Shown: piece after piece, positions 1-64,000 of the stretch
How the letters are laid out: each line of letters opens with the position of its first letter
Numbering within the stretch: the first letter of the stretch is position 1
Virus record (IMG/VR): IMGVR_UViG_3300032167_000004
Location: 160,001-224,000 of that record
Length of the DNA: 64,000 nucleotides
Strand: one strand, 5' to 3'
Origin: a virus
Taxonomy: Duplodnaviria > Caudoviricetes
Made by a program: the position numbers and the translations under genes
Notes under the pieces: generated by a model
What the model was told of the DNA's origin: nothing
Database searches by the model: none
Seen by the model: the letters and a program-made list of their open reading frames with translations, nothing else

Positions 1-1076
1 GTCATTAGTATTTCTACATTTAATTACTTCGATAGGAATATCTCCTTTTCCGATAAGTCCAATGTCCTTGACATTATCAGGAAGTTTCTTAATCATTCCA
101 TTCTTAGTAATTACAATTAAATGACCACTATCTTTAACTTTTACTTCATTATTTATAGTAATAATTTTACTGCGTCTTTCTTCACCAAATAATTTTATTC
201 CTTCTTTTAATTCATCAATAATAATCTTATCGATTTTCTTAGCAGAACGAACAATCTTATTTAATTTTTCAACAGTCTTATCAATTTCTTCTTTTTCTTT
301 AATATACTTTTTATATGCTTCTTTACTGAAAGCATTTAGTCTCATATCAGAAATTGTTTCAGCCTGTAAAGAAGTGATACCATATTCCTTCATCAGTCTA
401 GAAATTATTTCTTTTCTATTTTCAGATTTCTTAATAATAGACATAGTCTTTTCAGCATTATCTTTATTAAGAATAAATAACATAATTTCCAGAATATGTT
501 GTCTTTCTTTAGCAGTCATTAATTGAGTATTGAAGATACAACGCTTGGTCTCTCTTCTAAAATCGATCCAAGTCTGTAATACAGATTTAATATTATAATC
601 ATTATCTGCATAATCTTCAATTAATTTAAAATTAACATTAAAAGTTTTTTCCATATTTGTCTTGCTATAAATCATATTTACAACAGTATATGGATCAACT
701 TCTTTCTTAAGAAAAATCTGATAATGCATATTATTAAATTCAGTCATATCTTTGAAATCTCTCATCATATTAGATTTGCCATTATTTAATAATTCAAAGA
801 TAGGTCTCTTTAATTTTTCCCAAGAAGTCATTAAAGGAGTAGATCTAATATTTAAGATATTATTATCTTCATCAATTTCAATAACACCTCTCATTTTAAA
901 TCTACCTTTACCAGTTTTACAAATCTCAGGGAATTGACCCTCATCAACGATATATGCACCAGAAGATGAATCTGGATATAGCATGACAACATCAATATCA
1001 GGATTTTCAATTAAATCAATCGTTGCTTCTAAAACTTCCTTTAGGTTATACGTACATATCGACGTTGATAAACCAT
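1..1076 (-). CDS. gyrA: DNA gyrase/topoisomerase II subunit A, exon 2 (runs off the window start)
   Basis: Minus strand from 1076 reads (Y)GLSTSICTYNLKEVLEAT...LYPDSSSGAYI...KTGKGRFKMRG, matching GyrA GMATNIPPHNL.EV and PDFPTGG...TG.G. Joins exon 1 in frame. Confidence 0.9.
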
Positions 1077-2037
1077 CTTATATGTTTAAATAAGTTTGTA
1101 ATTCTTATCCCTTTAAATTTTAAAGCTCTATATTACTATAGAGAACAGACTATATCATCAACCTATATACTGTTACCATATATAGGTTGCTCTCCATTTC
1201 CATCTTACAATTAAGATGTACTCTACTCAGTTACTCTCATAAGTATTTCTCTTATGATACCTTTTCGATAGTCGTTGAACCTTCCTTATATTTATTTACA
1301 ATATTAGGGTGTCGATCCCCTTTTCTTAAATGAGTTATTAAAGCTGTTAATCTAGTGTTATCTTGATCAATATATTTATCTAAAATATAACACTTTATAT
1401 AATCATTTTTGTATTTATATACATATATCATTTGACATAGTTCATCAATAAAATCATCACTATATAGTTTGTTACCTCCACCATTACTATGATAACCATT
1501 TTCAACAGCATCCATTTGGTTTAAGTAATTATTACTCCATTCTAGATTTTCATAATAATTTTCTAGTGAATCATTATTACGATGATGTACAAAATCAAAT
1601 TCATCAGGGTTAGGATTGGGAACAAATTCCCAAGCAACTAATCTATGTATATTAACATCAACATATTTTCGCTTTTTATCAACTTTATCAGACTTTATTA
1701 ATACTACTTGCAAATATGATCTAGTTTGACCATTATCTCTAACTTGAGTTTTTATTGCAGGTTTTAGTATTTTCTTTGTCTTTTTACTATAAACTCTACC
1801 ATGATTACTAATTAAATATGTATTAGGTTTAACAGTAGGGTATGTGACATATTTCCATACTTCAGGTAATTTTATGAAAATATATAACATTTTTATATCA
1901 TCTCCTTTCATTTAATATTTTTTCGACATTTATAATTTATAAAATATAAGGCTTGGCTGCTGATTATCCATATAGGATGTTCCAGCAATTAAGAGAGTTT
2001 TCTGTATATATTACATATACAGGGACTAGTTAATTTA
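1077..2037 (-). mobile_element. Group I intron in gyrA carrying an HNH homing endonuclease
   Basis: Core elements AATTGCTGGAA, AATCAGCAGCC, TTCAACGACTA and GATATAGTC. P1 pairs exon GGAU with GUCC (U.G at the splice site); terminal G at 1077. Splicing restores ...FGIG-Y-GLST... Confidence 0.93.
1252..1890 (-). CDS. Intron-encoded NUMOD4/HNH homing endonuclease
   Basis: EVWK..YLISNHGRV (NUMOD4) and HRLVAWEF.PNP...VHH.N.....N...NLEW (HNH). AAGGAG RBS favours the ATG at 1890. The 3' end (EGSTTIEKVS) overlaps intron element R. Confidence 0.9.
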   Translation of the reverse strand: MLYIFIKLPEVWKYVTYPTVKPNTYLISNHGRVYSKKTKKILKPAIKTQVRDNGQTRSYLQVVLIKSDKVDKKRKYVDVNIHRLVAWEFVPNPNPDEFDFVHHRNNDSLENYYENLEWSNNYLNQMDAVENGYHSNGGGNKLYSDDFIDELCQMIYVYKYKNDYIKCYILDKYIDQDNTRLTALITHLRKGDRHPNIVNKYKEGSTTIEKVS

Positions 2038-2596
2038 ATCCAATTCCAAATGTATTATTAATCATCACATTAGGATATTTAGCAGGTAAATATTCCGGCT
2101 CAACCATAGTTCCTAAATAATTTAATTTAGTATTGACAATTTTATCGTTATATTCTTCGAAGAAACATTTATACGCATAATGTGTAAGTTTAGCTTCAAT
2201 ATATCGACCATCGGCAGCAGGAGCACCTGCAGGATCACCAAAGTTACCATAACCATATATAGTACATTGAATATTATTCCAAGGTTGAGCTAATTTTACT
2301 AATGTATCTTCTACAGCAGAATCACCGTGAGGATGATAATTTAATACATTACCTACAATACTTTTAACTTTTGTGGTTTCTCCATCATATTTTAAACCCA
2401 TCTTATACATGGTATAAAGAATTCTTCTTTCACCAGGTTTTAAACCATCTACGACAACTGGAATGTGTCGAACAAGATTTGTATTAGCACCAAAAATTTG
2501 CATATAAGATGAACATGCATCTGCAATATTAACAGTTTCTATATTAGAACTATAAGTTTCTACACTTACTTTATTATTTTTATTTTTTTCCTTCAT
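2038..2596 (-). CDS. gyrA: DNA gyrase/topoisomerase II subunit A, exon 1
   Basis: DGLKPGERRILY, YHPHGDSA, GNFG, catalytic RY and LPAKYPN..IN..FGIG motifs. Confidence 0.93.
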
Positions 2597-2703
2597 ATTT
2601 AATATTCACCTCATTAAATATATTACTTACATATAGTTTTGTTGAATTAGAAATATCTTTCTAATTGACTATATTAATAATATATATTTAAAAAGAATTA
2701 TAA

Positions 2704-2739
2704 AAAAAGAAAGTGGTAAATAAATACCACTTTCTTTTT
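2704..2739. terminator. Intrinsic terminator-like hairpin
   Basis: AAAGAAAGTGGTA/TACCACTTTCTTT inverted repeat with A/T tails, downstream of the DHH gene. Confidence 0.7.
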
Positions 2740-2748
2740 ATAGATTAA

Positions 2749-3786
2749 TTACTTATTTCTCATTTCACCATATACAGAAGACATTTGAACTTTTTCAGGA
2801 GGTGCTTCCTCACACATTCTAAGTCCAAAGATATCTTCTACCATGTACTTAGAAAGTCTTTCAGGGAATACAAAACCTGCACTAAGAGGATGTCCACCAC
2901 CCTTAGGACTAAAGGTCTTTGCAATCTCAGCAAGATTAACATTAGCTTCTTCAATAGCTCTCAAAGAAACTACTGAAGTATCAGGGTTAATAATTGCAGC
3001 AAACTTAATATCTTTTACATTCTTAGCAATATAATTACCAAGCTCAGAGATATAATTTTCTGCAAATACATAAGCAATATTGTATGCACCAAGATTCAGA
3101 ATTTTTACGTTACTCATCTTTTGATTAATGTAACGCTTTTTTCTATTCTCTTCAAGTTCAATAATTTCACATTCACCAGGACTAATATATTCATAACTAA
3201 ATGCATCCAATCGATGAGTAATGATTTTACTAAACCTTTTAGTTCCGAAAATGCCGAAAATAGTATTTAAATTCTTAGCATAAATACCGTCTTCACCATT
3301 CTTGGTCCAATCCCAGGTATCCCAAAGACGTACATATTCAATATATCCATTAATTACTTTTTCTTTTTCGAAGTTTGTTTCATCGTCCCAGTTGAAATAA
3401 TAATCCTTTAAATGCAACCAGAACAGTTCTGCACCACAAGTTTTACGATTACCGTAAGACTCACGTACAATCGCCCATTCATATTTACTATTTACGTAAT
3501 TAGATCTATGATGGTCTAACATTCTAAATTTATACTTATTAACTTCATCAATAAGCTTACCGGTAGCTTCTTTGATTACCAAATCAGTAATAAATACTTT
3601 ATTAAACTTCAAGTATTCATCACTTTTAATAAACTCATTGATCTGGGTATCAACATCTTTAGGAGTACAGTATGTAATATCTACATTATCCCCAAAGATT
3701 ACAGTTGCGAGAATACCACAACTAATACCATCCAGATCACTGTCGGTAAATAACTTAATACGCTCATTATTGCTCATAGTTTTCAT
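2749..3786 (-). CDS. DHH/DHHA1 family phosphoesterase
   Basis: DxDLDG, ITDL, LDHH and GGGHPLSAG motifs. Confidence 0.88.
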   Translation of the reverse strand: MKTMSNNERIKLFTDSDLDGISCGILATVIFGDNVDITYCTPKDVDTQINEFIKSDEYLKFNKVFITDLVIKEATGKLIDEVNKYKFRMLDHHRSNYVNSKYEWAIVRESYGNRKTCGAELFWLHLKDYYFNWDDETNFEKEKVINGYIEYVRLWDTWDWTKNGEDGIYAKNLNTIFGIFGTKRFSKIITHRLDAFSYEYISPGECEIIELEENRKKRYINQKMSNVKILNLGAYNIAYVFAENYISELGNYIAKNVKDIKFAAIINPDTSVVSLRAIEEANVNLAEIAKTFSPKGGGHPLSAGFVFPERLSKYMVEDIFGLRMCEEAPPEKVQMSSVYGEMRNK

Positions 3787-3847
3787 TGTCCTTTCATTTT
3801 ATATTATTACTATAATTATAATATATAATTAAAATTATAGATAATAC

Positions 3848-4177
3848 TTATTTTGTATTATTAATAAATTTCACATTCTCTTCAATCAATAATTTAATTT
3901 TACGATTTACAAAATATTTTAAATCATTAAAGTCTGTATGATTAGTAATTATATAGTCACCAGTGATAATATTAACAATAGGACTTTCATAATTTAAAAT
4001 TAATTCATATAATCCTTCTTGATTAATCTCACCATTATAAATCATATTATATACTTTAGAATGAACTGCAATGGTTAATCCTGCTTCATAAATAGCATCT
4101 CCACGTAACATTCCCAGCATATCTATAAATTCCTGTTTATCTTCTTGTAAACGTTGCTTTGCTTTTAATTCTTTCAT
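3848..4177 (-). CDS. Hypothetical protein
   Basis: 109 aa ORF with AGGAG RBS, co-oriented with its neighbours. Confidence 0.7.
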   Translation of the reverse strand: MKELKAKQRLQEDKQEFIDMLGMLRGDAIYEAGLTIAVHSKVYNMIYNGEINQEGLYELILNYESPIVNIITGDYIITNHTDFNDLKYFVNRKIKLLIEENVKFINNTK

Positions 4178-4195
4178 TATAATATAGCTCCTATA

Positions 4196-4474
4196 TTATA
4201 CTTCTACAATATACCAGTCTTCTGCAAGACAATCTCTAGTAGAGGGAGCCCACATGGCATGAGAACCATCCGTTGTACTGATCTGAAGATAAGGATCACA
4301 TTTGAAAAGATCACCTTCATTTAAACCCCATGCTTCAGCAGTCTGTTTGTTGCAAGGGATTCCCTGAGGATATCCCTTTTGATAAACAACAAACATACCT
4401 TTTCCGTTCCAACCCTGTCTAGCAACTTTCTTACCAGACTTTACTGCTTTCAAAGCTTCACCAAAATCAAACAT
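4196..4474 (-). CDS. DUF2829 / Tad2-like anti-defence nucleotide sponge
   Basis: FGEAL.A.K.GKKVAR.GWNGKGMF and W.PS..D.LAEDW signatures. Confidence 0.82.
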   Translation of the reverse strand: MFDFGEALKAVKSGKKVARQGWNGKGMFVVYQKGYPQGIPCNKQTAEAWGLNEGDLFKCDPYLQISTTDGSHAMWAPSTRDCLAEDWYIVEV

Positions 4475-4488
4475 ATTATTTCCTCCTA

Positions 4489-6879
4489 TTAATTATCAAG
4501 ATCTTCTCTATCAATCTTGAAGTGTTCCATTAATAATCTTCTTTCAGAAGAATCATCACCATGTAAAATATTAAATTTCTCTAAATCTCTTTCCATATCA
4601 GAAATAGATAATCTAATAAGAATTCTATTTCTAGGGTCAAGAGATTGATCTCTTAAATCTGCAGCAGGTAATTCACCGATTCCCTTATAACGAGTTTTAA
4701 TAACAGGTTGATATTTCTGAGCCATCGATAAGAAATTACCAAGACTCATTATACCTTTATCAATAACTCCATCCTTAGTCTTTTCATAGACATCTAAATA
4801 CATAGTTTTATTTTCAGTATGGATAAAATCTTCTAATTCTTTTACTCTCTTATCGAAAATTTTATCCATAATAAGAATTTGATATCTTCCTTCATAAATA
4901 CCAGTTAATACATTGTCTTCATCAATACCTAATTCAGGGAAAATCTTTTTAAATTTTTTATAAAAATCTTTCTCTGTACGATGAATCAAAATATATTCTA
5001 ATATATTAGGATTAATAACGATTCTATTAGATAAACGAATTAATTCTTCAAGATAATTCTTATTAATCATAAGAAGTTCTTGTAATTCTTTATCTGTATA
5101 AAATCTATTAGTTCCTGGCATTTTTACACTAAGATTATCTCTAACTTGTCTTTCAAAGATTTCTACAAATTCTTTTTTATTAAGAACAAATTCTTTATAT
5201 TTACTCTTAATTTTATATAAAGGAGTTACAGCCTTATATAATCTACCGTCTTTAACAATCTCAGGAAGATGTGTCATAAAGAATGCTGATAATAATGATG
5301 TAATATTAAATCCGTCAGAGTCTGCGTCAGCCATAATTATGATCTTATCATATCTTAATTTAGACATATCGAATTTATGACCACAGTTACATCCAAGAAT
5401 TTTAATAAGATTATTAAATTCAGCATTTAATAACACTTTGTCAATATTTAGCCCAAATGAATTAAGAGGAACACCTCTAATACTGAAAACTGCCTGAGTG
5501 TCTCTATCGAATCTAGCCGAATTCACAGAGCCACGAGCACTCTTACCCTCAATAATAAGGAGTTCTCGATATTCATTCTTACCTCTATTATTTGCAGGAA
5601 TAAAATTTTCCATTAAGTGTTCTTCAAAGCTATTAGTTTCTCCTCTAATAACTGAATTTCTGACCTTAGTAGATTCTATTCTTGCTTTAGCATTTGTCTT
5701 AACCCTATCAATAAGCTTCTTTAACTCTTTAGGATTTTTACCGAAGTATTCATTAAGAGATTTATAAGTCATTTCTCTTAAAGGTTTAAAGAACTCATTA
5801 CTACCAAGTTTTGATTTAGTCTGACCTGTAAACTGAGGATTCATATCTGTGCTTAAATTAACAGCTAAGAATAATCCTTGTGAAGCATCAGTAAATATAA
5901 TATCTATTTTATTAGATTCTCTTTCAGATAAAGAATCTTTTGTTTTCTTAGTTAAAAACTGCAATATGGCAGTTTTGACAGCATCAACATGTGTACCCTG
6001 ATCTACAGTATTAACGAAATTACAGAAAGATTCACTTTCAAATTCTACACTAGAAGAATTATAAGTAAACGCCACTTCAAGTCCAATAAATCTATCGATT
6101 ACTCTATCATGAATAGTTTCTTTAACTTTCATGGTTTCAATAAAAGTTATTGGATCTAAAAGAGGTCGTGTACATAACTTCTTAACTAAGTCGTATAAAC
6201 CATTCTTATTAGAATACTTTTTATTGACAAGTGATTCTTTTCCTTTTTTCTTAATACTAAGATTGATTTTAATATCAGATGGGATAAGGTATACAATCTT
6301 TTCAACCCAATTAATTAAATCATCAGAATTAATATCACAATCTTTACCCATATATAATCTGGAAGGTTGGATAATAAAAGTTGTACCATGTTTATCTTTA
6401 TTTTTAATTTTAGTAGTAGATTGAGGTTCAATCAATTTACCTTCACTAAAACTTACTTTAGATTTTTCACCATATCTATAAGATATAATTTCAAATCTGT
6501 TAGACAAGGCATTGCAACAAGTTAGGCCTACGCCGTTCTCGCCTGCACTATTAGCACCAGAACCTTCACGAGTAAATTTAGATCCTGATTGTAATGTAGT
6601 ACATACTAATATTAAATTTTTAAAATCAATACCTCTACCATTATCAGATACAGTTATTTCATTTTCACCCTCATCTAAAAATATATCTATATTATTAGCA
6701 GGTGAATTTTTATTAATACATTCATCAATAGCGTTATTGATTAATTCTTTACAAAGATGAAGAGCACCCATAGAACCCGTTTGTGCAATATACATATTCG
6801 GTTTCACTTGGACTTTCTCAATATCACTGACTATATGCTCTATTTTATCATCTATAAATTTTTTTGTTTCTTCAATCAT
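4489..6879 (-). CDS. gyrB: DNA gyrase/topoisomerase II subunit B
   Basis: GHKL motifs ELINNAIDE, DNGRG and GENGVG; TOPRIM motifs EGKSA and MADADSDG; RYKGIGE. Confidence 0.95.
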   Translation of the reverse strand: MIEETKKFIDDKIEHIVSDIEKVQVKPNMYIAQTGSMGALHLCKELINNAIDECINKNSPANNIDIFLDEGENEITVSDNGRGIDFKNLILVCTTLQSGSKFTREGSGANSAGENGVGLTCCNALSNRFEIISYRYGEKSKVSFSEGKLIEPQSTTKIKNKDKHGTTFIIQPSRLYMGKDCDINSDDLINWVEKIVYLIPSDIKINLSIKKKGKESLVNKKYSNKNGLYDLVKKLCTRPLLDPITFIETMKVKETIHDRVIDRFIGLEVAFTYNSSSVEFESESFCNFVNTVDQGTHVDAVKTAILQFLTKKTKDSLSERESNKIDIIFTDASQGLFLAVNLSTDMNPQFTGQTKSKLGSNEFFKPLREMTYKSLNEYFGKNPKELKKLIDRVKTNAKARIESTKVRNSVIRGETNSFEEHLMENFIPANNRGKNEYRELLIIEGKSARGSVNSARFDRDTQAVFSIRGVPLNSFGLNIDKVLLNAEFNNLIKILGCNCGHKFDMSKLRYDKIIIMADADSDGFNITSLLSAFFMTHLPEIVKDGRLYKAVTPLYKIKSKYKEFVLNKKEFVEIFERQVRDNLSVKMPGTNRFYTDKELQELLMINKNYLEELIRLSNRIVINPNILEYILIHRTEKDFYKKFKKIFPELGIDEDNVLTGIYEGRYQILIMDKIFDKRVKELEDFIHTENKTMYLDVYEKTKDGVIDKGIMSLGNFLSMAQKYQPVIKTRYKGIGELPAADLRDQSLDPRNRILIRLSISDMERDLEKFNILHGDDSSERRLLMEHFKIDREDLDN

Positions 6880-6973
6880 AATTGATCACCCTTTCATAGT
6901 TATGTTTAGGGTTTAATTATTTTGTAATATACCCCAGTACTTATAGGGACATAGTAAATAATTTGTTAAAAAA

Positions 6974-7015
6974 ATAGATACGGATAATACCTTATGTGAT
7001 ATTATCCGTATCTAT
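6974..7015. terminator. Terminator hairpin
   Basis: ATAGATACGGATAATA/TATTATCCGTATCTAT inverted repeat. Confidence 0.7.
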
Positions 7016-7059
7016 AAATACTAATTAATTACCGGTAATTAATTAATTATTAATATTGA

Positions 7060-7605
7060 TTAATACTTATTTCTCTTTCCGTTGGAAGGAATAAACTCAA
7101 CACTATTAATACCGAAACTACCGAAATCATCGTTACGATTGTGCTTCTTCTTTTTCTTGTCATTCTTACCATACTTGTTGACAACACGTTCATACAGAGT
7201 AGGCATTTCATTCAGATTATACAGCAACTTACCAAGCTGAACCATGATAGACTTTTCCTTTTCAGGATTGTCAGACATTGCCTTAATCTGATTAACCATG
7301 TTACCAATAGTTTCGATAGCTCTTTCATAGTCCTTCTTAGAAACAACATCGAAACTAAATTCTTCACCACACTTCTTACAACGAACTCTATTATTAGAAA
7401 TGAAGTCAACCTTCAGCTTACCATTAGAGTTAGTATGAGAGCAAGGAATCTTAACTTCGTTCCACTTACGCTCAAGCTTTTCTCTTTCAGCTCTAATATC
7501 CTGCAGAGTCAGAATATCATAATCACACTTATTCTTGTGTTCTTTATTCTTCTTCTTGTCCTTCTTTTCCTCGAATCCAAACTGATCCTTGTCAAACTTG
7601 CTCAT
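7060..7605 (-). CDS. Lysine-rich hypothetical protein with a putative zinc ribbon
   Basis: CSH...CKKC; strong GGAGG RBS; TATATATTAT promoter motif at 7687-7696. Confidence 0.7.
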   Translation of the reverse strand: MSKFDKDQFGFEEKKDKKKNKEHKNKCDYDILTLQDIRAEREKLERKWNEVKIPCSHTNSNGKLKVDFISNNRVRCKKCGEEFSFDVVSKKDYERAIETIGNMVNQIKAMSDNPEKEKSIMVQLGKLLYNLNEMPTLYERVVNKYGKNDKKKKKHNRNDDFGSFGINSVEFIPSNGKRNKY

Positions 7606-7717
7606 AAAATTTTTGTCCTCCTAAAATAAAAGTTTAATATAAATTTATCAGCAAATAAATTTAATTATTTATCTGTTGATACTTAAATAATATATAATTA
7701 TAATTTATTTTGATTTT

Positions 7718-7996
7718 TTAAGGTCTAATAGAAATACGGTCATATGCTTCAGTAGGAATACCACTATCTCTAACAATAATACATTGTACATTAGATACAT
7801 TTCTAATTACATGGAAAGGATTACCTTTAGAATCAAATGCAATATCTTGAATAGATTCTAAGTCTTCAACATATACATTTGCTAAAGAGAATTCACCCTT
7901 ACCAAAAGTGATAGCACCAGAATTATCGAATCCAATACCAAGAATATTTTCTTCACCATAATAATTAATTAATTTCTTAAATTCTGCACCAGTCAT
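7718..7996 (-). CDS. Hypothetical protein
   Basis: AAGGAG RBS and AACA-N6-TA motif upstream. Confidence 0.7.
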   Translation of the reverse strand: MTGAEFKKLINYYGEENILGIGFDNSGAITFGKGEFSLANVYVEDLESIQDIAFDSKGNPFHVIRNVSNVQCIIVRDSGIPTEAYDRISIRP

Positions 7997-8084
7997 AATA
8001 TAACACTCCTTTATAATTAATTCAATTACTAATTTGTTTTATAAAGAATTTAAATATAAAATACCATTATTAATAGCTTGTGAA

Positions 8085-8096
8085 AACATTTATATA
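8085..8096 (+). promoter_or_regulatory. AR9-type late promoter motif AACA-N6-TA (representative of about 15 copies)
   Basis: On + at 8085, 11491, 21543, 25711, 26753, 34483; on - at 2632, 6895 (TG), 8027, 11449, 18234, 50986, 52226, 54476, 58722. Confidence 0.75.
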
Positions 8097-8128
8097 AAAA
8101 ACTTTATATAGAAGGGAGTAAAATCCAT

Positions 8129-9733
8129 ATGAGATATTTATATAAGGGTAAAACCAAAATTGGAAAAATTCATGTGAAAACTAAGGTTGATACCTCTTTT
8201 ATTACTGCTGGTCCTGAGGATATCGTTGCTGGTAAAAAAACTATAAATGGCAATTATCAAGAAATTACTGGTACTATGGATGTTAATGAAGTATTAACTG
8301 AATTAACATCTGATGCTACTGCATCTGCTTCTGATATTACTGCTGGTAAGATTGGATATGCTAATGGAAAAAGACTAGTTGGTACTACACCGAGAAGTAT
8401 TGCAGGAACTCTTATGACAAATAGTGTAATTGATACATATCCTGTTGCGGATAATGTAAATATTAACGCAGGTGATTTTGTATCAGTTGATAGTGTTTCA
8501 GATGGGTTTATACGTCATAACACAGGCAATAGTTCTATTAATTCATACAGTACTGGAGCTTCAAATTATTCAAATATTATTCGATTAAATGATTCTAAAG
8601 CATTATTAATATATAGTGATGGAGGAATCAATAATCGTGGTATTACTAAATTTATTACAGTTAACGGTGTTACAACTATATCTAGTCAGAATACAATTTT
8701 TAATGATTCAGAAACAACCAATATACATGCAGTACAATTAACAAATAATTACATTTTAGTAGCATATTTAGGTCATAATGGATTTCAGATAACTAATGAA
8801 TGTAGATTAATTTATATTGATGATACTTTTACAAATATATCTATATCAAATCCTTTTGTATTTTATAATGATATAACTACAAAAATTAATGTTACTAAAT
8901 TAACTAATAATAAATGTATCATCTCATATATATCATCTAAAAAAATATATTCATTAGTTGCAAATATAGATATATATAATAGATTAGTAACCTTCGGCAA
9001 TACAATCTTAATTGAAACTTCGGGTTCTGCAATAGATATTAAATCTGTTAATATTTCAGATACAAAAGTTTTATTTGCATATATTGATAATTTAACTGGA
9101 AAAATTTGTGATTTATCAATAATCAATGATAATATTAATATAGGCACAAGTCAAGTATTTATTAATAATACTGATACTATAAATCTAATAAAAATGTCAA
9201 ATACTAAATTTTTATTATTATTTACAAATAAATCTGATAATAATACATATGCACGTCTTATTTACTATAATAGAGAACGGGCAATATTATTGCCAAATGC
9301 TACTAAAATTTGTGATGGAACTATGAATTTAATAACTGGTATTAAAATATCTACAAATAGAGCATTTGTGATGGGTCTCAGTCCTACATCAACTGCAATA
9401 AATTATATGTATATTATTACTAATCCTATAAATACAATCAATACATCGATAATATGGTCGCATCCAGCTAGTGATCCTAATTATCTAAATGTAATACAGA
9501 TATCTGATCATGTAGCACTTATTATATTTAATAATACAATAAGTATACCTCTACACGGATGTGCTCGGCTATTACAACTTGGTGGACAGATCACTTCTGC
9601 ATTTGATGGATCGATAACTAAGAGTAAATATGTTGTAAATAAATCAACAGGGGTAGGATCAATTACTGGTATTGCAAATACATCTGGATCTTCTGGTGAA
9701 ATAATTGAAGTTATTACCCCTTCAATATCATAA
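8129..9733 (+). CDS. Putative virion surface/fibre protein with beta-propeller-like repeats
   Basis: N-terminal TA...DI.AGK..Y.NG repeats and ~50 aa repeats (L.D.K.L..Y...I..G....F); late-type promoter motif upstream. Confidence 0.55.
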   Translation: MRYLYKGKTKIGKIHVKTKVDTSFITAGPEDIVAGKKTINGNYQEITGTMDVNEVLTELTSDATASASDITAGKIGYANGKRLVGTTPRSIAGTLMTNSVIDTYPVADNVNINAGDFVSVDSVSDGFIRHNTGNSSINSYSTGASNYSNIIRLNDSKALLIYSDGGINNRGITKFITVNGVTTISSQNTIFNDSETTNIHAVQLTNNYILVAYLGHNGFQITNECRLIYIDDTFTNISISNPFVFYNDITTKINVTKLTNNKCIISYISSKKIYSLVANIDIYNRLVTFGNTILIETSGSAIDIKSVNISDTKVLFAYIDNLTGKICDLSIINDNINIGTSQVFINNTDTINLIKMSNTKFLLLFTNKSDNNTYARLIYYNRERAILLPNATKICDGTMNLITGIKISTNRAFVMGLSPTSTAINYMYIITNPINTINTSIIWSHPASDPNYLNVIQISDHVALIIFNNTISIPLHGCARLLQLGGQITSAFDGSITKSKYVVNKSTGVGSITGIANTSGSSGEIIEVITPSIS

Positions 9734-9753
9734 TATAGGAAGGTGAAATTAAG

Positions 9754-10221
9754 ATGCCTTTACATATAAATACTAAAGAATATATGACCAACGTTGTTAT
9801 CGATAGAGGTTTATCTAATATCAATATTAAAAATATTGATATTAGACCTGGTAAAGTTTCAATAGACTCTGTTGGTAATAAATTAGAAGCAGCTTCATCT
9901 ACGGAATTCTTATCAATTTTCACTAGTGATGGAAATATAACACCAAATGATGTTACATTAAATAAAATAGCATATAGTAATGGTAAAAAAATTATTGGTT
10001 CTGCTCAATCAACTATAAATGACTATACCAATTTAATTAATGGTACAATAGTAGAACGTGTAGTGTCACAAAATACTATAATATCAGTTGGTGAATTTGT
10101 ATACGTATTACCTGATACCAATGTGACAACATATAGAATTAATACAGCTATAAGTGGTATTGCTCTTCAAGCTGGATCAGCTGGTGATGTTATTAAAATA
10201 GTTATACCTAATCAAAATTAA
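9754..10221 (+). CDS. Short paralogue of the upstream virion protein
   Basis: Shares KIAYSNGKKIIG, I..G.FV and I.GIA...G..G..I....P segments with 8129-9733. Confidence 0.6.
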   Translation: MPLHINTKEYMTNVVIDRGLSNINIKNIDIRPGKVSIDSVGNKLEAASSTEFLSIFTSDGNITPNDVTLNKIAYSNGKKIIGSAQSTINDYTNLINGTIVERVVSQNTIISVGEFVYVLPDTNVTTYRINTAISGIALQAGSAGDVIKIVIPNQN

Positions 10222-10259
10222 AAATAATAGAGATAACGGAATATTCCGTTATCTCTATT

Positions 10260-11432
10260 TTATAAAGCTATTATTAAAAATTTCTTTGCTCTTGTTATTG
10301 CAGTATATAATACCTTACATCTGAAATCAGCAGTACCATAAGGTTCATTATAAATAAATACTTTATCAAATTCACTACCTTGAACTTTATGAGTTGTTGC
10401 CGCATAACCATACTCAAATTTATCATAGAAACTTCTTTTACCAGTTCTATCTTCTGGTTTAGCTATTAAATTAGCATAATCTATTTTTACTTTTTTAAAA
10501 TAATCATCTTTTATAAAATCTGGCTGAAAATCTATTGTTAAACTTCTACCATTATAAGTATCTAAATATACATCTTTAACAAAACCAGTCATACCATTTA
10601 TTAAATAAATATCATTACTAATACATCTATTCCAATTATTTTGTGTACACATTAACTTTTCCCCTATTTTAGGAAATTCAGTATCAATCTTTAATATATC
10701 ATGACGTATATGATTATTTAATTCTGCTCTAGTTTTATTTCTTCCACAAATAACAACATCAGATTTAATTAACATATTATCTGTAATCATAGATTTATCA
10801 ATTACATAACAGTTATTTCCATATTTACCTATTTTAATAGGTTTACCATGCATAGCTCTTTGTGCTAAATAAATAATAGGAGAATCTAATGCTTGTCTCA
10901 TTGGTTTAGTTAATGTAGCATCTGGTTTAACTAAGAAAAATCTTTCACCAAATACAGGATCCAACTGATTATTATCTCCTAATGCAATTATAGGGATATC
11001 AAATGATAATAAATCTAATGCTAATTTTTCAGGGACCATGCCTGCTTCATCAACTACTATTAATTTAATATCACCATATAATCTAGCTTTTTTCATAAAT
11101 TCTGTAATCATAACAATTCTATTATTAACTAATATAGGATTACCATTTTCATCATATTTAGGAACTTCAACAGCATCATATATTGCACTATGAATTGTTT
11201 TAGCATTATTTCCTTTTTGAGATAAAACTAATGCGGCTTTACCAACATATGCCACAAATAAAACATCAGAATGATCTAATCCTAATTCATCTATGAGATA
11301 GTATACAATTGTAGACTTTCCCGAGCCGGCGCAACCAGAAATCTCGAATACTTGCTTATCTTGTTTTTTCCACCATTTTTTTGCTCGCCGTATAGCTTCT
11401 TCTTGTTCATTGGTAAATTCCATATATTTCAC
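10260..11432 (-). CDS. Dda/RecD2-like SF1 helicase
   Basis: GCAGSGKS, VVDEAGM, GD.NQL.P and TTHKVQGSEF...YTAITRA motifs. Confidence 0.9.
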   Translation of the reverse strand: MKYMEFTNEQEEAIRRAKKWWKKQDKQVFEISGCAGSGKSTIVYYLIDELGLDHSDVLFVAYVGKAALVLSQKGNNAKTIHSAIYDAVEVPKYDENGNPILVNNRIVMITEFMKKARLYGDIKLIVVDEAGMVPEKLALDLLSFDIPIIALGDNNQLDPVFGERFFLVKPDATLTKPMRQALDSPIIYLAQRAMHGKPIKIGKYGNNCYVIDKSMITDNMLIKSDVVICGRNKTRAELNNHIRHDILKIDTEFPKIGEKLMCTQNNWNRCISNDIYLINGMTGFVKDVYLDTYNGRSLTIDFQPDFIKDDYFKKVKIDYANLIAKPEDRTGKRSFYDKFEYGYAATTHKVQGSEFDKVFIYNEPYGTADFRCKVLYTAITRAKKFLIIAL

Positions 11433-11519
11433 CTACTCTTATTAATATTACCCAAATGTTAATTGAGAAATTATAATAAATATTCAAAAAAACATTTGTG
11501 TAATAAAGTAAAAGGGAGT

Positions 11520-11885
11520 ATGAATATTATGGCTGTAAATACTTCAGATATGGATATAAATTTAAATGAATACTGTGTATTACAAGGTACTCAATATTAT
11601 AATAATAATTATTTAAATATAAAAATTCCTAAATTAATGACTGATGTAACTTCTCCTATGATAGAAACATTTAATAGAAATATTTTAGTTAATTCTCCTA
11701 ATTGTAAACCTAGTATTGATAATAGTATACGGGTTAAGGATTATATTTCAGTAAAACGTTCATCTCAATGTAACTTATCAACTAATATAATTGATGAACA
11801 CGGTAATATTCCTAATGGCTTAGGATTAATATGCTCATGTGTAAATAATAATTATAGGAATATGATCGTTATAGACTCAATTTAA
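11520..11885 (+). CDS. Hypothetical protein, possibly virion-associated
   Basis: GGGAG RBS and AACA-N6-TA at 11491 indicate a start near 11520/11529 rather than 11463. Confidence 0.6.
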   Translation: MNIMAVNTSDMDINLNEYCVLQGTQYYNNNYLNIKIPKLMTDVTSPMIETFNRNILVNSPNCKPSIDNSIRVKDYISVKRSSQCNLSTNIIDEHGNIPNGLGLICSCVNNNYRNMIVIDSI

Positions 11886-11908
11886 TATAGAAAGATTGGT
11901 GATATAAT

Positions 11909-12337
11909 TTGAAAGCAGGTATAAATAATTATACAACTATGCAATCTTTATCTGAATATGAAGATCAATTAAATATTTCATATAATAAGTTATTCTTAAA
12001 ATCTCTTGTTGATTCTGAAGATAATGTTTTAATCGTCAATAGTACATCATTGGCTAATAAATATTATGATTATATACAAAATGGTATTATTTCATTAGAA
12101 TTAACAGATAAAGAATATATGAAATATAGATTTCAACCTAAGATGTTCTGTAATGATATTTATGGAACTACTGAATTATGGGGATTATTATTAAAGATTA
12201 ATAATTTTAATAGTATTGCTGAATTTAATCGTAAAAAAATAAAAGTGTTTGGTAATAATATTTTTAACGTATTAAATGAAATATTAATTAATGAAAAAGA
12301 GAATATATTAAAAAATAATGAAAGTGTGGGAATCTAA
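11909..12337 (+). CDS. Baseplate wedge-like protein (T4 gp53/LysM-like)
   Basis: Y.FQP...C.DIYGT.ELW..LL.IN pattern. Confidence 0.55.
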   Translation: MKAGINNYTTMQSLSEYEDQLNISYNKLFLKSLVDSEDNVLIVNSTSLANKYYDYIQNGIISLELTDKEYMKYRFQPKMFCNDIYGTTELWGLLLKINNFNSIAEFNRKKIKVFGNNIFNVLNEILINEKENILKNNESVGI

Positions 12338-12489
12338 TGTCCTTATCTGTAACTAATAAATTATTAGCATCAGCAATAGAACACAATATTATGAAAGCTA
12401 ATATGACTCAAGAACAAAAGATTGAGTATATAAAGAAAAAATATAATTTAACCCATGGTAAAGGTAAAAGAAAAAAGAATAAGAAATAA
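12337..12489 (+). CDS. Small basic protein (50 aa, not in the ORF track)
   Basis: TAATG stop/start overlap; MSLSVTNKLL...GKGKRKKNKK; followed by a terminator. Confidence 0.5.
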   Translation: MSLSVTNKLLASAIEHNIMKANMTQEQKIEYIKKKYNLTHGKGKRKKNKK

Positions 12490-12522
12490 GAGAATATGTG
12501 GAATTCCACATATTCTCTTTTA

Positions 12523-13420
12523 TTAATATATTTTTTCAAGGTTTTCTGGTTTAATAGCAGCAGTAATATATTTACCAACCCCTATAACAACTCTATCTCC
12601 TGTTATACTAATTACATCATATGTATCATAATGTAATGTAAATTTTTTACCATAATAATCAGTAGGATTTATAACCTTGACTTTATCACCAGCTTCAATT
12701 CTGGTAGATTTTATAGATGTATTTCCATGTACAATAAATGCATCAGTAAATCCAGCTTCATGTAATTTTTTCAATAAAGATTCTGCATTAATCTTTGATG
12801 AATAAGCACCAACTTGAACTTTATAGATACTATCACTAGTCACTGTATTACCACCTGTCATTTTATTTTTAACGTCATTTCTAAATGTATCCATAGTATA
12901 TGGTAAACCTAATTGTTTCCATAGATGTTCTGGATCTCCGTGATTTGATGCTAGACCTTTTTTATATCCTTCACTATGAGAAAGAATTACATCTTTTCCT
13001 AAAGGATTTAATTTATAATCTTTACATAATTTAGCAAATAATTCAACAGCAGAATTATAAGTTCTGATAACCATTCGTTTAGCTTTATCTTTATCAGAAC
13101 ATGTAAACGATGAACCTTTAGTATATTTTATACAATTAGGTTCACATATTTCTACTCCTATATGTGTATTATTAGATGAACCACCTGAATGCCAACCTCT
13201 ATGATTCCAAGGTAAGCATTGATACACATTTCCATTATTTGCGTCTATAAAGGCATGAACGCAAGCACTAGTATGGTTAGGGATGGTCCCAATTCTTAAT
13301 AAATACCTCTGCAGAAGGTTGAGGACAACCAACTGAATGAAGCATTAATCCTTTAATACTAATTGTACGTTTTTCTTTATAACATGGATTTTTAGTTAAA
13401 TAACTTTTAACTATTTGCAT
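12523..13420 (-). CDS. N-acetylmuramoyl-L-alanine amidase (Amidase_2 + SPOR) endolysin, split by a +1 frameshift at 13277-13282
   Basis: Frame from ATG 13420 gives MQIVKSYLTKNPCY...GLMLHSVGCPQPSA..FIKNWDHP*; the +1 frame continues NHTSACVHAFID...WHSG...IGVEICE...H..H.DP and YKVQVGAY (SPOR). Confidence 0.85.
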
Positions 13421-13530
13421 TACACATAACATCCTTTACTTTATTGATTAAATTATGTTTTGATTATCGTTTTGTTTATTTTAATAAAAAATATAGAGAT
13501 ATATGGATTTCCCATATATCTCTATAAAAA

Positions 13531-13974
13531 TTATCTATTACCTAATCTAGAATTAATATGTCTAATCATATCTTCTTCTAACTTATATTTATTATTGTCA
13601 GTGAATAATAATTTCATAAATGAACTAACCATATATTCTTGAATCAGTGTTCTATAGTTATCTTTAATATACTGGGCAATTTCATCTGCAATAGGTTTAA
13701 AATATTTCTCAGTATCGATATTCTGCATTGCAGATTTTAATAATTCAGTAGGTTCATATTTATATGAATAACCGTCTATATCCCTTATTTGTGTTACTAA
13801 AATACAACTACTAGAGTCATAAATCGGATGTTGTTTATCCCTAATCAATGCAACTTCTACAGCTTTAAGAAGTATTTCTTGCATTTGTTCTTTAGGTAAT
13901 TCATTGATATTATCTACACAAAGTTTCTTAAAATCTTCATCAGATACATCAATATTAATAGTTAAAGTTGCCAT
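13531..13974 (-). CDS. Hypothetical protein
   Basis: 147 aa ORF in a tightly packed operon. Confidence 0.7.
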   Translation of the reverse strand: MATLTINIDVSDEDFKKLCVDNINELPKEQMQEILLKAVEVALIRDKQHPIYDSSSCILVTQIRDIDGYSYKYEPTELLKSAMQNIDTEKYFKPIADEIAQYIKDNYRTLIQEYMVSSFMKLLFTDNNKYKLEEDMIRHINSRLGNR

Positions 13975-14181
13975 TTAATATTTCCCCTTATTTGTAATAA
14001 TAGTTTGATTTGAGTATAATAATTCAGGTTTTAATGTATATTGTGTTGCATTTGTAGTATTACTGTATCCACCGAATTTATCATATTGATCTTTTATTTC
14101 AGGATGTATACATGCAGTATACATACAATATCCCATAGAATTTCTACAATTACAATGAACTACATTACATATCATAATCAA
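13975..14181 (-). CDS. Small Cys-rich hypothetical protein
   Basis: Five Cys in the N-terminus; abuts both neighbours. Confidence 0.55.
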   Translation of the reverse strand: MIMICNVVHCNCRNSMGYCMYTACIHPEIKDQYDKFGGYSNTTNATQYTLKPELLYSNQTIITNKGKY

Positions 14182-14817
14182 TCATCCTTCAGTATAGGTT
14201 ATTTTATCAGAAATTTTAGGTGAATTTGTGATAGTACTACCCATAACTGCATCATCAGTAACACTTCCAGATATACTTAAATCAATATTATTAATTTCAG
14301 TATGTGGAATAGTTGCAATTCTAGTAATATCATTAAGTGTTACACTGTCTGTTTTATTACTTTTATTCTGAGAATTAGTTAAAGCTTTATTTACAAGATA
14401 ATCATGATATGCTTCTTGTACAACTTTATCAGGTTCTTTATGTTCTGTGTAATATTCTATAGTAAGAAGAGTTGATTCATTATATTTATTAAAACCATCC
14501 TTTTTAATTAAAATTTTATAATGATTATCAAGTAATACTTTTAAAGCATTAACTAATGAATCAAATCCTTTTACTGTAATAGAACCTGCTTTAATATCTT
14601 TTTCTTTATCAGCATATATTTCATTATTAATTGGTCTTATACGATTTTCATAATTTAATCGTTGTTCTTTAGTTATATTACATTCATCACCGAAATAATG
14701 ATATTCACCAGTAATTTCACATTTACATTTTGCAGGATTAGATGTATACACCATACCATCACTAAATGAACAGTCAGTATGACAATATCGATTTCCAATA
14801 GTATTATAAACGCCCAT
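14182..14817 (-). CDS. Hypothetical protein
   Basis: AAGGAG RBS; 211 aa. Confidence 0.7.
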   Translation of the reverse strand: MGVYNTIGNRYCHTDCSFSDGMVYTSNPAKCKCEITGEYHYFGDECNITKEQRLNYENRIRPINNEIYADKEKDIKAGSITVKGFDSLVNALKVLLDNHYKILIKKDGFNKYNESTLLTIEYYTEHKEPDKVVQEAYHDYLVNKALTNSQNKSNKTDSVTLNDITRIATIPHTEINNIDLSISGSVTDDAVMGSTITNSPKISDKITYTEG

Positions 14818-14835
14818 AAATATTCTCCTTTAAGA

Positions 14836-16485
14836 TTAAGTCTTAGTTCCTAAAGATTTACCAAACATAAATAAATCTTCATCAGTATTAATTGTTTCTC
14901 TTTCTACAGCATTTCTCTTACCTTTTTTAGCACCTAAATCAACAGCATCAAAATCAGCCACAAGACTATCTTCAGATAATGAATGATCTAAATAAATATC
15001 ATCTAATAATTGCATTTTATTATTAGGATTAAATGGATGATTAAAATAAGTTAAATCACTCATATCTTTATATCTAATCTTAACACGTTTGAAGGTTAAA
15101 TATTGCTGTCCAGTTTGTCTTTTCTTTTCTACATTAAGGATAATCAATACGTCTGCATTTTCTACGAGCTCCCAACTAGATCCTATATTAGCTCTACCAA
15201 GGAACTTTGCTAAATCTTCTTTATTTGCTTGTAATGCAGCATCAACAGTAGCTGCAGCTGCTCTATTTAACTGATGAGCTGTAACAACAGGAATATCATA
15301 ATGAATAGCCAAAGATTTTAATTCATTAGAAATATTTTTAAGTTCTTCTTTCTCATCTCTACCTTTTTCAGTAGGACGAATTCTTTTAATATAATCTAAT
15401 GAAAGCATAATAACTTCTTTACCATCATCAGATAAATCATCAATAATTGTATATAAATCTTCTGTATTAATTGCTCTATTAGGATAATATCTAATAACAA
15501 CATCAATACCATTATCTGTACCAATAGTAAATTCTTTGGTTTCTTTAATCATCTTTATAACCTGTTTAGGTGTATAATTTCTAATATTTCCGTCTAAAGA
15601 CATATTGAATAATCTTTCAACAGTCTCAATAACTTCATTCTCCATAGTGATTAATAATGCACATGGTTGTTTACCAGGTTTCTTAACCTGTATATCATTA
15701 TTATACAATTTGGTGTCTCTGATAACTTTAAGAAGCATACCTGATTTCCAGCCACCGGCTAGACCTACAAAGATATAAAGTCTACTACTTAAGAATCCTG
15801 GAGAAAGAATTTCATTTAATTTCTGAATACCTGTTTTAATAACTCTAGAAGGATTCTGTAACTTAGTAACAATATCCATCATATTAGTTTCAAAGTTTTC
15901 ATCAGATAATGAAAACTGTTCAACAGTATCCAAGCTTTTACTATTTCTAACTCTATTAATTAACTCTGTACAAATAGAAGTTAGTTTATTATTAATTTCA
16001 TAGAAAGACTTATAATCACCACTATCTAATCTTTCAATTGTTTCATATATAGCATCTTTATAATAATAAAGATAATAATACTGTAATCTATCTTCAATAC
16101 ACTTATTAATATATTTAATCTCTTCATAATTAATTCGTGTATATAATTGAATATTATTTATAATATCCTGATTTTCTTTATCATAAGTATCAGACTTACA
16201 ATAATTAATTATAACTTCATCTAATTCAAATCCTTTAACTAATTTAGCATCCAAAGCTTTATTAATAAATTCAATACGAGCTTCCATAGCATCATTATTT
16301 TCATAAATAGACTCATCAATGACATCAAATAAACGTTTCATGTTCATTAAGGATTTTCTTGTAATCTGAACAGATTTTTTAAATAAATAACCAATAAACA
16401 TGTTTAACATGCTTAAATCAAATTTAATAGGAATTTTTTTAGTCTGATCAATATATTTTTCTTTTTGATTTGTTTTAAATAACAT
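14836..16485 (-). CDS. dnaB: Replicative DnaB-like SF4 helicase
   Basis: Walker A GLAGGWKS, ITMEN, LDY, VTAHQLNR and ENAD; GGGGAG RBS favours the ATG at 16485. Confidence 0.88.
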   Translation of the reverse strand: MLFKTNQKEKYIDQTKKIPIKFDLSMLNMFIGYLFKKSVQITRKSLMNMKRLFDVIDESIYENNDAMEARIEFINKALDAKLVKGFELDEVIINYCKSDTYDKENQDIINNIQLYTRINYEEIKYINKCIEDRLQYYYLYYYKDAIYETIERLDSGDYKSFYEINNKLTSICTELINRVRNSKSLDTVEQFSLSDENFETNMMDIVTKLQNPSRVIKTGIQKLNEILSPGFLSSRLYIFVGLAGGWKSGMLLKVIRDTKLYNNDIQVKKPGKQPCALLITMENEVIETVERLFNMSLDGNIRNYTPKQVIKMIKETKEFTIGTDNGIDVVIRYYPNRAINTEDLYTIIDDLSDDGKEVIMLSLDYIKRIRPTEKGRDEKEELKNISNELKSLAIHYDIPVVTAHQLNRAAAATVDAALQANKEDLAKFLGRANIGSSWELVENADVLIILNVEKKRQTGQQYLTFKRVKIRYKDMSDLTYFNHPFNPNNKMQLLDDIYLDHSLSEDSLVADFDAVDLGAKKGKRNAVERETINTDEDLFMFGKSLGTKT

Positions 16486-16577
16486 TATATAATGATCTCC
16501 CCTCTTATACTGAAAAATCAATGTCTGTATATGGAATTCCATATACAGACATTTTATCTATTTAAATAATTGTATAA

Positions 16578-16928
16578 TCAATTATTATTTTCAATATTAT
16601 AAGTATTATCTAAAACAAATAAATTATATTTATCTTTAAATAAATTATAAATATTTAAGGCATCACTCAAATTAAATATTTTTGTCATAGTATCCCTAGT
16701 TAGTTTACGACTAATAATCATTTGTTTAAATTCTTTAGGTTTTATATGGGAATTTTCATCAATAGTAATTAATGCGATTTTAATAGTACCATTTTGAAAA
16801 AATGGATAAATACATCCATATAAATCAGGAATAGGAATATTTCCTATAAATTTTTCCATATATACAGGAATTTCCATAGTAATAGAACTGAAAAATGCTT
16901 CATAATTTTTCACATCATATTTGATCAT
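16578..16928 (-). CDS. Hypothetical protein
   Basis: GAGGAG RBS before the ATG at 16928. Confidence 0.6.
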   Translation of the reverse strand: MIKYDVKNYEAFFSSITMEIPVYMEKFIGNIPIPDLYGCIYPFFQNGTIKIALITIDENSHIKPKEFKQMIISRKLTRDTMTKIFNLSDALNIYNLFKDKYNLFVLDNTYNIENNN

Positions 16929-16995
16929 ATTATTTCTCCTCTTAAAATAAAAATGGTATGAGGTCATATGACCTCATACCATTAAAATAAATATT

Positions 16996-18207
16996 TTAAA
17001 TAGACGGGGTAGCGATAACAGGTAAATGATTCTTACCATCAATAATAATAGTAGGCTTATTAGTATCATTAAAGATCATTTCTTTACCACCATCATATAA
17101 ATAACATAACTGACCAGCAGGTTTAGAAGTATTATTTACCTCAATAGTAATACCTGCAAAGGACTTAGTATCAGCACCGTAAGGTTGTACTATGAATAAA
17201 CCTTGCCATTCAGGATCAGCATCAGTCTCAACATAAGTGTTATCGTTCATTTCAATAACAACATTATTAGGTTCATCCTTAAAACCGAAACGAACCATAT
17301 TTTTAGATTCAACACAGTAGTTACCATTAATTTCAATAATTGCATTATCTTCAACTCTATACAGAGATAACTGATTATGAGTACAGCAACCCTTTTCAAA
17401 ACGGTTATCATTGAAAGAGGAACCATTCTTTAAAGAACCAGCAATTTCAATAATATTATAACAATTTTGATTCTCTTTACCGAAAACGTTATTATCAATA
17501 TGAACCTTTACAGGAGTACCCTCATTATTAATAATAATAGGACTAGTCTTAGATTCAAAATTATGATCGGTATAGACACAATTTTCCATGGTAAATTCAG
17601 ATACATTATTAACATTAATTTTAGAATTACCAGTTAAGAATAAACCATCCAACACAACACAAACTTTTTCAGTTTCTACAGCTCTAGTAGCAGGCTGACC
17701 ATTGATCTTGATATCACCCTTAATGATAGCACCATTTTCACTGATAATCTTAATAGATTTATTAATATTTAAATCAGCTTCATAAGTACCAGCCAGTAAT
17801 TCAATAACAGCACCATCTTCTGCTTCATTAATAACATCAGCTAACTGAGTATAATGAGAATCAGCACCAATCTTGATAGCACCTTCATTAGCCTGAATTT
17901 CTGCAATATCGACAATAGAACCGATAGAAATCTGCTGTAATTCAGCATCAAATTCCTCAGACATGTCAACTACAATAGAAGTGATATTTAATAAATTAGA
18001 AATATAAGGCTCAGGTAAACACATATGTGCAGGGGTGCTATTTTTAGCATTTGCGTTAATAACTCGAATTGCACCATCTACAGTATTGGTATCAGTACCA
18101 TTTCTGTATGTTAAACCCTTAACAATGTCACCTTCACGTAAGGTAACAATTCGACCATTAGCAAGTTTAAAAGAAACAGCAATTTTTGCTACAGTATTAG
18201 TTGCCAT
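16996..18207 (-). CDS. Right-handed beta-helix (pectin lyase-like) protein
   Basis: L.D.IN.A.DG..I.L.AGTY...L.INKS lead-in followed by Asn-ladder repeats; late-type promoter motif. Confidence 0.65.
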   Translation of the reverse strand: MATNTVAKIAVSFKLANGRIVTLREGDIVKGLTYRNGTDTNTVDGAIRVINANAKNSTPAHMCLPEPYISNLLNITSIVVDMSEEFDAELQQISIGSIVDIAEIQANEGAIKIGADSHYTQLADVINEAEDGAVIELLAGTYEADLNINKSIKIISENGAIIKGDIKINGQPATRAVETEKVCVVLDGLFLTGNSKINVNNVSEFTMENCVYTDHNFESKTSPIIINNEGTPVKVHIDNNVFGKENQNCYNIIEIAGSLKNGSSFNDNRFEKGCCTHNQLSLYRVEDNAIIEINGNYCVESKNMVRFGFKDEPNNVVIEMNDNTYVETDADPEWQGLFIVQPYGADTKSFAGITIEVNNTSKPAGQLCYLYDGGKEMIFNDTNKPTIIIDGKNHLPVIATPSI

Positions 18208-18257
18208 AATATATAAACTCCTTTCATTTATATTATAAAAATGTTTATAAACGATAT

Positions 18258-19424
18258 TTACTTAAAATTAATCTTTTGATATAAATAATTTCTCATGTCA
18301 TCAATACTTATATCTTTATTATATTTAAGTTTGATAAATCTTGTTAATTTTTCTTCCGGTGGAGTAGTTTTATCAAAAATAAAATCATATTTTGATAATA
18401 ATAATTTGATTTTATCTTCCATTTCTTTTTTCTTTTTATTTTCTTTACTATTATTATTAATAACTACTTTTATATGTTTATATTTAGAGAATATGTCATT
18501 AATTAAATTAGTTAATAAAATTGGATTCTCATAAGTTTCAGGAATATTAAAAATAATTCGTATTCTATCAACATTTAAATTCTCAACCATTCTAATAATA
18601 TAATCCATTTGTTGATTTTGATCATCTCTATAAAATGCACTATTATAATCAATAACCATGGTATTATATATAGGAGCGTTCTTATTTTCAATAAATTCAA
18701 CTTCATATTTTGAAGTTTCTGGTGTATAGGCACATATCATAAATCCTTTAGGTTCTTCTTCACCATACACCCAACGACTATATGAACCAACATAATAAAT
18801 TCTATCTTTAATACATTGAGATTTATGGATATGACCGAAAAATGCTGCAGATTTAGTAATATTTAAAATATCATCACTTTTAAATACTGGTGCTTTTTTC
18901 ATAGTAACTTCAGATGCTTGAGTTTTACCAACAAAAGCAACTTCAGAAAACATTCCATGACCATAAATCATATCATATGTTTTATTAAAATATTCATTAT
19001 AATAATCTTCTGTATCAATATATTCTTCAGGAATATATAACACTTTAAAATCCGGAAATAAATCTTCTTCTGTCACAGTTTCAATAATTTTAAAATCTAT
19101 ATTTAAATTAGAAAAGAATTTTAGTACATTTAATTGGTCATTGTCATGACTCAATGTACCTTTTAGAATTCTTAATTTACAATTTTTCTTCATACATATT
19201 TCCATAAGTTTCTTAAGAAACATGAACATATATTTTGTATGAGCTGAATTGAGATTTAATCTATTGTCAAATAAATCTCCAGCAATTACGATATAGTGTA
19301 ATAACTTTAAGGATTTAATATATTTTAAGAATCCCTTATCTAATTCATCATATAACTTATCAGCAGGCATTGCACCAAAATGTACGTCTGCTAATATAGC
19401 TCCAACATATACTGATTTTTCCAT
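18258..19424 (-). CDS. sbcD: SbcD/Mre11-like nuclease
   Basis: ADVHFG, AGDLFD, GT.SHD, GHG, GHIH and YVGS metallophosphoesterase motifs. Confidence 0.88.
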   Translation of the reverse strand: MEKSVYVGAILADVHFGAMPADKLYDELDKGFLKYIKSLKLLHYIVIAGDLFDNRLNLNSAHTKYMFMFLKKLMEICMKKNCKLRILKGTLSHDNDQLNVLKFFSNLNIDFKIIETVTEEDLFPDFKVLYIPEEYIDTEDYYNEYFNKTYDMIYGHGMFSEVAFVGKTQASEVTMKKAPVFKSDDILNITKSAAFFGHIHKSQCIKDRIYYVGSYSRWVYGEEEPKGFMICAYTPETSKYEVEFIENKNAPIYNTMVIDYNSAFYRDDQNQQMDYIIRMVENLNVDRIRIIFNIPETYENPILLTNLINDIFSKYKHIKVVINNNSKENKKKKEMEDKIKLLLSKYDFIFDKTTPPEEKLTRFIKLKYNKDISIDDMRNYLYQKINFK

Positions 19425-19442
19425 TAAAAATCACGTCCTAGT

Positions 19443-20111
19443 TTAATTTATTGGTTCTTTCCAATTATCATCATTGTTTATTTCATAATACGAATGAAAT
19501 ATATCAACCAATTTAGATACGAAATCTATATAAGGTTGTAATTTATCTCTTTGAATATATTTCTCATCTTTATATTTAGGATTAACTAATAATATTCCAA
19601 CTTGATCAACTTTATATCCTAACTCTTCCAATAGTATAGTATATAAAGCTAACTGAAAAAACATTGAGATGCGTATTTTCTTCGAAGTTTTGAAGTCTAG
19701 TATAGTATACTTATCATTAATTATTCCATAGAAATCTAAAGTTCCACCAAATTTATCTGAACTAATAGATTTTTCTAATAATATAGGAATTACTGTATTG
19801 GTTTTTAACCATATCTTAAATCTATTAATATAGGAACATAGAATATCTATGGGTACTCTACCATCATTAATATAAATAATATAATGATTTAATAAAATAC
19901 TATTAATTAAATCATGTACTATAGTTCCTAATGTAGATGCTTCATTTAATACAGAATCTACATGGAGATGATTAAATCCTAAATAATTAGCCCATTTTAC
20001 TAATTGAGGTTTATTCAAGATTTTTAATATTGTAGTAGCACTGGGGACTTCTTCTCCAAATTTATTAAAATACATTGTATGTTTATTATCTGTATTGAAT
20101 TTAGATTTCAA
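19443..20111 (-). CDS. PD-(D/E)XK (Cas4/RecB-like) exonuclease
   Basis: PSATTIL, GT.VH, E, GTLD, DFKT and QLALY motifs. The promoter at 20145-20154 and RBS favour a TTG start at 20111. Confidence 0.82.
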   Translation of the reverse strand: MKSKFNTDNKHTMYFNKFGEEVPSATTILKILNKPQLVKWANYLGFNHLHVDSVLNEASTLGTIVHDLINSILLNHYIIYINDGRVPIDILCSYINRFKIWLKTNTVIPILLEKSISSDKFGGTLDFYGIINDKYTILDFKTSKKIRISMFFQLALYTILLEELGYKVDQVGILLVNPKYKDEKYIQRDKLQPYIDFVSKLVDIFHSYYEINNDDNWKEPIN

Positions 20112-20208
20112 TGTATATTCACTCCTTATATTAAACTTATAATTATAATATATACTTAAAAAAATAATAAAAAAAATAAAGGGGTCAGTAATGACCCCTT
20201 TATTTAAT

Positions 20209-21099
20209 TCATTTTCTTTTGGAAATTTCATTCATAAATTGTGCTTGTGCGGTGCAAATTTGCTGTAAAGGAATATTCATAGTGGTAGATAGTTTACAGC
20301 TATCCAATTTAGTAAAGAGCTTCTTATCGTTCAAAGATAAATTGATAAGTTTTTTAGCTGCAAATTTAGAGTATACTTTGGTGCCATATTTATTTGTACT
20401 AACAATTTTGAAAGGTTTAGATTCAGGTTCCTTATTTTCAATTTCATCTTTGTTAGAAGTTTCAGATTCATTTTTAAGTATACGTTTCCACCGATATGCT
20501 GTACTTACAGCAATATTAAATTTTTTGGCGATTTGTTGAATGTCGGAATCGATAATAAATTTCTTATCATCATCGCTTAAAGTATTAATATTTAAACGCG
20601 GCTTTTTATCAGAGGATACAGTAGTTATACTGTCTTCTTTCTTAGGAGTAGGTTTATTGATAGTTTCTGGAGGAGAAGTCTTTTCAGAAATAGAGATAAT
20701 TTTATCTGTACTATATTTGAAATATTTAGCCTCCATTTCTAAGTTGTTTTCTAAACCTAAATAAATTTTAAGAGCAAGATCAATTTCGTCCATAACTCTT
20801 TCGGTTAAACATCCTAAGAAATTCGTTAATGATGATGCTGGTACTGGACGAATTTCATGTACAAGTGCAGTTGATAATTTATTCAATTCTAAATTAACAC
20901 ATACACCACTCTTTTGCGATTCAGATGCCGAGAATGGAATTACCGTAACAAATTTTCCTCGAACATTGACATTATTAATAACCAAAACTGGTCTATCTCC
21001 AATAGTTATTTGCATGTCTCTTTCATCATGAGTCCAGCTATCTTTCATTAACCACACTTGACCTTTTTTATAAGTTAAAAGATCTAATTTCTTACACAT
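20209..21099 (-). CDS. PemK/MazF-like domain fused to a C-terminal HTH region
   Basis: KGQVW...RPVLVINN...VTVIPFS...IRPV...LG.L....M.EID.AL.I.LGL, then IQQIAKKFNIAVSTAYRW. Confidence 0.72.
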   Translation of the reverse strand: MCKKLDLLTYKKGQVWLMKDSWTHDERDMQITIGDRPVLVINNVNVRGKFVTVIPFSASESQKSGVCVNLELNKLSTALVHEIRPVPASSLTNFLGCLTERVMDEIDLALKIYLGLENNLEMEAKYFKYSTDKIISISEKTSPPETINKPTPKKEDSITTVSSDKKPRLNINTLSDDDKKFIIDSDIQQIAKKFNIAVSTAYRWKRILKNESETSNKDEIENKEPESKPFKIVSTNKYGTKVYSKFAAKKLINLSLNDKKLFTKLDSCKLSTTMNIPLQQICTAQAQFMNEISKRK

Positions 21100-21245
21100 T
21101 TTTAAATTCCTTTCTGTAAAAATTCTAAGTTGTTTTTTTTTGATTTATATATTATTATATTTCTCCTTTCTTACATTAATAATATATATTTAAATCTTAG
21201 AACTTTACTATTCGGGAACATAGAAAATAAAAAGAATAAGGATGT

Positions 21246-21464
21246 CTAATCATCCTTATTCTTAGAATTAATACTGAGGAAGGTCATATACTTAATAAAA
21301 TCTTTTTCTGATAAACTATTGATAATATTACAATGATCATCAAATTTGGTAGAATTTGATCTAGTTACTGCATTTAAATATTTTAAATAAATATCGATTG
21401 TATTATGACTCATGGGTAAATCATGTACAATCATATATACTATAGTTCTTTCTATATTTATCAT
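21246..21464 (-). CDS. Hypothetical protein (72 aa)
   Basis: AGGAGG RBS favours the ATG at 21464 over the longer track ORF. Confidence 0.5.
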   Translation of the reverse strand: MINIERTIVYMIVHDLPMSHNTIDIYLKYLNAVTRSNSTKFDDHCNIINSLSEKDFIKYMTFLSINSKNKDD

Positions 21465-21579
21465 TATATTATATGATACCTCCTTAATAAGTATTATATT
21501 AACGTTCACTTTTTTCTTAAAGTGAAAATAAATATAGTATATAACATTTTCATAATAATAAAAGAAAGGATGAAATTTT

Positions 21580-21756
21580 ATGTCTAATAAAGAAGAATTC
21601 AATATTGTTACCGAGGTTGGTGTCTTTGGTGATTTAAACATCGATGACCCTACTGTTAAATCTGTAAAGAAAAAGAATAATACCAACTATACTGATGAAG
21701 AAATTGAAACTCTGATTAGAGAATCTATTAATAGTAATGCTAATATTACTATCTAA
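21580..21756 (+). CDS. Small hypothetical protein (58 aa, not in the ORF track)
   Basis: AACA-N6-TA at 21543 and AAGGA RBS; MSNKEEFNIVTEVG... Confidence 0.6.
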   Translation: MSNKEEFNIVTEVGVFGDLNIDDPTVKSVKKKNNTNYTDEEIETLIRESINSNANITI

Positions 21757-21854
21757 AAATCAAAAGATTATTTAAATATATATTATTTAAATAAGAAATA
21801 GTAATTAATTACTTACTATTTGAAAATATTTTTATTAATGAAGGAGAAATAATA

Positions 21855-21879
21855 ATGATTAAAATTTGTACTCTTGGCT
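21855..21879 (+). CDS. Tubulin/FtsZ-family (PhuZ/TubZ-like) protein, exon 1
   Basis: AAGGAG RBS; MIKICTLG plus one T joins exon 2 to give MIKICTLGFGNCGGQI (tubulin T1 loop). Confidence 0.88.
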
Positions 21880-22159
21880 TAATAATATAGGCCCTATACA
21901 TAGTGATATGTATAGCAAACTCTCTTAATTGCTGGAAACTCCTTAGAGCCTAAAGTACCAAAGTGTAAAAATCTTTAGGATTGGACAATCAGCAGCCAAG
22001 ACTCTTATTGTAAGAGTAAGGTTCAACGATCATACCCTTAAGTAAAGGGATAATAGAGAGCATCTTTATTTTAAAGATGATGATATGATCTGTGCTCTAT
22101 AGAAATATAGAGAACTTCGTCTGTATTAACTAGCTAATAGTTTTATCTTCTTTTTCAAA

Positions 22160-22169
22160 TATATATTAT
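22160..22169 (+). promoter_or_regulatory. Phage early-type promoter motif TATATATTAT inside the intron, upstream of tnpB (one of about 18 intergenic copies)
   Basis: Also on + at 21777, 26783, 28325, 31263, 32314, 36719, 37506, 45298, 47409, 48937 and on - at 2677, 3818, 7687, 20145, 21179, 56103, 56948, each oriented toward a downstream gene. Confidence 0.75.
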
Positions 22170-22207
22170 TTATTTAATATTTATATAAAGAAAGGAGGAT
22201 AAATCTT

Positions 22208-23446
22208 ATGTATAGAACTTTTAAACGTCAACTAATTAATTTATCTGAAGAAGATAAACAGTATTTATTCGATAATATGTGGTATAGACATCAACTATAC
22301 AACTTAGGTATTGAATGTATATTAGATTATCGTAAAGAGAATCCTAAATTACCTAGCAGTACATTATTATATCACATGATGAAAGAAAAAATATCTGATA
22401 AGTATAATAAAAATTATTATGCTGAAGGTATTGAGAGTGTTGTACGTGTTGATATATCTAGAGCAATTCGAAATACATATAATAATTATAAAAAATATGA
22501 TGATATTTCTGAACAATTTAGATTTCATCGATTTAATAAATATTATAGAAGTTTCGGATTTAGTGCTAGATCATATATTTCTTATGGTAAAATGAGTTCT
22601 AGAGTTAAATCTATGACTAATAATTCTATCACTATTCGTTTTAGAAAAGGTATTATTAAAACTTTTTATCATAATGAATTATCATGGAATAATAAGAATC
22701 ATCCTTATGAATTTGATATGTATGATGTAAAAGAGATCCATTTTCTATATGATCATGGTAAATTCTATATCATTCTCATGTGTGAGGTTAATTTTAAAAA
22801 TCCTTATAGATATAGAGATGATAGAATGAATCTTGCAGGTATTGATTTAGGAGAAAGAAATCCAGCGATGATATATGACGGTAAAGAATATATCAAGGTT
22901 AAGTTTCCTGATAAGAAGATTAAAAATATTCAAAACAGAATTAATGTTATGAATATAGCCTTATCAGGAAAAGTATATGGATCTAATAACTATTATAAGC
23001 TTAAAAATAAAATAGATAAGCTTTATAGAAAACAGGTTAATATACGTAAAGACTGGAGACATCAGAATTCTTATAAGATAACTAATTTATTTAAGACTAT
23101 AGTTGTAGATGAATTCCATAATTATATTATTACTAAAGATTCTAAAGAAAATATTAATAGTAAAGGAAAAAGAATTATTAATAGAGTAATGGAAGGTAGA
23201 GGTATATCTTATTTTATTGAAACATTAAAAGATATGTCAAATAAATATCGATGTGGATATTATTTAGCAGAACCTAATACCACTAGAACTTGCTCTAAAT
23301 GCGGTTTTATTAATGATCCAATACCTTTAAGTCAAGAATATTTAGTATGCGATAATTGTGGAAAGAAAATTCATCGAGATAAGAATGCTGCAAAGAATTG
23401 TTATAATCAACATAAGAGATATTATCATATTAATGTGTATATCTAA
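22208..23446 (+). CDS. tnpB: TnpB (IS200/IS605/IS607 OrfB) RNA-guided nuclease homologue
   Basis: N-terminal R.LYN helix, RuvC-I GIDLG, RuvC-II region IVVDEF, TTRTCSKCG...CDNCG zinc finger, RuvC-III HRD.NAA.N. Confidence 0.9.
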   Translation: MYRTFKRQLINLSEEDKQYLFDNMWYRHQLYNLGIECILDYRKENPKLPSSTLLYHMMKEKISDKYNKNYYAEGIESVVRVDISRAIRNTYNNYKKYDDISEQFRFHRFNKYYRSFGFSARSYISYGKMSSRVKSMTNNSITIRFRKGIIKTFYHNELSWNNKNHPYEFDMYDVKEIHFLYDHGKFYIILMCEVNFKNPYRYRDDRMNLAGIDLGERNPAMIYDGKEYIKVKFPDKKIKNIQNRINVMNIALSGKVYGSNNYYKLKNKIDKLYRKQVNIRKDWRHQNSYKITNLFKTIVVDEFHNYIITKDSKENINSKGKRIINRVMEGRGISYFIETLKDMSNKYRCGYYLAEPNTTRTCSKCGFINDPIPLSQEYLVCDNCGKKIHRDKNAAKNCYNQHKRYYHINVYI

Positions 23447-23536
23447 AAGTTGAATATAATGTAGCGTATAGGTTGATGCGTAATAGCTAGTTAAAAGAAG
23501 TTGTATTAGAGTAACGATCTAATATAAACACAACAG

Positions 23537-24642
23537 TTGGTAATTGTGGTGGTCAGATCACTGATCTGGCAATGGAACAGTATCAGATTCCTGGTATTGC
23601 AATCAATAGCTCTCAGAAAGATTTAGATAATATTACAAATGTTACTAAGTTTGTTTTGGGTGATTCTCTTGGTAGTGGAAAGAATAGAGATGTAGCAAAA
23701 AACTTTATTAAGAAGCATGTATCTGTTATGCTTCAGCAAGATAAACTTAATAGTATGATTAGTGAAAATGATATTGTTTTCATTATTTCTTCTATTGGTG
23801 GTGGTACCGGTTCTGGTATGGCTCCGATTACTTGTGATATTCTTTCAAGAAAATATCCTGAAAAGAGATTTATTCTTATTGAAGTTTATCCTCCTATTGG
23901 TGAGTCTCTTGCTGCACAGCAGAATAGTCTTGACTATCTTAAGGAAGTAAATAATAATATGCCCAATGTATGTTACATTGCATATGATAATAATAAGTAT
24001 ACTGATCTTACAACTCCTGAAATGATGCAGAAAGTAAACAATGAAATTGTTGATATGCTTCCTGTATTTAGAGGAGACTATTTCTATTCCACTCCTTTCA
24101 ATTCTATTGATGATAAGGATCTTCTGAGTATTGTTGGTACTCCTGGACGTATGGCTGTGTATATTCTTGATAATATTAAAGAAAAAGATTTCGATAATAA
24201 ATCTATTGAAGATGCTATGATCGATATTATTAAGAATAAGTCTGCTAACGTCGAACTTGATCGTGATAAGATTGTTAAGAAAATTGGTATTGTAACGAAT
24301 TTGAATACTAAACTTAATAAACTTATCGATCCCAATTATTCTAAGATTCAAGAATTAGTCGGTACTCCTATTGAATTATTTGAGCATGTATATATGACAA
24401 GTTCTGATAATGAAACTAATAGAATGATTCTTATTCTGGCTGGTTTATCTGTTCCTGATGACAGATTAACAAAGATGGTTCAGCGTATTGAATCTGGTTT
24501 GGAAGAACTTGCACATACTAAGGAATCTTCTGTATTGGGCAATACAGACACTGTCAGCATGGTTAAAGACCTGAGATCTAATAATATGCAGCAGAGCAGT
24601 GAATTTAGCCTCGAAGAACTTTTTGGTAAGTATGATAGCTAA
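23537..24642 (+). CDS. Tubulin/FtsZ-family protein, exon 2 (376 aa after splicing)
   Basis: GNCGGQI, AINS, GSGKNR and the GGGTGSG signature. Confidence 0.9.
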
Positions 24643-24706
24643 CAATACTTCATTAGCTGTTATATTATAAATTTATTTAAATATTATATTTGGAGGACAA
24701 AAAACA

Positions 24707-25591
24707 ATGAAACACATTATTGAAAATTTGAAGCCTAAGAAGATGGAAGTCAGTGATCTGGCATATGCAATTGATGATAATCAGAAGGAAATGATTGATT
24801 TTTATGTAAAGCATGGCTTTAAGATGAAGAATGCTGAAACCATCAATGCACTGTATGAAAAGATGCTGAGCCCTAAGTTTGTTAAGGCACTGAAGAAGGT
24901 TGCTAAGAATGGTAAAGAAGAGCCTTGGACTGGTCTTGACTACGGCTTTATTATGATTATCAATGGCTTCATCGAGAAGAGCTATAAGAATGAAGCTATG
25001 ACTGAAGAACTTCTGGGTGAATATACTAATATCATTAATAAGGTTCTAAAGTCTAAGATTAAGAAGATTTCTAAGGATATTGGTATTGATGAAGATATTG
25101 TAAAGGAACTGTTAGTTGTTGTTCCTGATAAGTCTTGCGTTAACAATGAGCGTGCAGTTGGTTTCTATACTGCAAAGATGCTGCGTAAGATTTATATTCT
25201 TGCCGGTGAAAAGGAGCTGAATCTGGATGACACCAAGAAGATTAGGGGTCTGTTCCAGAAGCTGTTTGGTAAGAAGCTGATTGATGTTGTTGCAGTTAAT
25301 GTACTTCTTGAGAAGAAGGAGTATATGAAGAACTTTAATGAAAATCAGACTGCAGTTTGGAATATGCTTACCAATTTTGCTCTTGATGTAATTGAGAAGC
25401 AGGATAAGGAGCACATTGTCGAACTGGTTGAATATTACTGCAACCGTCGCAAGTCTGATTCTGAGCGTAATCGTGATAGTGCACGTCGTATTTCTCTGAA
25501 TAATATTGATGCAGAGAAGTATCCTAAGACTGCTAAGCGTATTGCTAAGTTCACTAAGAATGGTAAAGAAAATTTGGTAAAGTTCCTGTAA
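24707..25591 (+). CDS. Hypothetical protein with high-expression-type codon bias
   Basis: GGAGG RBS; CTG/AAG/CGT-rich codons; immediately follows the tubulin gene. Confidence 0.75.
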   Translation: MKHIIENLKPKKMEVSDLAYAIDDNQKEMIDFYVKHGFKMKNAETINALYEKMLSPKFVKALKKVAKNGKEEPWTGLDYGFIMIINGFIEKSYKNEAMTEELLGEYTNIINKVLKSKIKKISKDIGIDEDIVKELLVVVPDKSCVNNERAVGFYTAKMLRKIYILAGEKELNLDDTKKIRGLFQKLFGKKLIDVVAVNVLLEKKEYMKNFNENQTAVWNMLTNFALDVIEKQDKEHIVELVEYYCNRRKSDSERNRDSARRISLNNIDAEKYPKTAKRIAKFTKNGKENLVKFL

Positions 25592-25764
25592 TAAAATATT
25601 TTAAAATGTTTTATTGATAAAGGGAGAGGAATAATTTCCTCTCCCTTTATTTTTTTTTTTCTAATAATTAATAATTAATTCATATACAATTATGTAATTC
25701 GTAGTATTTCAACAAGATACTACTAAATAATTTAATTTTTAAAATTAATTGGAGGAAATTTGAA

Positions 25765-26628
25765 ATGTTAGCAATTTATAATGAAAGCAAAACTAATTGG
25801 ATCCGTGCAACTATTAATAACAAGACCTCTAAGATTACTGCATCTCGCGTACTGGCTGATGGCAAGGTTCGTTATCTTGACGTTCTGATCAGTAACGATA
25901 TCGATACATCCGAAGTTGTCAATGCTAAGGCTATGAATGAAGAAACTCCTTGCACTACTCTGTATGAGGGTAAGACTGCTGTTAAGTTTAAGAGCAAGGA
26001 TCTTAAGCCTTTTATTACTAAGTCTGAAAAGTTTAATACTGACGTTTTATTTATCAATATTGGTCTGAAGGGTAAGATTATCAAGAATATGACCGGTAAT
26101 CATTCCATTCTGGCATATCTGATCGCTCAGGGTGAGCTGTTCCTGATTGTTTCTTTATCTGATAAAGATGATGCTATGAAGTTTGATCTGGTATTACATG
26201 ATCCTAACATTGTTGCTGATACTACTTATACTTTCGAGAAGAAGGGTGGTAAGTATTTTGTAACTTCCGATATGGTTCAGACTGATGCTGTTATTACTAA
26301 GCCTACATTTAAGGTCAATAGATTTAGACCTGCTCGTCCTACTAATGTTATCTTTGTTTGTGATTCTGATGAAGCTGTTATGAAAAAGCTTCTGAAGTAT
26401 CCTGATTCTCATAATATCAAGGTATTCATTGATAATGATGTTGATGACATTATGGCATTTATTAATCCTCTGAAGGAGTCTGGTTATAAGGCTGCTACCT
26501 TATTTGTAAACCGTGATGAGTTTACTGGCTCTGATGATGAAGTTTATGGTAATGAATACGACATCCTTAAGAACAATTTCAAATTCTTGAACATTCTGTT
26601 AAATAACGGTAAGATTCTGCGTAAGTAA
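25765..26628 (+). CDS. Hypothetical protein
   Basis: GGAGG RBS; AACA-N6-TA at 25711. Confidence 0.75.
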   Translation: MLAIYNESKTNWIRATINNKTSKITASRVLADGKVRYLDVLISNDIDTSEVVNAKAMNEETPCTTLYEGKTAVKFKSKDLKPFITKSEKFNTDVLFINIGLKGKIIKNMTGNHSILAYLIAQGELFLIVSLSDKDDAMKFDLVLHDPNIVADTTYTFEKKGGKYFVTSDMVQTDAVITKPTFKVNRFRPARPTNVIFVCDSDEAVMKKLLKYPDSHNIKVFIDNDVDDIMAFINPLKESGYKAATLFVNRDEFTGSDDEVYGNEYDILKNNFKFLNILLNNGKILRK

Positions 26629-26811
26629 TATTTTTTATATTAAGTACACAGCACAGCCGTTAGTCTTGAGAATGTGCTGTTTTATATACATTGTATCAGA
26701 TATGAGTATAATTGCTCATATCTGATACTTTTTCACTTTTTATTAAGTTATTAACAAATAAATAAGCAATACTTTTTTAAAGTATATATTATTATCTGGA
26801 GGTCAATATAA

Positions 26812-27138
26812 ATGATTGATTTATTTAAACTTAAGCATAAAGAAAATGATGCTACTAGAATTTACAAAATTTATAAGAATATTGATAAGGAGGAAAGAAT
26901 CAATTATATTGTACATTCAGAGTATAAAAGAATGATTTTTCTAGCTGAAAAAGCTGCTTTAAATGGAGAAGTTTCATTTATATTTGATTTATCAATAGAA
27001 GACCTAGATATGAAAAATTTTAATGTTATAATGAATAAATTTATGACATTAATATCAGAAAATGGTTTTCGATATTCAAGAGAGATCGTAATAAAAGAAA
27101 ATAGATTTACTATCTATTTTTCAGAATTAAGTGTATGA
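26812..27138 (+). CDS. Hypothetical protein
   Basis: GGAGG RBS; both promoter motifs upstream. Confidence 0.65.
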   Translation: MIDLFKLKHKENDATRIYKIYKNIDKEERINYIVHSEYKRMIFLAEKAALNGEVSFIFDLSIEDLDMKNFNVIMNKFMTLISENGFRYSREIVIKENRFTIYFSELSV

Positions 27139-27151
27139 AGGAGAACTAATA

Positions 27152-28318
27152 ATGGGAAACAGATTATTGGATAAACTTAGAGAAAAAGATAAGAAGGGTT
27201 TATTTACACCTTCTCAGGTTTCAGTAAATTATCCTACAGGATTTGCTCCTTTTGATTATTTAAATGGATATAAAGTAAGAGTTATGGACCTTGATGAAAA
27301 ATTAGTTGGATCATATTCTGCTATTGGTTTGACTGGCGGAACGTTTGTAACTATTATCGGTAAATCAGGTGTTGCAAAAACAACCTGGACTATTCAAACA
27401 GCATTTAATATGGTTAAAAATTTCAATGAAGATGCTTTTATTATGTGTTATGATTTGGAACAAGCTCTAAATTATACACGAATTAAAAATATTACTGGAG
27501 CTACACAAGAAGAATTAGATAAGAAATTTATTCTTCGACAAGAAAAGAATTATATTGAAGATATATTTGATTCTATCATTAGTATTGCTAATGCTAAAGA
27601 AAATGATAAAGAATCTTTTATGTATGATACTGGTAATGTAGATGAATTTAATCGACCTATCAGAGCATATGTACCTACAGTTATTATTATTGACTCTATT
27701 CCTACTTTAGCTTCTAAGGAAACTGAAGGTGAAGAAGAAATGAAGGGTCAGACTGATGCAATGAAAGCTGCAAAGCAGTTAAAACAGTTTTATAGTAGAT
27801 TAATGCCTATTATCAAAACTTATAATATTACTGTATTTGCAATCAATCATATTAACCAAAAGATTGAAATTAATCCCTTCGCTAAGACACAGAATCAAAT
27901 AATGTACCTTGGACAAGATGAAAGCTTACCGGGAGGTGTTGCACCTATATATTATGCAAACACTCTCATTAAATTTGTATCTTCTTCTAAGTTTAAAGAA
28001 GAAGACGATGGATTCGATGGGTTCTTAGTCAAAGCAATGTTAGTTAAATCTAGAAGTAATAAAGCAAATCAATTCTGCAATTTAGTATATAATCAAACTC
28101 ATGGATTTGATCCTATTTTGACTTTATTCCAGTTTGCAACCGATAATGGTATGGTTGATGGTCGTAATCCATATAAATATTTTAAAATTAATAAAGATGT
28201 TAAATTTGATTCTAGAAAATTTAGAGAAGAATTTAATACTAATGATAAAGTTAAAAATACTCTGATGGAAGCAGTTACTCCTGAATTAGAGAAACTTCTT
28301 TCATCTGTTGAAAAATAA
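27152..28318 (+). CDS. recA: RecA/UvsX-like recombinase
   Basis: Walker A GKSGVAKT, DLE, IIIDS, INH and PGG.A..YYA motifs. Confidence 0.85.
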   Translation: MGNRLLDKLREKDKKGLFTPSQVSVNYPTGFAPFDYLNGYKVRVMDLDEKLVGSYSAIGLTGGTFVTIIGKSGVAKTTWTIQTAFNMVKNFNEDAFIMCYDLEQALNYTRIKNITGATQEELDKKFILRQEKNYIEDIFDSIISIANAKENDKESFMYDTGNVDEFNRPIRAYVPTVIIIDSIPTLASKETEGEEEMKGQTDAMKAAKQLKQFYSRLMPIIKTYNITVFAINHINQKIEINPFAKTQNQIMYLGQDESLPGGVAPIYYANTLIKFVSSSKFKEEDDGFDGFLVKAMLVKSRSNKANQFCNLVYNQTHGFDPILTLFQFATDNGMVDGRNPYKYFKINKDVKFDSRKFREEFNTNDKVKNTLMEAVTPELEKLLSSVEK

Positions 28319-28355
28319 TTAAATTATATATTATATATGTGAAGGAGAAACAATT

Positions 28356-28628
28356 GTGGATATTAAGACCAAGTTCTATTATGAGATTTTAGTTATTCTT
28401 AATAAGAAACATGAAAGAATGCTTATCTGGATTAAAGATGAAAAAATCGAATATTCTAATAGAAAAGAACTTGAAAAATATGTTAAAGACAATTGTAAAG
28501 GTTTAAAGAAATTTACTAATATTGAAAAAGTTATTGTTATGGAAATCAGTGAAGAACAGTATAAAGAATTGGATAGATGGTATGTTAATCATTCTAAACC
28601 TAGAGATTTTACTGTGATCCATAACTAA
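28356..28628 (+). CDS. Hypothetical protein
   Basis: AAGGAG RBS; TATATATTAT at 28325. Confidence 0.65.
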   Translation: MDIKTKFYYEILVILNKKHERMLIWIKDEKIEYSNRKELEKYVKDNCKGLKKFTNIEKVIVMEISEEQYKELDRWYVNHSKPRDFTVIHN

Positions 28629-28709
28629 AAAATGAAATATATACAGTATAGAGGAAATAAGAAACCTCTATACTGTATTTTATTAATAAAAGGAAGGAAA
28701 AGAAAACTA

Positions 28710-30482
28710 ATGAGCACACTTAATCTTAAAGAAGCATTAGAGCAAAAAGAAAAAGAATATAGTTTCTGTGATGATTTGTTTGGTATGACATTACTTACAA
28801 ATCCAGGATACATTAGTTCTAGTAGATCTCTAATGTTTACTAGTCATCTTAGACAGTTTGTTAATCTTGTCAATCCTGATATTCCTAAAGTATTTACTAA
28901 CTATGAAAATAGCGTTGGTAAATTATCTACAGGATATTATGAAGCAAAGCATAATTATGAAGTATATGCAAAAATTCCTAGATTTACAACAGAAGGATTA
29001 GATAATCATCTTTATTTGATGTTTATTTATGATAAGAAACATGATAAATATGATGTAATTACAAAAAGTGTTGTAGAAAATCTAACAGAAAAGTTTGGAT
29101 ATGGATATAATACTGAAGTAATGGATAATAAAGATGTTGGTGATGAAATTGATAAAGGAGAAGTTCTTTATAGATCAACATCTTATGATGAAGATATGAA
29201 CTATCGTTATGGTACAAATGTTAAAGTTATGTATGCATTAGATAATAACACGATTGAAGATGCTATCATTTGTTCCGAATCCTTTGCTAAAAGACTTGTT
29301 AGTAAAGAGATTGAAGAGGTTAAAGTTAGTCTTAATGACAATGACTTACTTTGTAATATCTATGGTGATAGTTCTAATTATAAAACTTTCCCTGATATTG
29401 GTGAATACACAAAAGATAAAATTCTTTGTGCAAAGCGTCGTATTCATAATAGTCAGGTTTTATATGATTTGAAGAAATCTAATCTTAGAAAGATTAATTT
29501 TATGAATGATAACTTATATTATATTGATGGTAAGATTGTTGATATAGTTATCTATTCAAATAAAACATTGGATGAAATTCCTGATAATACTTTTAATAAT
29601 CAAATTAGAAAATATCTAATTATGCAAAATGAATTTTATCAAAAAGTATATGACACTTGTAAAGAGATTATTAAAAGTGGTAGTAAGTATAGTAATGATA
29701 TTGCTTATTATTTTAAGAAAGCAAAAGATATATTAGATGAAAATACTAAATGGAGAGAAGAATCCTCTGTATTTAGTAATATTGTTATTGAATTTCTTGT
29801 TGAAAGAGATTCACCTCTTACTATTGGACAAAAGATTTCTGGACGACAGGGTAATAAGGGTGTCGTAAGTAAAATTTTACCAGATGATCAAATGCCATAT
29901 CTTGAAAATGGGGAAAAGGTAGAAGTGATTTTAAATAGTTTGGGTGTAATCAACAGACTCAACCCTATGCAGATATACGAGCTTAGCATTAATTTTATCT
30001 GTAATCGAGTTGTAGATAAATTAAAAACTTATACTACACTAAAAGAAAAAGAAACATTATTCTTTGATATTATTAAACGATTCAATGAAGATGAAGAGAA
30101 AGTATTAAAGATTTATTATAAAAATTTAAAGACTAAAGAAAAGAAAGAATTCTTTGAAGATATCTTTAAGAATGGTATTTATATTCATATGCGTCCTTTC
30201 TGGGAAGAAAAAGAAGCATTATTTGATATCATTAGAGATATTTATAAAGATTATGATTTTATTAAACCTGTTGATGTTTATATTAATAAATGGGGTAGAA
30301 AGATTAAGATTATGAAACCTTTGATTGTTAGTGATCTTTATATGATTAAACTGAAGCAATCTTCTAAGAAAGGTTTCTCTGCAAGATCTACAGGTTCTCT
30401 TAATAGAAGAGGTATTCCTGATAAGAGTTATAAGAATAAAGTTCATCAAGATCTGTATTCTAGCACACCGATACGCATCGGC
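28710..30482 (+). CDS. Phage multisubunit RNA polymerase beta, C-terminal part, exon 1
   Basis: R.LM...[44 protein letters not shown] and PIRIG motifs. Confidence 0.92.
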
Positions 30483-30716
30483 TTGATCGAGAACCGATGT
30501 AAAACTCTCTTAATTGCTGGAAAATCCTTATAGGACAATCAGCAGCCAAGACTTATTTTAGTAAGTAAGGTTCAACGACTATAAAAATTATAAATATAAT
30601 TTTAATGGAGAGCTTCTTATAAAAAGAATGAAGATATAGTCTAATCTATATAGATAATATATAGTAGTTATTAAGTTAACAGTATAGAATTAATCATTCT
30701 ATATGAATATATAATG
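30483..30716 (+). ncRNA. ORF-less group I intron (~234 nt) in the RNAP beta gene
   Basis: Same core elements as the other two introns; splicing gives PIRIG-DQE (RpoB RFGEME region). Boundaries are uncertain by 1 nt. Confidence 0.88.
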
Positions 30717-31193
30717 GATCAAGAAAATATAAACTCACTTATCGGTGTTGACCCTGAAACTGTTGCCAAGTTACATCTATATTATAGATCTAGTGTAATT
30801 GGTAGAAGAGATATCGGTAAACAATTAGCTAGTACAATTAAAACTCTTAAAGATTTTAAGAAGAGTGGTAATTTTACTAATAGAAATGTAGAAATTCTTC
30901 AAGCATATTTTAAAGCTATGGGTATCAGAATTAAATTCTTGGGAGAATATGAGATTCCTATTTATACTGATACATTAGAATCTTTTGAAACTGATACTGC
31001 TTATTTTATTGGTACTAGATCTCAGTATGAAGATGAAGTATTAAAAGAAAAGATTCGTAAGAAATATAGTGAAGATGTATGTTTTGTTGGTACAAATGAA
31101 GAATTTGAAGAATTACTTGAAAAAGAATTCGAATATGAAAAACTTCATAGAGATTACTATTGTATTGATATTAACGTTGAAGAAGATAAATAA
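30717..31193 (+). CDS. RNA polymerase beta, C-terminal part, exon 2
   Basis: DQENINSL...EILQAYFKAMGIRI resembles the RpoB C-terminus (L..EL.SLG..I). Confidence 0.85.
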   Translation, partial: DQENINSLIGVDPETVAKLHLYYRSSVIGRRDIGKQLASTIKTLKDFKKSGNFTNRNVEILQAYFKAMGIRIKFLGEYEIPIYTDTLESFETDTAYFIGTRSQYEDEVLKEKIRKKYSEDVCFVGTNEEFEELLEKEFEYEKLHRDYYCIDINVEEDK

Positions 31194-31304
31194 TTAATAA
31201 ATATAGAGATATATAGGATAATCCTATATATCTCTATTAATAGTTTATTCAGTTATTTTAAGTATATATTATTATAGTAATATAATAATGGGAGTGATAA
31301 ATAT

Positions 31305-31583
31305 ATGGAAGAGTTAATTTGTTTATTAATGATTGTTGGAATGATTGGTTTAATTTTATTACAGGCTAAGCATGACCCGGAAATGAAATACAACGAAGAT
31401 TGCAATAATAATTATGAGGCAGATTACATTAAGAGTTCTCTGGTAATTACATATGAAAGTGATATACCTGATAAAAGAGAACGTATTGTAGAACTCTTAA
31501 TACTTTTGAATAGGATTGAAGAAACAGATTCATTTCTTGAGCGATATGATCATATTCGAGACTATATATTTAGCATGACCTGA
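31305..31583 (+). CDS. Hypothetical protein with N-terminal TM helix
   Basis: Hydrophobic N-terminus; early-type motif at 31263. Confidence 0.6.
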   Translation: MEELICLLMIVGMIGLILLQAKHDPEMKYNEDCNNNYEADYIKSSLVITYESDIPDKRERIVELLILLNRIEETDSFLERYDHIRDYIFSMT

Positions 31584-31626
31584 AAATAAAAAAAATAATT
31601 TTTAATCAAAAAGGAGAATAACACAA

Positions 31627-32241
31627 ATGGCTAAAAGAAACATCGTTAAAAAGAGTACAGTTGATCAGATTGAAAGACTGATCAAGGAACATGGAGTAGT
31701 CGGTATGATGGATACCGATGAGTACAACAATATGATTACCCGGAACTTTCTCAATAAACTTGAGAAAGACAATATGAGAACCATCATCGCAATGGTCAAT
31801 GATGGTAAATCTTATGATGAGATCCGGTTTGTTGTTGAGGGTGGAGAACATTCTCAGAATAAATCTGATCCTGTAGAAGAAGCTACTAAGGATTTTATGA
31901 TTTCTATGTCTGCAGTAGTTTTATCTGAACCTCCTGAAATTATTATCGGTGGAGTTGACGATGTTGAAGAAGAGCCTGAAGAAGTTGAACGTGTAGAAGC
32001 TGAAGTAGCTGAAGCAAACGACAACACTGTTCAGGGAGAAGAATCTACCAGCAATGTTATTCTCCTGAAGGATATCATTGATGAGAAGAGAACTGAATCT
32101 GAAGAAAAGGTTCAGAATGAAGAAGAGAAATCTCTTCCTAAATGGGATCCTCCTAAGTATACTAAGAGAAAGAAACAGTATCCTACTGTTGTACTTCCTG
32201 AAATTAGTAAATACGTTGAGGGGTTAAGAAAATTCCATTAA
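31627..32241 (+). CDS. Acidic hypothetical protein
   Basis: AAGGAG RBS; terminator hairpin follows. Confidence 0.7.
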   Translation: MAKRNIVKKSTVDQIERLIKEHGVVGMMDTDEYNNMITRNFLNKLEKDNMRTIIAMVNDGKSYDEIRFVVEGGEHSQNKSDPVEEATKDFMISMSAVVLSEPPEIIIGGVDDVEEEPEEVERVEAEVAEANDNTVQGEESTSNVILLKDIIDEKRTESEEKVQNEEEKSLPKWDPPKYTKRKKQYPTVVLPEISKYVEGLRKFH

Positions 32242-32355
32242 TAATATAAAAATACACGGAATCATTTTCCGTGTATTTTTTTTTTTTGTAATATTTTTAA
32301 CATTTAATTTGAATATATATTATTATAATATAATAATGAAAGGAATGATAATTTT

Positions 32356-34434
32356 ATGATAGATAAATCTAATCTAATAAATTCATTAAATAGAATTTAT
32401 CATGAAAGTAAAGAATCTTCTAATTTCGAAAAGCTGGTAGAAATATTAGAAGGAATTAAAATTAATAATCTAGTGAATTATTATATTCATTATGATAAAG
32501 AATATGATTCTGAAGATATTATAATTATTGAATTAATTATAAAGATTTTACAAAATATTTATAATAATTCTGAAGTTATACCACCAATTAGTGATGAAAT
32601 GTATGATACATTATATGAGATCTTTATAGGAATCACTAATAGTGATATTGTTGGTGGTGATGTTGATAATAATAGAGAAAAAGATTTTCATAGATATCCT
32701 GATTTAAGAGGTACTCTTGATAAAGTTCATTTTATTACAAATGAAGAAAAAGGAAAAGATAAAAGAAAAAGTATTGAAAATTGGTTAGTGACTTGTGAAA
32801 ATCGTTTGGGTAGAGAATTTACTAAAGATGAATTAAATGTAACATTATATCCTAAATTTGATGGCGTAAGTGCTATATTCGAATGTGATAGAGATGGTAA
32901 TACTATTAAAGTATTAACAAGAGGTAATACTAAGAATAATGAAGCTGTTCCTATTACAAAATTATTTAAGTATATAAAATTTAAACCATTAGAAGAATGG
33001 AAAGGTTCTGAATTTGCTGTAAAAACTGAGATTATTATGACATATAAGAATTATGAAAAATTCTGTAAAAAATATGGTAATAAAAAATCTCCAAGGTCTG
33101 CTGTTAGTTCTATAGCTAATTCTATTGAAGTTGTACCAGATTATCTTCATTATGTTACAATAGTTCCTTTAAGAATGCAAAATTATGATACAAAAGAAGT
33201 TATTGTATATCCTGATACAACGTTTCCTGCTATTGAAGTATCTTTATCTAATAAGAATAATCTAAAAGATACTATTTCTTATTTTAAGATGTTTATGAAA
33301 GATGTAGCAGACGTTCCTATTGATGGTGTTGTATTAAGATTTAATGATAAAAATATTATTAATCTCTTAGGACGAGAGGATGCTATTAATAAATATGAAG
33401 TAGCATATAAATTTGCACCTGATGGTGTAAAAACTAAAATATTAGATATAGAATTTTCTATAGGAATATTAGGTAATATTACTCCAGTTGCAAAAATAAA
33501 ACCTATTAAAATGGAAGGTAATACAATATCTAATGTATCACTAGGTTCTATTGATAGGTTTGAAAGTTTACATTTATCTAAGAATGATGAAGTATTAATT
33601 AAATATGATATCATTCCATATTTATATATAAATGATACATGTAAACGTTCTGATGAACCATTATTTAAAACAATTACACATTGTCCATATTGTGGTGAGA
33701 AATTAATTGTTGATCCAATATTAAGATGTGGTAATAATGATTGTCCGTCTAGAATGATGGGTAAAATTATAAATTACATTGATAAGATGGATATCAGAGA
33801 ACTTGGTGAAGGAAAAGTTTCTACTTTATTTAAATTAGGATATTTAAAATCTATTGAAGACTTATATAGCTTAAAGAAACATAAATCTGATATTGCACAA
33901 ATTGATGGATTTGGTTCTAAATCTGTTGAAAAGATGATATCAGCTATCGATGATAGAAGAACCGTTATGGATTATAACTTATTAGGTTCTTTAGGTATTC
34001 CAGATGCTGGTAGTAAAAAATTTAAAAAGATTTTAAGTATATATTATATAGATGAGCTAATAAAGATATGTGAGAAACATAATGTAATTAAGCTCATTGA
34101 AATTCCTGGTATACAGGAAAAAACAGCTAATAAAATCATTGTAGGAATTCTACAAAATTTAGACTTAATTAATTTCCTTAAAAAAGAATTATTAATTAAG
34201 CATGATAATGTAGAATATACAATGAAGGTTGTATTTACTAAGATCCGAGATAAAAAATTTGAAGAATATCTCGAAAGTAAAAATATTGAAGTATGTGATT
34301 CGTATAATAAGAAAGTAGATATTGTAATATGTGCTGATAAAAATACGAATTCAGATAAAATTAAGAAAGCTAAAAAAGATGGTAAATTAGTATTATCATT
34401 AGATGAGGCTTATAAGTATTTTAAATATAAATAA
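32356..34434 (+). CDS. ligA: NAD-dependent DNA ligase
   Basis: ISD..YD, KFDG, TRG, DGVV, AYKF, CPYCG zinc finger, HhH repeats and BRCT-like end. Confidence 0.93.
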   Translation: MIDKSNLINSLNRIYHESKESSNFEKLVEILEGIKINNLVNYYIHYDKEYDSEDIIIIELIIKILQNIYNNSEVIPPISDEMYDTLYEIFIGITNSDIVGGDVDNNREKDFHRYPDLRGTLDKVHFITNEEKGKDKRKSIENWLVTCENRLGREFTKDELNVTLYPKFDGVSAIFECDRDGNTIKVLTRGNTKNNEAVPITKLFKYIKFKPLEEWKGSEFAVKTEIIMTYKNYEKFCKKYGNKKSPRSAVSSIANSIEVVPDYLHYVTIVPLRMQNYDTKEVIVYPDTTFPAIEVSLSNKNNLKDTISYFKMFMKDVADVPIDGVVLRFNDKNIINLLGREDAINKYEVAYKFAPDGVKTKILDIEFSIGILGNITPVAKIKPIKMEGNTISNVSLGSIDRFESLHLSKNDEVLIKYDIIPYLYINDTCKRSDEPLFKTITHCPYCGEKLIVDPILRCGNNDCPSRMMGKIINYIDKMDIRELGEGKVSTLFKLGYLKSIEDLYSLKKHKSDIAQIDGFGSKSVEKMISAIDDRRTVMDYNLLGSLGIPDAGSKKFKKILSIYYIDELIKICEKHNVIKLIEIPGIQEKTANKIIVGILQNLDLINFLKKELLIKHDNVEYTMKVVFTKIRDKKFEEYLESKNIEVCDSYNKKVDIVICADKNTNSDKIKKAKKDGKLVLSLDEAYKYFKYK

Positions 34435-34528
34435 CACCATATTAGGTGTTTCCTGATAAATATAAAAAAGTATTTATCAGTTAACATAAAAGTAAACCAT
34501 ATTTTAATTTATTGGAGGACAAAACATT

Positions 34529-34894
34529 ATGGAAAAAGAATTTGCAAAGTTTGTTGAGCTGACTGGCTCTCGTAAAGAGGTTGCAGCAATTACTGAAATT
34601 GCTGAACGTGCACAGGAATCTCTTAAGACACAGCGTAATATCAATATTAGTATGGCTAGTGCTATCCCTAGCATTGTATATGAATTCCTGTTTAATGCTG
34701 CTCAGTATCTTGACAGAAATAAGAGCACTTCTGAGGATACTGTTGTCAATCTGATGAATCTGATTGAAATCGGCGTAACTTATAGAGAGAGTGACGATGG
34801 TGAAAAGGATGGTAACTTTGTTCCTTTCATTCAGCCCGGCACTATCTTTAAGACTGTTATTAAGTCTGATGAAATGACTGAAGAAGACGAATAA
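34529..34894 (+). CDS. Possible divergent HU/IHF-like DNA-binding protein
   Basis: V.L.N...I.V.YRE...VPF..PG..FK..IK resembles the HU C-terminal half with a short arm; weak match. Confidence 0.4.
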   Translation: MEKEFAKFVELTGSRKEVAAITEIAERAQESLKTQRNINISMASAIPSIVYEFLFNAAQYLDRNKSTSEDTVVNLMNLIEIGVTYRESDDGEKDGNFVPFIQPGTIFKTVIKSDEMTEEDE

Positions 34895-34977
34895 TTAATA
34901 TATAAGTACCACATGATAAAACATGTGGTACTTATTTTTTTAACAACTACGACAGACAACAATGGGGATGTTTTATA

Positions 34978-36648
34978 ATGAAAAAGTTTATAAAAAACTA
35001 TGTTAATAAAAATGAAGAACGATTTAATTACCCATTAATAAATAGAGAATATGATGATGATCTTGTAGATTATATAGTAGATTGCTGTAAATCATTGGAG
35101 GTTCTTGAATATATTAAATTTATTGGATATGAATACGTTACTAATGAATCTGAAATTAATACTAGTGAATATATTGATGCTAGATCAAGAACCAAACCTA
35201 AGAAAAATGATGCAACAAAATATATGTATATCCAAGACTCTAGATATGCAGAATTAAGATTAAAATTTAAATTGGAATGTGGTGGAGAATCTAAAGTAAT
35301 TACAAAGAAATTACTGATTCCTATCCCAGATAATAATTTATATTATACAATCAAAGGTAATAAATATTTCTTATTATATCAGGTTGTTGATGCTGCATCA
35401 TATACTACAAAATCTTCTATTGTGTTAAAGTCTATGATGCCAGTTAATCTTAAAATGAAACAGTATACTGCAAAATCTACTTATGGTGAATCTTTTACAG
35501 CACCTATTTATACAATTGCAGTATTTAGAAAAGATATGGATGTTCTCATTTTCTATCTAGCTAAAATGGGTATTCAACAAACATTAGAATACTATTCAGT
35601 AGATAAAATTATGAGATTTACAGAATCAGTTGAAAATCCTGAAGACTTTATTTATTTCTCTGTAAGTAGTAAATTATTCTTAGAAATAGATAAAGTATTC
35701 TTTAATAAATACACTTATGTAAAATCTGTAGCATTTATGTTATTAACCTTAATGACAAACAGAATGACTATGGAAAATTTATATAATAAAGATTTCTGGA
35801 TTGAAGAAATCGGTGCATTAGGTACGGTTAATAAGAATAATCAATATGATAAAGGTCTTAATACAATGATATTCTTTGATCGTATTATAGATGATACTAC
35901 AAAAAGAATATTAAAGTTACATCCTATTCATAAGAAAGATATCTATTCTATCTTAAGATGGTTGATTCAGAATTTCTCTGAACTTAGAAAGAAAGATAGT
36001 ATGGATCTTTCTAATAAGAGATTAAGATGTAATGAATATATTGCTTCTCTATTAACTAAGACCTTTAGTGAAAAACTTAATAGAATTATTGCTATGGGTA
36101 ATAAAGCTACATTGAGAAATGTAGAAGAAATATTTAAATTCCAAGGTGATCTAATATTATCTCAGTTACATCGTTCGGGACTTTTGCGCTATGATGATAA
36201 CGTTAATGATCTCGATGTTTTCGGTAAACTGAAGGTCACATTTAAGGGACCGAACAGTCTCGGTAACTCAAATGATAATAGTATAAGTACGAGATTCCGC
36301 GGCTTGCACCCATCTTATCTTGGGAAGCTCGATATTAACGTTTGTGGAACTAGTGACCCTGGTACTAGTGCAATATTAACTCCATTTTGTAAAACTGACG
36401 GATTATATTTTGATGGTATCAATGAACCTGAAGAATTTAAATATAACTTTGATAAAGATGTAGATAACTACTTTACACATAAATTTAATGGATTGAATAT
36501 TAGTCCTTCTTTTGATTCGGTTAAAGATTATTATGATGCTACATTAAATATGATGGAAATGAATAAAAATCTTACTGTTGAAAAGAAGAAAAAAGAAAAT
36601 AAGATGTATAATATAATTATTAATGTTCCTGAAGAAGATTTAAAGTAA
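34978..36648 (+). CDS. Phage RNA polymerase beta, N-terminal part
   Basis: IP......Y.IKG, D...L.NKRLR...E, GP..L and RGLHPSYLG.LD.....DPG (RpoB RDVHP.HYGR). Confidence 0.9.
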   Translation: MKKFIKNYVNKNEERFNYPLINREYDDDLVDYIVDCCKSLEVLEYIKFIGYEYVTNESEINTSEYIDARSRTKPKKNDATKYMYIQDSRYAELRLKFKLECGGESKVITKKLLIPIPDNNLYYTIKGNKYFLLYQVVDAASYTTKSSIVLKSMMPVNLKMKQYTAKSTYGESFTAPIYTIAVFRKDMDVLIFYLAKMGIQQTLEYYSVDKIMRFTESVENPEDFIYFSVSSKLFLEIDKVFFNKYTYVKSVAFMLLTLMTNRMTMENLYNKDFWIEEIGALGTVNKNNQYDKGLNTMIFFDRIIDDTTKRILKLHPIHKKDIYSILRWLIQNFSELRKKDSMDLSNKRLRCNEYIASLLTKTFSEKLNRIIAMGNKATLRNVEEIFKFQGDLILSQLHRSGLLRYDDNVNDLDVFGKLKVTFKGPNSLGNSNDNSISTRFRGLHPSYLGKLDINVCGTSDPGTSAILTPFCKTDGLYFDGINEPEEFKYNFDKDVDNYFTHKFNGLNISPSFDSVKDYYDATLNMMEMNKNLTVEKKKKENKMYNIIINVPEEDLK

Positions 36649-36793
36649 TAAATTTAAAGTATAGTAGGGTGATTAATAAATCCCTTACTATACTTTATTT
36701 TTTATTTTATTTTATAAATATATATTATTTATATGAACGTTTACAATATAATATGTCTGTGAACGTTTATATAAATGATTTATAGAAGAGTAG

Positions 36794-37504
36794 GTGAATA
36801 ATGAATTGGATATTAAGACTATGAAACATCCTGGTAAACTAACAAGAACAGTTTTACAATATCCAGGCATGATTTTAAGATTACATGTAGCATTAAATAG
36901 TGAAAAATATCATTTTCATAATAATTATAATTCTAATATATTAGATATAAATATAAATGGATTTCTTACATTAGAAGTCCCAAAAAATGAAGAAAATGCT
37001 AATAATAGATCTTTTATGATCGGTGTTGGAAATATTGGTACTGTTGTAAATGCTATGAAAAAAGTATTGAAAAGTATTTATGATGAACCAATGTTTGTAA
37101 ATGAAGATAAAAAAGTAGTTCTTGATAAAGAACTTGCTATAAAACATAGACAATGTATAAATATACCTAGACTTAGTCAAGGGTTAATAATTATTCCTGC
37201 TGTTATTGAAGATGATAATGAAGTTACATATGAAGGTGTATTTATATATGTAAATAAGATGAGTAATTTAATTAAATTATCAATAGATGAGTATGAAAAT
37301 TTAGTTCATGTATTAGATAGAAGTGATATTACTTTATTATCACAATCATTACTGAATTATTATATATCATTTATTTCAGGACACGGATTAACATCATCTT
37401 CACCTCACTATGATAACAATACATATACTACTAAAACTATTTCAAACTTTAGACCTAAAGACGACTATAATGTATTTAGTGAATTAAACCAAACAGGTTT
37501 TTAA
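36794..37504 (+). CDS. Hypothetical protein
   Basis: 236 aa; early-type motif at 36719. Confidence 0.7.
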   Translation: MNNELDIKTMKHPGKLTRTVLQYPGMILRLHVALNSEKYHFHNNYNSNILDININGFLTLEVPKNEENANNRSFMIGVGNIGTVVNAMKKVLKSIYDEPMFVNEDKKVVLDKELAIKHRQCINIPRLSQGLIIIPAVIEDDNEVTYEGVFIYVNKMSNLIKLSIDEYENLVHVLDRSDITLLSQSLLNYYISFISGHGLTSSSPHYDNNTYTTKTISNFRPKDDYNVFSELNQTGF

Positions 37505-37546
37505 ATATATATTATAAATATATCACAATATGATGTATAAATTTAT

Positions 37547-38206
37547 ATGGAGGTGTCAGCTATGTCAAAATGTAAAATATATCTATCTCAACCAGTTGTA
37601 ATCATTGACGATGACTATTACACAGTTGAGATCTATACAAAAAATACTAAACTTAAAAAAGACAAAGCATATATTAAGGGTGACTTTGTATATTTATATA
37701 AAGGAAAAATTAAAGATAGAACTGACATTAATGGTCCTGGTATTTATAAATTAAATAAAGAAATTATCTTTATTGAACCTGAAGGAAAAGATAAAAAGAA
37801 ATTTGACATTGATAATGTCAATGAATTATCACCTTCAAGTATATTTGATAAAGTATCTGAAGATGTTACTAAATTTGTACAACCTTCAGATATTGAAATT
37901 ATCAATAATAATTCTGAAATATTTACGCCTACTATAAGACCTGAAGATGATTTTCTTAAATATATAGTAAAGAAAGCTATATTAGATAAGAAGATTAATC
38001 TGAAGAATTATAAAGACCGATTTACCAATGAATACGCATTAAACAATATGAAATCGGGTTTAAGTAAATCTACAAAGATGACTGTTCCTAATTTCATTAA
38101 GTGGTGTGAGATTCTTGGATTAGATTGGGAAATGGTTATTAAAGATAATGGTGATGATACAATTAATCCATTATCTGAAAATATATATGTTTCTAATAAA
38201 ACGTAA
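37547..38206 (+). CDS. Hypothetical protein
   Basis: GGAGGTG RBS (start probably 37562); early-type motif at 37506. Confidence 0.7.
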   Translation: MEVSAMSKCKIYLSQPVVIIDDDYYTVEIYTKNTKLKKDKAYIKGDFVYLYKGKIKDRTDINGPGIYKLNKEIIFIEPEGKDKKKFDIDNVNELSPSSIFDKVSEDVTKFVQPSDIEIINNNSEIFTPTIRPEDDFLKYIVKKAILDKKINLKNYKDRFTNEYALNNMKSGLSKSTKMTVPNFIKWCEILGLDWEMVIKDNGDDTINPLSENIYVSNKT

Positions 38207-38224
38207 TAATATGAGGTAATCAAA

Positions 38225-38467
38225 ATGGCTATCAAAGTAAAAGTAAAAACAATGGTTCGTTTGAAGAATGGTAATAAGATTAGTAAACAGAGATATGATC
38301 AGTTAAAACATATATATGAAACGAATCCATTGACTAGATGGTTAGCGGTATGGTTCCTTAAGGTAGAATCTGACCCAGGAATGATGGAAAGATTTAAAAA
38401 CTTTATTTCTAAAGATCCTGAGCCGTTTCTATATAAACATCCAGATTTAAACAACAAAGGAGAATAA
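38225..38467 (+). CDS. Hypothetical protein
   Basis: GAGGT RBS. Confidence 0.65.
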   Translation: MAIKVKVKTMVRLKNGNKISKQRYDQLKHIYETNPLTRWLAVWFLKVESDPGMMERFKNFISKDPEPFLYKHPDLNNKGE

Positions 38468-38470
38468 CAA

Positions 38471-39265
38471 ATGAAGGTAATTGTAAAAAATATGAAGGCT
38501 ATGCCTGAAACTCAGAAAGAAGAAATTACTAATGCATGTCCTGAGACAACTGAATCTTTCAATGATTCTGTAAAGAATATGGAAAATGCTATTGAATTGA
38601 ATATTACTGAAAAAGACATCCACAATAGTCTTCAGTTTAATAAAGCTAGAGCCATCAGAGCTCTTATTATGAATATGATGGCTCTGAATCCTATTACTAC
38701 TGAAAACGAAAATATCGTTGATAAAGAAACATTTGAAGCATATGTCAATATCGGTGATAAAATTGACAGATGTTTTGATAATCTCATGACAGAGTTTATT
38801 GAAAAGAATGAACCTGATGATTGTGATATGAATTGTGATCATAACTGTGAAGATTGTGCTGAACATGCTCTTTGCGGAGAATGTTCTTTGAAGTGTGATA
38901 TTCACTGTGGTGAATGTGAACATTGTGAAGAATGTTCTAAAGATGCTTTCGATGATGAAAATGAATCTTTTGAACATGAACGTTGTCATGATTGCACCTG
39001 TGAAGGTGATTGTGATGAATGTGAGAATGATGTCATTGAAGATGAATGTGATGATTCCTGCAACTATTCTATCAATGCTAGATTTGGTAATCTTGCAGCA
39101 GATATGGGTACTCTTGTAGAGGTATTGAAAGAGGCATTTAGTGATGACAATATCACAGACGATGAAGTTATTGATATTAAAGAAATCCCTGGTAAAGAGT
39201 ACAACATCATTAAATCCATCTTTGCTAAATATGATGTTATAAAGTCTCTGAGAGTTAAAGAATAA
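38471..39265 (+). CDS. Protein with a Cys/Asp/Glu-rich metal-binding-like tract
   Basis: 18 Cys in about 80 residues, with many CxxC/CxxxC motifs. Confidence 0.7.
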   Translation: MKVIVKNMKAMPETQKEEITNACPETTESFNDSVKNMENAIELNITEKDIHNSLQFNKARAIRALIMNMMALNPITTENENIVDKETFEAYVNIGDKIDRCFDNLMTEFIEKNEPDDCDMNCDHNCEDCAEHALCGECSLKCDIHCGECEHCEECSKDAFDDENESFEHERCHDCTCEGDCDECENDVIEDECDDSCNYSINARFGNLAADMGTLVEVLKEAFSDDNITDDEVIDIKEIPGKEYNIIKSIFAKYDVIKSLRVKE

Positions 39266-39368
39266 AAAATAATTTACAGTTAAACCATATAATAATACAT
39301 ACTTAATATAATGGTATAGGTGGGATACCTATACCATTATATTTTTTTCACGAAAGGATGGTTATTAT

Positions 39369-39689
39369 ATGATTTATAGTACTATGACTGTAGCCATTAT
39401 ACGGACATTACATGAGCTTGGTGTAATCATTGAAAATATTGATAACTCTAAATTATATCCAGTATTCTATATATCAGTACCAGAGTTTTCTGTTAAAAAG
39501 TCTGTAGACAATGAAGATATTGCTAATAAATATTTAGCAAGAAAGTTTAAAGAAACAATGATTGGCACTGGTGGTGAATGTGAAGTGAAAGTAAAAATTC
39601 GTAAAGGTGAAACTTGGACAGAAGAAATGGGTATAGATGCCGTGATTAAATTCGACCAAGCGTATCGTTATATACGAAATGAAGGGTGA
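39369..39689 (+). CDS. Hypothetical protein
   Basis: RBS; directly upstream of sbcC. Confidence 0.65.
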   Translation: MIYSTMTVAIIRTLHELGVIIENIDNSKLYPVFYISVPEFSVKKSVDNEDIANKYLARKFKETMIGTGGECEVKVKIRKGETWTEEMGIDAVIKFDQAYRYIRNEG

Positions 39690-39695
39690 TAATAA

Positions 39696-42335
39696 TTGAA
39701 AATTTTATATTTAAAATTAAAAAATTATGCATCCATATATACTGCAATGGGATTAAAAGAATTAGAAATTGATTTTACAAAATCAAAAAATAGTATAATT
39801 CTTTTTGTTGGTGATAACGGTAGTGGAAAGACTTCATTATTAAGCACATTACATCCGTTTGCATATTATGGTAGTATGGATCCAAGAAGTAATACTTCTA
39901 TATTAAGAGAAGATAAAGATGGATATAAAGAAATCCATATTCAATATAATGAAGATATCTATAAAATCCAGCATCATTATAAGAATACTAAACGAGGAAT
40001 TCTATTAAAAAGTTTTATTCAAAAGAATGATGAAGAATTAAATCCTAACGGTAATGTTACATCATTCAATGAAACTATAAAAAATGAATTATCTTTAGAA
40101 TTAGATTTCTTAAGATTACTTAGATTAGGTAGTAATGTTACTAATTTAATTGATATGAGAGCTGCTGAAAGAAAATCATTTACATCATATTTATTAACAG
40201 ATATTAGTATGTATAATGAATTATTTAAGAAAGTTAGTGAAGATAATCGTATCTTAAAGAATATGATTAGAACTGTATCAGATAAATTGGTAAAATTAAA
40301 TGTATTAGATGAATCTGTATTAAAGTCTGATATAAGTGTTATTGAAAATAAGTTAAATGACTTAAATAATTCTAAAGATAAAGTTCAACATGATATTGGT
40401 ATTGTTGAGGGTAAAATTACATCTATAGCCCCTGAAGGTATTGAATCTGTCATGAGTGAGATTAAGGAACTTAAAAAAGATCTTAATATTGAGAAGAATA
40501 AAATTATTACAGCTAAGAGTTATCTTTCTAAGTTATGTATTATTTTAGTATGTGACATCAATGAAGAAATTGAAATAGTGACGAAAGAAATTAATAAAGC
40601 AGAAAATGAAAAAGAATTAAATTCTAATATGATATTATTTTATAAAGAGCAATTAAATGGTCTTTATAATAAGAAATCTGATTTGGAAAACATTCTTAAA
40701 GTTACAGTATCTGATGTTACATTCAAAGAAATGACTGAATTATATGCTAATCTCTTAGCAAAACTAAATCAGTATGAAAAGAAATATAAAAACAATACTC
40801 CTATATATACAAAAGATAACATATTAACATTATTAGAAGTATTAAATCAGATTAATAATATTATTAATGAAACACATGGCTTTGATGGAAAAGCTATTAC
40901 TAAAGTTATTGATTTATTGAGGAATTCTCAAAATGTTGATAGTTATGTCAATTCTAGAAGAAAAGAAATTGACAAGGATATTATGAAGATTAATGCTGAA
41001 TTAAATAATTCTATTAATCTAAACAATCCTTCAATTTTATTTAGACCTAGTAATTGTCCTGAAGATAAATGTCCATATTTCTTCTTATATGAATTAATCT
41101 TTTCTAATAATAAAAAATCTGATAAGAGTATTATATCATTAAATAATGAAAAAGAATTATTAGATAATATGTCTTATGTTAAGACTAATATAGACTATAT
41201 ATTTATGATTCTAAATACCAATAAGTCTTTAATATCTAAAGGAAATATTCCTTATTTTAGAATTGATAATGTTTTTAATTCATTATTAACAGGAAAATCT
41301 CTTTATGATGAAGATGTAATTACTGATATGATTTCAGATGTTGAAGAATATGAGGAATACTTATCTTTAATTACTAAGGTAAAAGAATTAAAAACCGAAC
41401 TCAATTTATTAAAATCTAATAGTTCTATTATAGAATCTACTAAAAAAGAATTAGATTCTATAGAAATTGAAATACAAAATATTATAGAAAAGATTAGTGA
41501 TTTAGAATCTAAAAATAAATTTAATGAGCATTGGATTCAGGGGAGAATTAAATATAGAGATTCTTTATTCAAATTTTTAGAGCATGAAAATACTATTGAT
41601 ATTAGTAATAAAAATATTCAATCTATTGAAGAATTGATTGCTAATAAAGTATCCATATTCCAAAATGTATCTATATTGAATAATGAGTCTAAAGACTTGC
41701 ATAAGAAACTTGATTTAATAAATTGGGAAATTGATAAATATAACAATGAGTTATTTAATCTTAAAGTTAAATTGAAAGATTTTATATCATTATCTGAAGA
41801 GCATAATATTTTAAATGAAAAGTTTGACGATGTTAATATTCTAAGAGAATCATTATCAGCAACTAAAGGTATTCCTTTATTATATATGCAATTATATCTA
41901 AAGAATACTAAGATGTTTGTCAATGATTTATTGCGAGTAGTATATTCTGATAACTTTGAAATTGATGATTTTGATATCAATGAAACAGAATTTAATATAC
42001 CTTATATAAAGAATAATATTAGAATATCTGATGTAATGTATGCTTCTCAAGGTGAGAAATCATTCTTATCTCTTGCATTATCTTTTGCTTTAATCAATCA
42101 ATCCATTAAAGATTATAATATCTTATTACTGGATGAGATTGATTCTACATTAGATACAAGAAATAGAGCAATGTTCTTAAATATACTTGAGAAACAAATG
42201 GAGAGTATAAATTCTGAACAGGTATTCCTTATCACTCATAATAATGTATTTGAAAATTTCCCCGTTGATTTAATTGTAACGACTAAGAATAAGGATATTA
42301 ACTATTCAAATGCTAATATCATTTGGTCAGTGTAA
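39696..42335 (+). CDS. sbcC: SbcC/Rad50-like ABC ATPase
   Basis: GDNGSGKT, long coiled coil with central CP..KCP, SQGE signature, LLLDE and ITH. Confidence 0.9.
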   Translation: MKILYLKLKNYASIYTAMGLKELEIDFTKSKNSIILFVGDNGSGKTSLLSTLHPFAYYGSMDPRSNTSILREDKDGYKEIHIQYNEDIYKIQHHYKNTKRGILLKSFIQKNDEELNPNGNVTSFNETIKNELSLELDFLRLLRLGSNVTNLIDMRAAERKSFTSYLLTDISMYNELFKKVSEDNRILKNMIRTVSDKLVKLNVLDESVLKSDISVIENKLNDLNNSKDKVQHDIGIVEGKITSIAPEGIESVMSEIKELKKDLNIEKNKIITAKSYLSKLCIILVCDINEEIEIVTKEINKAENEKELNSNMILFYKEQLNGLYNKKSDLENILKVTVSDVTFKEMTELYANLLAKLNQYEKKYKNNTPIYTKDNILTLLEVLNQINNIINETHGFDGKAITKVIDLLRNSQNVDSYVNSRRKEIDKDIMKINAELNNSINLNNPSILFRPSNCPEDKCPYFFLYELIFSNNKKSDKSIISLNNEKELLDNMSYVKTNIDYIFMILNTNKSLISKGNIPYFRIDNVFNSLLTGKSLYDEDVITDMISDVEEYEEYLSLITKVKELKTELNLLKSNSSIIESTKKELDSIEIEIQNIIEKISDLESKNKFNEHWIQGRIKYRDSLFKFLEHENTIDISNKNIQSIEELIANKVSIFQNVSILNNESKDLHKKLDLINWEIDKYNNELFNLKVKLKDFISLSEEHNILNEKFDDVNILRESLSATKGIPLLYMQLYLKNTKMFVNDLLRVVYSDNFEIDDFDINETEFNIPYIKNNIRISDVMYASQGEKSFLSLALSFALINQSIKDYNILLLDEIDSTLDTRNRAMFLNILEKQMESINSEQVFLITHNNVFENFPVDLIVTTKNKDINYSNANIIWSV

Positions 42336-42587
42336 GGAGTTGTAGAAAATTGGATATATCTCAAATATATGAAAATCTCTTCATTTTATTTTATTTAATT
42401 ACTATTTGTATTATTACGATTATATTAGGTGATAGAATGAAGAAAATTTTATATAATATGGATAATAAATGGTTTTTATTCTATACCATTTCAGTATTAT
42501 TCATAAGTATCCCTATTTCATTAATTGTGACAACAATAGTTGTCACATTCTTAATGTATATAATTTAAAAAGAGGAGAAATAAAACA

Positions 42588-43121
42588 ATGAAAATGGATT
42601 TCACTGAAGAATTAAAGAAACTGGATAGTATGAAAAAGTACATTGAAAATAGTATTATGATTAATTTCTGTGTACATACTAAGAATAGAATACTAAGCAT
42701 GATTACATATATTAAAAATTTATTATTAGTTAAGCAAGATATAGTTACTGATAATATGGGAGAAGTCTCTGATGGGTACCATACATTTAATGAATTATAT
42801 CATCATAGAGCTGTTTTATTCTCTGTAATTTGTAATAATTATAAGAATCTTGCCTGGAAGAGTAAACAACATCATGATCCTAGTCAACCTATGTATGATG
42901 GTATGTTCATTGTAGGTATCAATACACCAAATGGTTCTGCAACTTATCATTATGATATAGAACCATATTGGAATATGTTTGATGTTCAGGAGTTAGATAG
43001 AGCACCTGAATGGGATGGACATACTCCTGCCGAAGCAATTGAAAGAATTTCTACATTACCCATTATTGATAATAATGGCTTAGATTTAAATGATCTTATT
43101 GGAGACTTTTTAGATATTTAA
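42588..43121 (+). CDS. Conserved phage protein with a WDGH motif
   Basis: SDGYHTF.ELY.HR..LF...WKS..H.D...YH...WDGHT pattern. Confidence 0.65.
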   Translation: MKMDFTEELKKLDSMKKYIENSIMINFCVHTKNRILSMITYIKNLLLVKQDIVTDNMGEVSDGYHTFNELYHHRAVLFSVICNNYKNLAWKSKQHHDPSQPMYDGMFIVGINTPNGSATYHYDIEPYWNMFDVQELDRAPEWDGHTPAEAIERISTLPIIDNNGLDLNDLIGDFLDI

Positions 43122-43140
43122 TATATTTAACCATATTGAA

Positions 43141-43737
43141 ATGAGGAATACACTTTTGATGAAACTTCACGATTATCACTATGTGAGTGATACTAAAAAG
43201 ATAAGAATTCTATTATCAGCTATAGTTTATCTATTATTTGCAATAGTTATCGAATTAGCTATTCTTATTATCCTTAATATAGAACCGAAAGATAATATAA
43301 TTGACATAGTTGAGGAAGTGCCAATAACTATAACTGAAAATACTGAACCTATATTATCATATACCGAAGAAGATCTTAAATGGTTGAGTGCTGTAATGTA
43401 TTGTGAAGCGGGTTCTGAATGGATTACTGATGATGAACAGTTACTCTTTGGACAAGTAGTAATCAATAGAGTCAATTCTCCAGAATTTCCAAATACTGTT
43501 AAAGAAGTAGTAACTCAACCTAATCAATATCATCCGGAAAAGTTTGTTAATCAAACTCCTGATCAAAGAACGATTCACAATGCTAAACTATTATTAGAAG
43601 GTTATGGTCCTGATATGCCTCCTTCTGTTGTATTTCAGGATAATCGTGCTTTAGGTGCTGTATGGAAAAAGATTGAAATTGATAAATTAGGAACTACATA
43701 TTTCTGTCATTCACCTAATCTTGATCTTTATTATTAA
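43141..43737 (+). CDS. SleB/Hydrolase_2 cell-wall hydrolase with N-terminal TM anchor
   Basis: L...MY.EAG...VV.NRV.S..FP.T...VV.Q..QY. Confidence 0.82.
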   Translation: MRNTLLMKLHDYHYVSDTKKIRILLSAIVYLLFAIVIELAILIILNIEPKDNIIDIVEEVPITITENTEPILSYTEEDLKWLSAVMYCEAGSEWITDDEQLLFGQVVINRVNSPEFPNTVKEVVTQPNQYHPEKFVNQTPDQRTIHNAKLLLEGYGPDMPPSVVFQDNRALGAVWKKIEIDKLGTTYFCHSPNLDLYY

Positions 43738-43786
43738 GATTAATAAATAGACCAATAGGGTAAATTCCCTATTGGTCTTTATTTTT

Positions 43787-44923
43787 TTATTCATCATCAG
43801 GAAGGAAGTATTCCATTACATTATAGATACGTCCTTTAGAATCAGTTGCATATGAGCCATCATCACTAAATCTCATCCTACCAGCATCTCTCTTAGTAGG
43901 TAGAGGATAATCAGGTACTTGTTGTTTATTTTTATCAATAGCAATAAAATCCCAATTACCAGTATCAATACATTTCTTAACTAAAATTTTTACACCCATA
44001 TTTTCATATTCAATATATTTAGAACCTGCTAAACTTCTATGAGGATTACCGTTAGCTTCTAATCTATCCATTAAGATTTTATTATACATATCTTCTTCAC
44101 TAACAGGTTTTTCACCTTGTTCAATAGCATCAATTATAGAACCGTATTCATCTTCATAATCATCATTATAAGATACGGGTTCATTTGTCATACTTTGAAT
44201 AAAGTTGGTTCTACCATGATTGAGAATATTCTTAAAGTATGCAGATGCAAGATATTCAGGATTATTTTTGTTTTCAGTATCCTTAGTCTTTGCTTCGGAT
44301 TTCATAGTAAGATCAGCGATAGTTTTCTTTGTACTATTAATTTCTTTTAGAATACTCAATTTACTATTTTTAGCATTTAATACTAATTGTGCTAATTCAT
44401 TAGTATATTTAGAAACTCCTCTTACTTTGGAGCCTTTCATAGCATTCAGATCTTTTTCTAGTGTTTTACCAAATTTAGAAGTTTCGTCTAATAACGAATA
44501 TAATAAAGTTAATTCTTCAGCAAATTCTTTTTTATAATTATTCTTATTTTTCTTTAAATCATTATAACCGCTCTTACCTTTCATAGTAAGATCGTCTTCA
44601 ATATCATCTTCTTCACGTTCTTTTAAAATACTATCGATATCTAATAATGTGTCTTCATCAATACTATCATTAGACATAATACCAAGATCAGAATCTAAAT
44701 CAGTAATACGATCACTAATTAAATTCTCTTTCTTCTTTTTTTTCTTATTTTTCTTAGGTTTAATATTGGATAAAATAACCATATCATCAGTATCATCATC
44801 AATGATATTATTTTTCTTAGGTTTATCATTAGATGAAATAGATTTAATTTCATCAACTAAAGAGGGTAAAGATTGTTGAGAATCTTCAGTATAAATTTCA
44901 ATATTATAATATCCGTTGCTCAT
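43787..44923 (-). CDS. Hypothetical acidic/coiled-coil protein
   Basis: AAGGAGGAG RBS; 378 aa. Confidence 0.7.
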   Translation of the reverse strand: MSNGYYNIEIYTEDSQQSLPSLVDEIKSISSNDKPKKNNIIDDDTDDMVILSNIKPKKNKKKKKKENLISDRITDLDSDLGIMSNDSIDEDTLLDIDSILKEREEDDIEDDLTMKGKSGYNDLKKNKNNYKKEFAEELTLLYSLLDETSKFGKTLEKDLNAMKGSKVRGVSKYTNELAQLVLNAKNSKLSILKEINSTKKTIADLTMKSEAKTKDTENKNNPEYLASAYFKNILNHGRTNFIQSMTNEPVSYNDDYEDEYGSIIDAIEQGEKPVSEEDMYNKILMDRLEANGNPHRSLAGSKYIEYENMGVKILVKKCIDTGNWDFIAIDKNKQQVPDYPLPTKRDAGRMRFSDDGSYATDSKGRIYNVMEYFLPDDE

Positions 44924-45024
44924 ATTTTTATTATTCTCCTCCTTAATATAAAATATTAATTACATAAATGTCCTCATAATAAAAAAATAACTTTTTATTA
45001 CAACATGTACAATATAATAATTAT

Positions 45025-45113
45025 GGAGAGTTGTCCGAGTGGTTTAAGGAGCGAAACTTGAAATTTCGTGATGGGGAAACCCACCAAGGGTCCAAATCCC
45101 TTACTCTCCGCCA
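45025..45113 (+). tRNA. tRNA-Ser(TGA)
   Basis: Acceptor GGAGAGT/ACTCTCC-G-CCA; anticodon arm CGAAA-CTTGAAA-TTTCG; long variable arm. Confidence 0.9.
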
Positions 45114-45151
45114 TAAAAAGAGGGTAATATTTTTTACCCTCTTTTTCATAT

Positions 45152-45226
45152 TGAGACGTCGTCAAGTGGTAAGACAACAGACTTTGACTCTGTCACTCGC
45201 AAGTTCGAATCTTGCCGTCTCAGCCA
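45152..45226 (+). tRNA. tRNA-Gln(TTG)
   Basis: TGAGACG/CGTCTCA-G-CCA; anticodon loop CTTTGAC; T-loop TTCGAAT. Confidence 0.93.
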
Positions 45227-45341
45227 TCTAAAAATAATGATAGATAGTGTTCTAAAAAGCACTATCTATCATTATTTTTATCAATAATAAAATTAAATAT
45301 ATATTATAATAGTGATATTAAAATTAAGGAGGACAATTTTT

Positions 45342-47348
45342 ATGAATGAGCAAATCCCTGAAAATGTCCAAGGTATAATTAATTCATTTTATGATAAATT
45401 ATACATTATGGAAAATGAAATGGAGGATGTAAAACATTACAGGAATATAATTGATGAGGTTTTTGATCATTTACGAGCAGGATTTGAGATTAAAAGTCTT
45501 AGAGAATGTCCAGTACATTTTAAATTTCATAAAGATGATACTTTTATTCATACTTTACAATTAAGACATTTTCTAACAAATCTAATTTTCTGGGAACCTC
45601 TTATTGAATTAGATTCAGTTAATTATCTGAATGAATCTTTCATTGTAGAATGTGGAAAGATTTCATCTGGATATATTAAAACTTATATTGATAATAAAAT
45701 AATTATTCCATATAGAAATAAAATATCAAATAAGAAAATGAATAAATTGATTCATGATTTGATATTTAATTTAACAAAAATTTCTACTGAATTCAATATT
45801 ATATTAGGATTGAGTATGAATGTCGAATCTTTCATTGATGTTGCAAATAAGAATGAAAGATTTAATGAAATTATTCGTACTAAACTTGATCCTAATATGC
45901 AGCCCAGTGAAATTGAATCTCATCTTCATGATTTAATGAAAGAAGAGATTCAAATATTAATGAAAGAAGATAATGTACTAAGACCTATGTTATTATCTGG
46001 TTCTGGTATTAAAGATAAACAGCTTTCTGAGTTTAGTATTAATATGGGTCTTAAACCTTCTCTTGAAGGTAGTACAATTCCTATTCCTATTAATTCCAAC
46101 CTTCTTGTTGGCGGATTATCTACAGTTTCGGGATATTACATCGATGCCTTAGGCGGTCGGAAATCCCTTATCTTCAACAAGAATGTCATGGGTAAGTCGG
46201 GTTATTTCGCGCGTAAAAGTATGTTGTTAGTTTCTGATATGAAACTTAGACAAGATGAAAAAGTATGTAGAAGTGTACATCCTTTACAGTTAGAAGTTAA
46301 GACTAAAGAACATTTTAGAAGATTAATTGGTAGAAAATATAGATTGCCTAATCAAAGAAATTATTCAATTCTTACTAATGAAGATACCCATGTAATTGGT
46401 AAAAAGATTTTATTGAAATCTCCTATCACATGTGCATCTAATAAAGGTGTTTGTAAAGATTGTTATGGTCCATTATTGTTCCATACTAACCAAGGTGGTG
46501 TTGGTATTGGTTCGTTTGCGGGAGCTATTATTACAAACCCACTATCTCAGGCTGTTCTTTCTTCTAAACATCTTTTAACTACTACTTCTGAACCTATTGA
46601 ATTTAATGAAGATTTTAATAAATTCTTCAATTTAAATGCTAATGAAGTAACTATTAAGATTAGTGACGATTATTATATTGATGATCACTCCCTTTTGTTA
46701 ATTGATCAGAATATTATTACACTTGATGAATTAAATGAAGGTGAAATTAATAAGTTCTGTACAATTTATCATGTAAAGAATAATAGAACTAATGAGATTT
46801 ATGAGATTAGAGAAACAACAGGTAAAGAGCTGTATCTGTCTCCTGAATTGATTGATATGATTGAGAAAAGAAAAAAGAATAAAGATGGTATCTATGAAAT
46901 TAAATTTATAGATATTCCTGATGACCAAAGACTATTCTTAATCCAAATTGAAAATAGAGAATTAACGAGGCCTCTATATAAGATTATGGGATTACTCGAT
47001 ACTGTCGGAAAACGTGCAGAACTCGGGATTACTAATATACATGAACTAGCTCAGGTTTTCTTAGATCTATTGATCGAATCTAAGATTAATGTTATGAGTG
47101 TTCATGCTGAGGTTATGTTAGCTCCTCTGATTAGATCTATGGAAGATATTCTTGAAAGACCTGATTTTAAAAGATATGATGCAATTGATGATATTCAGAT
47201 GTTGACAATTAGTTCTGCATTGGAAAAACATCCTTCTGTATTGATTGGTCTTTCTTCTCAGTTCTTAGGTAGACAGTTAGTATCTCCGTTGACATTTAGA
47301 AAAACTGGAGAAAGTTTCATTGATCCTTTCTATAAGGATACTTTATGA
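45342..47348 (+). CDS. Phage RNA polymerase beta-prime, C-terminal part
   Basis: SGSG, GGRK.L......KSGYF.RK (bridge helix), KSPITC....VC..CYG and G..A..I..PLSQ..L..KH (trigger loop). Confidence 0.9.
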   Translation: MNEQIPENVQGIINSFYDKLYIMENEMEDVKHYRNIIDEVFDHLRAGFEIKSLRECPVHFKFHKDDTFIHTLQLRHFLTNLIFWEPLIELDSVNYLNESFIVECGKISSGYIKTYIDNKIIIPYRNKISNKKMNKLIHDLIFNLTKISTEFNIILGLSMNVESFIDVANKNERFNEIIRTKLDPNMQPSEIESHLHDLMKEEIQILMKEDNVLRPMLLSGSGIKDKQLSEFSINMGLKPSLEGSTIPIPINSNLLVGGLSTVSGYYIDALGGRKSLIFNKNVMGKSGYFARKSMLLVSDMKLRQDEKVCRSVHPLQLEVKTKEHFRRLIGRKYRLPNQRNYSILTNEDTHVIGKKILLKSPITCASNKGVCKDCYGPLLFHTNQGGVGIGSFAGAIITNPLSQAVLSSKHLLTTTSEPIEFNEDFNKFFNLNANEVTIKISDDYYIDDHSLLLIDQNIITLDELNEGEINKFCTIYHVKNNRTNEIYEIRETTGKELYLSPELIDMIEKRKKNKDGIYEIKFIDIPDDQRLFLIQIENRELTRPLYKIMGLLDTVGKRAELGITNIHELAQVFLDLLIESKINVMSVHAEVMLAPLIRSMEDILERPDFKRYDAIDDIQMLTISSALEKHPSVLIGLSSQFLGRQLVSPLTFRKTGESFIDPFYKDTL

Positions 47349-47450
47349 TTAAAGATATAATAAGAGATGTAATATAATCATTACATCTCTTATTATCTAA
47401 TCTTTAAGTATATATTATAGTAATATAATATATAAGGAGGAATTAAACCA

Positions 47451-48917
47451 ATGAATGAAAAACAACCAAAGATTGAAGTGAGACATAGTGGTATATTAAT
47501 TCATAATTATGAATTACATGATGCTCAAATATTGGAAGATTATTTAAGTGTATATGATCCGATTAAACATCGTAAATCTTATAAAGGTATGATGTGGGAT
47601 GAAGAAAAAAAGATTCTTTATATTCCCAGAGGAGTTGATATTAATTTCCTTGAAAAGGTATTTAGAGAACCTGCAGAGATGAATTATGAATGTAATCCTG
47701 TAGAAAATATTAGTATTCATGCAAAAATTCCACCCAGAGATAATAATCAAAGAAATGCAATAGCATTTCTTATTGGTCAAGGAAAATATGAATATACTAA
47801 GAAATATTCTCAGATGTTATTACAGATGCCTCCCGGAAGTGGAAAGACTTTTGTAATGACAACAGCATTACAGTTCATTGGTATGAGAGCATTTATTATT
47901 GTACCTAATGAAAAAATAAAGAAACAAACTATTGTATCTTTATTGAAGTTTACTGATATTGGTAGTGAGCACATTATTGATGTAAGAGGAAAATCTGAAA
48001 TCAATAAAATTATGAGAAAAGAATTACCTAAATGGAAAGTATATGTCGCATGTCATGGTACTTTGATTTCTCATGCTAAAAGAAATGGATGGGAATCAAT
48101 TGAAGAATTATTCAGACATACTAAAGTGGGTGTAAAGATTTATGATGAAGCCCACTTATATTTTGAAAATATTCTCAAATTAGATTTCCATACTAATGTA
48201 AAGAAAACTATTTATGTTACTGCAACATTCCAGAGAAGTGATTATTCTGAGAATATTCTCTTTAATAAATGCTTTAAAAATGTTATATCATTCCATATAG
48301 ATAGTAAAGAGTATGATAAACGTCATACTATGTATCTAGGTATTCAATACAATTCTCATCCATCTATAGATAAGCAGACTTATATGATGACTAGAATGGG
48401 TTTCAGCAAAATTAGGTATGCTAACTACCAAATTCAACAACAATCTTTCTTTGATGCTTTAGATTATACTATTAAATACTTTAAAGATTATGAAGGAAAG
48501 ATTCTTATTCTTACCTCCACTATTGATGGTGTAGAAAAGATTAAGAAATTTATTGATGATAGTTATGATAATATTTCTGTATCTTCTTATCATTCTAAAG
48601 TAAGTGAAGAAGATAGAGATAAAGCATTTACTGCTGATATTATCTGTACAACTCCTCAATCTGCTGGTGTAGGTGTTGATATTCCTGGTCTTAGAGTATG
48701 TATTATGTGTGAATCTTATTCTTCTCAAGTACAAGCTGAGCAAGTATCGGGAAGACTTAGAGAATACGGTCAAGGTAAAGATACTTACTATGTAGAATTA
48801 GTTGACATTGGATTTCCTAGAGTATATAAAATGTGGAAAAGTAGACTTAGTGTGTTTAAGTTAAAATGTAAGAAAATGTTATCTATTGACTTATCTACCA
48901 ATAAAGATATTAAATAG
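47451..48917 (+). CDS. SF2 DEAH-box helicase (UvsW-like)
   Basis: PPGSGKT, DEAH, TAT, GVDIP and Q.SGRLR motifs. Confidence 0.9.
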   Translation: MNEKQPKIEVRHSGILIHNYELHDAQILEDYLSVYDPIKHRKSYKGMMWDEEKKILYIPRGVDINFLEKVFREPAEMNYECNPVENISIHAKIPPRDNNQRNAIAFLIGQGKYEYTKKYSQMLLQMPPGSGKTFVMTTALQFIGMRAFIIVPNEKIKKQTIVSLLKFTDIGSEHIIDVRGKSEINKIMRKELPKWKVYVACHGTLISHAKRNGWESIEELFRHTKVGVKIYDEAHLYFENILKLDFHTNVKKTIYVTATFQRSDYSENILFNKCFKNVISFHIDSKEYDKRHTMYLGIQYNSHPSIDKQTYMMTRMGFSKIRYANYQIQQQSFFDALDYTIKYFKDYEGKILILTSTIDGVEKIKKFIDDSYDNISVSSYHSKVSEEDRDKAFTADIICTTPQSAGVGVDIPGLRVCIMCESYSSQVQAEQVSGRLREYGQGKDTYYVELVDIGFPRVYKMWKSRLSVFKLKCKKMLSIDLSTNKDIK

Positions 48918-48979
48918 TATATTTAATATCTTTAAGTATATATTATTAATGTGTCATAAATGAATAGGAGGATAACACT

Positions 48980-49285
48980 GTGGCAGATACATCAAGTAAA
49001 AAGACTCGTCAAAATGTTAACACGTTTTCTGTTAACAGAAAAAACTTTATGGATATTGTTGTCAAGAATGAGAACTTATCCAAAAAAGATTTGAGAGTTT
49101 TTATACATCTCATGACTCATTTGGATGGTAATGAATACCGAAAGGTTTCATACAAAAACATTGCATTAGATTTAGGATATGATAAATCTGATGTAAAAGA
49201 AAGTATCAATAATTTATACACAGAAGGAATTGTTGATATTGGTGATAGTGGATCGGTGGAGAAAGGTCTTATTATCACTTTTTAA
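48980..49285 (+). CDS. Winged-helix DNA-binding protein
   Basis: LS...LRVF..L...S...IA..LG.....V...I..L...G.V pattern. Confidence 0.7.
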   Translation: MADTSSKKTRQNVNTFSVNRKNFMDIVVKNENLSKKDLRVFIHLMTHLDGNEYRKVSYKNIALDLGYDKSDVKESINNLYTEGIVDIGDSGSVEKGLIITF

Positions 49286-49499
49286 ATAATCACTGTTAAA
49301 CTCTTTGAAGAAAGGAGGAAACGGTGATTTAAAGAATTGGGTTCCTTGGGGAATTTAGATCACCGTTGCAAGATAACCCAATGAACAATGAAACAACTTA
49401 TGATACTTGTGTAAATGATGGTTATACTATCGGTTACGCAGACTAACAACTAAGAATGAAAATCAAACTATTTTAAACACAACGAAGAGGAATTTGAAT

Positions 49500-49619
49500 A
49501 TGACACATAAAATGATAAAACTATATAAAAAGAGTAAACGTAATAAAATCAAATCATACTTTGATACTGTCAGAGACGATAGGTTTAAACCTATTAGTAC
49601 ATTATCAGAGAAAAAGTAA
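49500..49619 (+). CDS. Small basic peptide (39 aa)
   Basis: GAGGA RBS; ends just before a terminator palindrome. Confidence 0.4.
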   Translation: MTHKMIKLYKKSKRNKIKSYFDTVRDDRFKPISTLSEKK

Positions 49620-49664
49620 TAAACTTGGGGTATACTGGAATTCCAGTATACCCCTAATATTTTT

Positions 49665-50261
49665 TTAGTTGTTAATCTTAATAGCATCAGCAGACTCAAC
49701 ACGAACAGCATTATTATTCTTATAATTGTTGTTCTTATTGTGCTTGTTATGCTTATTATTGTAGTTATTGTTTTTATAGTTATTATTCTGCTGATACTGA
49801 GGCTTAGTATCCTTAACGGTTTCTTTAACCTCTTCAGCAGGTTCAGCCTGAACTTCTTCCTTTACTTCAGGACCAACTACATCTTCAATAACTTCTTCTT
49901 TTTTTTCTTCAACTACAGGTTCAGTAACTTCAGATACTTCAACAGTTTCTTCTTTTACTTCTTCCTTAGTTTCAACAGGTTCTTCTTTAATATTATCTTT
50001 ATTCATGATACTATTAAAGATTTCAGCCTGTTTAGCTTGCTTAGCTTCACGAGAAGCTTTGCTGTTATCATCAGCAAAATTATTCATAGTTAAACGGACT
50101 TCAGAACCATCATCACAAACCTCAACAACATGAACATTCTTAGAAATCAAAGTAAAAATGGTAGCAGTATCTTCCAGATAAGGAGTTAACACGGGACCAT
50201 TAATAAATGACTTAGCTTGAATAGCACCATGGGTGAGGATTTTAATTTTTTTCTTAGCCAT
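49665..50261 (-). CDS. Hypothetical protein with Glu-rich linker and Asn-rich tail
   Basis: GGAG RBS; low-complexity C-terminal half. Confidence 0.7.
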   Translation of the reverse strand: MAKKKIKILTHGAIQAKSFINGPVLTPYLEDTATIFTLISKNVHVVEVCDDGSEVRLTMNNFADDNSKASREAKQAKQAEIFNSIMNKDNIKEEPVETKEEVKEETVEVSEVTEPVVEEKKEEVIEDVVGPEVKEEVQAEPAEEVKETVKDTKPQYQQNNNYKNNNYNNKHNKHNKNNNYKNNNAVRVESADAIKINN

Positions 50262-50288
50262 TATATTTTCACTCCATTAAGTTATAAA

Positions 50289-50951
50289 TTAGTCAATATC
50301 TAAATCAATATCATCGAAGTCAAAATCATCAAAAGATTCACCGACATCTTCAATAGTATCTTGTTTTTCACCTTTAATATTAGTAGTATCAGGAGTGGAC
50401 TTAGTAGGTGCTTTATCGGGAGCATCCTCAATCTCTTCTTGATCTTCGCCATCGATATTCTTATCACAAGGTTTAGACTTAGTAGGAGTCTTATCGGGAG
50501 CATCTTCAACTTCATCCTGCTTAGTAGCAAGGATATTTTCAAAATCTGCTTCCATTAAATCATCAAAATCAAAATCTTCTAATTCTTCCATCACTTTGTT
50601 GTCCTCCTTTTTTTCATCTTCATCTTCGTCACCAGAATCACCATCTTCATGACCTTTTTCAATAGCTTCGGTAGTTACACTCTCAGTTAACATAGTTTCG
50701 GGAATAAAACCTTCAACAAGATCTTCAATATCTTTTGCAGTAACTTCCTCAACATCAGGATCATCAGGTAAAGAATCAACTAACTTAGCAATCTCAGGAT
50801 CATTCTCTGCACCAATAATTAATGCATCAGGATCATCTAAGAAAATATCTTTAATGTCATCAATATTCTCGGAAATATACTCAGAAGCAGCCTCCAGGCT
50901 AGTTCTGAATTCAACATCGTTTCTCATTTTAGCTTTAAGAGTAGTTAACAT
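50289..50951 (-). CDS. Highly acidic repeat protein, possibly head/scaffold-associated
   Basis: 26 aa tandem repeats containing EDAPDK.PTKS; late-type promoter motif. Confidence 0.65.
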   Translation of the reverse strand: MLTTLKAKMRNDVEFRTSLEAASEYISENIDDIKDIFLDDPDALIIGAENDPEIAKLVDSLPDDPDVEEVTAKDIEDLVEGFIPETMLTESVTTEAIEKGHEDGDSGDEDEDEKKEDNKVMEELEDFDFDDLMEADFENILATKQDEVEDAPDKTPTKSKPCDKNIDGEDQEEIEDAPDKAPTKSTPDTTNIKGEKQDTIEDVGESFDDFDFDDIDLDID

Positions 50952-51009
50952 CTATAACACCCTCCTTTAATTATTTTAGGTTAATTATCAAAATGTTTTC
51001 ATTAAATTT

Positions 51010-52203
51010 TTACATATTCACAAATTTATTATTATAATATTTCATTATGAATAATAATATAGGAATCATAATATAATCATACATACAATATTTCATCCTA
51101 TATTCTTTAAGTCTATCAATATCAATTTGATATATAGAATCAATAGTATCATTAAAATATTTAACCATTAATTCTTCAATAATATTATCAAGTTCTTCAA
51201 TATTATTATTTTTTATACCATCAATAATTTTATCTTTAATATACAATCCTATACCAACATGATCAGGTACAAATACTAAAGATCTAATATTTTTTAAATT
51301 ATAGTATAAGAATATGGAATGTTGATAAGTTATAGGACAGAGTTCATATCTTATATAATCCAATTCCTTAATATCTCTATCAACCATTCTACCATAGAAA
51401 GACATTTCATATGTGGTAGGAAATTGTTCACCATAGTCTTCATTACTTATACTAATAGTTTCATATTTTTCTTTTCTATTTAATAAGTTATGTTCACTAA
51501 TAAAATTAGATACAAATTTATCATAAATATGATCACTCATAGTATTGATTAAGAAACTATTATATCTCTTATTATAAAATAAGGATATATATTTACTAAC
51601 AAATGTATCATAAATAGAATTTAACTCATTAATTAATTTATATTGATCTTCTTCAATTAAAAAGTTATCTTCTGTTCCAATGTTCTTAAATATACAAGTA
51701 TATTTTTCTAATACTTGACTCTTTAAATTCTTTACTGCATCGGTACTAATTGTTTTTAAAGTAAATCCTATTTTATAATAATTATTAGATTTAATTGTAT
51801 CATAATCAATTGAAGTTAGCATAAATACATAACTTTCATCTAAATATGATACAGTGAAGAAATCATTAGGTAAAGGTTTGATAGTATTAGGTAAAATTAA
51901 TCCATCACTATCATAACTACCAGTCAATCCTTCTTCTTCATCATTTAAATCTAATTTTATTTGGTCAATTCCATAAATAGGAAAATCTTCTATCTTTTGA
52001 AATTTTAAAGGGGATTCATGTCCCAAAATTCTATCCACATTTAACAATCCAGTATCTGTAATACTATTTATATTATTAATGTGATAGTATGTAACAAACG
52101 TAGGTGTTTTTTCAGTGAAAACACTATATTGAGATTCTAATCGTTTTTCGTATTTGAATATATTATCATTAATGAAATTCTTCTCATTCATTATAAATCC
52201 CAA
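51010..52203 (-). CDS. Putative virion structural protein
   Basis: Late-type promoter motif; ILPNTIKP.P.DFF pattern as recalled from jumbo-phage structural proteins. Confidence 0.45.
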   Translation of the reverse strand: MGFIMNEKNFINDNIFKYEKRLESQYSVFTEKTPTFVTYYHINNINSITDTGLLNVDRILGHESPLKFQKIEDFPIYGIDQIKLDLNDEEEGLTGSYDSDGLILPNTIKPLPNDFFTVSYLDESYVFMLTSIDYDTIKSNNYYKIGFTLKTISTDAVKNLKSQVLEKYTCIFKNIGTEDNFLIEEDQYKLINELNSIYDTFVSKYISLFYNKRYNSFLINTMSDHIYDKFVSNFISEHNLLNRKEKYETISISNEDYGEQFPTTYEMSFYGRMVDRDIKELDYIRYELCPITYQHSIFLYYNLKNIRSLVFVPDHVGIGLYIKDKIIDGIKNNNIEELDNIIEELMVKYFNDTIDSIYQIDIDRLKEYRMKYCMYDYIMIPILLFIMKYYNNKFVNM

Positions 52204-52404
52204 AACCTATCACCTCACTTTCTATTACAAAAATGTTGAAGGAACACAGAAAAAAATAAACAAGTATATAAAAGGAATGAAATAATTCCTTCAGTTACTT
52301 CGATACCTTCATTTTCGTGTTCATGATGTTTTCATTGTTCTCCTCTTTTATTAAACATGTAAAGAGATAATACGGTCTGCTCATCCGTATTATCTCTTTA
52401 CATA

Positions 52405-53442
52405 TTATTTTTTCATTTTTACTAAATCAATTTGATTTTTATGAACTCCATAATCTTTTTCTTTAGTATTATAATAAATATTAATACTATTTACAAATGG
52501 TGATAATTCTTTAATAGTTTTACTATACCAATAACTGTCTTTATCATTATCTGAATAAATATTAATATTAATATTATCTCCAACTAAACCTAAAGATATA
52601 AAGTATTTAATAACTGAAGTATATGCAGCTCCACATACGGCTGCATATACTTGATTTTTTAAATTCTGATTTTTTACATGATAATATATTCCTAATATAT
52701 CAAATGTACCTTCAGCAAGATTAATGTAAATAGGTTCATTACTAAGTATATCAATCTGATTAGGTATTGTATAAAATTTTCGAGTATTATCTATACTAGG
52801 AACTACAGAATATTTATCATATCTTAATTTATTCGTATTAGTTATATCACGAAATATAACAAATTCATTCCTAACAGATAAGAATCCAACATAATCATCA
52901 TTTAAAAGATTTGCTCTAGAAGCACTGGTAGTAATTTGGTCTATTTTATTAAAAGTTAATAACTGTTCTAAACTAAATACTACTTTTAATTTCTGTAATT
53001 CTTCAAATGTGAACGGAATTCCTAATCTATCTTCAATATATTTTTTCTTAATTTCATCACTTGTACCTATTCTTCCTATTGGTACTCGGTAATTAAATTT
53101 ATTGTCTTTAATATTATAGATTTTATTAAATTTCTTATTAATATTCTTATTGAATGTAATAAGATTACTATTTAATTTTAAATCATTAATATCAAAGGTT
53201 CTTAATACTGATGGTGTTAATATACCATTTTCACCACAGTTGAAACAATTGTAAAGTATAGGTTTATCATTATTTAAATTAGTTTGTACATAGAATCTTG
53301 TTTTGCGCGGATCTTTTTTTGAATCTCCACAAAATTGACATCTGAGGGCTATTTGATTTGCATTTATTCTATGTGCATATGGTAATTGTAATAATTTATA
53401 TTCTACACTTTGTTTGAAATCATATTCATCCATTATTATCAC
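52405..53442 (-). CDS. DNA primase
   Basis: CQFCGD...CFNC zinc finger; TOPRIM AEG.FD and DND. Confidence 0.85.
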   Translation of the reverse strand: MIIMDEYDFKQSVEYKLLQLPYAHRINANQIALRCQFCGDSKKDPRKTRFYVQTNLNNDKPILYNCFNCGENGILTPSVLRTFDINDLKLNSNLITFNKNINKKFNKIYNIKDNKFNYRVPIGRIGTSDEIKKKYIEDRLGIPFTFEELQKLKVVFSLEQLLTFNKIDQITTSASRANLLNDDYVGFLSVRNEFVIFRDITNTNKLRYDKYSVVPSIDNTRKFYTIPNQIDILSNEPIYINLAEGTFDILGIYYHVKNQNLKNQVYAAVCGAAYTSVIKYFISLGLVGDNININIYSDNDKDSYWYSKTIKELSPFVNSINIYYNTKEKDYGVHKNQIDLVKMKK

Positions 53443-53959
53443 TACTTTTCACTCTTGATGAAAATAGACTAAATACCCATAACATCAATTTATTAAGATA
53501 ACTAAATTTAATAGATTGAAACTTATTAACTGGAATAGCTTTCTCATTTAATGCATTATATCTAATTGTAACACATGACCTGAAATCATATTCAGGAAAA
53601 CAATAATCGTCATTATTATAAGTTTCCAATTCCCATCCATTAGGTAATGGATATACCTTTAATAAAGATTCAAAGAATTCTTTCTTAATAGAATTATCAA
53701 ATGTTATGTATGCAGGTTGATAATCACCATTCTTTTTAAGATGACCTTCACAACAATATAATGTTTTTAATCCATATTCATTCAATGTTTTAATGATATT
53801 TATTATACCAGCATCAATCTCAACTGCAGGTTCACCACAATCACATAAATATGAATAATGTACTGTATGACTTAATCTTTTATCTGTGTAGTATATGTTC
53901 TCTCTAACTGTAGACTTATAGATTTTATTACATTCTGTACAATAGAAATATACAATCAT
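53426..53959 (-). CDS. Hypothetical protein (Zn ribbon plus LN..G..T..CCEGH motif)
   Basis: CxxC...CxC followed by a TYW3-like motif; function not assignable. Confidence 0.55.
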   Translation of the reverse strand: MIVYFYCTECNKIYKSTVRENIYYTDKRLSHTVHYSYLCDCGEPAVEIDAGIINIIKTLNEYGLKTLYCCEGHLKKNGDYQPAYITFDNSIKKEFFESLLKVYPLPNGWELETYNNDDYCFPEYDFRSCVTIRYNALNEKAIPVNKFQSIKFSYLNKLMLWVFSLFSSRVKSSDNNG

Positions 53960-54441
53960 ACAAATCCTCTTTCTTCAAAAATTTTTCGTATATTATCTAT
54001 AACATCTGATAAATATTGATCTTGTACAAACATAAATCTTTTTGCATAAATATCACTGTTACATTGTTCTACAAAATCATAAAATGTTTTATCAATATTA
54101 TTAATAAATGCTTCACTACTATTTCTTTGCTTATATCTTTGAATATATACATCTTTTAATCTAGGAGATGGATATATCAATGCATAAGTAATACCTTCTT
54201 TAGCTAATCCATTTCTAACATTCTCATGAGAAGATATTAATATGTAATCAACTTTTCCAATTAAACTTTTTATATGAGTAATATAATTATTAGGGAAATC
54301 AGGATTTCTAACACCAGGTTCTAACCAAGAAAAATTACTACTATCAGAATCTTGTACAATAATATCAGTTCCTTTATACATTTCTGTCAGATAACTTTTT
54401 CCAACACCAGGAAATCCAGAAATAATTATAGTATTTTTCAT
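53956..54441 (-). CDS. P-loop kinase-like protein
   Basis: GFPGVGKS followed by DSDS. Confidence 0.75.
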   Translation of the reverse strand: MKNTIIISGFPGVGKSYLTEMYKGTDIIVQDSDSSNFSWLEPGVRNPDFPNNYITHIKSLIGKVDYILISSHENVRNGLAKEGITYALIYPSPRLKDVYIQRYKQRNSSEAFINNIDKTFYDFVEQCNSDIYAKRFMFVQDQYLSDVIDNIRKIFEERGFV

Positions 54442-54578
54442 GTTTATTTTCTTCTCCTCTTAATATTATTAAGCTTATCTTTATGTTAATTACCCTTTTT
54501 AATTGTAAAATATACCCCTATATAGGATTATCCTATATAGGGGTATTCATTAAAATATTTTTGCGCAAAAATATTTCT

Positions 54579-56069
54579 TTATAACTGATTTAAGAAATTC
54601 AAAAATTCGTCACTAATAATATCTTGATTTACTTCAATAGTTTGACCTAATAGTTCTTTATTATCATAATCTACAAAAGTAAATGATGTATTTAATAATG
54701 TAGATAATAAATTAATAATAAGGTCCTCTTTACCTATATCATTCAATGAACTATACTTATCTTCAATAATATGTTGATAAATAGAACTTGATTGAATCTT
54801 TGTTAAGAATTTATCATTTCTTATAGTTCTTGCATTTAATTTACTTTCAATATTAGAAGAAATAATTTGAGGTAAATATACACAAGACTGGAATTGTAAT
54901 CTCTTCTTTAACATAATCAATAGTTTTAAATACTGAGTTCTATTTAATAACATCAAATCTCGATATCCGTTGAAGTATTTTGCATAGTAATAAAATACTA
55001 ACTGAGATTGGAATTTAGTGATATTAAGATTACGTTTATAATATTCAATCTCTTCATCAGTAATCTCAATATGCATTTTCTTTTTAATTCTTTTAATTGT
55101 TTTCTTAATGTTAATTTCTGATAAAATTACTGAACTCTCATCAATCTTAGATGCATTCATTTCAAGCTTATCAAGTCCTGATAGGCCAGATGCATCACGA
55201 TGTGCTGATAATTCAATACGATTTAACTTGTACGGTTCAACTAAAAAGAAGCGTAATTGCTTGTCCAAAACGACATAATTGAAACTGACGATATTTTTAT
55301 TGAATTCATACTTAAAGAATGTTTCAGATATGATTTTATCTTTTAATAATTCTGTCATATGAGTTAATGCGTTAGTGCCAAAAATCTCGCGCTGTTCCCA
55401 GATAAGAGAATTTCTAACGAAATTCACATTAACCTTAGAATATATAGATATCCATAATTTATTATAAATATCGACTTCTTTACCAAATATATCAAATAAT
55501 CCTTCATAAAATCTGAAGATATATTTACGGTCTTTAATTAAACCATAAGAATTTAAATAATGGAACATTGGTGCAACCATCATTTTCATAGACATGCTAA
55601 TAGCCATCATAACTTTAGCATGTTTCATTGTGAACTCTAATGTTTCATTATATTTCTTACTAGTATCATCAGATGTTAAATCTATATAATAATTATCTTC
55701 TACTAACTGATTAATTTTCTCTATCATTGTATCAGTAAGAAGAATATTATAAACCATTTTAATAAAAGTTCCTAATGGAATATTATTGTCTTTATTATCA
55801 ACTAAGAACTTTAATTTTAAATATGCAAGTATTAATTCATTCTCTTTATCGTAATACTTAATAAAATAATTTATATAATGAGTGATATGTTCCAACTTTT
55901 TTACATATGACTCTTTTTTAATAATAAAATTATTCAAAGCATCATTATTTTGACGTTTAAAAATCTTATTAAATGGTACTACTACCAACTTCCCATCATA
56001 TGTTATCTTCGTATCTTTCTTAGTGGGAACCCACTCATCAATACGGATAAATTCTTCAGTTTCCAACAC
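54579..56069 (-). CDS. Non-virion RNAP promoter-specificity (sigma-like) subunit, AR9 gp226-like
   Basis: Segments F.K.F.R....NNF.I.K.SY and NKL...IYS.V.......IW resemble AR9 gp226 as recalled; lies two genes from the chaperonin, as gp226/gp228 do in AR9. Confidence 0.7.
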   Translation of the reverse strand: MLETEEFIRIDEWVPTKKDTKITYDGKLVVVPFNKIFKRQNNDALNNFIIKKESYVKKLEHITHYINYFIKYYDKENELILAYLKLKFLVDNKDNNIPLGTFIKMVYNILLTDTMIEKINQLVEDNYYIDLTSDDTSKKYNETLEFTMKHAKVMMAISMSMKMMVAPMFHYLNSYGLIKDRKYIFRFYEGLFDIFGKEVDIYNKLWISIYSKVNVNFVRNSLIWEQREIFGTNALTHMTELLKDKIISETFFKYEFNKNIVSFNYVVLDKQLRFFLVEPYKLNRIELSAHRDASGLSGLDKLEMNASKIDESSVILSEINIKKTIKRIKKKMHIEITDEEIEYYKRNLNITKFQSQLVFYYYAKYFNGYRDLMLLNRTQYLKLLIMLKKRLQFQSCVYLPQIISSNIESKLNARTIRNDKFLTKIQSSSIYQHIIEDKYSSLNDIGKEDLIINLLSTLLNTSFTFVDYDNKELLGQTIEVNQDIISDEFLNFLNQL

Positions 56070-56114
56070 GTGTCCTCCTCATTGTTATTAAGCTTCTATT
56101 ATATAATATATACT

Positions 56115-56885
56115 TTATTTTTTTATTGTAGTTTTTACTTTAGATTTTCCTGTAATTTTTTTATGAGGAGTGATACGATGGTCACTTCTTGTTTTAGTTG
56201 CTTTAGGTTTTCCTACAACTTTATTTGTCTCTTTTTTAGGCTTATTATCAGTTTTCTTATTCTTTTCTTCTTTAAGTCTATTATTTTCTTTCTTAATCTC
56301 CAATTCAATTTTATCGGTAGATTTAATAGTTTTCTTGAATTGGTCAATCATTAATCTCTTAGAAATAGGAACTAAGGAAACCTTATTCATGAAAGATTTA
56401 TTAGACTTAATATATTTACAAGCAAAATAAATAGATTTCTCAAAATTAATTACTTCACCAGGATTTTTAATAATAGGATTGTCAGATAAAACAATATCCT
56501 TATATTTATCCCTTAGGAAATCTATTATAAGTCCATAATCATTATACACATATGCATATGTATAAGTAAAACTAGGACAATTACTAAATACTTTAATCGT
56601 GTATCGATTAAGATTTAAATCATTGGTAACTTCTTTTTCGGTAGGTGTGAATTGAATAACAACATCATATTCATTATTTCTTTCAGATTCACTAGGAATT
56701 TTCACATGGATATAAAAATTAGTATTATCATGATAATGATAATGTTTAAAGTCCTTGTGTTTTTCCAAAAGTTTAGCATATCTTGTATCCAGATCAGATT
56801 TAATAAGATTTCTATTAGCAATCGCTGTAGAACCTTTACCCATAGGATTTTCAAGATACTCATCAAGAGTTTGAGGTATGAACAT
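56115..56885 (-). CDS. Hypothetical protein with basic tail
   Basis: AAGGAGG RBS; early-type motif upstream. Confidence 0.7.
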   Translation of the reverse strand: MFIPQTLDEYLENPMGKGSTAIANRNLIKSDLDTRYAKLLEKHKDFKHYHYHDNTNFYIHVKIPSESERNNEYDVVIQFTPTEKEVTNDLNLNRYTIKVFSNCPSFTYTYAYVYNDYGLIIDFLRDKYKDIVLSDNPIIKNPGEVINFEKSIYFACKYIKSNKSFMNKVSLVPISKRLMIDQFKKTIKSTDKIELEIKKENNRLKEEKNKKTDNKPKKETNKVVGKPKATKTRSDHRITPHKKITGKSKVKTTIKK

Positions 56886-56960
56886 GGTTTTGTTATCCTC
56901 CTTTCTTTCATGGGTTTAATTAATCCAGGGGTAAATTATACCCCTGGATAATATATAAAA

Positions 56961-58691
56961 TTAATGTTGTTCAGTCATAATAGAAATATACTGATTACTG
57001 GAATTCAGAAGAGAGATAATAGAAGCGGTAGCTTTCAGAATCTCAATATCAGTTTCACAAGAATTAATAATATCCTTAGAATATGTGTCATGAATTAGAT
57101 CATAACAAATAGGTTCTTCACTATTCATACACTTATCAATAATAGCAGTGAAGAAATCATCAGTCATTTCTTTTTCAGTATACTTATTACGAAGAATAGT
57201 TTTAAATACATTTAGGAATGCTTTTTTAATAATAGCAAACATTTCATGTTCATATTCTTCCATACAAGTATTATTTTTCTTTTCTTCTTCTGTCATCTGA
57301 TTAATGATATAAGGAATAATTAAAGATCCACCAATTGTATAACCATGAGTAAATGCAGATTCGCAAGCTTTAACTGCGTCCTCAACAAGGTCAAAATTAG
57401 CAGTCTTTTCTAATTCAGAATTACCACCAACATGGATGATACCCATATGTCCATTCAACTTAGTCATTCTCTGCTTCAATTCATTCAGCTTAATATCTAC
57501 AATACCTCTCTTTTGATTTTCATCAAGAGCTTTATTGTATTTATTAGTAGCATCTGCAACTGCTTTATTATAAAGATTTTCATTTCTACTAGTAAAACCT
57601 CTAATAAAAGTAGTCTTTTCAGAAATTACCATTGAATCAACAAAACCAACATATTCCATTACAGTCTCAGGAGTAATTTCATCAATAAACTGTTCACTGA
57701 TAACCTGGCAACCACACATGATTGCGAAGTCATTATACAGATCATGAGAAACATTATTAACTAAAGATGCTCTAGTATACACAATAGTAGAGATACCTCT
57801 GGTTTTATATTCAACAATAATATTCTTACGAATATTATCAAGTAGGAATTTATCGTAATGAGGTGCAATAACAACTAATCTCTTATTATTATGAGCAGCA
57901 GTCGTTGCAGCTTCACTAATAATAGGAAGTGCTCTTTCGATATCAATCTTATGGTCAAACATAATAACCATAGGATTATTAATCACACAAGTACCATCAT
58001 CATTAGTAGTAAAAATATTATCAATATATGTAATATTACCTCTATAACCATCAATAATTTCATATGTAGTCTCATTAGTCTTAGACTTAACATACTCAAT
58101 AGAAGGATTATTGGTAGTCATATAAATATCTCTAATGATTTTAGAAATCTGATCATCACCATTAGTAGAAATATATGCGAGCTTATAAATTTCTTCAAAT
58201 GTTTCTTTATTGACTTGAATAGAAGAAGCATAAATTTTATCAACAAGATAATTTACACATTTATTCAAGGTTTCAATAAATTCTTTAGGACGCATTGTAT
58301 TAATAATGCTTTCATGTGCTTTCATTTCTTTAAGAATAGAATTGGCAGCAACAATAGAAGTTGTAGAACCATCACCGACTCTAATAACAACCTGAGCACT
58401 AATTCTCAGAAGAAGCATCATGATATTATTACTAACAGTATCATTGAATCGGATATTCTTCAATACTGTCCATCCATCCTTAGTAATGTGGCATTCGCCA
58501 TACTTTTCAATAATAGTTGTAGAACCATAAGGTCCTAAAGTCTTAGTTAATGCATTTGATACCTGAGAAAATACATTATCAATCTTTCTTTTAAATTCAC
58601 TTTCTTCAATTACATTCCAGGCGAGATATTCTTTATAATAACGGCTCTCACCCGCACGACAAGAAATTTTCTTTTCATTCTGGTTTTCCAT
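56961..58691 (-). CDS. Phage chaperonin (GroEL-like)
   Basis: TLGPYG, ITKDG.TV, VGDGSTT, I.VGG.SE.E and VEDAV.A motifs. No GroES seen in the window. Confidence 0.92.
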   Translation of the reverse strand: MENQNEKKISCRAGESRYYKEYLAWNVIEESEFKRKIDNVFSQVSNALTKTLGPYGSTTIIEKYGECHITKDGWTVLKNIRFNDTVSNNIMMLLLRISAQVVIRVGDGSTTSIVAANSILKEMKAHESIINTMRPKEFIETLNKCVNYLVDKIYASSIQVNKETFEEIYKLAYISTNGDDQISKIIRDIYMTTNNPSIEYVKSKTNETTYEIIDGYRGNITYIDNIFTTNDDGTCVINNPMVIMFDHKIDIERALPIISEAATTAAHNNKRLVVIAPHYDKFLLDNIRKNIIVEYKTRGISTIVYTRASLVNNVSHDLYNDFAIMCGCQVISEQFIDEITPETVMEYVGFVDSMVISEKTTFIRGFTSRNENLYNKAVADATNKYNKALDENQKRGIVDIKLNELKQRMTKLNGHMGIIHVGGNSELEKTANFDLVEDAVKACESAFTHGYTIGGSLIIPYIINQMTEEEKKNNTCMEEYEHEMFAIIKKAFLNVFKTILRNKYTEKEMTDDFFTAIIDKCMNSEEPICYDLIHDTYSKDIINSCETDIEILKATASIISLLNSSNQYISIMTEQH

Positions 58692-58743
58692 TATTTTTCC
58701 TCCTTTTAATAAATTGGAACTTATGTTAATGTTAATCACCTAA

Positions 58744-59481
58744 TTATTTTCTAGTATATACTGAAGGTGTATAAGGATCAAACATTGCTAATTTAAATAC
58801 CAATTTTTCAGATAGTTTATCAATATTATCCACTTTTAAAATAGGGATATTAGCTTCATTTAATTTATACTGCCAACCTGTATTAGCAACTAATATATTT
58901 GTATATCCCACAATACCCTTTTCAATTAATTTATTAATAATAGTAACATCATTTAATACAAAGGATGTAAATCTAATCTTAGAACTTAGTTCATCTAATA
59001 CTCTATCTAATTCACCATATACGTATAAAATATTTTTAGTTCCAAAGGTATTATAAATATCTCTAGCGATATTTTCATCATAATATCTTGTATAAATATA
59101 TATTGTATTAAGAAATTTTTGTCTTAATAATATATGAATAGAATTAGAAAAAGATAAAGATATGGATTTAGAAATAATATCAGGATAATTTAAATATAAA
59201 TCAAGATATGTATATTCAAATTCAAATTCGTCAATAGCTAATGATTTTAAAATATTCTGATCATTAGCACTAAAAATAACACCCATTAATTCATTATCAG
59301 ATAAATTCTCTATTTTACTATAATCAATAGAGAATTTATAATTTTTTCTATATTCTTCTGTGAGAAGTTTCTTTAATATAAGTAATTTTGGAGTTTTGAT
59401 AATATCATCATACATTACAAATAAAACTTCCTGTTGGGAAGCAAATGCATTCATAGGCATAAAAAATAACCCCCAATACAA
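58744..59481 (-). CDS. Hypothetical protein
   Basis: 245 aa ORF. Confidence 0.65.
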   Translation of the reverse strand: MYWGLFFMPMNAFASQQEVLFVMYDDIIKTPKLLILKKLLTEEYRKNYKFSIDYSKIENLSDNELMGVIFSANDQNILKSLAIDEFEFEYTYLDLYLNYPDIISKSISLSFSNSIHILLRQKFLNTIYIYTRYYDENIARDIYNTFGTKNILYVYGELDRVLDELSSKIRFTSFVLNDVTIINKLIEKGIVGYTNILVANTGWQYKLNEANIPILKVDNIDKLSEKLVFKLAMFDPYTPSVYTRK

Positions 59482-59530
59482 AAAAAATATAGTGACAATA
59501 GAAATTTTCTATTGTCACTATATAAATTAA

Positions 59531-60355
59531 TTAACCATTCAATGCTTCATCTAAATCATCTGCACTAATATGTTCCATTGCTATATCAAAAGAACTATTA
59601 TTAGAACGATTATTACTAAAAGTATTCTTAGTCGTAGTAGTAGCATTATTCCAAATGCTAGTTTTACCACTATATCCCTTAGGATTCAAATCAACTCCAA
59701 CTTTATCAGCAATAGCATTTACAGTATTAACCATCCTGTCATTACTATAACGATTATTATACCTATTTACATGACTATTAAAATTAGAATTCTGAATAAA
59801 GGATTTCAACAATTCAATGAATAACATAAATTCAGCACTAATATTAGTTTCAACATTATAATCACCAGTATTAGGATCATAATCATCAACAGTCATAGAC
59901 TTCTTAAATTCATAATAAATAGACTGTTCTGCTTTCTTAGTATCAGGATTCAAACCCTTATGAATTGCAATATAGGGACGAATGCTCTGAGTAATAGCTT
60001 TACCAGTACCAACAGTTACAAGACTATCACCTGCAACGCTAATACCAATATTCTTTTCTTCTTCATTTTCAATTGCAGGAAGAATATCCTTATTAATCTT
60101 ATAAAGCAAAAGCATAACCTTCTCCATATTCAGAGAAGTTGCAACAAACTTATCATAATCATACAGTTGATCCTTACTCTGCTTATCAGGGGGGAGAGCA
60201 GGATTAATTCTCAAACTAAACATTTCATCCCAACCAGAAATCTGCAAAGTAGAAGGTTCAAAACCATCTCTATTCTTGAACTGATATACCTTAGTTGTAA
60301 TACTCTTACGGTTATCATTTTCGTTGTTTTGTCTTGTTCCAAAATTATTTGCCAT
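59531..60355 (-). CDS. Hypothetical protein, SSB candidate
   Basis: Strong RBS; flexible N/S/T-rich linker and acidic C-terminus. SSB role is inference only. Confidence 0.5.
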   Translation of the reverse strand: MANNFGTRQNNENDNRKSITTKVYQFKNRDGFEPSTLQISGWDEMFSLRINPALPPDKQSKDQLYDYDKFVATSLNMEKVMLLLYKINKDILPAIENEEEKNIGISVAGDSLVTVGTGKAITQSIRPYIAIHKGLNPDTKKAEQSIYYEFKKSMTVDDYDPNTGDYNVETNISAEFMLFIELLKSFIQNSNFNSHVNRYNNRYSNDRMVNTVNAIADKVGVDLNPKGYSGKTSIWNNATTTTKNTFSNNRSNNSSFDIAMEHISADDLDEALNG

Positions 60356-60413
60356 AAAAATTTGTCCTCCTAAAAATAATTGATTACATTTAAGTTCTTA
60401 ATGATATTAAAAG

Positions 60414-60749
60414 TTATCTACATAAATATTTATTTACTAATAATCTATTTTTATGCTCATCATTATAATAAATGCTTAAAGAATTTTCACTTTCAGGATA
60501 TAACTTAATAGGATATCCAATATCTTCAGCCATTTTAATAACTTTATTAAATTCATTAATAATCATAGATTTGTCTATAGGTATATACATATTATAGTTA
60601 CCTTGCGGTCCACACCAATAATGTCCTTCATCACCTATTCCACCAGAACCAAAACTATAATAATCTTCACAATAACCACTTACATATTGTCGGTTACAAG
60701 TAAGTCTTTTTTCACATATTGTGCTGCAACATGCTGCAATATCATTCAT
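60414..60749 (-). CDS. Hypothetical Cys-containing protein
   Basis: Overlapping operon ORF. Confidence 0.55.
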   Translation of the reverse strand: MNDIAACCSTICEKRLTCNRQYVSGYCEDYYSFGSGGIGDEGHYWCGPQGNYNMYIPIDKSMIINEFNKVIKMAEDIGYPIKLYPESENSLSIYYNDEHKNRLLVNKYLCR

Positions 60750-60972
60750 TTTTATCTTCCTCTAAATTTACTAAAGTGTTAGTATTTCCATATACCCATT
60801 GATTATCTTTACTGATATATCCAATATATAAAGCACCATTATCTAATGCTTTCTTTATTTCTACATCCATAATAATTTTATTACTAATTTCTTTCATAGA
60901 TTTATATATTCTAAAATTTATTATACATGCAGATATATTTATAATTGTAACAATTATTAAGAACAATCTCAT
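60742..60972 (-). CDS. Small membrane protein
   Basis: Hydrophobic N-terminus. Confidence 0.5.
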   Translation of the reverse strand: MRLFLIIVTIINISACIINFRIYKSMKEISNKIIMDVEIKKALDNGALYIGYISKDNQWVYGNTNTLVNLEEDKNE

Positions 60973-61088
60973 CTTTTATTCCACCAATCAACAATCATTT
61001 CACTTATTGAATAAATACCTTGTATAATATATACTACAGATATAATAATTGCCAACACTATTAATGCTAAACAAATAAATTCTAACAT
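60969..61088 (-). CDS. Small membrane peptide (39 aa, not in the ORF track)
   Basis: AAGGA RBS; MLEFICLALIVLAIIISVVYII...; ATGA overlap with the next gene. Confidence 0.5.
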   Translation of the reverse strand: MLEFICLALIVLAIIISVVYIIQGIYSISEMIVDWWNKR

Positions 61089-61152
61089 AATTAATATCCT
61101 TCTTTTAAAATTATAGTAAGACTAGTCCATTATATTAGGACTAGTCTTATAT

Positions 61153-61623
61153 TTATAACTTATTTAACTCATCTACAAAGTTAACAATATCAGTAGCTAA
61201 TTGATCACATTTATTATTGATCAAATTATCACTATGACCTTTAACTTTAATGAATTCTACATTTTTATGGAATCTTACAAGTTTAAGTAATATAATCCAT
61301 AAATCAATATTTGCAACAGGTTCTTTCTTAGAATTAATCCATTTATTCTTTTCCCATTTTTCATACCATTTCTGATTAAAACAGTTTATAATATATGCAG
61401 AATCAGAATAAACTTTAATATTAGAAGAACGTTCAATCATTCTAAGACCAGTAATTACTGCTTTAAGTTCCATTCTTTGGTTTGTTGTTGAAGGTTCATA
61501 TCCAGTAATATAAATAGGTCTATTTTGTTTATTTATAATTACTGCAGCATAACCTCCTGGACCATCAGGATTTATCCGACATCCTCCATCAGTATAAACA
61601 ATATAATCAGTCTCTGTGTTCAT
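61153..61623 (-). CDS. rnhA: Ribonuclease HI
   Basis: YTDGG...PGG, TNQRMEL.A, SDS.Y, N.DLW and VKGHS...N..CD.LA motifs. Confidence 0.93.
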   Translation of the reverse strand: MNTETDYIVYTDGGCRINPDGPGGYAAVIINKQNRPIYITGYEPSTTNQRMELKAVITGLRMIERSSNIKVYSDSAYIINCFNQKWYEKWEKNKWINSKKEPVANIDLWIILLKLVRFHKNVEFIKVKGHSDNLINNKCDQLATDIVNFVDELNKL

Positions 61624-62137
61624 CAGTAGATCCGAAACCTCCAGTACGAGTTCCTTCAACTTTATTATTATAAACTACACCATATTGATGGAAAATACCC
61701 TGAATAAACTTATCTCCAGGCATAATAGTCAAGACATTGTCTCTAATATTACTACAATTAGTAATACTTACCATAATATGTCCTTCATTTTTAGGATTGT
61801 TATAATAATCACTATCAATGATACCAACAGTATTATCCAATTGAAGTCTATATTTAAAACCTAATCCACTTCTAGGATAAAGGTCAAGAGACCAACCAGG
61901 TTCAATAAATACTTTAATACCTGTAGGAATAATTACAGTCTGTTTCGGTGCAAGCTTAAACATACAGAAAGATTTAAAATCGTAACCTGCAGAACCTGCT
62001 GTTGCCTGTGCAGGAAGCTCGATTATTTCATAAGCTTTTCTAAGAGTTTCCTCAGATACAGTTTCTGTAATATTAGCTTCACAATCTTTTTTAAACTGTT
62101 CAAAGCTAACCTTCTCAAATTGTGCCATTTCTACCAT
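61607..62137 (-). CDS. dut: Trimeric dUTPase
   Basis: SAGYD, PRSG, GIIDSDY, Q and R.GGFGST motifs I-V. Confidence 0.93.
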   Translation of the reverse strand: MVEMAQFEKVSFEQFKKDCEANITETVSEETLRKAYEIIELPAQATAGSAGYDFKSFCMFKLAPKQTVIIPTGIKVFIEPGWSLDLYPRSGLGFKYRLQLDNTVGIIDSDYYNNPKNEGHIMVSITNCSNIRDNVLTIMPGDKFIQGIFHQYGVVYNNKVEGTRTGGFGSTDEHRD

Positions 62138-62139
62138 TG

Positions 62140-62364
62140 TTAATATCCTCCACTAATTAAATTAAATCCACTTCCATAGTGATTAAGTATACCATACATT
62201 AAAAGAATAAATAGTATCATATAAAAACTTGCAGAAGTGAAATCTTTTTTACTATATAAATTTTTCAAATATGCTTTAAATGATAATATTGTACACCATA
62301 ATACGATAGCATATCTTCCCCATTGTGGGAGATCCCAATAAAATTCTTTTATTGCTTCCAACAT
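62140..62364 (-). CDS. Small two-TM membrane protein
   Basis: Two hydrophobic helices; AGGAG RBS. Confidence 0.55.
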   Translation of the reverse strand: MLEAIKEFYWDLPQWGRYAIVLWCTILSFKAYLKNLYSKKDFTSASFYMILFILLMYGILNHYGSGFNLISGGY

Positions 62365-62375
62365 AATTTAACTCC

Positions 62376-64000
62376 TTATATATTAAGAATATTAGAAAAA
62401 TATTCTTTCTTAGATGTTTTAATAGTATCTAATCCTAGAGATTCCAATACAGGATAGAATTTATTTAATACATTATAAGAAATTGTATCATAATCAATAT
62501 AAGGAATTAACCACTCTGGAATCTTGTCAACATTTCTAGGAATTGCGATAACAGATAATCCTTTACTAGAAATTCTTTCATCAGGATTATTTAAAATCTT
62601 TTCATTTAAAATTGTATACATTTCCGGATTCTCTACTCTTAACTTATTAATACTTTTTTCTTCATTAAGAGTAACCTTAACAATATCCAATTTAGTAGGA
62701 AGTTCAATCTCTATATTAGGATAGAAAGTATTCCAAGCTATAACAGCTCTAACACCTTGCATCTTTAAAGGATCTGCATAAGCTTCTAATTCTTTAACAG
62801 ATACAGGAATAAGATACTTCTTTTCACCATTTTTAAGTGTCTCAATGATTTCTGATTCAAATGCTTCAATATCATTAAGAATAGAAACGATATTGATATC
62901 TTTACTACTAATAATTCTCTTCTTAATAATATCAAGAAATTTAGCTTTAGTTTCTACAGTTGCCGTAGATTTCATGAAATCATGACCCTTTATATCCAGC
63001 TTCTCTGGCCAGATCTCATCACCCTCTCTAAGACGAATAGAACTAAAGTATCTTTTCTTCTTAGATGCCAATACAACACGGGACATTAAGAATTCATTCT
63101 TAATATTAATAAAGTGTCTAAAATCCTTAGGAATATTTGCATGTTTAGTATATCTTCCTAATACAGTTTGCATCATATTAGTAATAACAAATGCCATTGT
63201 ATTAACTGCAATAAATCTAAGTTCTTCTCTATCACGACCATCATTTTTATAATCTGGATCAATGATATTATTAAACATAAATTCAACCCACGGATTTAAA
63301 TTCAAGAAATTACTATCAGTATCAATTGTTAAAACAACTTTTCTTTTATCATTCTTTAATCTTTGAATACGATTAATAGGAGAATAATTATATAAAACAA
63401 ATTCCTTATAATAAGTCCATAACTCTTCTAAATATTCTTTAGATGTTTCTGGAATTTTATTAGGATCTTTAAACTCCTTTGTATTTCTAACAATTAATAC
63501 TAATAAAGAAATAATTTTATGATGCATAGAAAATTCATAAATATTATTCTTATAATAAATCTTATTTAATTGATCTTGTGTTAGTGTCATTAAATAAGAA
63601 TATAATAATTCGGTATAAGATTCTTGATAATTATAGAAGGTGTCAACTAATCTATCATATACCTGATCAACTGTTACATTTATTAAAAATGTAGAATCTA
63701 ATGTATATTTTTCATTAATAACATTTGTTAAAAATGTAAAACATTCATTAATATTATTGAATAATGTATTATTAGCTAGAAAAGATTCAAATGCTTGTTC
63801 TGTTGTACTAATTAATGACTGACCCGAACCGGTAACAGATGGTGCTGTATACATATTAAATAGAAATGATGCAGCATTACCAAATGTACCATAAATAGAG
63901 TTTGCTGAAATCTTTTCAGACAACTGTTTTCTATCAAATGTTTGATATTCGTAGGAAGTTTTATCCTTAATGAATTTAAGTTGTCCTTTAAACTTCTTAC
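62376..64000 (-). CDS. Family B DNA polymerase (polymerase domain; 5' end outside the window)
   Basis: Frame is open to the window edge: R...K...Q..KISANSIYG (motif B), IDTDS (motif C), KKRY and IKG. Confidence 0.9.
   Translation of the reverse strand, partial: KKFKGQLKFIKDKTSYEYQTFDRKQLSEKISANSIYGTFGNAASFLFNMYTAPSVTGSGQSLISTTEQAFESFLANNTLFNNINECFTFLTNVINEKYTLDSTFLINVTVDQVYDRLVDTFYNYQESYTELLYSYLMTLTQDQLNKIYYKNNIYEFSMHHKIISLLVLIVRNTKEFKDPNKIPETSKEYLEELWTYYKEFVLYNYSPINRIQRLKNDKRKVVLTIDTDSNFLNLNPWVEFMFNNIIDPDYKNDGRDREELRFIAVNTMAFVITNMMQTVLGRYTKHANIPKDFRHFINIKNEFLMSRVVLASKKKRYFSSIRLREGDEIWPEKLDIKGHDFMKSTATVETKAKFLDIIKKRIISSKDINIVSILNDIEAFESEIIETLKNGEKKYLIPVSVKELEAYADPLKMQGVRAVIAWNTFYPNIEIELPTKLDIVKVTLNEEKSINKLRVENPEMYTILNEKILNNPDERISSKGLSVIAIPRNVDKIPEWLIPYIDYDTISYNVLNKFYPVLESLGLDTIKTSKKEYFSNILNI

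Follow-up and report, generated by a model that had tools for sequence, protein, structure and literature searches.

IStrons, their occurrence in phages and homing by IStrons that encode ORF B only are already in the literature (PMC4227781; 10.1101/2023.11.20.567912; PMC13565253), and the RNA-guided homing of transposase-less IStrons is a published hypothesis awaiting test (PMC13565253). Group A (IS200/IS605-type) IStrons, exemplified by CdISt1/CdiIStron of Clostridioides difficile, resemble the phage intron described here in several respects: a 5' group I core precedes a 3' tnpB, a stem joins both sides of the IS part, the 5' exon ends with T, the target motif ends with GAT (TTGAT as published), the element ends with xCAG, a guide RNA within the tnpB 3' UTR overlaps the 3' splice site, and most copies have no intact TnpA. 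The phage intron differs from them in that it carries no TnpA fragment at all, is found as a single copy per genome, ends with ACAG rather than TCAG and has an internal promoter motif of phage type together with a hairpin at the ribosome binding site (RBS) of tnpB. Among the bacterial TnpBs found, none exceeds about 32% identity to that of the phage, mostly in the C-terminal half only, and whereas CdISt1 occurs in assorted bacterial genes, the phage introns occur, where the gene can be named, in conserved phage genes.

Group B (IS607-type) IStrons, exemplified by CboIStron and by CbISt3 and CbISt4 of the Clostridium botulinum phages c-st and D-1873, are likewise borne by phages or plasmids, and some of them encode ORF B only. 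Their guide RNA also includes a pseudoknot between a stem-loop and the 3' end, and its terminal stem-loop competes with splicing. For CboIStron, TnpB-driven homing was demonstrated experimentally. However, Group B elements insert after GG (5' exon ending with G, 3' end CGG, TAM TGGG), whereas the tubulin 5' exon ends with the canonical U, and the TnpB of c-st (L031) is 32% identical to that of the phage in the C-terminal third only.

Phage group I introns that encode protein homing endonucleases (T4 td/I-TevI and the PhiPA3 gp210 intron) are comparable as they also reside in conserved phage genes, as the tubulin-intron phage itself carries an HNH gene in the same intron family and as the outcome expected from co-infection is homing or exclusion; in contrast, target recognition in the tubulin intron would be by RNA. 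ISDra2 TnpB and its omega/re RNA share with the phage system a full-length fold, the RuvC and zinc-finger layout and a guide located directly beyond the right end of the element. They differ by a sequence identity of only 16% and by RuvC motif II, where the tubulin-intron TnpB has Asp for Glu, and it is the phage element that is embedded in a ribozyme.

The tubulin intron belongs to the known class of IStrons, as a member found in a phage: the class and its presence in phages are published, and homing by forms that have no transposase is published or proposed. New here are the divergent clade, the shared intron core, the covarying pseudoknot, the RBS hairpin with its promoter motif and the empty alleles with a perfect match. 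Our reading, to which we attach a probability of roughly 0.6, is that the locus is a transposase-less IStron in a jumbo phage, i.e. a group I intron in which tnpB and the scaffold of a guide RNA make up the 3' part and which would home by RNA-guided cutting.

A group I intron in a phage tubulin gene

In the window (the whole stretch of DNA analysed, 64 kb), the tubulin gene of a gut jumbo phage is interrupted by a group I intron. The features of the gene and of the ribozyme are as follows:

21775-21786, + strand: phage promoter-like motif AATATATATTAT, 80 nt 5' of the tubulin start codon
21855-21879, + strand: tubulin exon 1 (codons 1-8 and base 1 of codon 9; 3' end GGCT)
21880-23536, + strand: 1657-nt group I intron of IStron architecture, terminal G at 23536
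21870-22112, + strand: ribozyme core P1-P9 (Rfam RF00028, Intron_gpI; 83.4 bits, E 5e-22)
22091-22094, + strand: 5' strand of P9.0, UGUG (partner CACA, 23529-23532, by cofolding)
22113-22136, + strand: long-range stem, 5' strand, which loops out the tnpB cassette
23484-23502, + strand: long-range stem, 3' strand, partner of 22113-22136
23529-23536, + strand: intron tail CACAACAG (CACA, 3' strand of P9.0; CAAC, 23531-23534, pseudoknot strand 2)
23537-24642, + strand: tubulin exon 2, PhuZ-like tubulin (Pfam Tubulin, 2.5e-15; PHROG tubulin PhuZ)

Translation starts at the ATG at 21855, exon 2 begins with TTGG at 23537 and the frame is kept, so that the joined exons are predicted to encode a tubulin of 376 aa. 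Uninterrupted homologues (93% identical) have the same length and N-terminus (MVKICTLGF); these 376-aa proteins start with MVKICTLGFGNCGGQ, exactly as the predicted spliced product does. The N-terminal glycine-rich loop GFGNCGGQ is whole only in this predicted spliced product, which with this loop and its tubulin/FtsZ GTPase domain is a PhuZ-like tubulin. The ends of the element coincide with the splice sites: at the sequence level, its removal restores the host ORF exactly and the empty alleles align base for base. A gene encoding a UvsX-like recombinase is located 3.6 kb downstream in the same phage.

A reading of the IS607 type, in which the two TTGG repeats mark the boundaries (empty site CTTGG followed by TAATTG), was rejected: joining at the GG boundaries gives TLGNCGG, which is contradicted by the homologues (LGFGNCGG, not LGNCGG), and the insertion mode of Group B is not found here.

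The match to RF00028 spans model positions 1-253, i.e. the whole model. It was detected in a scan of 311 nt; it went undetected when the whole 64-kb window (gathering threshold) or 2 kb (E-value mode) was scanned, which is an effect of filtering and not absence of the core. In the RF00028 alignment, P1 is formed by exon GGCU and the intron guide sequence AGGCC, the last U of exon 1 being opposite a G. The P9 hairpin of the core corresponds to 22095-22112. The 5' splice site with its U-G pair, the terminal G and P9.0, the latter altered on both sides in the relatives L005 and L007, are those of a group I intron, which is predicted to be self-splicing. The long-range stem, which includes the 11-mers 22126-22136/23484-23494 and a CTTC/GAAG extension, occupies the same position with a different sequence in every relative, i.e. 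it covaries. Coordinates, Rfam score and homologues thus bear out the earlier note, in which the gene was proposed to be split after codon 8 by a 1657-nt group I intron, and so does the stem for the proposal that a 412-aa TnpB lies after the core and is looped out.

The tnpB cassette and its candidate guide RNA

The looped-out cassette and the sequences that follow it include:

22142-22203, + strand: RBS-sequestering hairpin of tnpB (AAGGAGG at 22192-22198; MFE -15.9 kcal/mol, z -4.1)
22158-22169, + strand: promoter-like motif in the upper part of the RBS hairpin (from motif statistics)
22208-23446, + strand: tnpB, 412 aa (OrfB_IS605 and Cas12f1-like TNB domain matches)
23464-23481, + strand: stem-loop HP-A, candidate guide-RNA nexus (stem covariation)
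23503-23525, + strand: stem-loop HP-B, 8 bp, conserved loop GUAACGA, 3'-terminal stem-loop of the candidate scaffold
23537-23556, + strand: putative guide/target, first 20 nt of exon 2, 3'-adjacent to the scaffold

The intron contains the tnpB gene on its own strand, downstream of the core and P9, only 95 nt separating P9 from the start of tnpB. In a Pfam scan the tnpB product matched OrfB_IS605 and TNB only, the N-terminal helix-turn-helix family being unmatched. The product also has matches among PDB sequences. The AlphaFold2 model shows a full-length TnpB fold (pLDDT 83.7), whose best Foldseek match is ISDra2 TnpB (8h1j; E 1e-18, TM 0.63/0.70, 411 columns). The RuvC residues D213, D301 and D391 and the CxxC pairs 362/365 and 381/384 are present, and these three Asp and four Cys are invariant in 11 clade proteins that share 32-57% identity with the phage TnpB. 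Judged from its sequence and its model, the protein is a putative RNA-guided nuclease with RuvC triad, zinc finger and complete TnpB fold. As RuvC motif II has Asp for Glu (D301 aligns with E278 of ISDra2) and the Glu next to D301 is not conserved, its activity is an assumption.

Hairpins equivalent to that at the RBS are present in eight of nine loci (z -4 to -10), the relative L004 having only a weak one. The promoter-like motif is enriched: 29 copies with at most one mismatch versus 15.9 ± 4.0 expected, and 15 of the 19 copies of A[AGT]TATATATTAT are located 31-114 nt 5' of a same-strand ORF. The genes encoding I-TevI and other T4 homing endonucleases offer a parallel, since they have their own promoter and an RBS sequestered in the pre-mRNA (PMC2988022). 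This suggests that phages may regulate TnpB as T4 regulates homing endonucleases, which would explain how a single DNA segment can support splicing as well as the making of a guide RNA.

In its layout, the 3' UTR of tnpB resembles the IStron guide RNAs that have been published, and it probably contains such an RNA. All cells of HP-B are paired and 6/8 of its pairs are changed on both sides. For HP-A and HP-B together, 92% of cells are paired (73% in shuffles) and 10/18 pairs are changed on both sides, in tests that involve 5-9 sequences and stem-loops chosen partly by eye. The loop of HP-A (GUUG, 23472-23475) forms pseudoknot strand 1, which would pair with CAAC at 23531-23534. The summed complementarity of cognate loops and tails is 33, versus a maximum of 20 among 265 non-cognate pairings, and none of 20000 loop shuffles reached the cognate value. 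This complementarity covaries across five tail types, in a register that keeps a constant distance to the terminal G. The pseudoknot stops 0-1 nt short of the 3' splice site; no convincing pseudoknot was found in the relative L010. It was this loop-restricted test that discriminated, a longest-complement matrix across the whole 3' region being non-discriminating in such AT-rich sequence, and the pseudoknot was left out of the pair-count scoring because MAFFT puts the loop of L012 one column off register. No Rfam family matches the 3' module.

As in IStrons, the scaffold would therefore lie in the tnpB 3' UTR, with the 3' strand of its pseudoknot abutting the 3' splice site. Since pseudoknot covariation places the scaffold end at this site, the guide would be the start of exon 2, in line with the initial proposal; the first 16 nt of exon 2 are unique in the 165.8-kb record. 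The validated guide RNA of CboIStron is alike in having pseudoknot strand 1 within a stem-loop, strand 2 in 3' bases on which splicing depends as well, and a terminal stem-loop that decides the fate of the RNA (PMC13521648; 10.1101/2023.11.20.567912).

An old lineage, its empty alleles and its candidate target-adjacent motif

The phage TnpB belongs to a divergent metagenomic clade of about 45 clusters at 50% identity. A scan of viral contigs with this single protein found no relative, and scans with an alignment, run on viral, genome and metagenome contigs, found distant TnpBs only (at most 33% identical); the close clade was recovered only from large protein collections. All 10 clade proteins with fetched DNA (the TnpB of the window, P0002-P0008, P0010 and P0012) are encoded directly behind the same intron core, and no tnpB copy was found outside introns. 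The clade occupies at least seven different genes, with one copy in the genome of the tubulin-intron phage. Those that can be named are conserved phage genes; PHROG matches were obtained for five exon-2 products, namely SbcC-like, NAD ligase, RNA polymerase beta (twice) and endonuclease. An RNA polymerase beta gene with an ORF-less intron was also observed.

The tubulin intron core had been described as near-identical to those of the two other introns of this phage, and the phage's own intron family as having captured TnpB. Over aligned positions, the identity is 79-83%, which is a family-level relationship only, versus 85-87% with the TnpB-linked introns of other phages. The association of intron and TnpB goes back to an old, shared lineage that occurs in many phage genes, and is not a capture specific to one phage. 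Nor does TnpB take the position of a homing endonuclease, as was first thought: the HNH ORF of the sister intron is in the P6 region, whereas tnpB is 3' of P9, where it must be as the scaffold has to abut exon 2.

The intron-less alleles that TnpB was proposed to cut do exist in close relatives, which are 89% identical in DNA. In the intron-free tubulin alleles L051 and L052, the first 22 nt of exon 2 are identical to those of the intron-bearing gene, so that a guide would match at 22/22 positions. Natural empty alleles are of two types, some having this perfect target and others a diverged one.

Exon 1 ends with GAT at 5/6 insertion sites, and NNGAT is also found at the empty homologous sites. 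The intron-bearing tubulin allele ends with GCT, and its C at -2 is matched by a changed intron guide sequence, both bases differing jointly from those of the relatives. On sequence grounds, the target-adjacent motif is likely NNGAT (TGGAT in the empty alleles) rather than TTGGCT, the end of exon 1 favoured in the earlier note. As GAT also base-pairs with GUC, the conserved guide sequence of the intron, and is shared by the HNH-bearing sister intron, it may reflect the ribozyme and not a TnpB motif.

Proposed homing and its alternatives

Taken as a whole, the lifecycle of the intron can be pictured as follows. Transcripts from the tubulin promoter would fold as the ribozyme, with the RBS of tnpB locked in its hairpin, and would then splice. 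The internal promoter-like motif would yield transcripts that start inside the RBS hairpin and do not include the ribozyme; on these short RNAs, TnpB would be translated and the scaffold would stay joined to exon 2, the resulting guide RNA reading TTGGTAATTGTGGTGG... TnpB and its guide would cut the intron-free tubulin alleles of co-infecting relatives beside NNGAT, the predicted target being TTGGTAATTGTGGTGGTCAG with the NNGAT motif at its 5' side. Repair from intron-bearing genomes would copy the intron in, and an unrepaired break would harm the competitor.

Homing alone fails to explain the spread into at least seven genes. A broader view, which we hold tentatively and at somewhat less than even odds, is that of a lineage restricted to phages, where TnpB with its guide RNA took over from both transposase and protein homing endonuclease as the engine of group I intron mobility, with transposase-independent reach into new conserved genes that provide an NNGAT end. 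Making two transcripts would resolve the known conflict between the ribozyme and the guide RNA: one is long and spliced, with the RBS of tnpB sequestered, whereas the other is short, starts at an internal phage promoter, is translated and has scaffold and guide still joined.

The need for some route to new sites could also be answered by a classical IStron whose TnpA is supplied in trans by the host or by another element, TnpB re-installing copies after excision and phage-to-phage homing playing no role. We consider this unlikely, even though NNGAT resembles the TTGAT of IS605-type IStrons (PMC13565253) and many bacterial IStrons also have no TnpA (PMC4227781), ORF-B-only elements being accepted members of the class. 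Neither a Y1 or serine transposase (PF01797, PF00239) nor a remnant of TnpA was found in the intron or in the rest of the 165.8-kb record, as had already been noticed from the sequence. The fetched relatives have neither a called TnpA gene nor room for one between P9 and tnpB, there is only one copy per genome, and the 5' hairpin (P2) is unlike the 3' hairpin (HP-B), in contrast to the ends of IS605.

It is more doubtful still that the TnpB and its RNA are an inherited passenger that no longer cuts DNA, within an intron that splices and persists since precise loss is rare. The Asp in RuvC motif II would fit this, as would the tubulin allele being identical in every sample seen. However, the catalytic and zinc-binding residues are invariant over the 11 aligned clade proteins despite their divergence, the pseudoknot and both stem-loops are maintained by covariation, the RBS hairpin and promoter motif are conserved, and the clade has the size of about 45 clusters.

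Least probable is a role of TnpB mainly in RNA regulation, binding of the 3' module tuning tubulin splicing, or in inter-phage warfare, in which cutting of a competing phage's tubulin gene would exclude that phage with no copying of the intron: the same tail bases pair alternatively as P9.0 or pseudoknot, so that splicing should be blocked by bound TnpB, as is the case for CboIStron, and the intron endonuclease of the jumbo phage PhiPA3 is a weapon against PhiKZ (PMC11620839), but regulation does not need an intact nuclease, and the 89% DNA identity of the relatives and the nearby UvsX-like recombinase favour repair by copying.

Under the homing reading, the locus is a natural test of the spread of an intron through RNA-guided cutting of intron-free gene copies. 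It supplies the parts for such a test, namely an intron-bearing phage, natural empty alleles, a compact TnpB and a comparative guide-RNA model with defined pseudoknot bases. The clade is also a source of small and very AT-rich TnpB systems that are distant from those characterised so far. The intron-bearing phage is common in animal-gut samples.

Tubulin gene interrupted by a TnpB-bearing group I intron

The tubulin gene starts at 21855; its frame is broken after 25 nt at GGCT/TAATAA (21879/21880) and resumes at ACAACAG/TTGG (23536/23537), in phase with the ORF ending at 24642. An Rfam group I model covers 21870-22112 end to end (83.4 bits); wider Rfam scans failed to detect this core. Exon joining yields MIKICTLGFGNCGGQ... 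and a predicted tubulin of 376 aa, the length of the nearest uninterrupted tubulins, which are 93% and 91% identical to it and begin with MVKICTLGFGNCGGQ. As the DNA of these homologues spans the junction (ACTCTTGGAT/TTGGTAATTGTGGTGGTCAGAT), the predicted splice junction is settled at the sequence level by this comparison. A G in the internal guide AGGCC is the pairing partner of the final U of exon 1; the last base of the intron is a G. The earlier proposal of a tubulin gene split by a group I intron is thus borne out by the Rfam match and the restored ORF.

The ORF located at 22208-23446 (412 aa), only 95 nt after P9, matches the OrfB_IS605 and TNB domains and aligns with ISDra2 TnpB in its RuvC half. 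Its AlphaFold2 model (pLDDT 83.7) shows full-length matches to TnpB structures. D213, D301, D391 and four cysteines are invariant in 11 clade proteins (32–57% identical to the window TnpB), ISDra2 TnpB having its catalytic Glu at the position of D301. The GC content of tnpB is low and equal to that of the surrounding phage genes. The 165.8-kb IMG/VR virus record that includes the window (completeness rating 67%) shows no transposase of the Y1 or serine type, in agreement with the transposase-less TnpB that had been reported.

Taken as a whole, the TnpB-bearing tubulin intron is a real finding and the core reading of the earlier note, a candidate RNA-guided homing intron, is reasonable. IStrons, including forms carrying only ORF B and two in Clostridium botulinum phages, are already published (PMC4227781). 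Homing by TnpB was demonstrated experimentally for CboIStron and the spread of TnpA-less IStrons via intron homing was already proposed (PMC13565253). What is new here is a divergent intron-tied TnpB clade, whose host gene is a conserved phage gene wherever it can be named, together with comparative evidence for the candidate guide RNA of this clade, a proposed T4-like expression logic for the intron tnpB, and natural candidate target alleles for the tubulin TnpB.

Related introns and their host genes

The relatives of the window TnpB are exclusively metagenomic and form about 45 clusters at 50% identity (full-length scores >190 bits in an exhaustive profile search). No TnpB closer than about 33% was found in species-representative bacterial genomes, IMG/VR or JGI metagenomes. 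DNA was fetched for nine further clade proteins and, in all ten cases including the window, tnpB sits behind the same P7-P9 sequence of the group I core. Several short contigs start within this core, as would happen where assemblies break at a repeated intron. Besides tubulin, the host genes identified from the product of exon 2 encode an SbcC-like protein, NAD ligase, RNA polymerase beta (twice) and an endonuclease. A related TnpB intron also lies inside a polyphosphate kinase gene (L009:1632-3260). Its 3' module is lost a few bases past the tnpB stop, where the sequence passes into a fragment of a histidine-kinase ATPase and a tRNA; the locus represents either a copy truncated at the 3' end or a chimera of low-coverage assembly. 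Copies of tnpB with IS ends at non-intron sites, which according to the earlier note would indicate passive IS insertion, were not found; the 165.8-kb record holds a single tnpB copy, and the 16 nt of guide sequence occur in it only once.

This record contains at least four group I matches besides the tubulin intron. Two sister introns lie in the window:

1126-2036, minus strand: HNH-bearing group I intron in a GyrA/topoisomerase-like gene (ORF ~1285-1890)
30460-30686, plus strand: ORF-less group I intron in an RNA polymerase beta subunit gene (Rfam, 76 bits)

The first is inserted after ...ATTGGAT, and its P6 region houses the ORF for a homing endonuclease of the HNH type; in the 5' part and in P7-P9 this intron is much like the TnpB-linked introns (88% to the core of the relative L003). 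The tail of the second, GTTAACAG (30679-30686), is similar to that of the TnpB introns. The cores of these sister introns had been described as near-identical to that of the tubulin intron, which overstates an identity of only 79–83%, compared with 85–87% for TnpB-linked introns of other phages. Both lack HP-A, a stem-loop of the tnpB 3' UTR, because they have no such UTR. Elsewhere in the record, beyond the window, the minus strand has additional incomplete group I matches and P3 motifs (G000:C1:137925-139751), which point to at least two more putative introns. In a related phage, three introns of the same family occur within 5 kb of RNA polymerase beta genes (L005:8640-10220), one TnpB-bearing, one bearing an HNH_3 ORF and one ORF-less, the same three types as in the window phage. 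Group I core motifs also precede distant tnpB genes (28–31% identity in the C-terminal half) in three IMG/VR contigs (L018, L020 and L029); the occurrence of phage IStrons therefore extends beyond this clade and the pair from C. botulinum phages.

Candidate guide RNA and target alleles

The tnpB cassette sits inside a long-range stem (22113-22136 with 23484-23502) that follows P9 (22095-22112); such a stem is found in every relative, each time with its own sequence and with up to ~45 bp. The tnpB stop is followed by HP-A (23464-23481), the 3' strand of the long stem, a second stem-loop, HP-B (23503-23525, loop GUAACGA), and the tail CACAACAG. The stems of HP-A and HP-B each show covariation (92% of cells paired vs 73% in shuffles; both-side changes in 10 of 18 pairs). 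The tail pairs with UGUG (22091-94) directly before P9, a P9.0 that positions the terminal G. It is also complementary to the HP-A loop, whose sequence follows that of the tail across loci, L010 being the exception.

HP-A loops and intron tails at five loci
Window: loop GUUG, tail CAAC
L012: loop GGUAU, tail AUACC
L005: loop AUACGU, tail ACGUAU
L007: loop UAGUAUA, tail UAUACUA
L216: loop UAUCAUGU, tail ACAUGAUA

In all five, the pairing ends 0–1 nt before the terminal G. The summed cognate complementarity is 33, a value reached in 0 of 20000 loop shuffles; among 265 non-cognate pairings the maximum was 20. In the guide RNA of CboIStron, a stem-loop provides strand 1 of a pseudoknot and strand 2 consists of 3' bases that splicing needs as well, the balance being set by the terminal stem-loop (10.1101/2023.11.20.567912; PMC13521648). 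The tnpB 3' UTR of the window has the same layout, the evidence being experimental there and comparative here. By this likeness, the guide-RNA scaffold would end at the 3' splice site and exon 2 would be the candidate guide.

On the target side, exon 1 has a terminal GAT at five of the six sites (TGGAT, TGGAT, CGGAT, GAGAT and CTGAT; GTGGT in L005), resembling the TTGAT of IS605-type IStrons (PMC13565253), but the conserved intron guide, GUC, base-pairs with GAU as well and GGAT also occurs in the HNH intron, so that the motif is confounded with the need of the ribozyme. Three of those genes are uninterrupted in the window phage, and there too GAT stands at the homologous site. The window allele combines GGCT with the guide AGGCC (21891-21895), whereas intron-free alleles have GGAT and the guide of relatives is AGUCC. 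Position -2 of exon 1 (21878) is C here and A in all empty alleles; the exon and guide changes are paired and keep P1 intact. The exon change also alters the putative NNGAT motif of the window allele. One empty tubulin allele (L051/L052) is syntenic, with 89% DNA identity, and matches the predicted guide at 22 of 22 bases; in another (L053), three of the first eight bases differ.

Expression of tnpB and phage context

At eight of nine loci, the ribosome-binding site ahead of tnpB is base-paired to a U/C-rich strand lying further upstream, forming a hairpin (z -4 to -10). Its upper part contains AATATATATTAT, a motif enriched in the window (29 observed vs 15.9 expected). In its degenerate form, this is an intergenic, oriented and promoter-like motif of the phage:

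Window-wide, e.g. 21775, 22158, 32312, 36717, 37504, 45296: A[AGT]TATATATTAT

Fifteen of 19 copies of the promoter-like motif lie 31–114 nt upstream of same-strand ORFs, and one is upstream of the tubulin gene. In T4, late promoters within introns yield transcripts without the inhibitory strand (PMC2988022); the motif inside the hairpin of tnpB mirrors this arrangement.

A PhuZ-like tubulin, split multisubunit RNA polymerase beta genes, a UvsX-like recombinase and NAD ligase identify a jumbo phage. A TnpB identical to that of the window is present on other contigs of up to 263.8 kb, and the DNA runs containing the phage come from animal faeces. A 296-aa ORF (20209-21099, minus strand) combines an N-terminal PemK/MazF-like toxin domain with a C-terminal helix-turn-helix; no antitoxin partner was identified for it. 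It also adjoins the tubulin gene in the related phage L053. The window further contains tRNA genes:

45025-45223, plus strand: two tRNA genes (Rfam, 52.6 and 63 bits)

Follow-up and report, generated by a model that had tools for sequence, protein, structure and literature searches.

A putative phage-type promoter inside an IStron of an AR9-like jumbo phage may yield tnpB mRNA and guide RNA from a transcript that cannot splice

Introduction

How can an intron that splices itself out of its host gene also supply an intact guide RNA to the nuclease that it encodes? In IStrons, the guide spans the intron-exon junction, and guide function and splicing are therefore mutually exclusive for any one transcript (bioRxiv 10.1101/2023.11.20.567912); the competition between the two that the preliminary description of the present locus presupposed is thus as published. 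The published model has one full-length transcript with two fates, the balance between them being set by guide-RNA structure and TnpB binding (bioRxiv 10.1101/2023.11.20.567912). If an element has its own promoter, the conflict is partly removed at the level of transcription. Here, we analyze an IStron in the tubulin gene of an uncultured phage, in which a promoter-like motif lies between the ribozyme and tnpB. The window, that is, the whole stretch of DNA that was analyzed, is 64,000 nt long.

The phage and its interrupted tubulin gene

The viral contig that contains the window is 165.8 kb long, with an estimated completeness of 67% and a G+C content of 28.8% (27% in the window alone). It encodes several features of the jumbo-phage type: a split multisubunit RNA polymerase (RNAP), tubulin, an NAD-dependent ligase, gyrase B, and a DnaB-like helicase. 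Because its RNAP beta ORF is 39% identical to g089 of AR9/PBS1, which encodes the C-terminal subunit of the non-virion RNAP beta, we regard the phage as an uncultured relative of the AR9/PBS1 group; its nearest cultured relative is Bacillus phage AR9. The tubulin gene is split into two exons:

21855..21879, + strand: tubulin exon 1 (25 nt), encoding MIKICTLG and the first base of the next codon
23537..24642, + strand: tubulin exon 2, with the junction placed by restoration of the reading frame; its first ~16-20 nt are presumed to be the TnpB guide

Joining 21879 to 23537 rebuilds the reading frame and gives a tubulin of 376 aa that is collinear with, and 58% identical to, the uninterrupted tubulin of a syntenic relative, L015 (N-terminus compared). 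The 3' end of exon 1, U21879, is the U of the U.G pair in P1 (GGCU with GGCC).

Architecture of the IStron

The sequence between the exons comprises a ribozyme, a single large ORF, and a structured 3' end:

21880..23536, + strand: IStron, 1,657 nt (group I intron, tnpB, and structured 3' end)
21870..22112, + strand: group I ribozyme core, P1 to P9 (Rfam RF00028, Intron_gpI, full model)
22208..23446, + strand: tnpB, 412 aa, with Pfam domains OrfB_IS605 (PF01385) and Cas12f1-like_TNB (PF07282, zinc ribbon)
23504..23524, + strand: covarying hairpin with a conserved TAACGA-type loop and compensatory changes in six sequences
23525..23536, + strand: conserved 3' tail, 12 nt, nearly invariant among related elements; its terminal G23536 is the 3' splice site

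The intron surfaced only when 311 nt were scanned against Rfam, having been missed by a whole-window scan at the gathering threshold and by a 2-kb scan by E-value. The match to RF00028 extends over the full model (positions 1-253 of 253) and scores 83.4 bits (E = 4.9e-22), against a gathering score of 50; the core resembles the introns of AR9 and PBS1. The match ends at 22112, and the promoter-like motif does lie downstream of the whole ribozyme core, as had been proposed. The earlier assignment of tnpB is likewise borne out by the two Pfam domains. The ORF is intact and conserved, and its product can be aligned to ISDra2 TnpB structures; it carries a CxxC...CxxC zinc ribbon and the RuvC residues D213, D301, and D391, the second being an Asp in RuvC-II instead of the usual Glu. 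No tnpA and no second ORF are present within 21880-23536, which makes the element a tnpA-less IStron. Elements that have only ORF B are among the IStrons already listed (PMC4227781).

At least 24 contigs carry the identical TnpB, each time within the same tubulin setting, and the protein is also encoded on a contig of 264 kb. The nearest distinct TnpBs, which were traced to their own contigs, are 57-30% identical to it (42-57% in related cassettes with a retained motif). The related cassettes have the same ribozyme type and reside in different host genes, and their exon 2 sequences all differ. Insertion was always after G-N-T, mostly GAT, and affects no fewer than six genes; in each cassette, P1 has a guide sequence changed to fit the cassette's own exon. 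Because ribozyme, tnpB, and tail occur jointly in different genes with P1 matched to each exon, we take them to be mobile as one unit.

The putative 3' scaffold region, with its two covarying hairpins and conserved tail, matched no known guide-RNA model. The tail ends in ACAG and probably marks both where the element ends on the right and where the guide-RNA scaffold stops. The conserved tail and the insertion of the whole element after G-N-T favor exon 2 as the guide.

A promoter motif in the phage genome

Two promoter-like sites, one inside the IStron and one upstream of the tubulin gene, bear on how the element may be transcribed:

22157..22176, + strand: internal promoter-like site, AAA-TATATATTAT-TTATT-T-A, with the predicted start at A22176
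21774..21793, + strand: tubulin promoter-like site, a full match to AAR-TATATATTAT-N5-T-R, with the predicted start at A21793

The preliminary description had placed the motif and an AAGGAGG ribosome-binding site directly before tnpB and a second copy of the motif at the tubulin gene, and both placements are correct. The internal TATATATTAT core occupies 22160-22169 on the + strand, and the Shine-Dalgarno sequence AAGGAGG is at 22192-22198, 9 nt 5' of the tnpB start codon (ATG, 22208); the predicted start lies 32 nt upstream of this codon. The core of the tubulin site, at 21777-21786 on the + strand, is 69 nt 5' of the tubulin ATG at 21855.

That the motif is genome-wide, as had been claimed, is evident from its counts. 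The window contains 25 copies of TATATATTAT, compared with 5.5 +/- 2.2 expected from dinucleotide shuffles (shuffle maximum, 12), and the whole contig contains 44. Although intergenic DNA amounts to only ~9% of the contig, 38 of the 44 copies are intergenic, and 31 have a co-oriented start codon no more than 120 nt away. Alignment of all copies revealed conserved flanks (AA at -2/-1, R at 0, T at +16, and a purine at +17), giving an extended 20-nt consensus, AAR-TATATATTAT-N5-T-R, that is matched in full 25 times in the contig, whereas reversing the pattern gives no match. The internal site is one of the 25 and fits all 15 informative positions; the tubulin site matches the consensus equally well. 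Counted from the final purine of the consensus, the next start codon is mostly 14-80 nt away, and the predicted +1 base in this genome is A in 26 cases and G in 13. The motif precedes genes for replication and transcription (ligase, helicase, an RNAP subunit), tubulin, and many small genes, and it precedes no gene of the structural block (the first ~50-52 kb, with large genes). These patterns support the view that the motif behaves as a class-specific phage promoter.

The early promoter of AR9, mapped by dRNA-seq and primer extension, is AAATATATATTAT-(6N)-G+1; it is read without new protein synthesis and was attributed on that ground to the virion RNAP (PMC5312081). The consensus found here is identical to this AR9 core, AAATATATATTAT (PMC5312081). 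By analogy, we infer that 22157-22176 is an early-class promoter of the AR9 type, read by a virion RNAP. Against an AR9-type reading, the virion RNAP of AR9 is reportedly sensitive to single deviations from the consensus, and the +1 base, a mapped G in AR9, is a predicted A at the tnpB site, although A is the commoner base at this position in the present genome. The polymerase is assigned by analogy only, because no virion RNAP genes were found in the 166-kb, 67%-complete fragment, where only the homologue of the non-virion beta (AR9 g089) was matched. In the same fragment, Pfam Rpb2_6 had one match and Rpb1_2 had none, and tblastn with fragments of AR9 g189 gave no clear match. A sigma-70 promoter at the tnpB site was also considered and rejected: a consensus scan lists no -35/-10 pair between 22140 and 22180, and the region has just as many hits as shuffled sequence leads one to expect.

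The internal site in related cassettes

The preliminary description had also named the absence of the motif from homologous cassettes as grounds for refutation. The motif is not absent from them, being exact in two of the six nearest distinct cassettes and present as a variant in two. Between P9 and tnpB, the motif is as follows:

L007: exact
L008/L015: exact
L004: last base (position 10) changed to A
L005: last base (position 10) changed to A
L006: diverged
L009/L010: diverged
L011: diverged
L013: diverged

Divergence is thus seen in two cassettes among the six nearest and in two that are more distant. In the syntenic phage L015, six copies of the motif occur within 11.4 kb, all six preceding genes, and five of them, the tnpB copy included, are followed by AC, a variant that is rare in the genome studied here. 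In L004, a TATATATTAA-TATA variant is common to the copy in the IStron and the only further promoter-like site of the contig. Thus, the cassette variants agree with the promoters of the phage in which each cassette resides, which argues for reading the motif as a promoter; the co-variation involves one (L004) to five (L015) resident sites. On this reading, a mobile element would be adapting to a host that has its own, non-bacterial promoter code.

A search with the single TnpB among viral contigs returned no relatives, and a search with the clade alignment returned only distant TnpBs of no more than 32% identity, which were used as negative controls. The motif is missing from these six distinct distant IStrons, which belong to phages of other types. 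It is also missing on the sense strand before the inserts of the three other introns of the contig (endonuclease-type or ORF-less, two of them with endonuclease-like ORFs). Separately, a candidate antisense RNA in the terL intron of the contig had no match in Rfam.

A hairpin around the tnpB Shine-Dalgarno sequence

The internal site is enclosed by two complementary arms:

22142..22155, + strand: 5' arm of the hairpin, a pyrimidine tract of 14 nt (anti-Shine-Dalgarno) upstream of the predicted start
22190..22203, + strand: 3' arm of the hairpin, which contains AAGGAGG (22192-22198) and pairs with 22142-22155

The promoter-like site and the predicted start A22176 sit in the loop. When folded as a single sequence and compared with shuffles, the 76-nt hairpin region has a minimum free energy of -16.8 kcal/mol (z = -3.4), and when the same region is folded from 22176, the energy is -1.6 kcal/mol and the structure is gone. 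As a within-genome control, we computed how strongly the 35 nt 5' of the motif pair with the Shine-Dalgarno region for all 25 promoter-gene pairs in the contig that could be assigned to a Shine-Dalgarno-like site and an ORF. With -14.9 kcal/mol (next best, -7.9; median, -4.1), the tnpB hairpin is an outlier among them.

The hairpin is present in eight of nine distinct cassettes (z = -3.4 to -10.1) and missing only in L008. The Shine-Dalgarno sequence of L007 is altered to GAAAAGAGG and stands opposite a matching CTCTTTTC. RNAalifold found no consensus fold for the promoter region, where MAFFT had left the shifted arms unaligned; the evidence for the hairpin comes from single-sequence folds with shuffles and from the within-genome control. 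Motif and hairpin do not always go together: L008/L015 has kept the motif and is missing the hairpin, and L006, L009/L010, L011, and L013 have kept the hairpin where the exact motif has diverged. The hairpin could therefore serve a role independent of this promoter.

The last observation touches on a different reading, in which the AT-rich element is no promoter at all and is kept as the loop and inner stem of a tnpB translation hairpin, or else belongs to the periphery of the intron, and resembles the phage motif only through its AT-rich composition. It would account for a hairpin that is more widely conserved than the exact motif, and the loop sequences do form small inner stems in several cassettes. 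It fits poorly, however, with a site that agrees with the consensus at every informative position when the reversed control has no match in 166 kb, and with variants that, in L004 and L015, recur at further promoter-like sites of the respective contig. Moreover, a permanently closed hairpin over the Shine-Dalgarno sequence would lead to poor tnpB expression, yet the ORF is intact and conserved. We consider this reading very unlikely. The promoter reading of the site, in turn, is well supported by comparison and by the experimental precedent in AR9.

A long-range helix around the promoter and tnpB

A second, longer-range pairing links the sequence just after P9 to the sequence just after tnpB:

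22113..22136, + strand: 5' strand of a P9.1-like helix, just after P9, complementary to 23484-23502
23484..23502, + strand: 3' strand of the P9.1-like helix, just after tnpB

L004, L005, L006, L008, L010, and L011 each have a counterpart of this helix, 13-26 bp long, whose sequence differs and thus covaries. Because this helix flanks both the promoter and tnpB, both lie in the loop of a peripheral helix of the intron. A transcript that begins at 22176 lacks the 5' strand, so that its 3' strand would be available to fold differently.

One could also suppose that an older intron without an ORF received the tnpB cassette as a separate, IS-like insert in its P9.1 loop, bracketed by TAATAG, with a guide that is intronic and no conflict with splicing. 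The direct repeat TAATAG is indeed present at 22135 and 23481, and deletion between the repeats leaves a perfect hairpin, just as the P9.1-like helix predicts. However, the TAATAG junctions are not conserved among relatives; the best conserved noncoding block is instead the 12-nt tail before the 3' splice site, and ribozyme, tnpB, and 3' end move jointly into at least six genes, always after G-N-T. Nor does the position of the ORF call for a separate insertion, as intron ORFs are normally placed in the loop of a peripheral helix. Of the explanations weighed here, this one appears to us the least probable, and we continue with the promoter inside an IStron that moves as a whole.

Two transcripts from one element

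If both sites are active, the element would give rise to two kinds of RNA. The long transcript would start at the tubulin promoter (predicted start, 21793) and contain the 5' splice site, the ribozyme, both strands of the P9.1-like helix, and the hairpin that buries the Shine-Dalgarno sequence (22142-22155/22190-22203). It would fold as an intron and splice to give tubulin mRNA, and tnpB would be poorly translated from it. The short transcript would start at about A22176, in the loop of the hairpin, and would lack the 5' splice site, the P1-P9 ribozyme, the 5' strand of P9.1, and the anti-Shine-Dalgarno sequence. The preliminary description had noted that a transcript from this point lacks the 5' splice site and the core, which follows necessarily from a start downstream of P1-P9. 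Such an RNA could not splice, and its ribosome-binding site would be free. There is no terminator-like site in 21700-23700, so the short transcript should cross tnpB and the 3' scaffold and reach exon 2. Unspliceable, with a free ribosome-binding site, and reading into exon 2, it would serve as tnpB mRNA and as a guide precursor with an intact scaffold-guide junction.

What the preliminary description proposed on this basis, a separation of guide-RNA production from splicing by an internal promoter, gains two supports in the Shine-Dalgarno hairpin and the P9.1-like helix, both of which need sequence upstream of A22176. The separation would be physical, through two transcripts, rather than temporal, since tubulin and tnpB share one promoter class.

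A real internal promoter might also have been selected only for the expression of TnpB, with the guide coming mainly from the long pre-mRNA and any relief of the conflict being a side effect or negligible. The T4 and AR9 intron ORFs discussed below have the same promoter and hairpin design without any guide RNA, and published work on IStrons explains the balance of splicing and guide on a single transcript; both are in keeping with such a view. What weakens it is that, for want of a terminator, any transcript from 22176 carries the scaffold and exon 2, and that TnpB has been reported to process its guide from its own mRNA, which makes a short transcript that yields no guide RNA hard to envisage. 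We judge it unlikely.

We regard as probable, with some room for doubt, the explanation as a whole: a working early-class promoter at 22157-22176 inside the IStron, a long RNA that splices, and a short RNA that is both tnpB mRNA and guide precursor. The nuclease and its guide RNA are thus probably made from a separate transcript that cannot be spliced, and this internal transcript may be the main source of functional guide RNA. The comparisons establish the sequence features with their statistics, conservation, and co-variation; from these, we infer promoter activity, the start site, the polymerase, the exon-2 guide, and the relative share of the two transcripts; the functional consequence follows if the promoter is active.

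Comparison with known systems

The closest precedent for the promoter is in AR9 itself, where an early promoter has been verified for g190, an HNH endonuclease gene inside the g189 intron (Lavysh et al. 2017, PMC5312081). We located this promoter in the P6 loop of the g189 intron. The two phages are related, with RNAP beta identity as given above, and their intron cores are similar. In both, the promoter has the core AAATATATATTAT with a start, predicted in the present case, 6-7 nt downstream, and lies within a group I intron, directly 5' of the intron ORF. The position differs, being mid-ribozyme in AR9 and after P9, in the P9.1-like loop, here. The AR9 ORF is a protein-only homing endonuclease that uses no guide RNA, whereas the ORF here is TnpB, and the AR9 host gene and ORF differ in timing (late and early, respectively), whereas both promoters here are of one class.

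The hairpin has its counterpart in T4. In the intron endonuclease genes of T4, an inhibitory structure forms on read-through transcripts only, and the internal promoter starts too far downstream to take in the inhibitory strand (PMC2988022). As in T4, the Shine-Dalgarno sequence of the intron ORF here can pair with sequence that would be found only in read-through transcripts, and the promoter is so placed that its own transcripts would lack the inhibitory strand. Promoter type and polymerase are different, however, and the cargo here is TnpB with a guide RNA that would span the 3' splice site. The T4 host gene and intron ORF also differ in promoter timing, whereas here we saw no sign of temporal separation or of autorepression as in T4, 21774-21793 and 22157-22176 matching the same consensus.

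As references for IStrons, we used the group A elements of the CdISt1 type (IS200/IS605) and the IS607-type CboIStron (Tourasse et al. 2014, PMC4227781; Zedaveinyte et al., bioRxiv 10.1101/2023.11.20.567912; NAR 2026, PMC13521648). Like these, the element described here has a group I ribozyme at its 5' end, carries tnpB behind it, and closes with a structured 3' end directly adjoining the 3' splice site; it is inserted after a short target ending in (G)AT, has CAG at its 3' end, and is expected to have guide and splicing compete. It differs in lacking tnpA and in residing in lytic AR9-like jumbo phages, and its TnpB clade shares only ~25-30% identity with other phage TnpBs. The literature searched describes no IStron that has an internal promoter of the phage type set in a hairpin.

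On the one hand, both IStrons and intron-internal promoters with hairpins that sequester the ribosome-binding site are known already. On the other hand, the combination of a promoter of the phage-polymerase type with a guide-RNA cargo appears, from the sequences compared, to be new. A broader proposal would be that a lineage of TnpB introns in AR9-like jumbo phages resolves the conflict between splicing and guide by two promoters, a T4-like hairpin switch, and the helix, with the promoter co-evolving with the resident phage; we put this forward tentatively, our confidence falling a little short of even. If the element does carry its own promoter, this would provide a simple design rule for RNA-guided intron homing between co-infecting phages. 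Apart from the IStron, the 20-nt consensus supplies 25 candidates for early promoters in this uncultured jumbo phage of the AR9 type.

Ribozyme insertion sites and TnpB in related cassettes

Six insertions could be compared at their 5' junctions: the IStron in the tubulin gene of the window and five on other contigs (L005, L007, L009, L011 and L013). All six are preceded by G-N-T, which is GAT in four of them, and the P1 internal guide sequence (window positions 21880-21900) differs from one insertion to the next, pairing in each case with its own exon 1. In L007 (positions 1963-3400), it is a polyphosphate kinase gene that harbours the ribozyme, together with an exact copy of the early-promoter motif, the hairpin that sequesters the Shine-Dalgarno sequence, and tnpB. 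The 3' hairpin and the 3' tail, both otherwise conserved, are missing from this cassette, which continues into unrelated sequence that begins like a tRNA. Either the copy has decayed or the assembly is chimeric.

The proteins of the TnpB clade (11 members) share invariant RuvC-I and RuvC-III aspartates and four invariant zinc-ribbon cysteines. At RuvC-II, all 11 have an invariant aspartate in place of the usual glutamate (VVD-x-F, TnpB residues 300-303, encoded by the gene at 22208-23446).

Six metagenomic contigs with related tnpB genes (L004, L006, L008, L010, L012 and L014) have their 5' ends 100-210 nt upstream of tnpB, so that the breaks fall inside the ribozyme or just after it. Breaks at this position would be expected where a genome has several similar intron cores that disrupt assembly.

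Group I introns of the viral contig

Searches with nhmmer identified group I introns with related cores at five or more sites in the 165.8-kb contig that contains the window (genome C1), among them the following:

Group I introns matched by nhmmer
Window ~1126-2036, minus strand, group I intron
Window 30460-30664, plus strand, group I intron
Genome C1 138790-139790, minus strand, group I intron
Genome C1 137914-138449, minus strand, group I intron

The first of these carries a 219-aa ORF (1252-1911, minus strand) within its P6 loop, and no early-promoter motif is found upstream of this ORF. The group I intron at 21870-22112 (83 bits) escaped Rfam both when the entire 64-kb window was scanned at the gathering threshold and in an E-value scan of 2 kb; it was recovered only from a separate scan restricted to 311 nt. 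Further introns may go undetected in long Rfam scans in the same way.

Outside the window, PHROG matches of the flanking ORFs show that two group I introns interrupt the terminase large subunit gene (C1 136741-140515, minus strand; stretch L058), and one of the two contains an endonuclease-like ORF. We also observed a full-consensus early promoter within the second intron on the opposite strand (C1 ~138050-138350, plus strand; stretch L018). It is directed into approximately 300 nt of G+C-richer sequence ending in a hairpin and a T-run. This stretch, in which neither an ORF reaching 60 aa nor an Rfam match is present, is a candidate for an antisense or other non-coding RNA.

Internal promoters in distant IStrons

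In distant phage IStrons of the IS607 type (on the viral contigs L035, L037, of 185,683 bp, and L041/L043), the interval from the ribozyme to the transposon genes contains a near-perfect sigma-70 promoter, for example:

Sigma-70 promoters
L035, TTGACA-17-TATAAT
L041, TTGACA-17-TATCAT; the spacer contains a palindrome

IStrons in general may have internal promoters, of a type that matches the host.

Neighbourhood of the tubulin gene

On the strand opposite to the tubulin gene, and two genes upstream of it, lies a 296-aa ORF (window 20209-21099, minus strand) with a precomputed Pfam match to PemK_toxin in the identical contigs.
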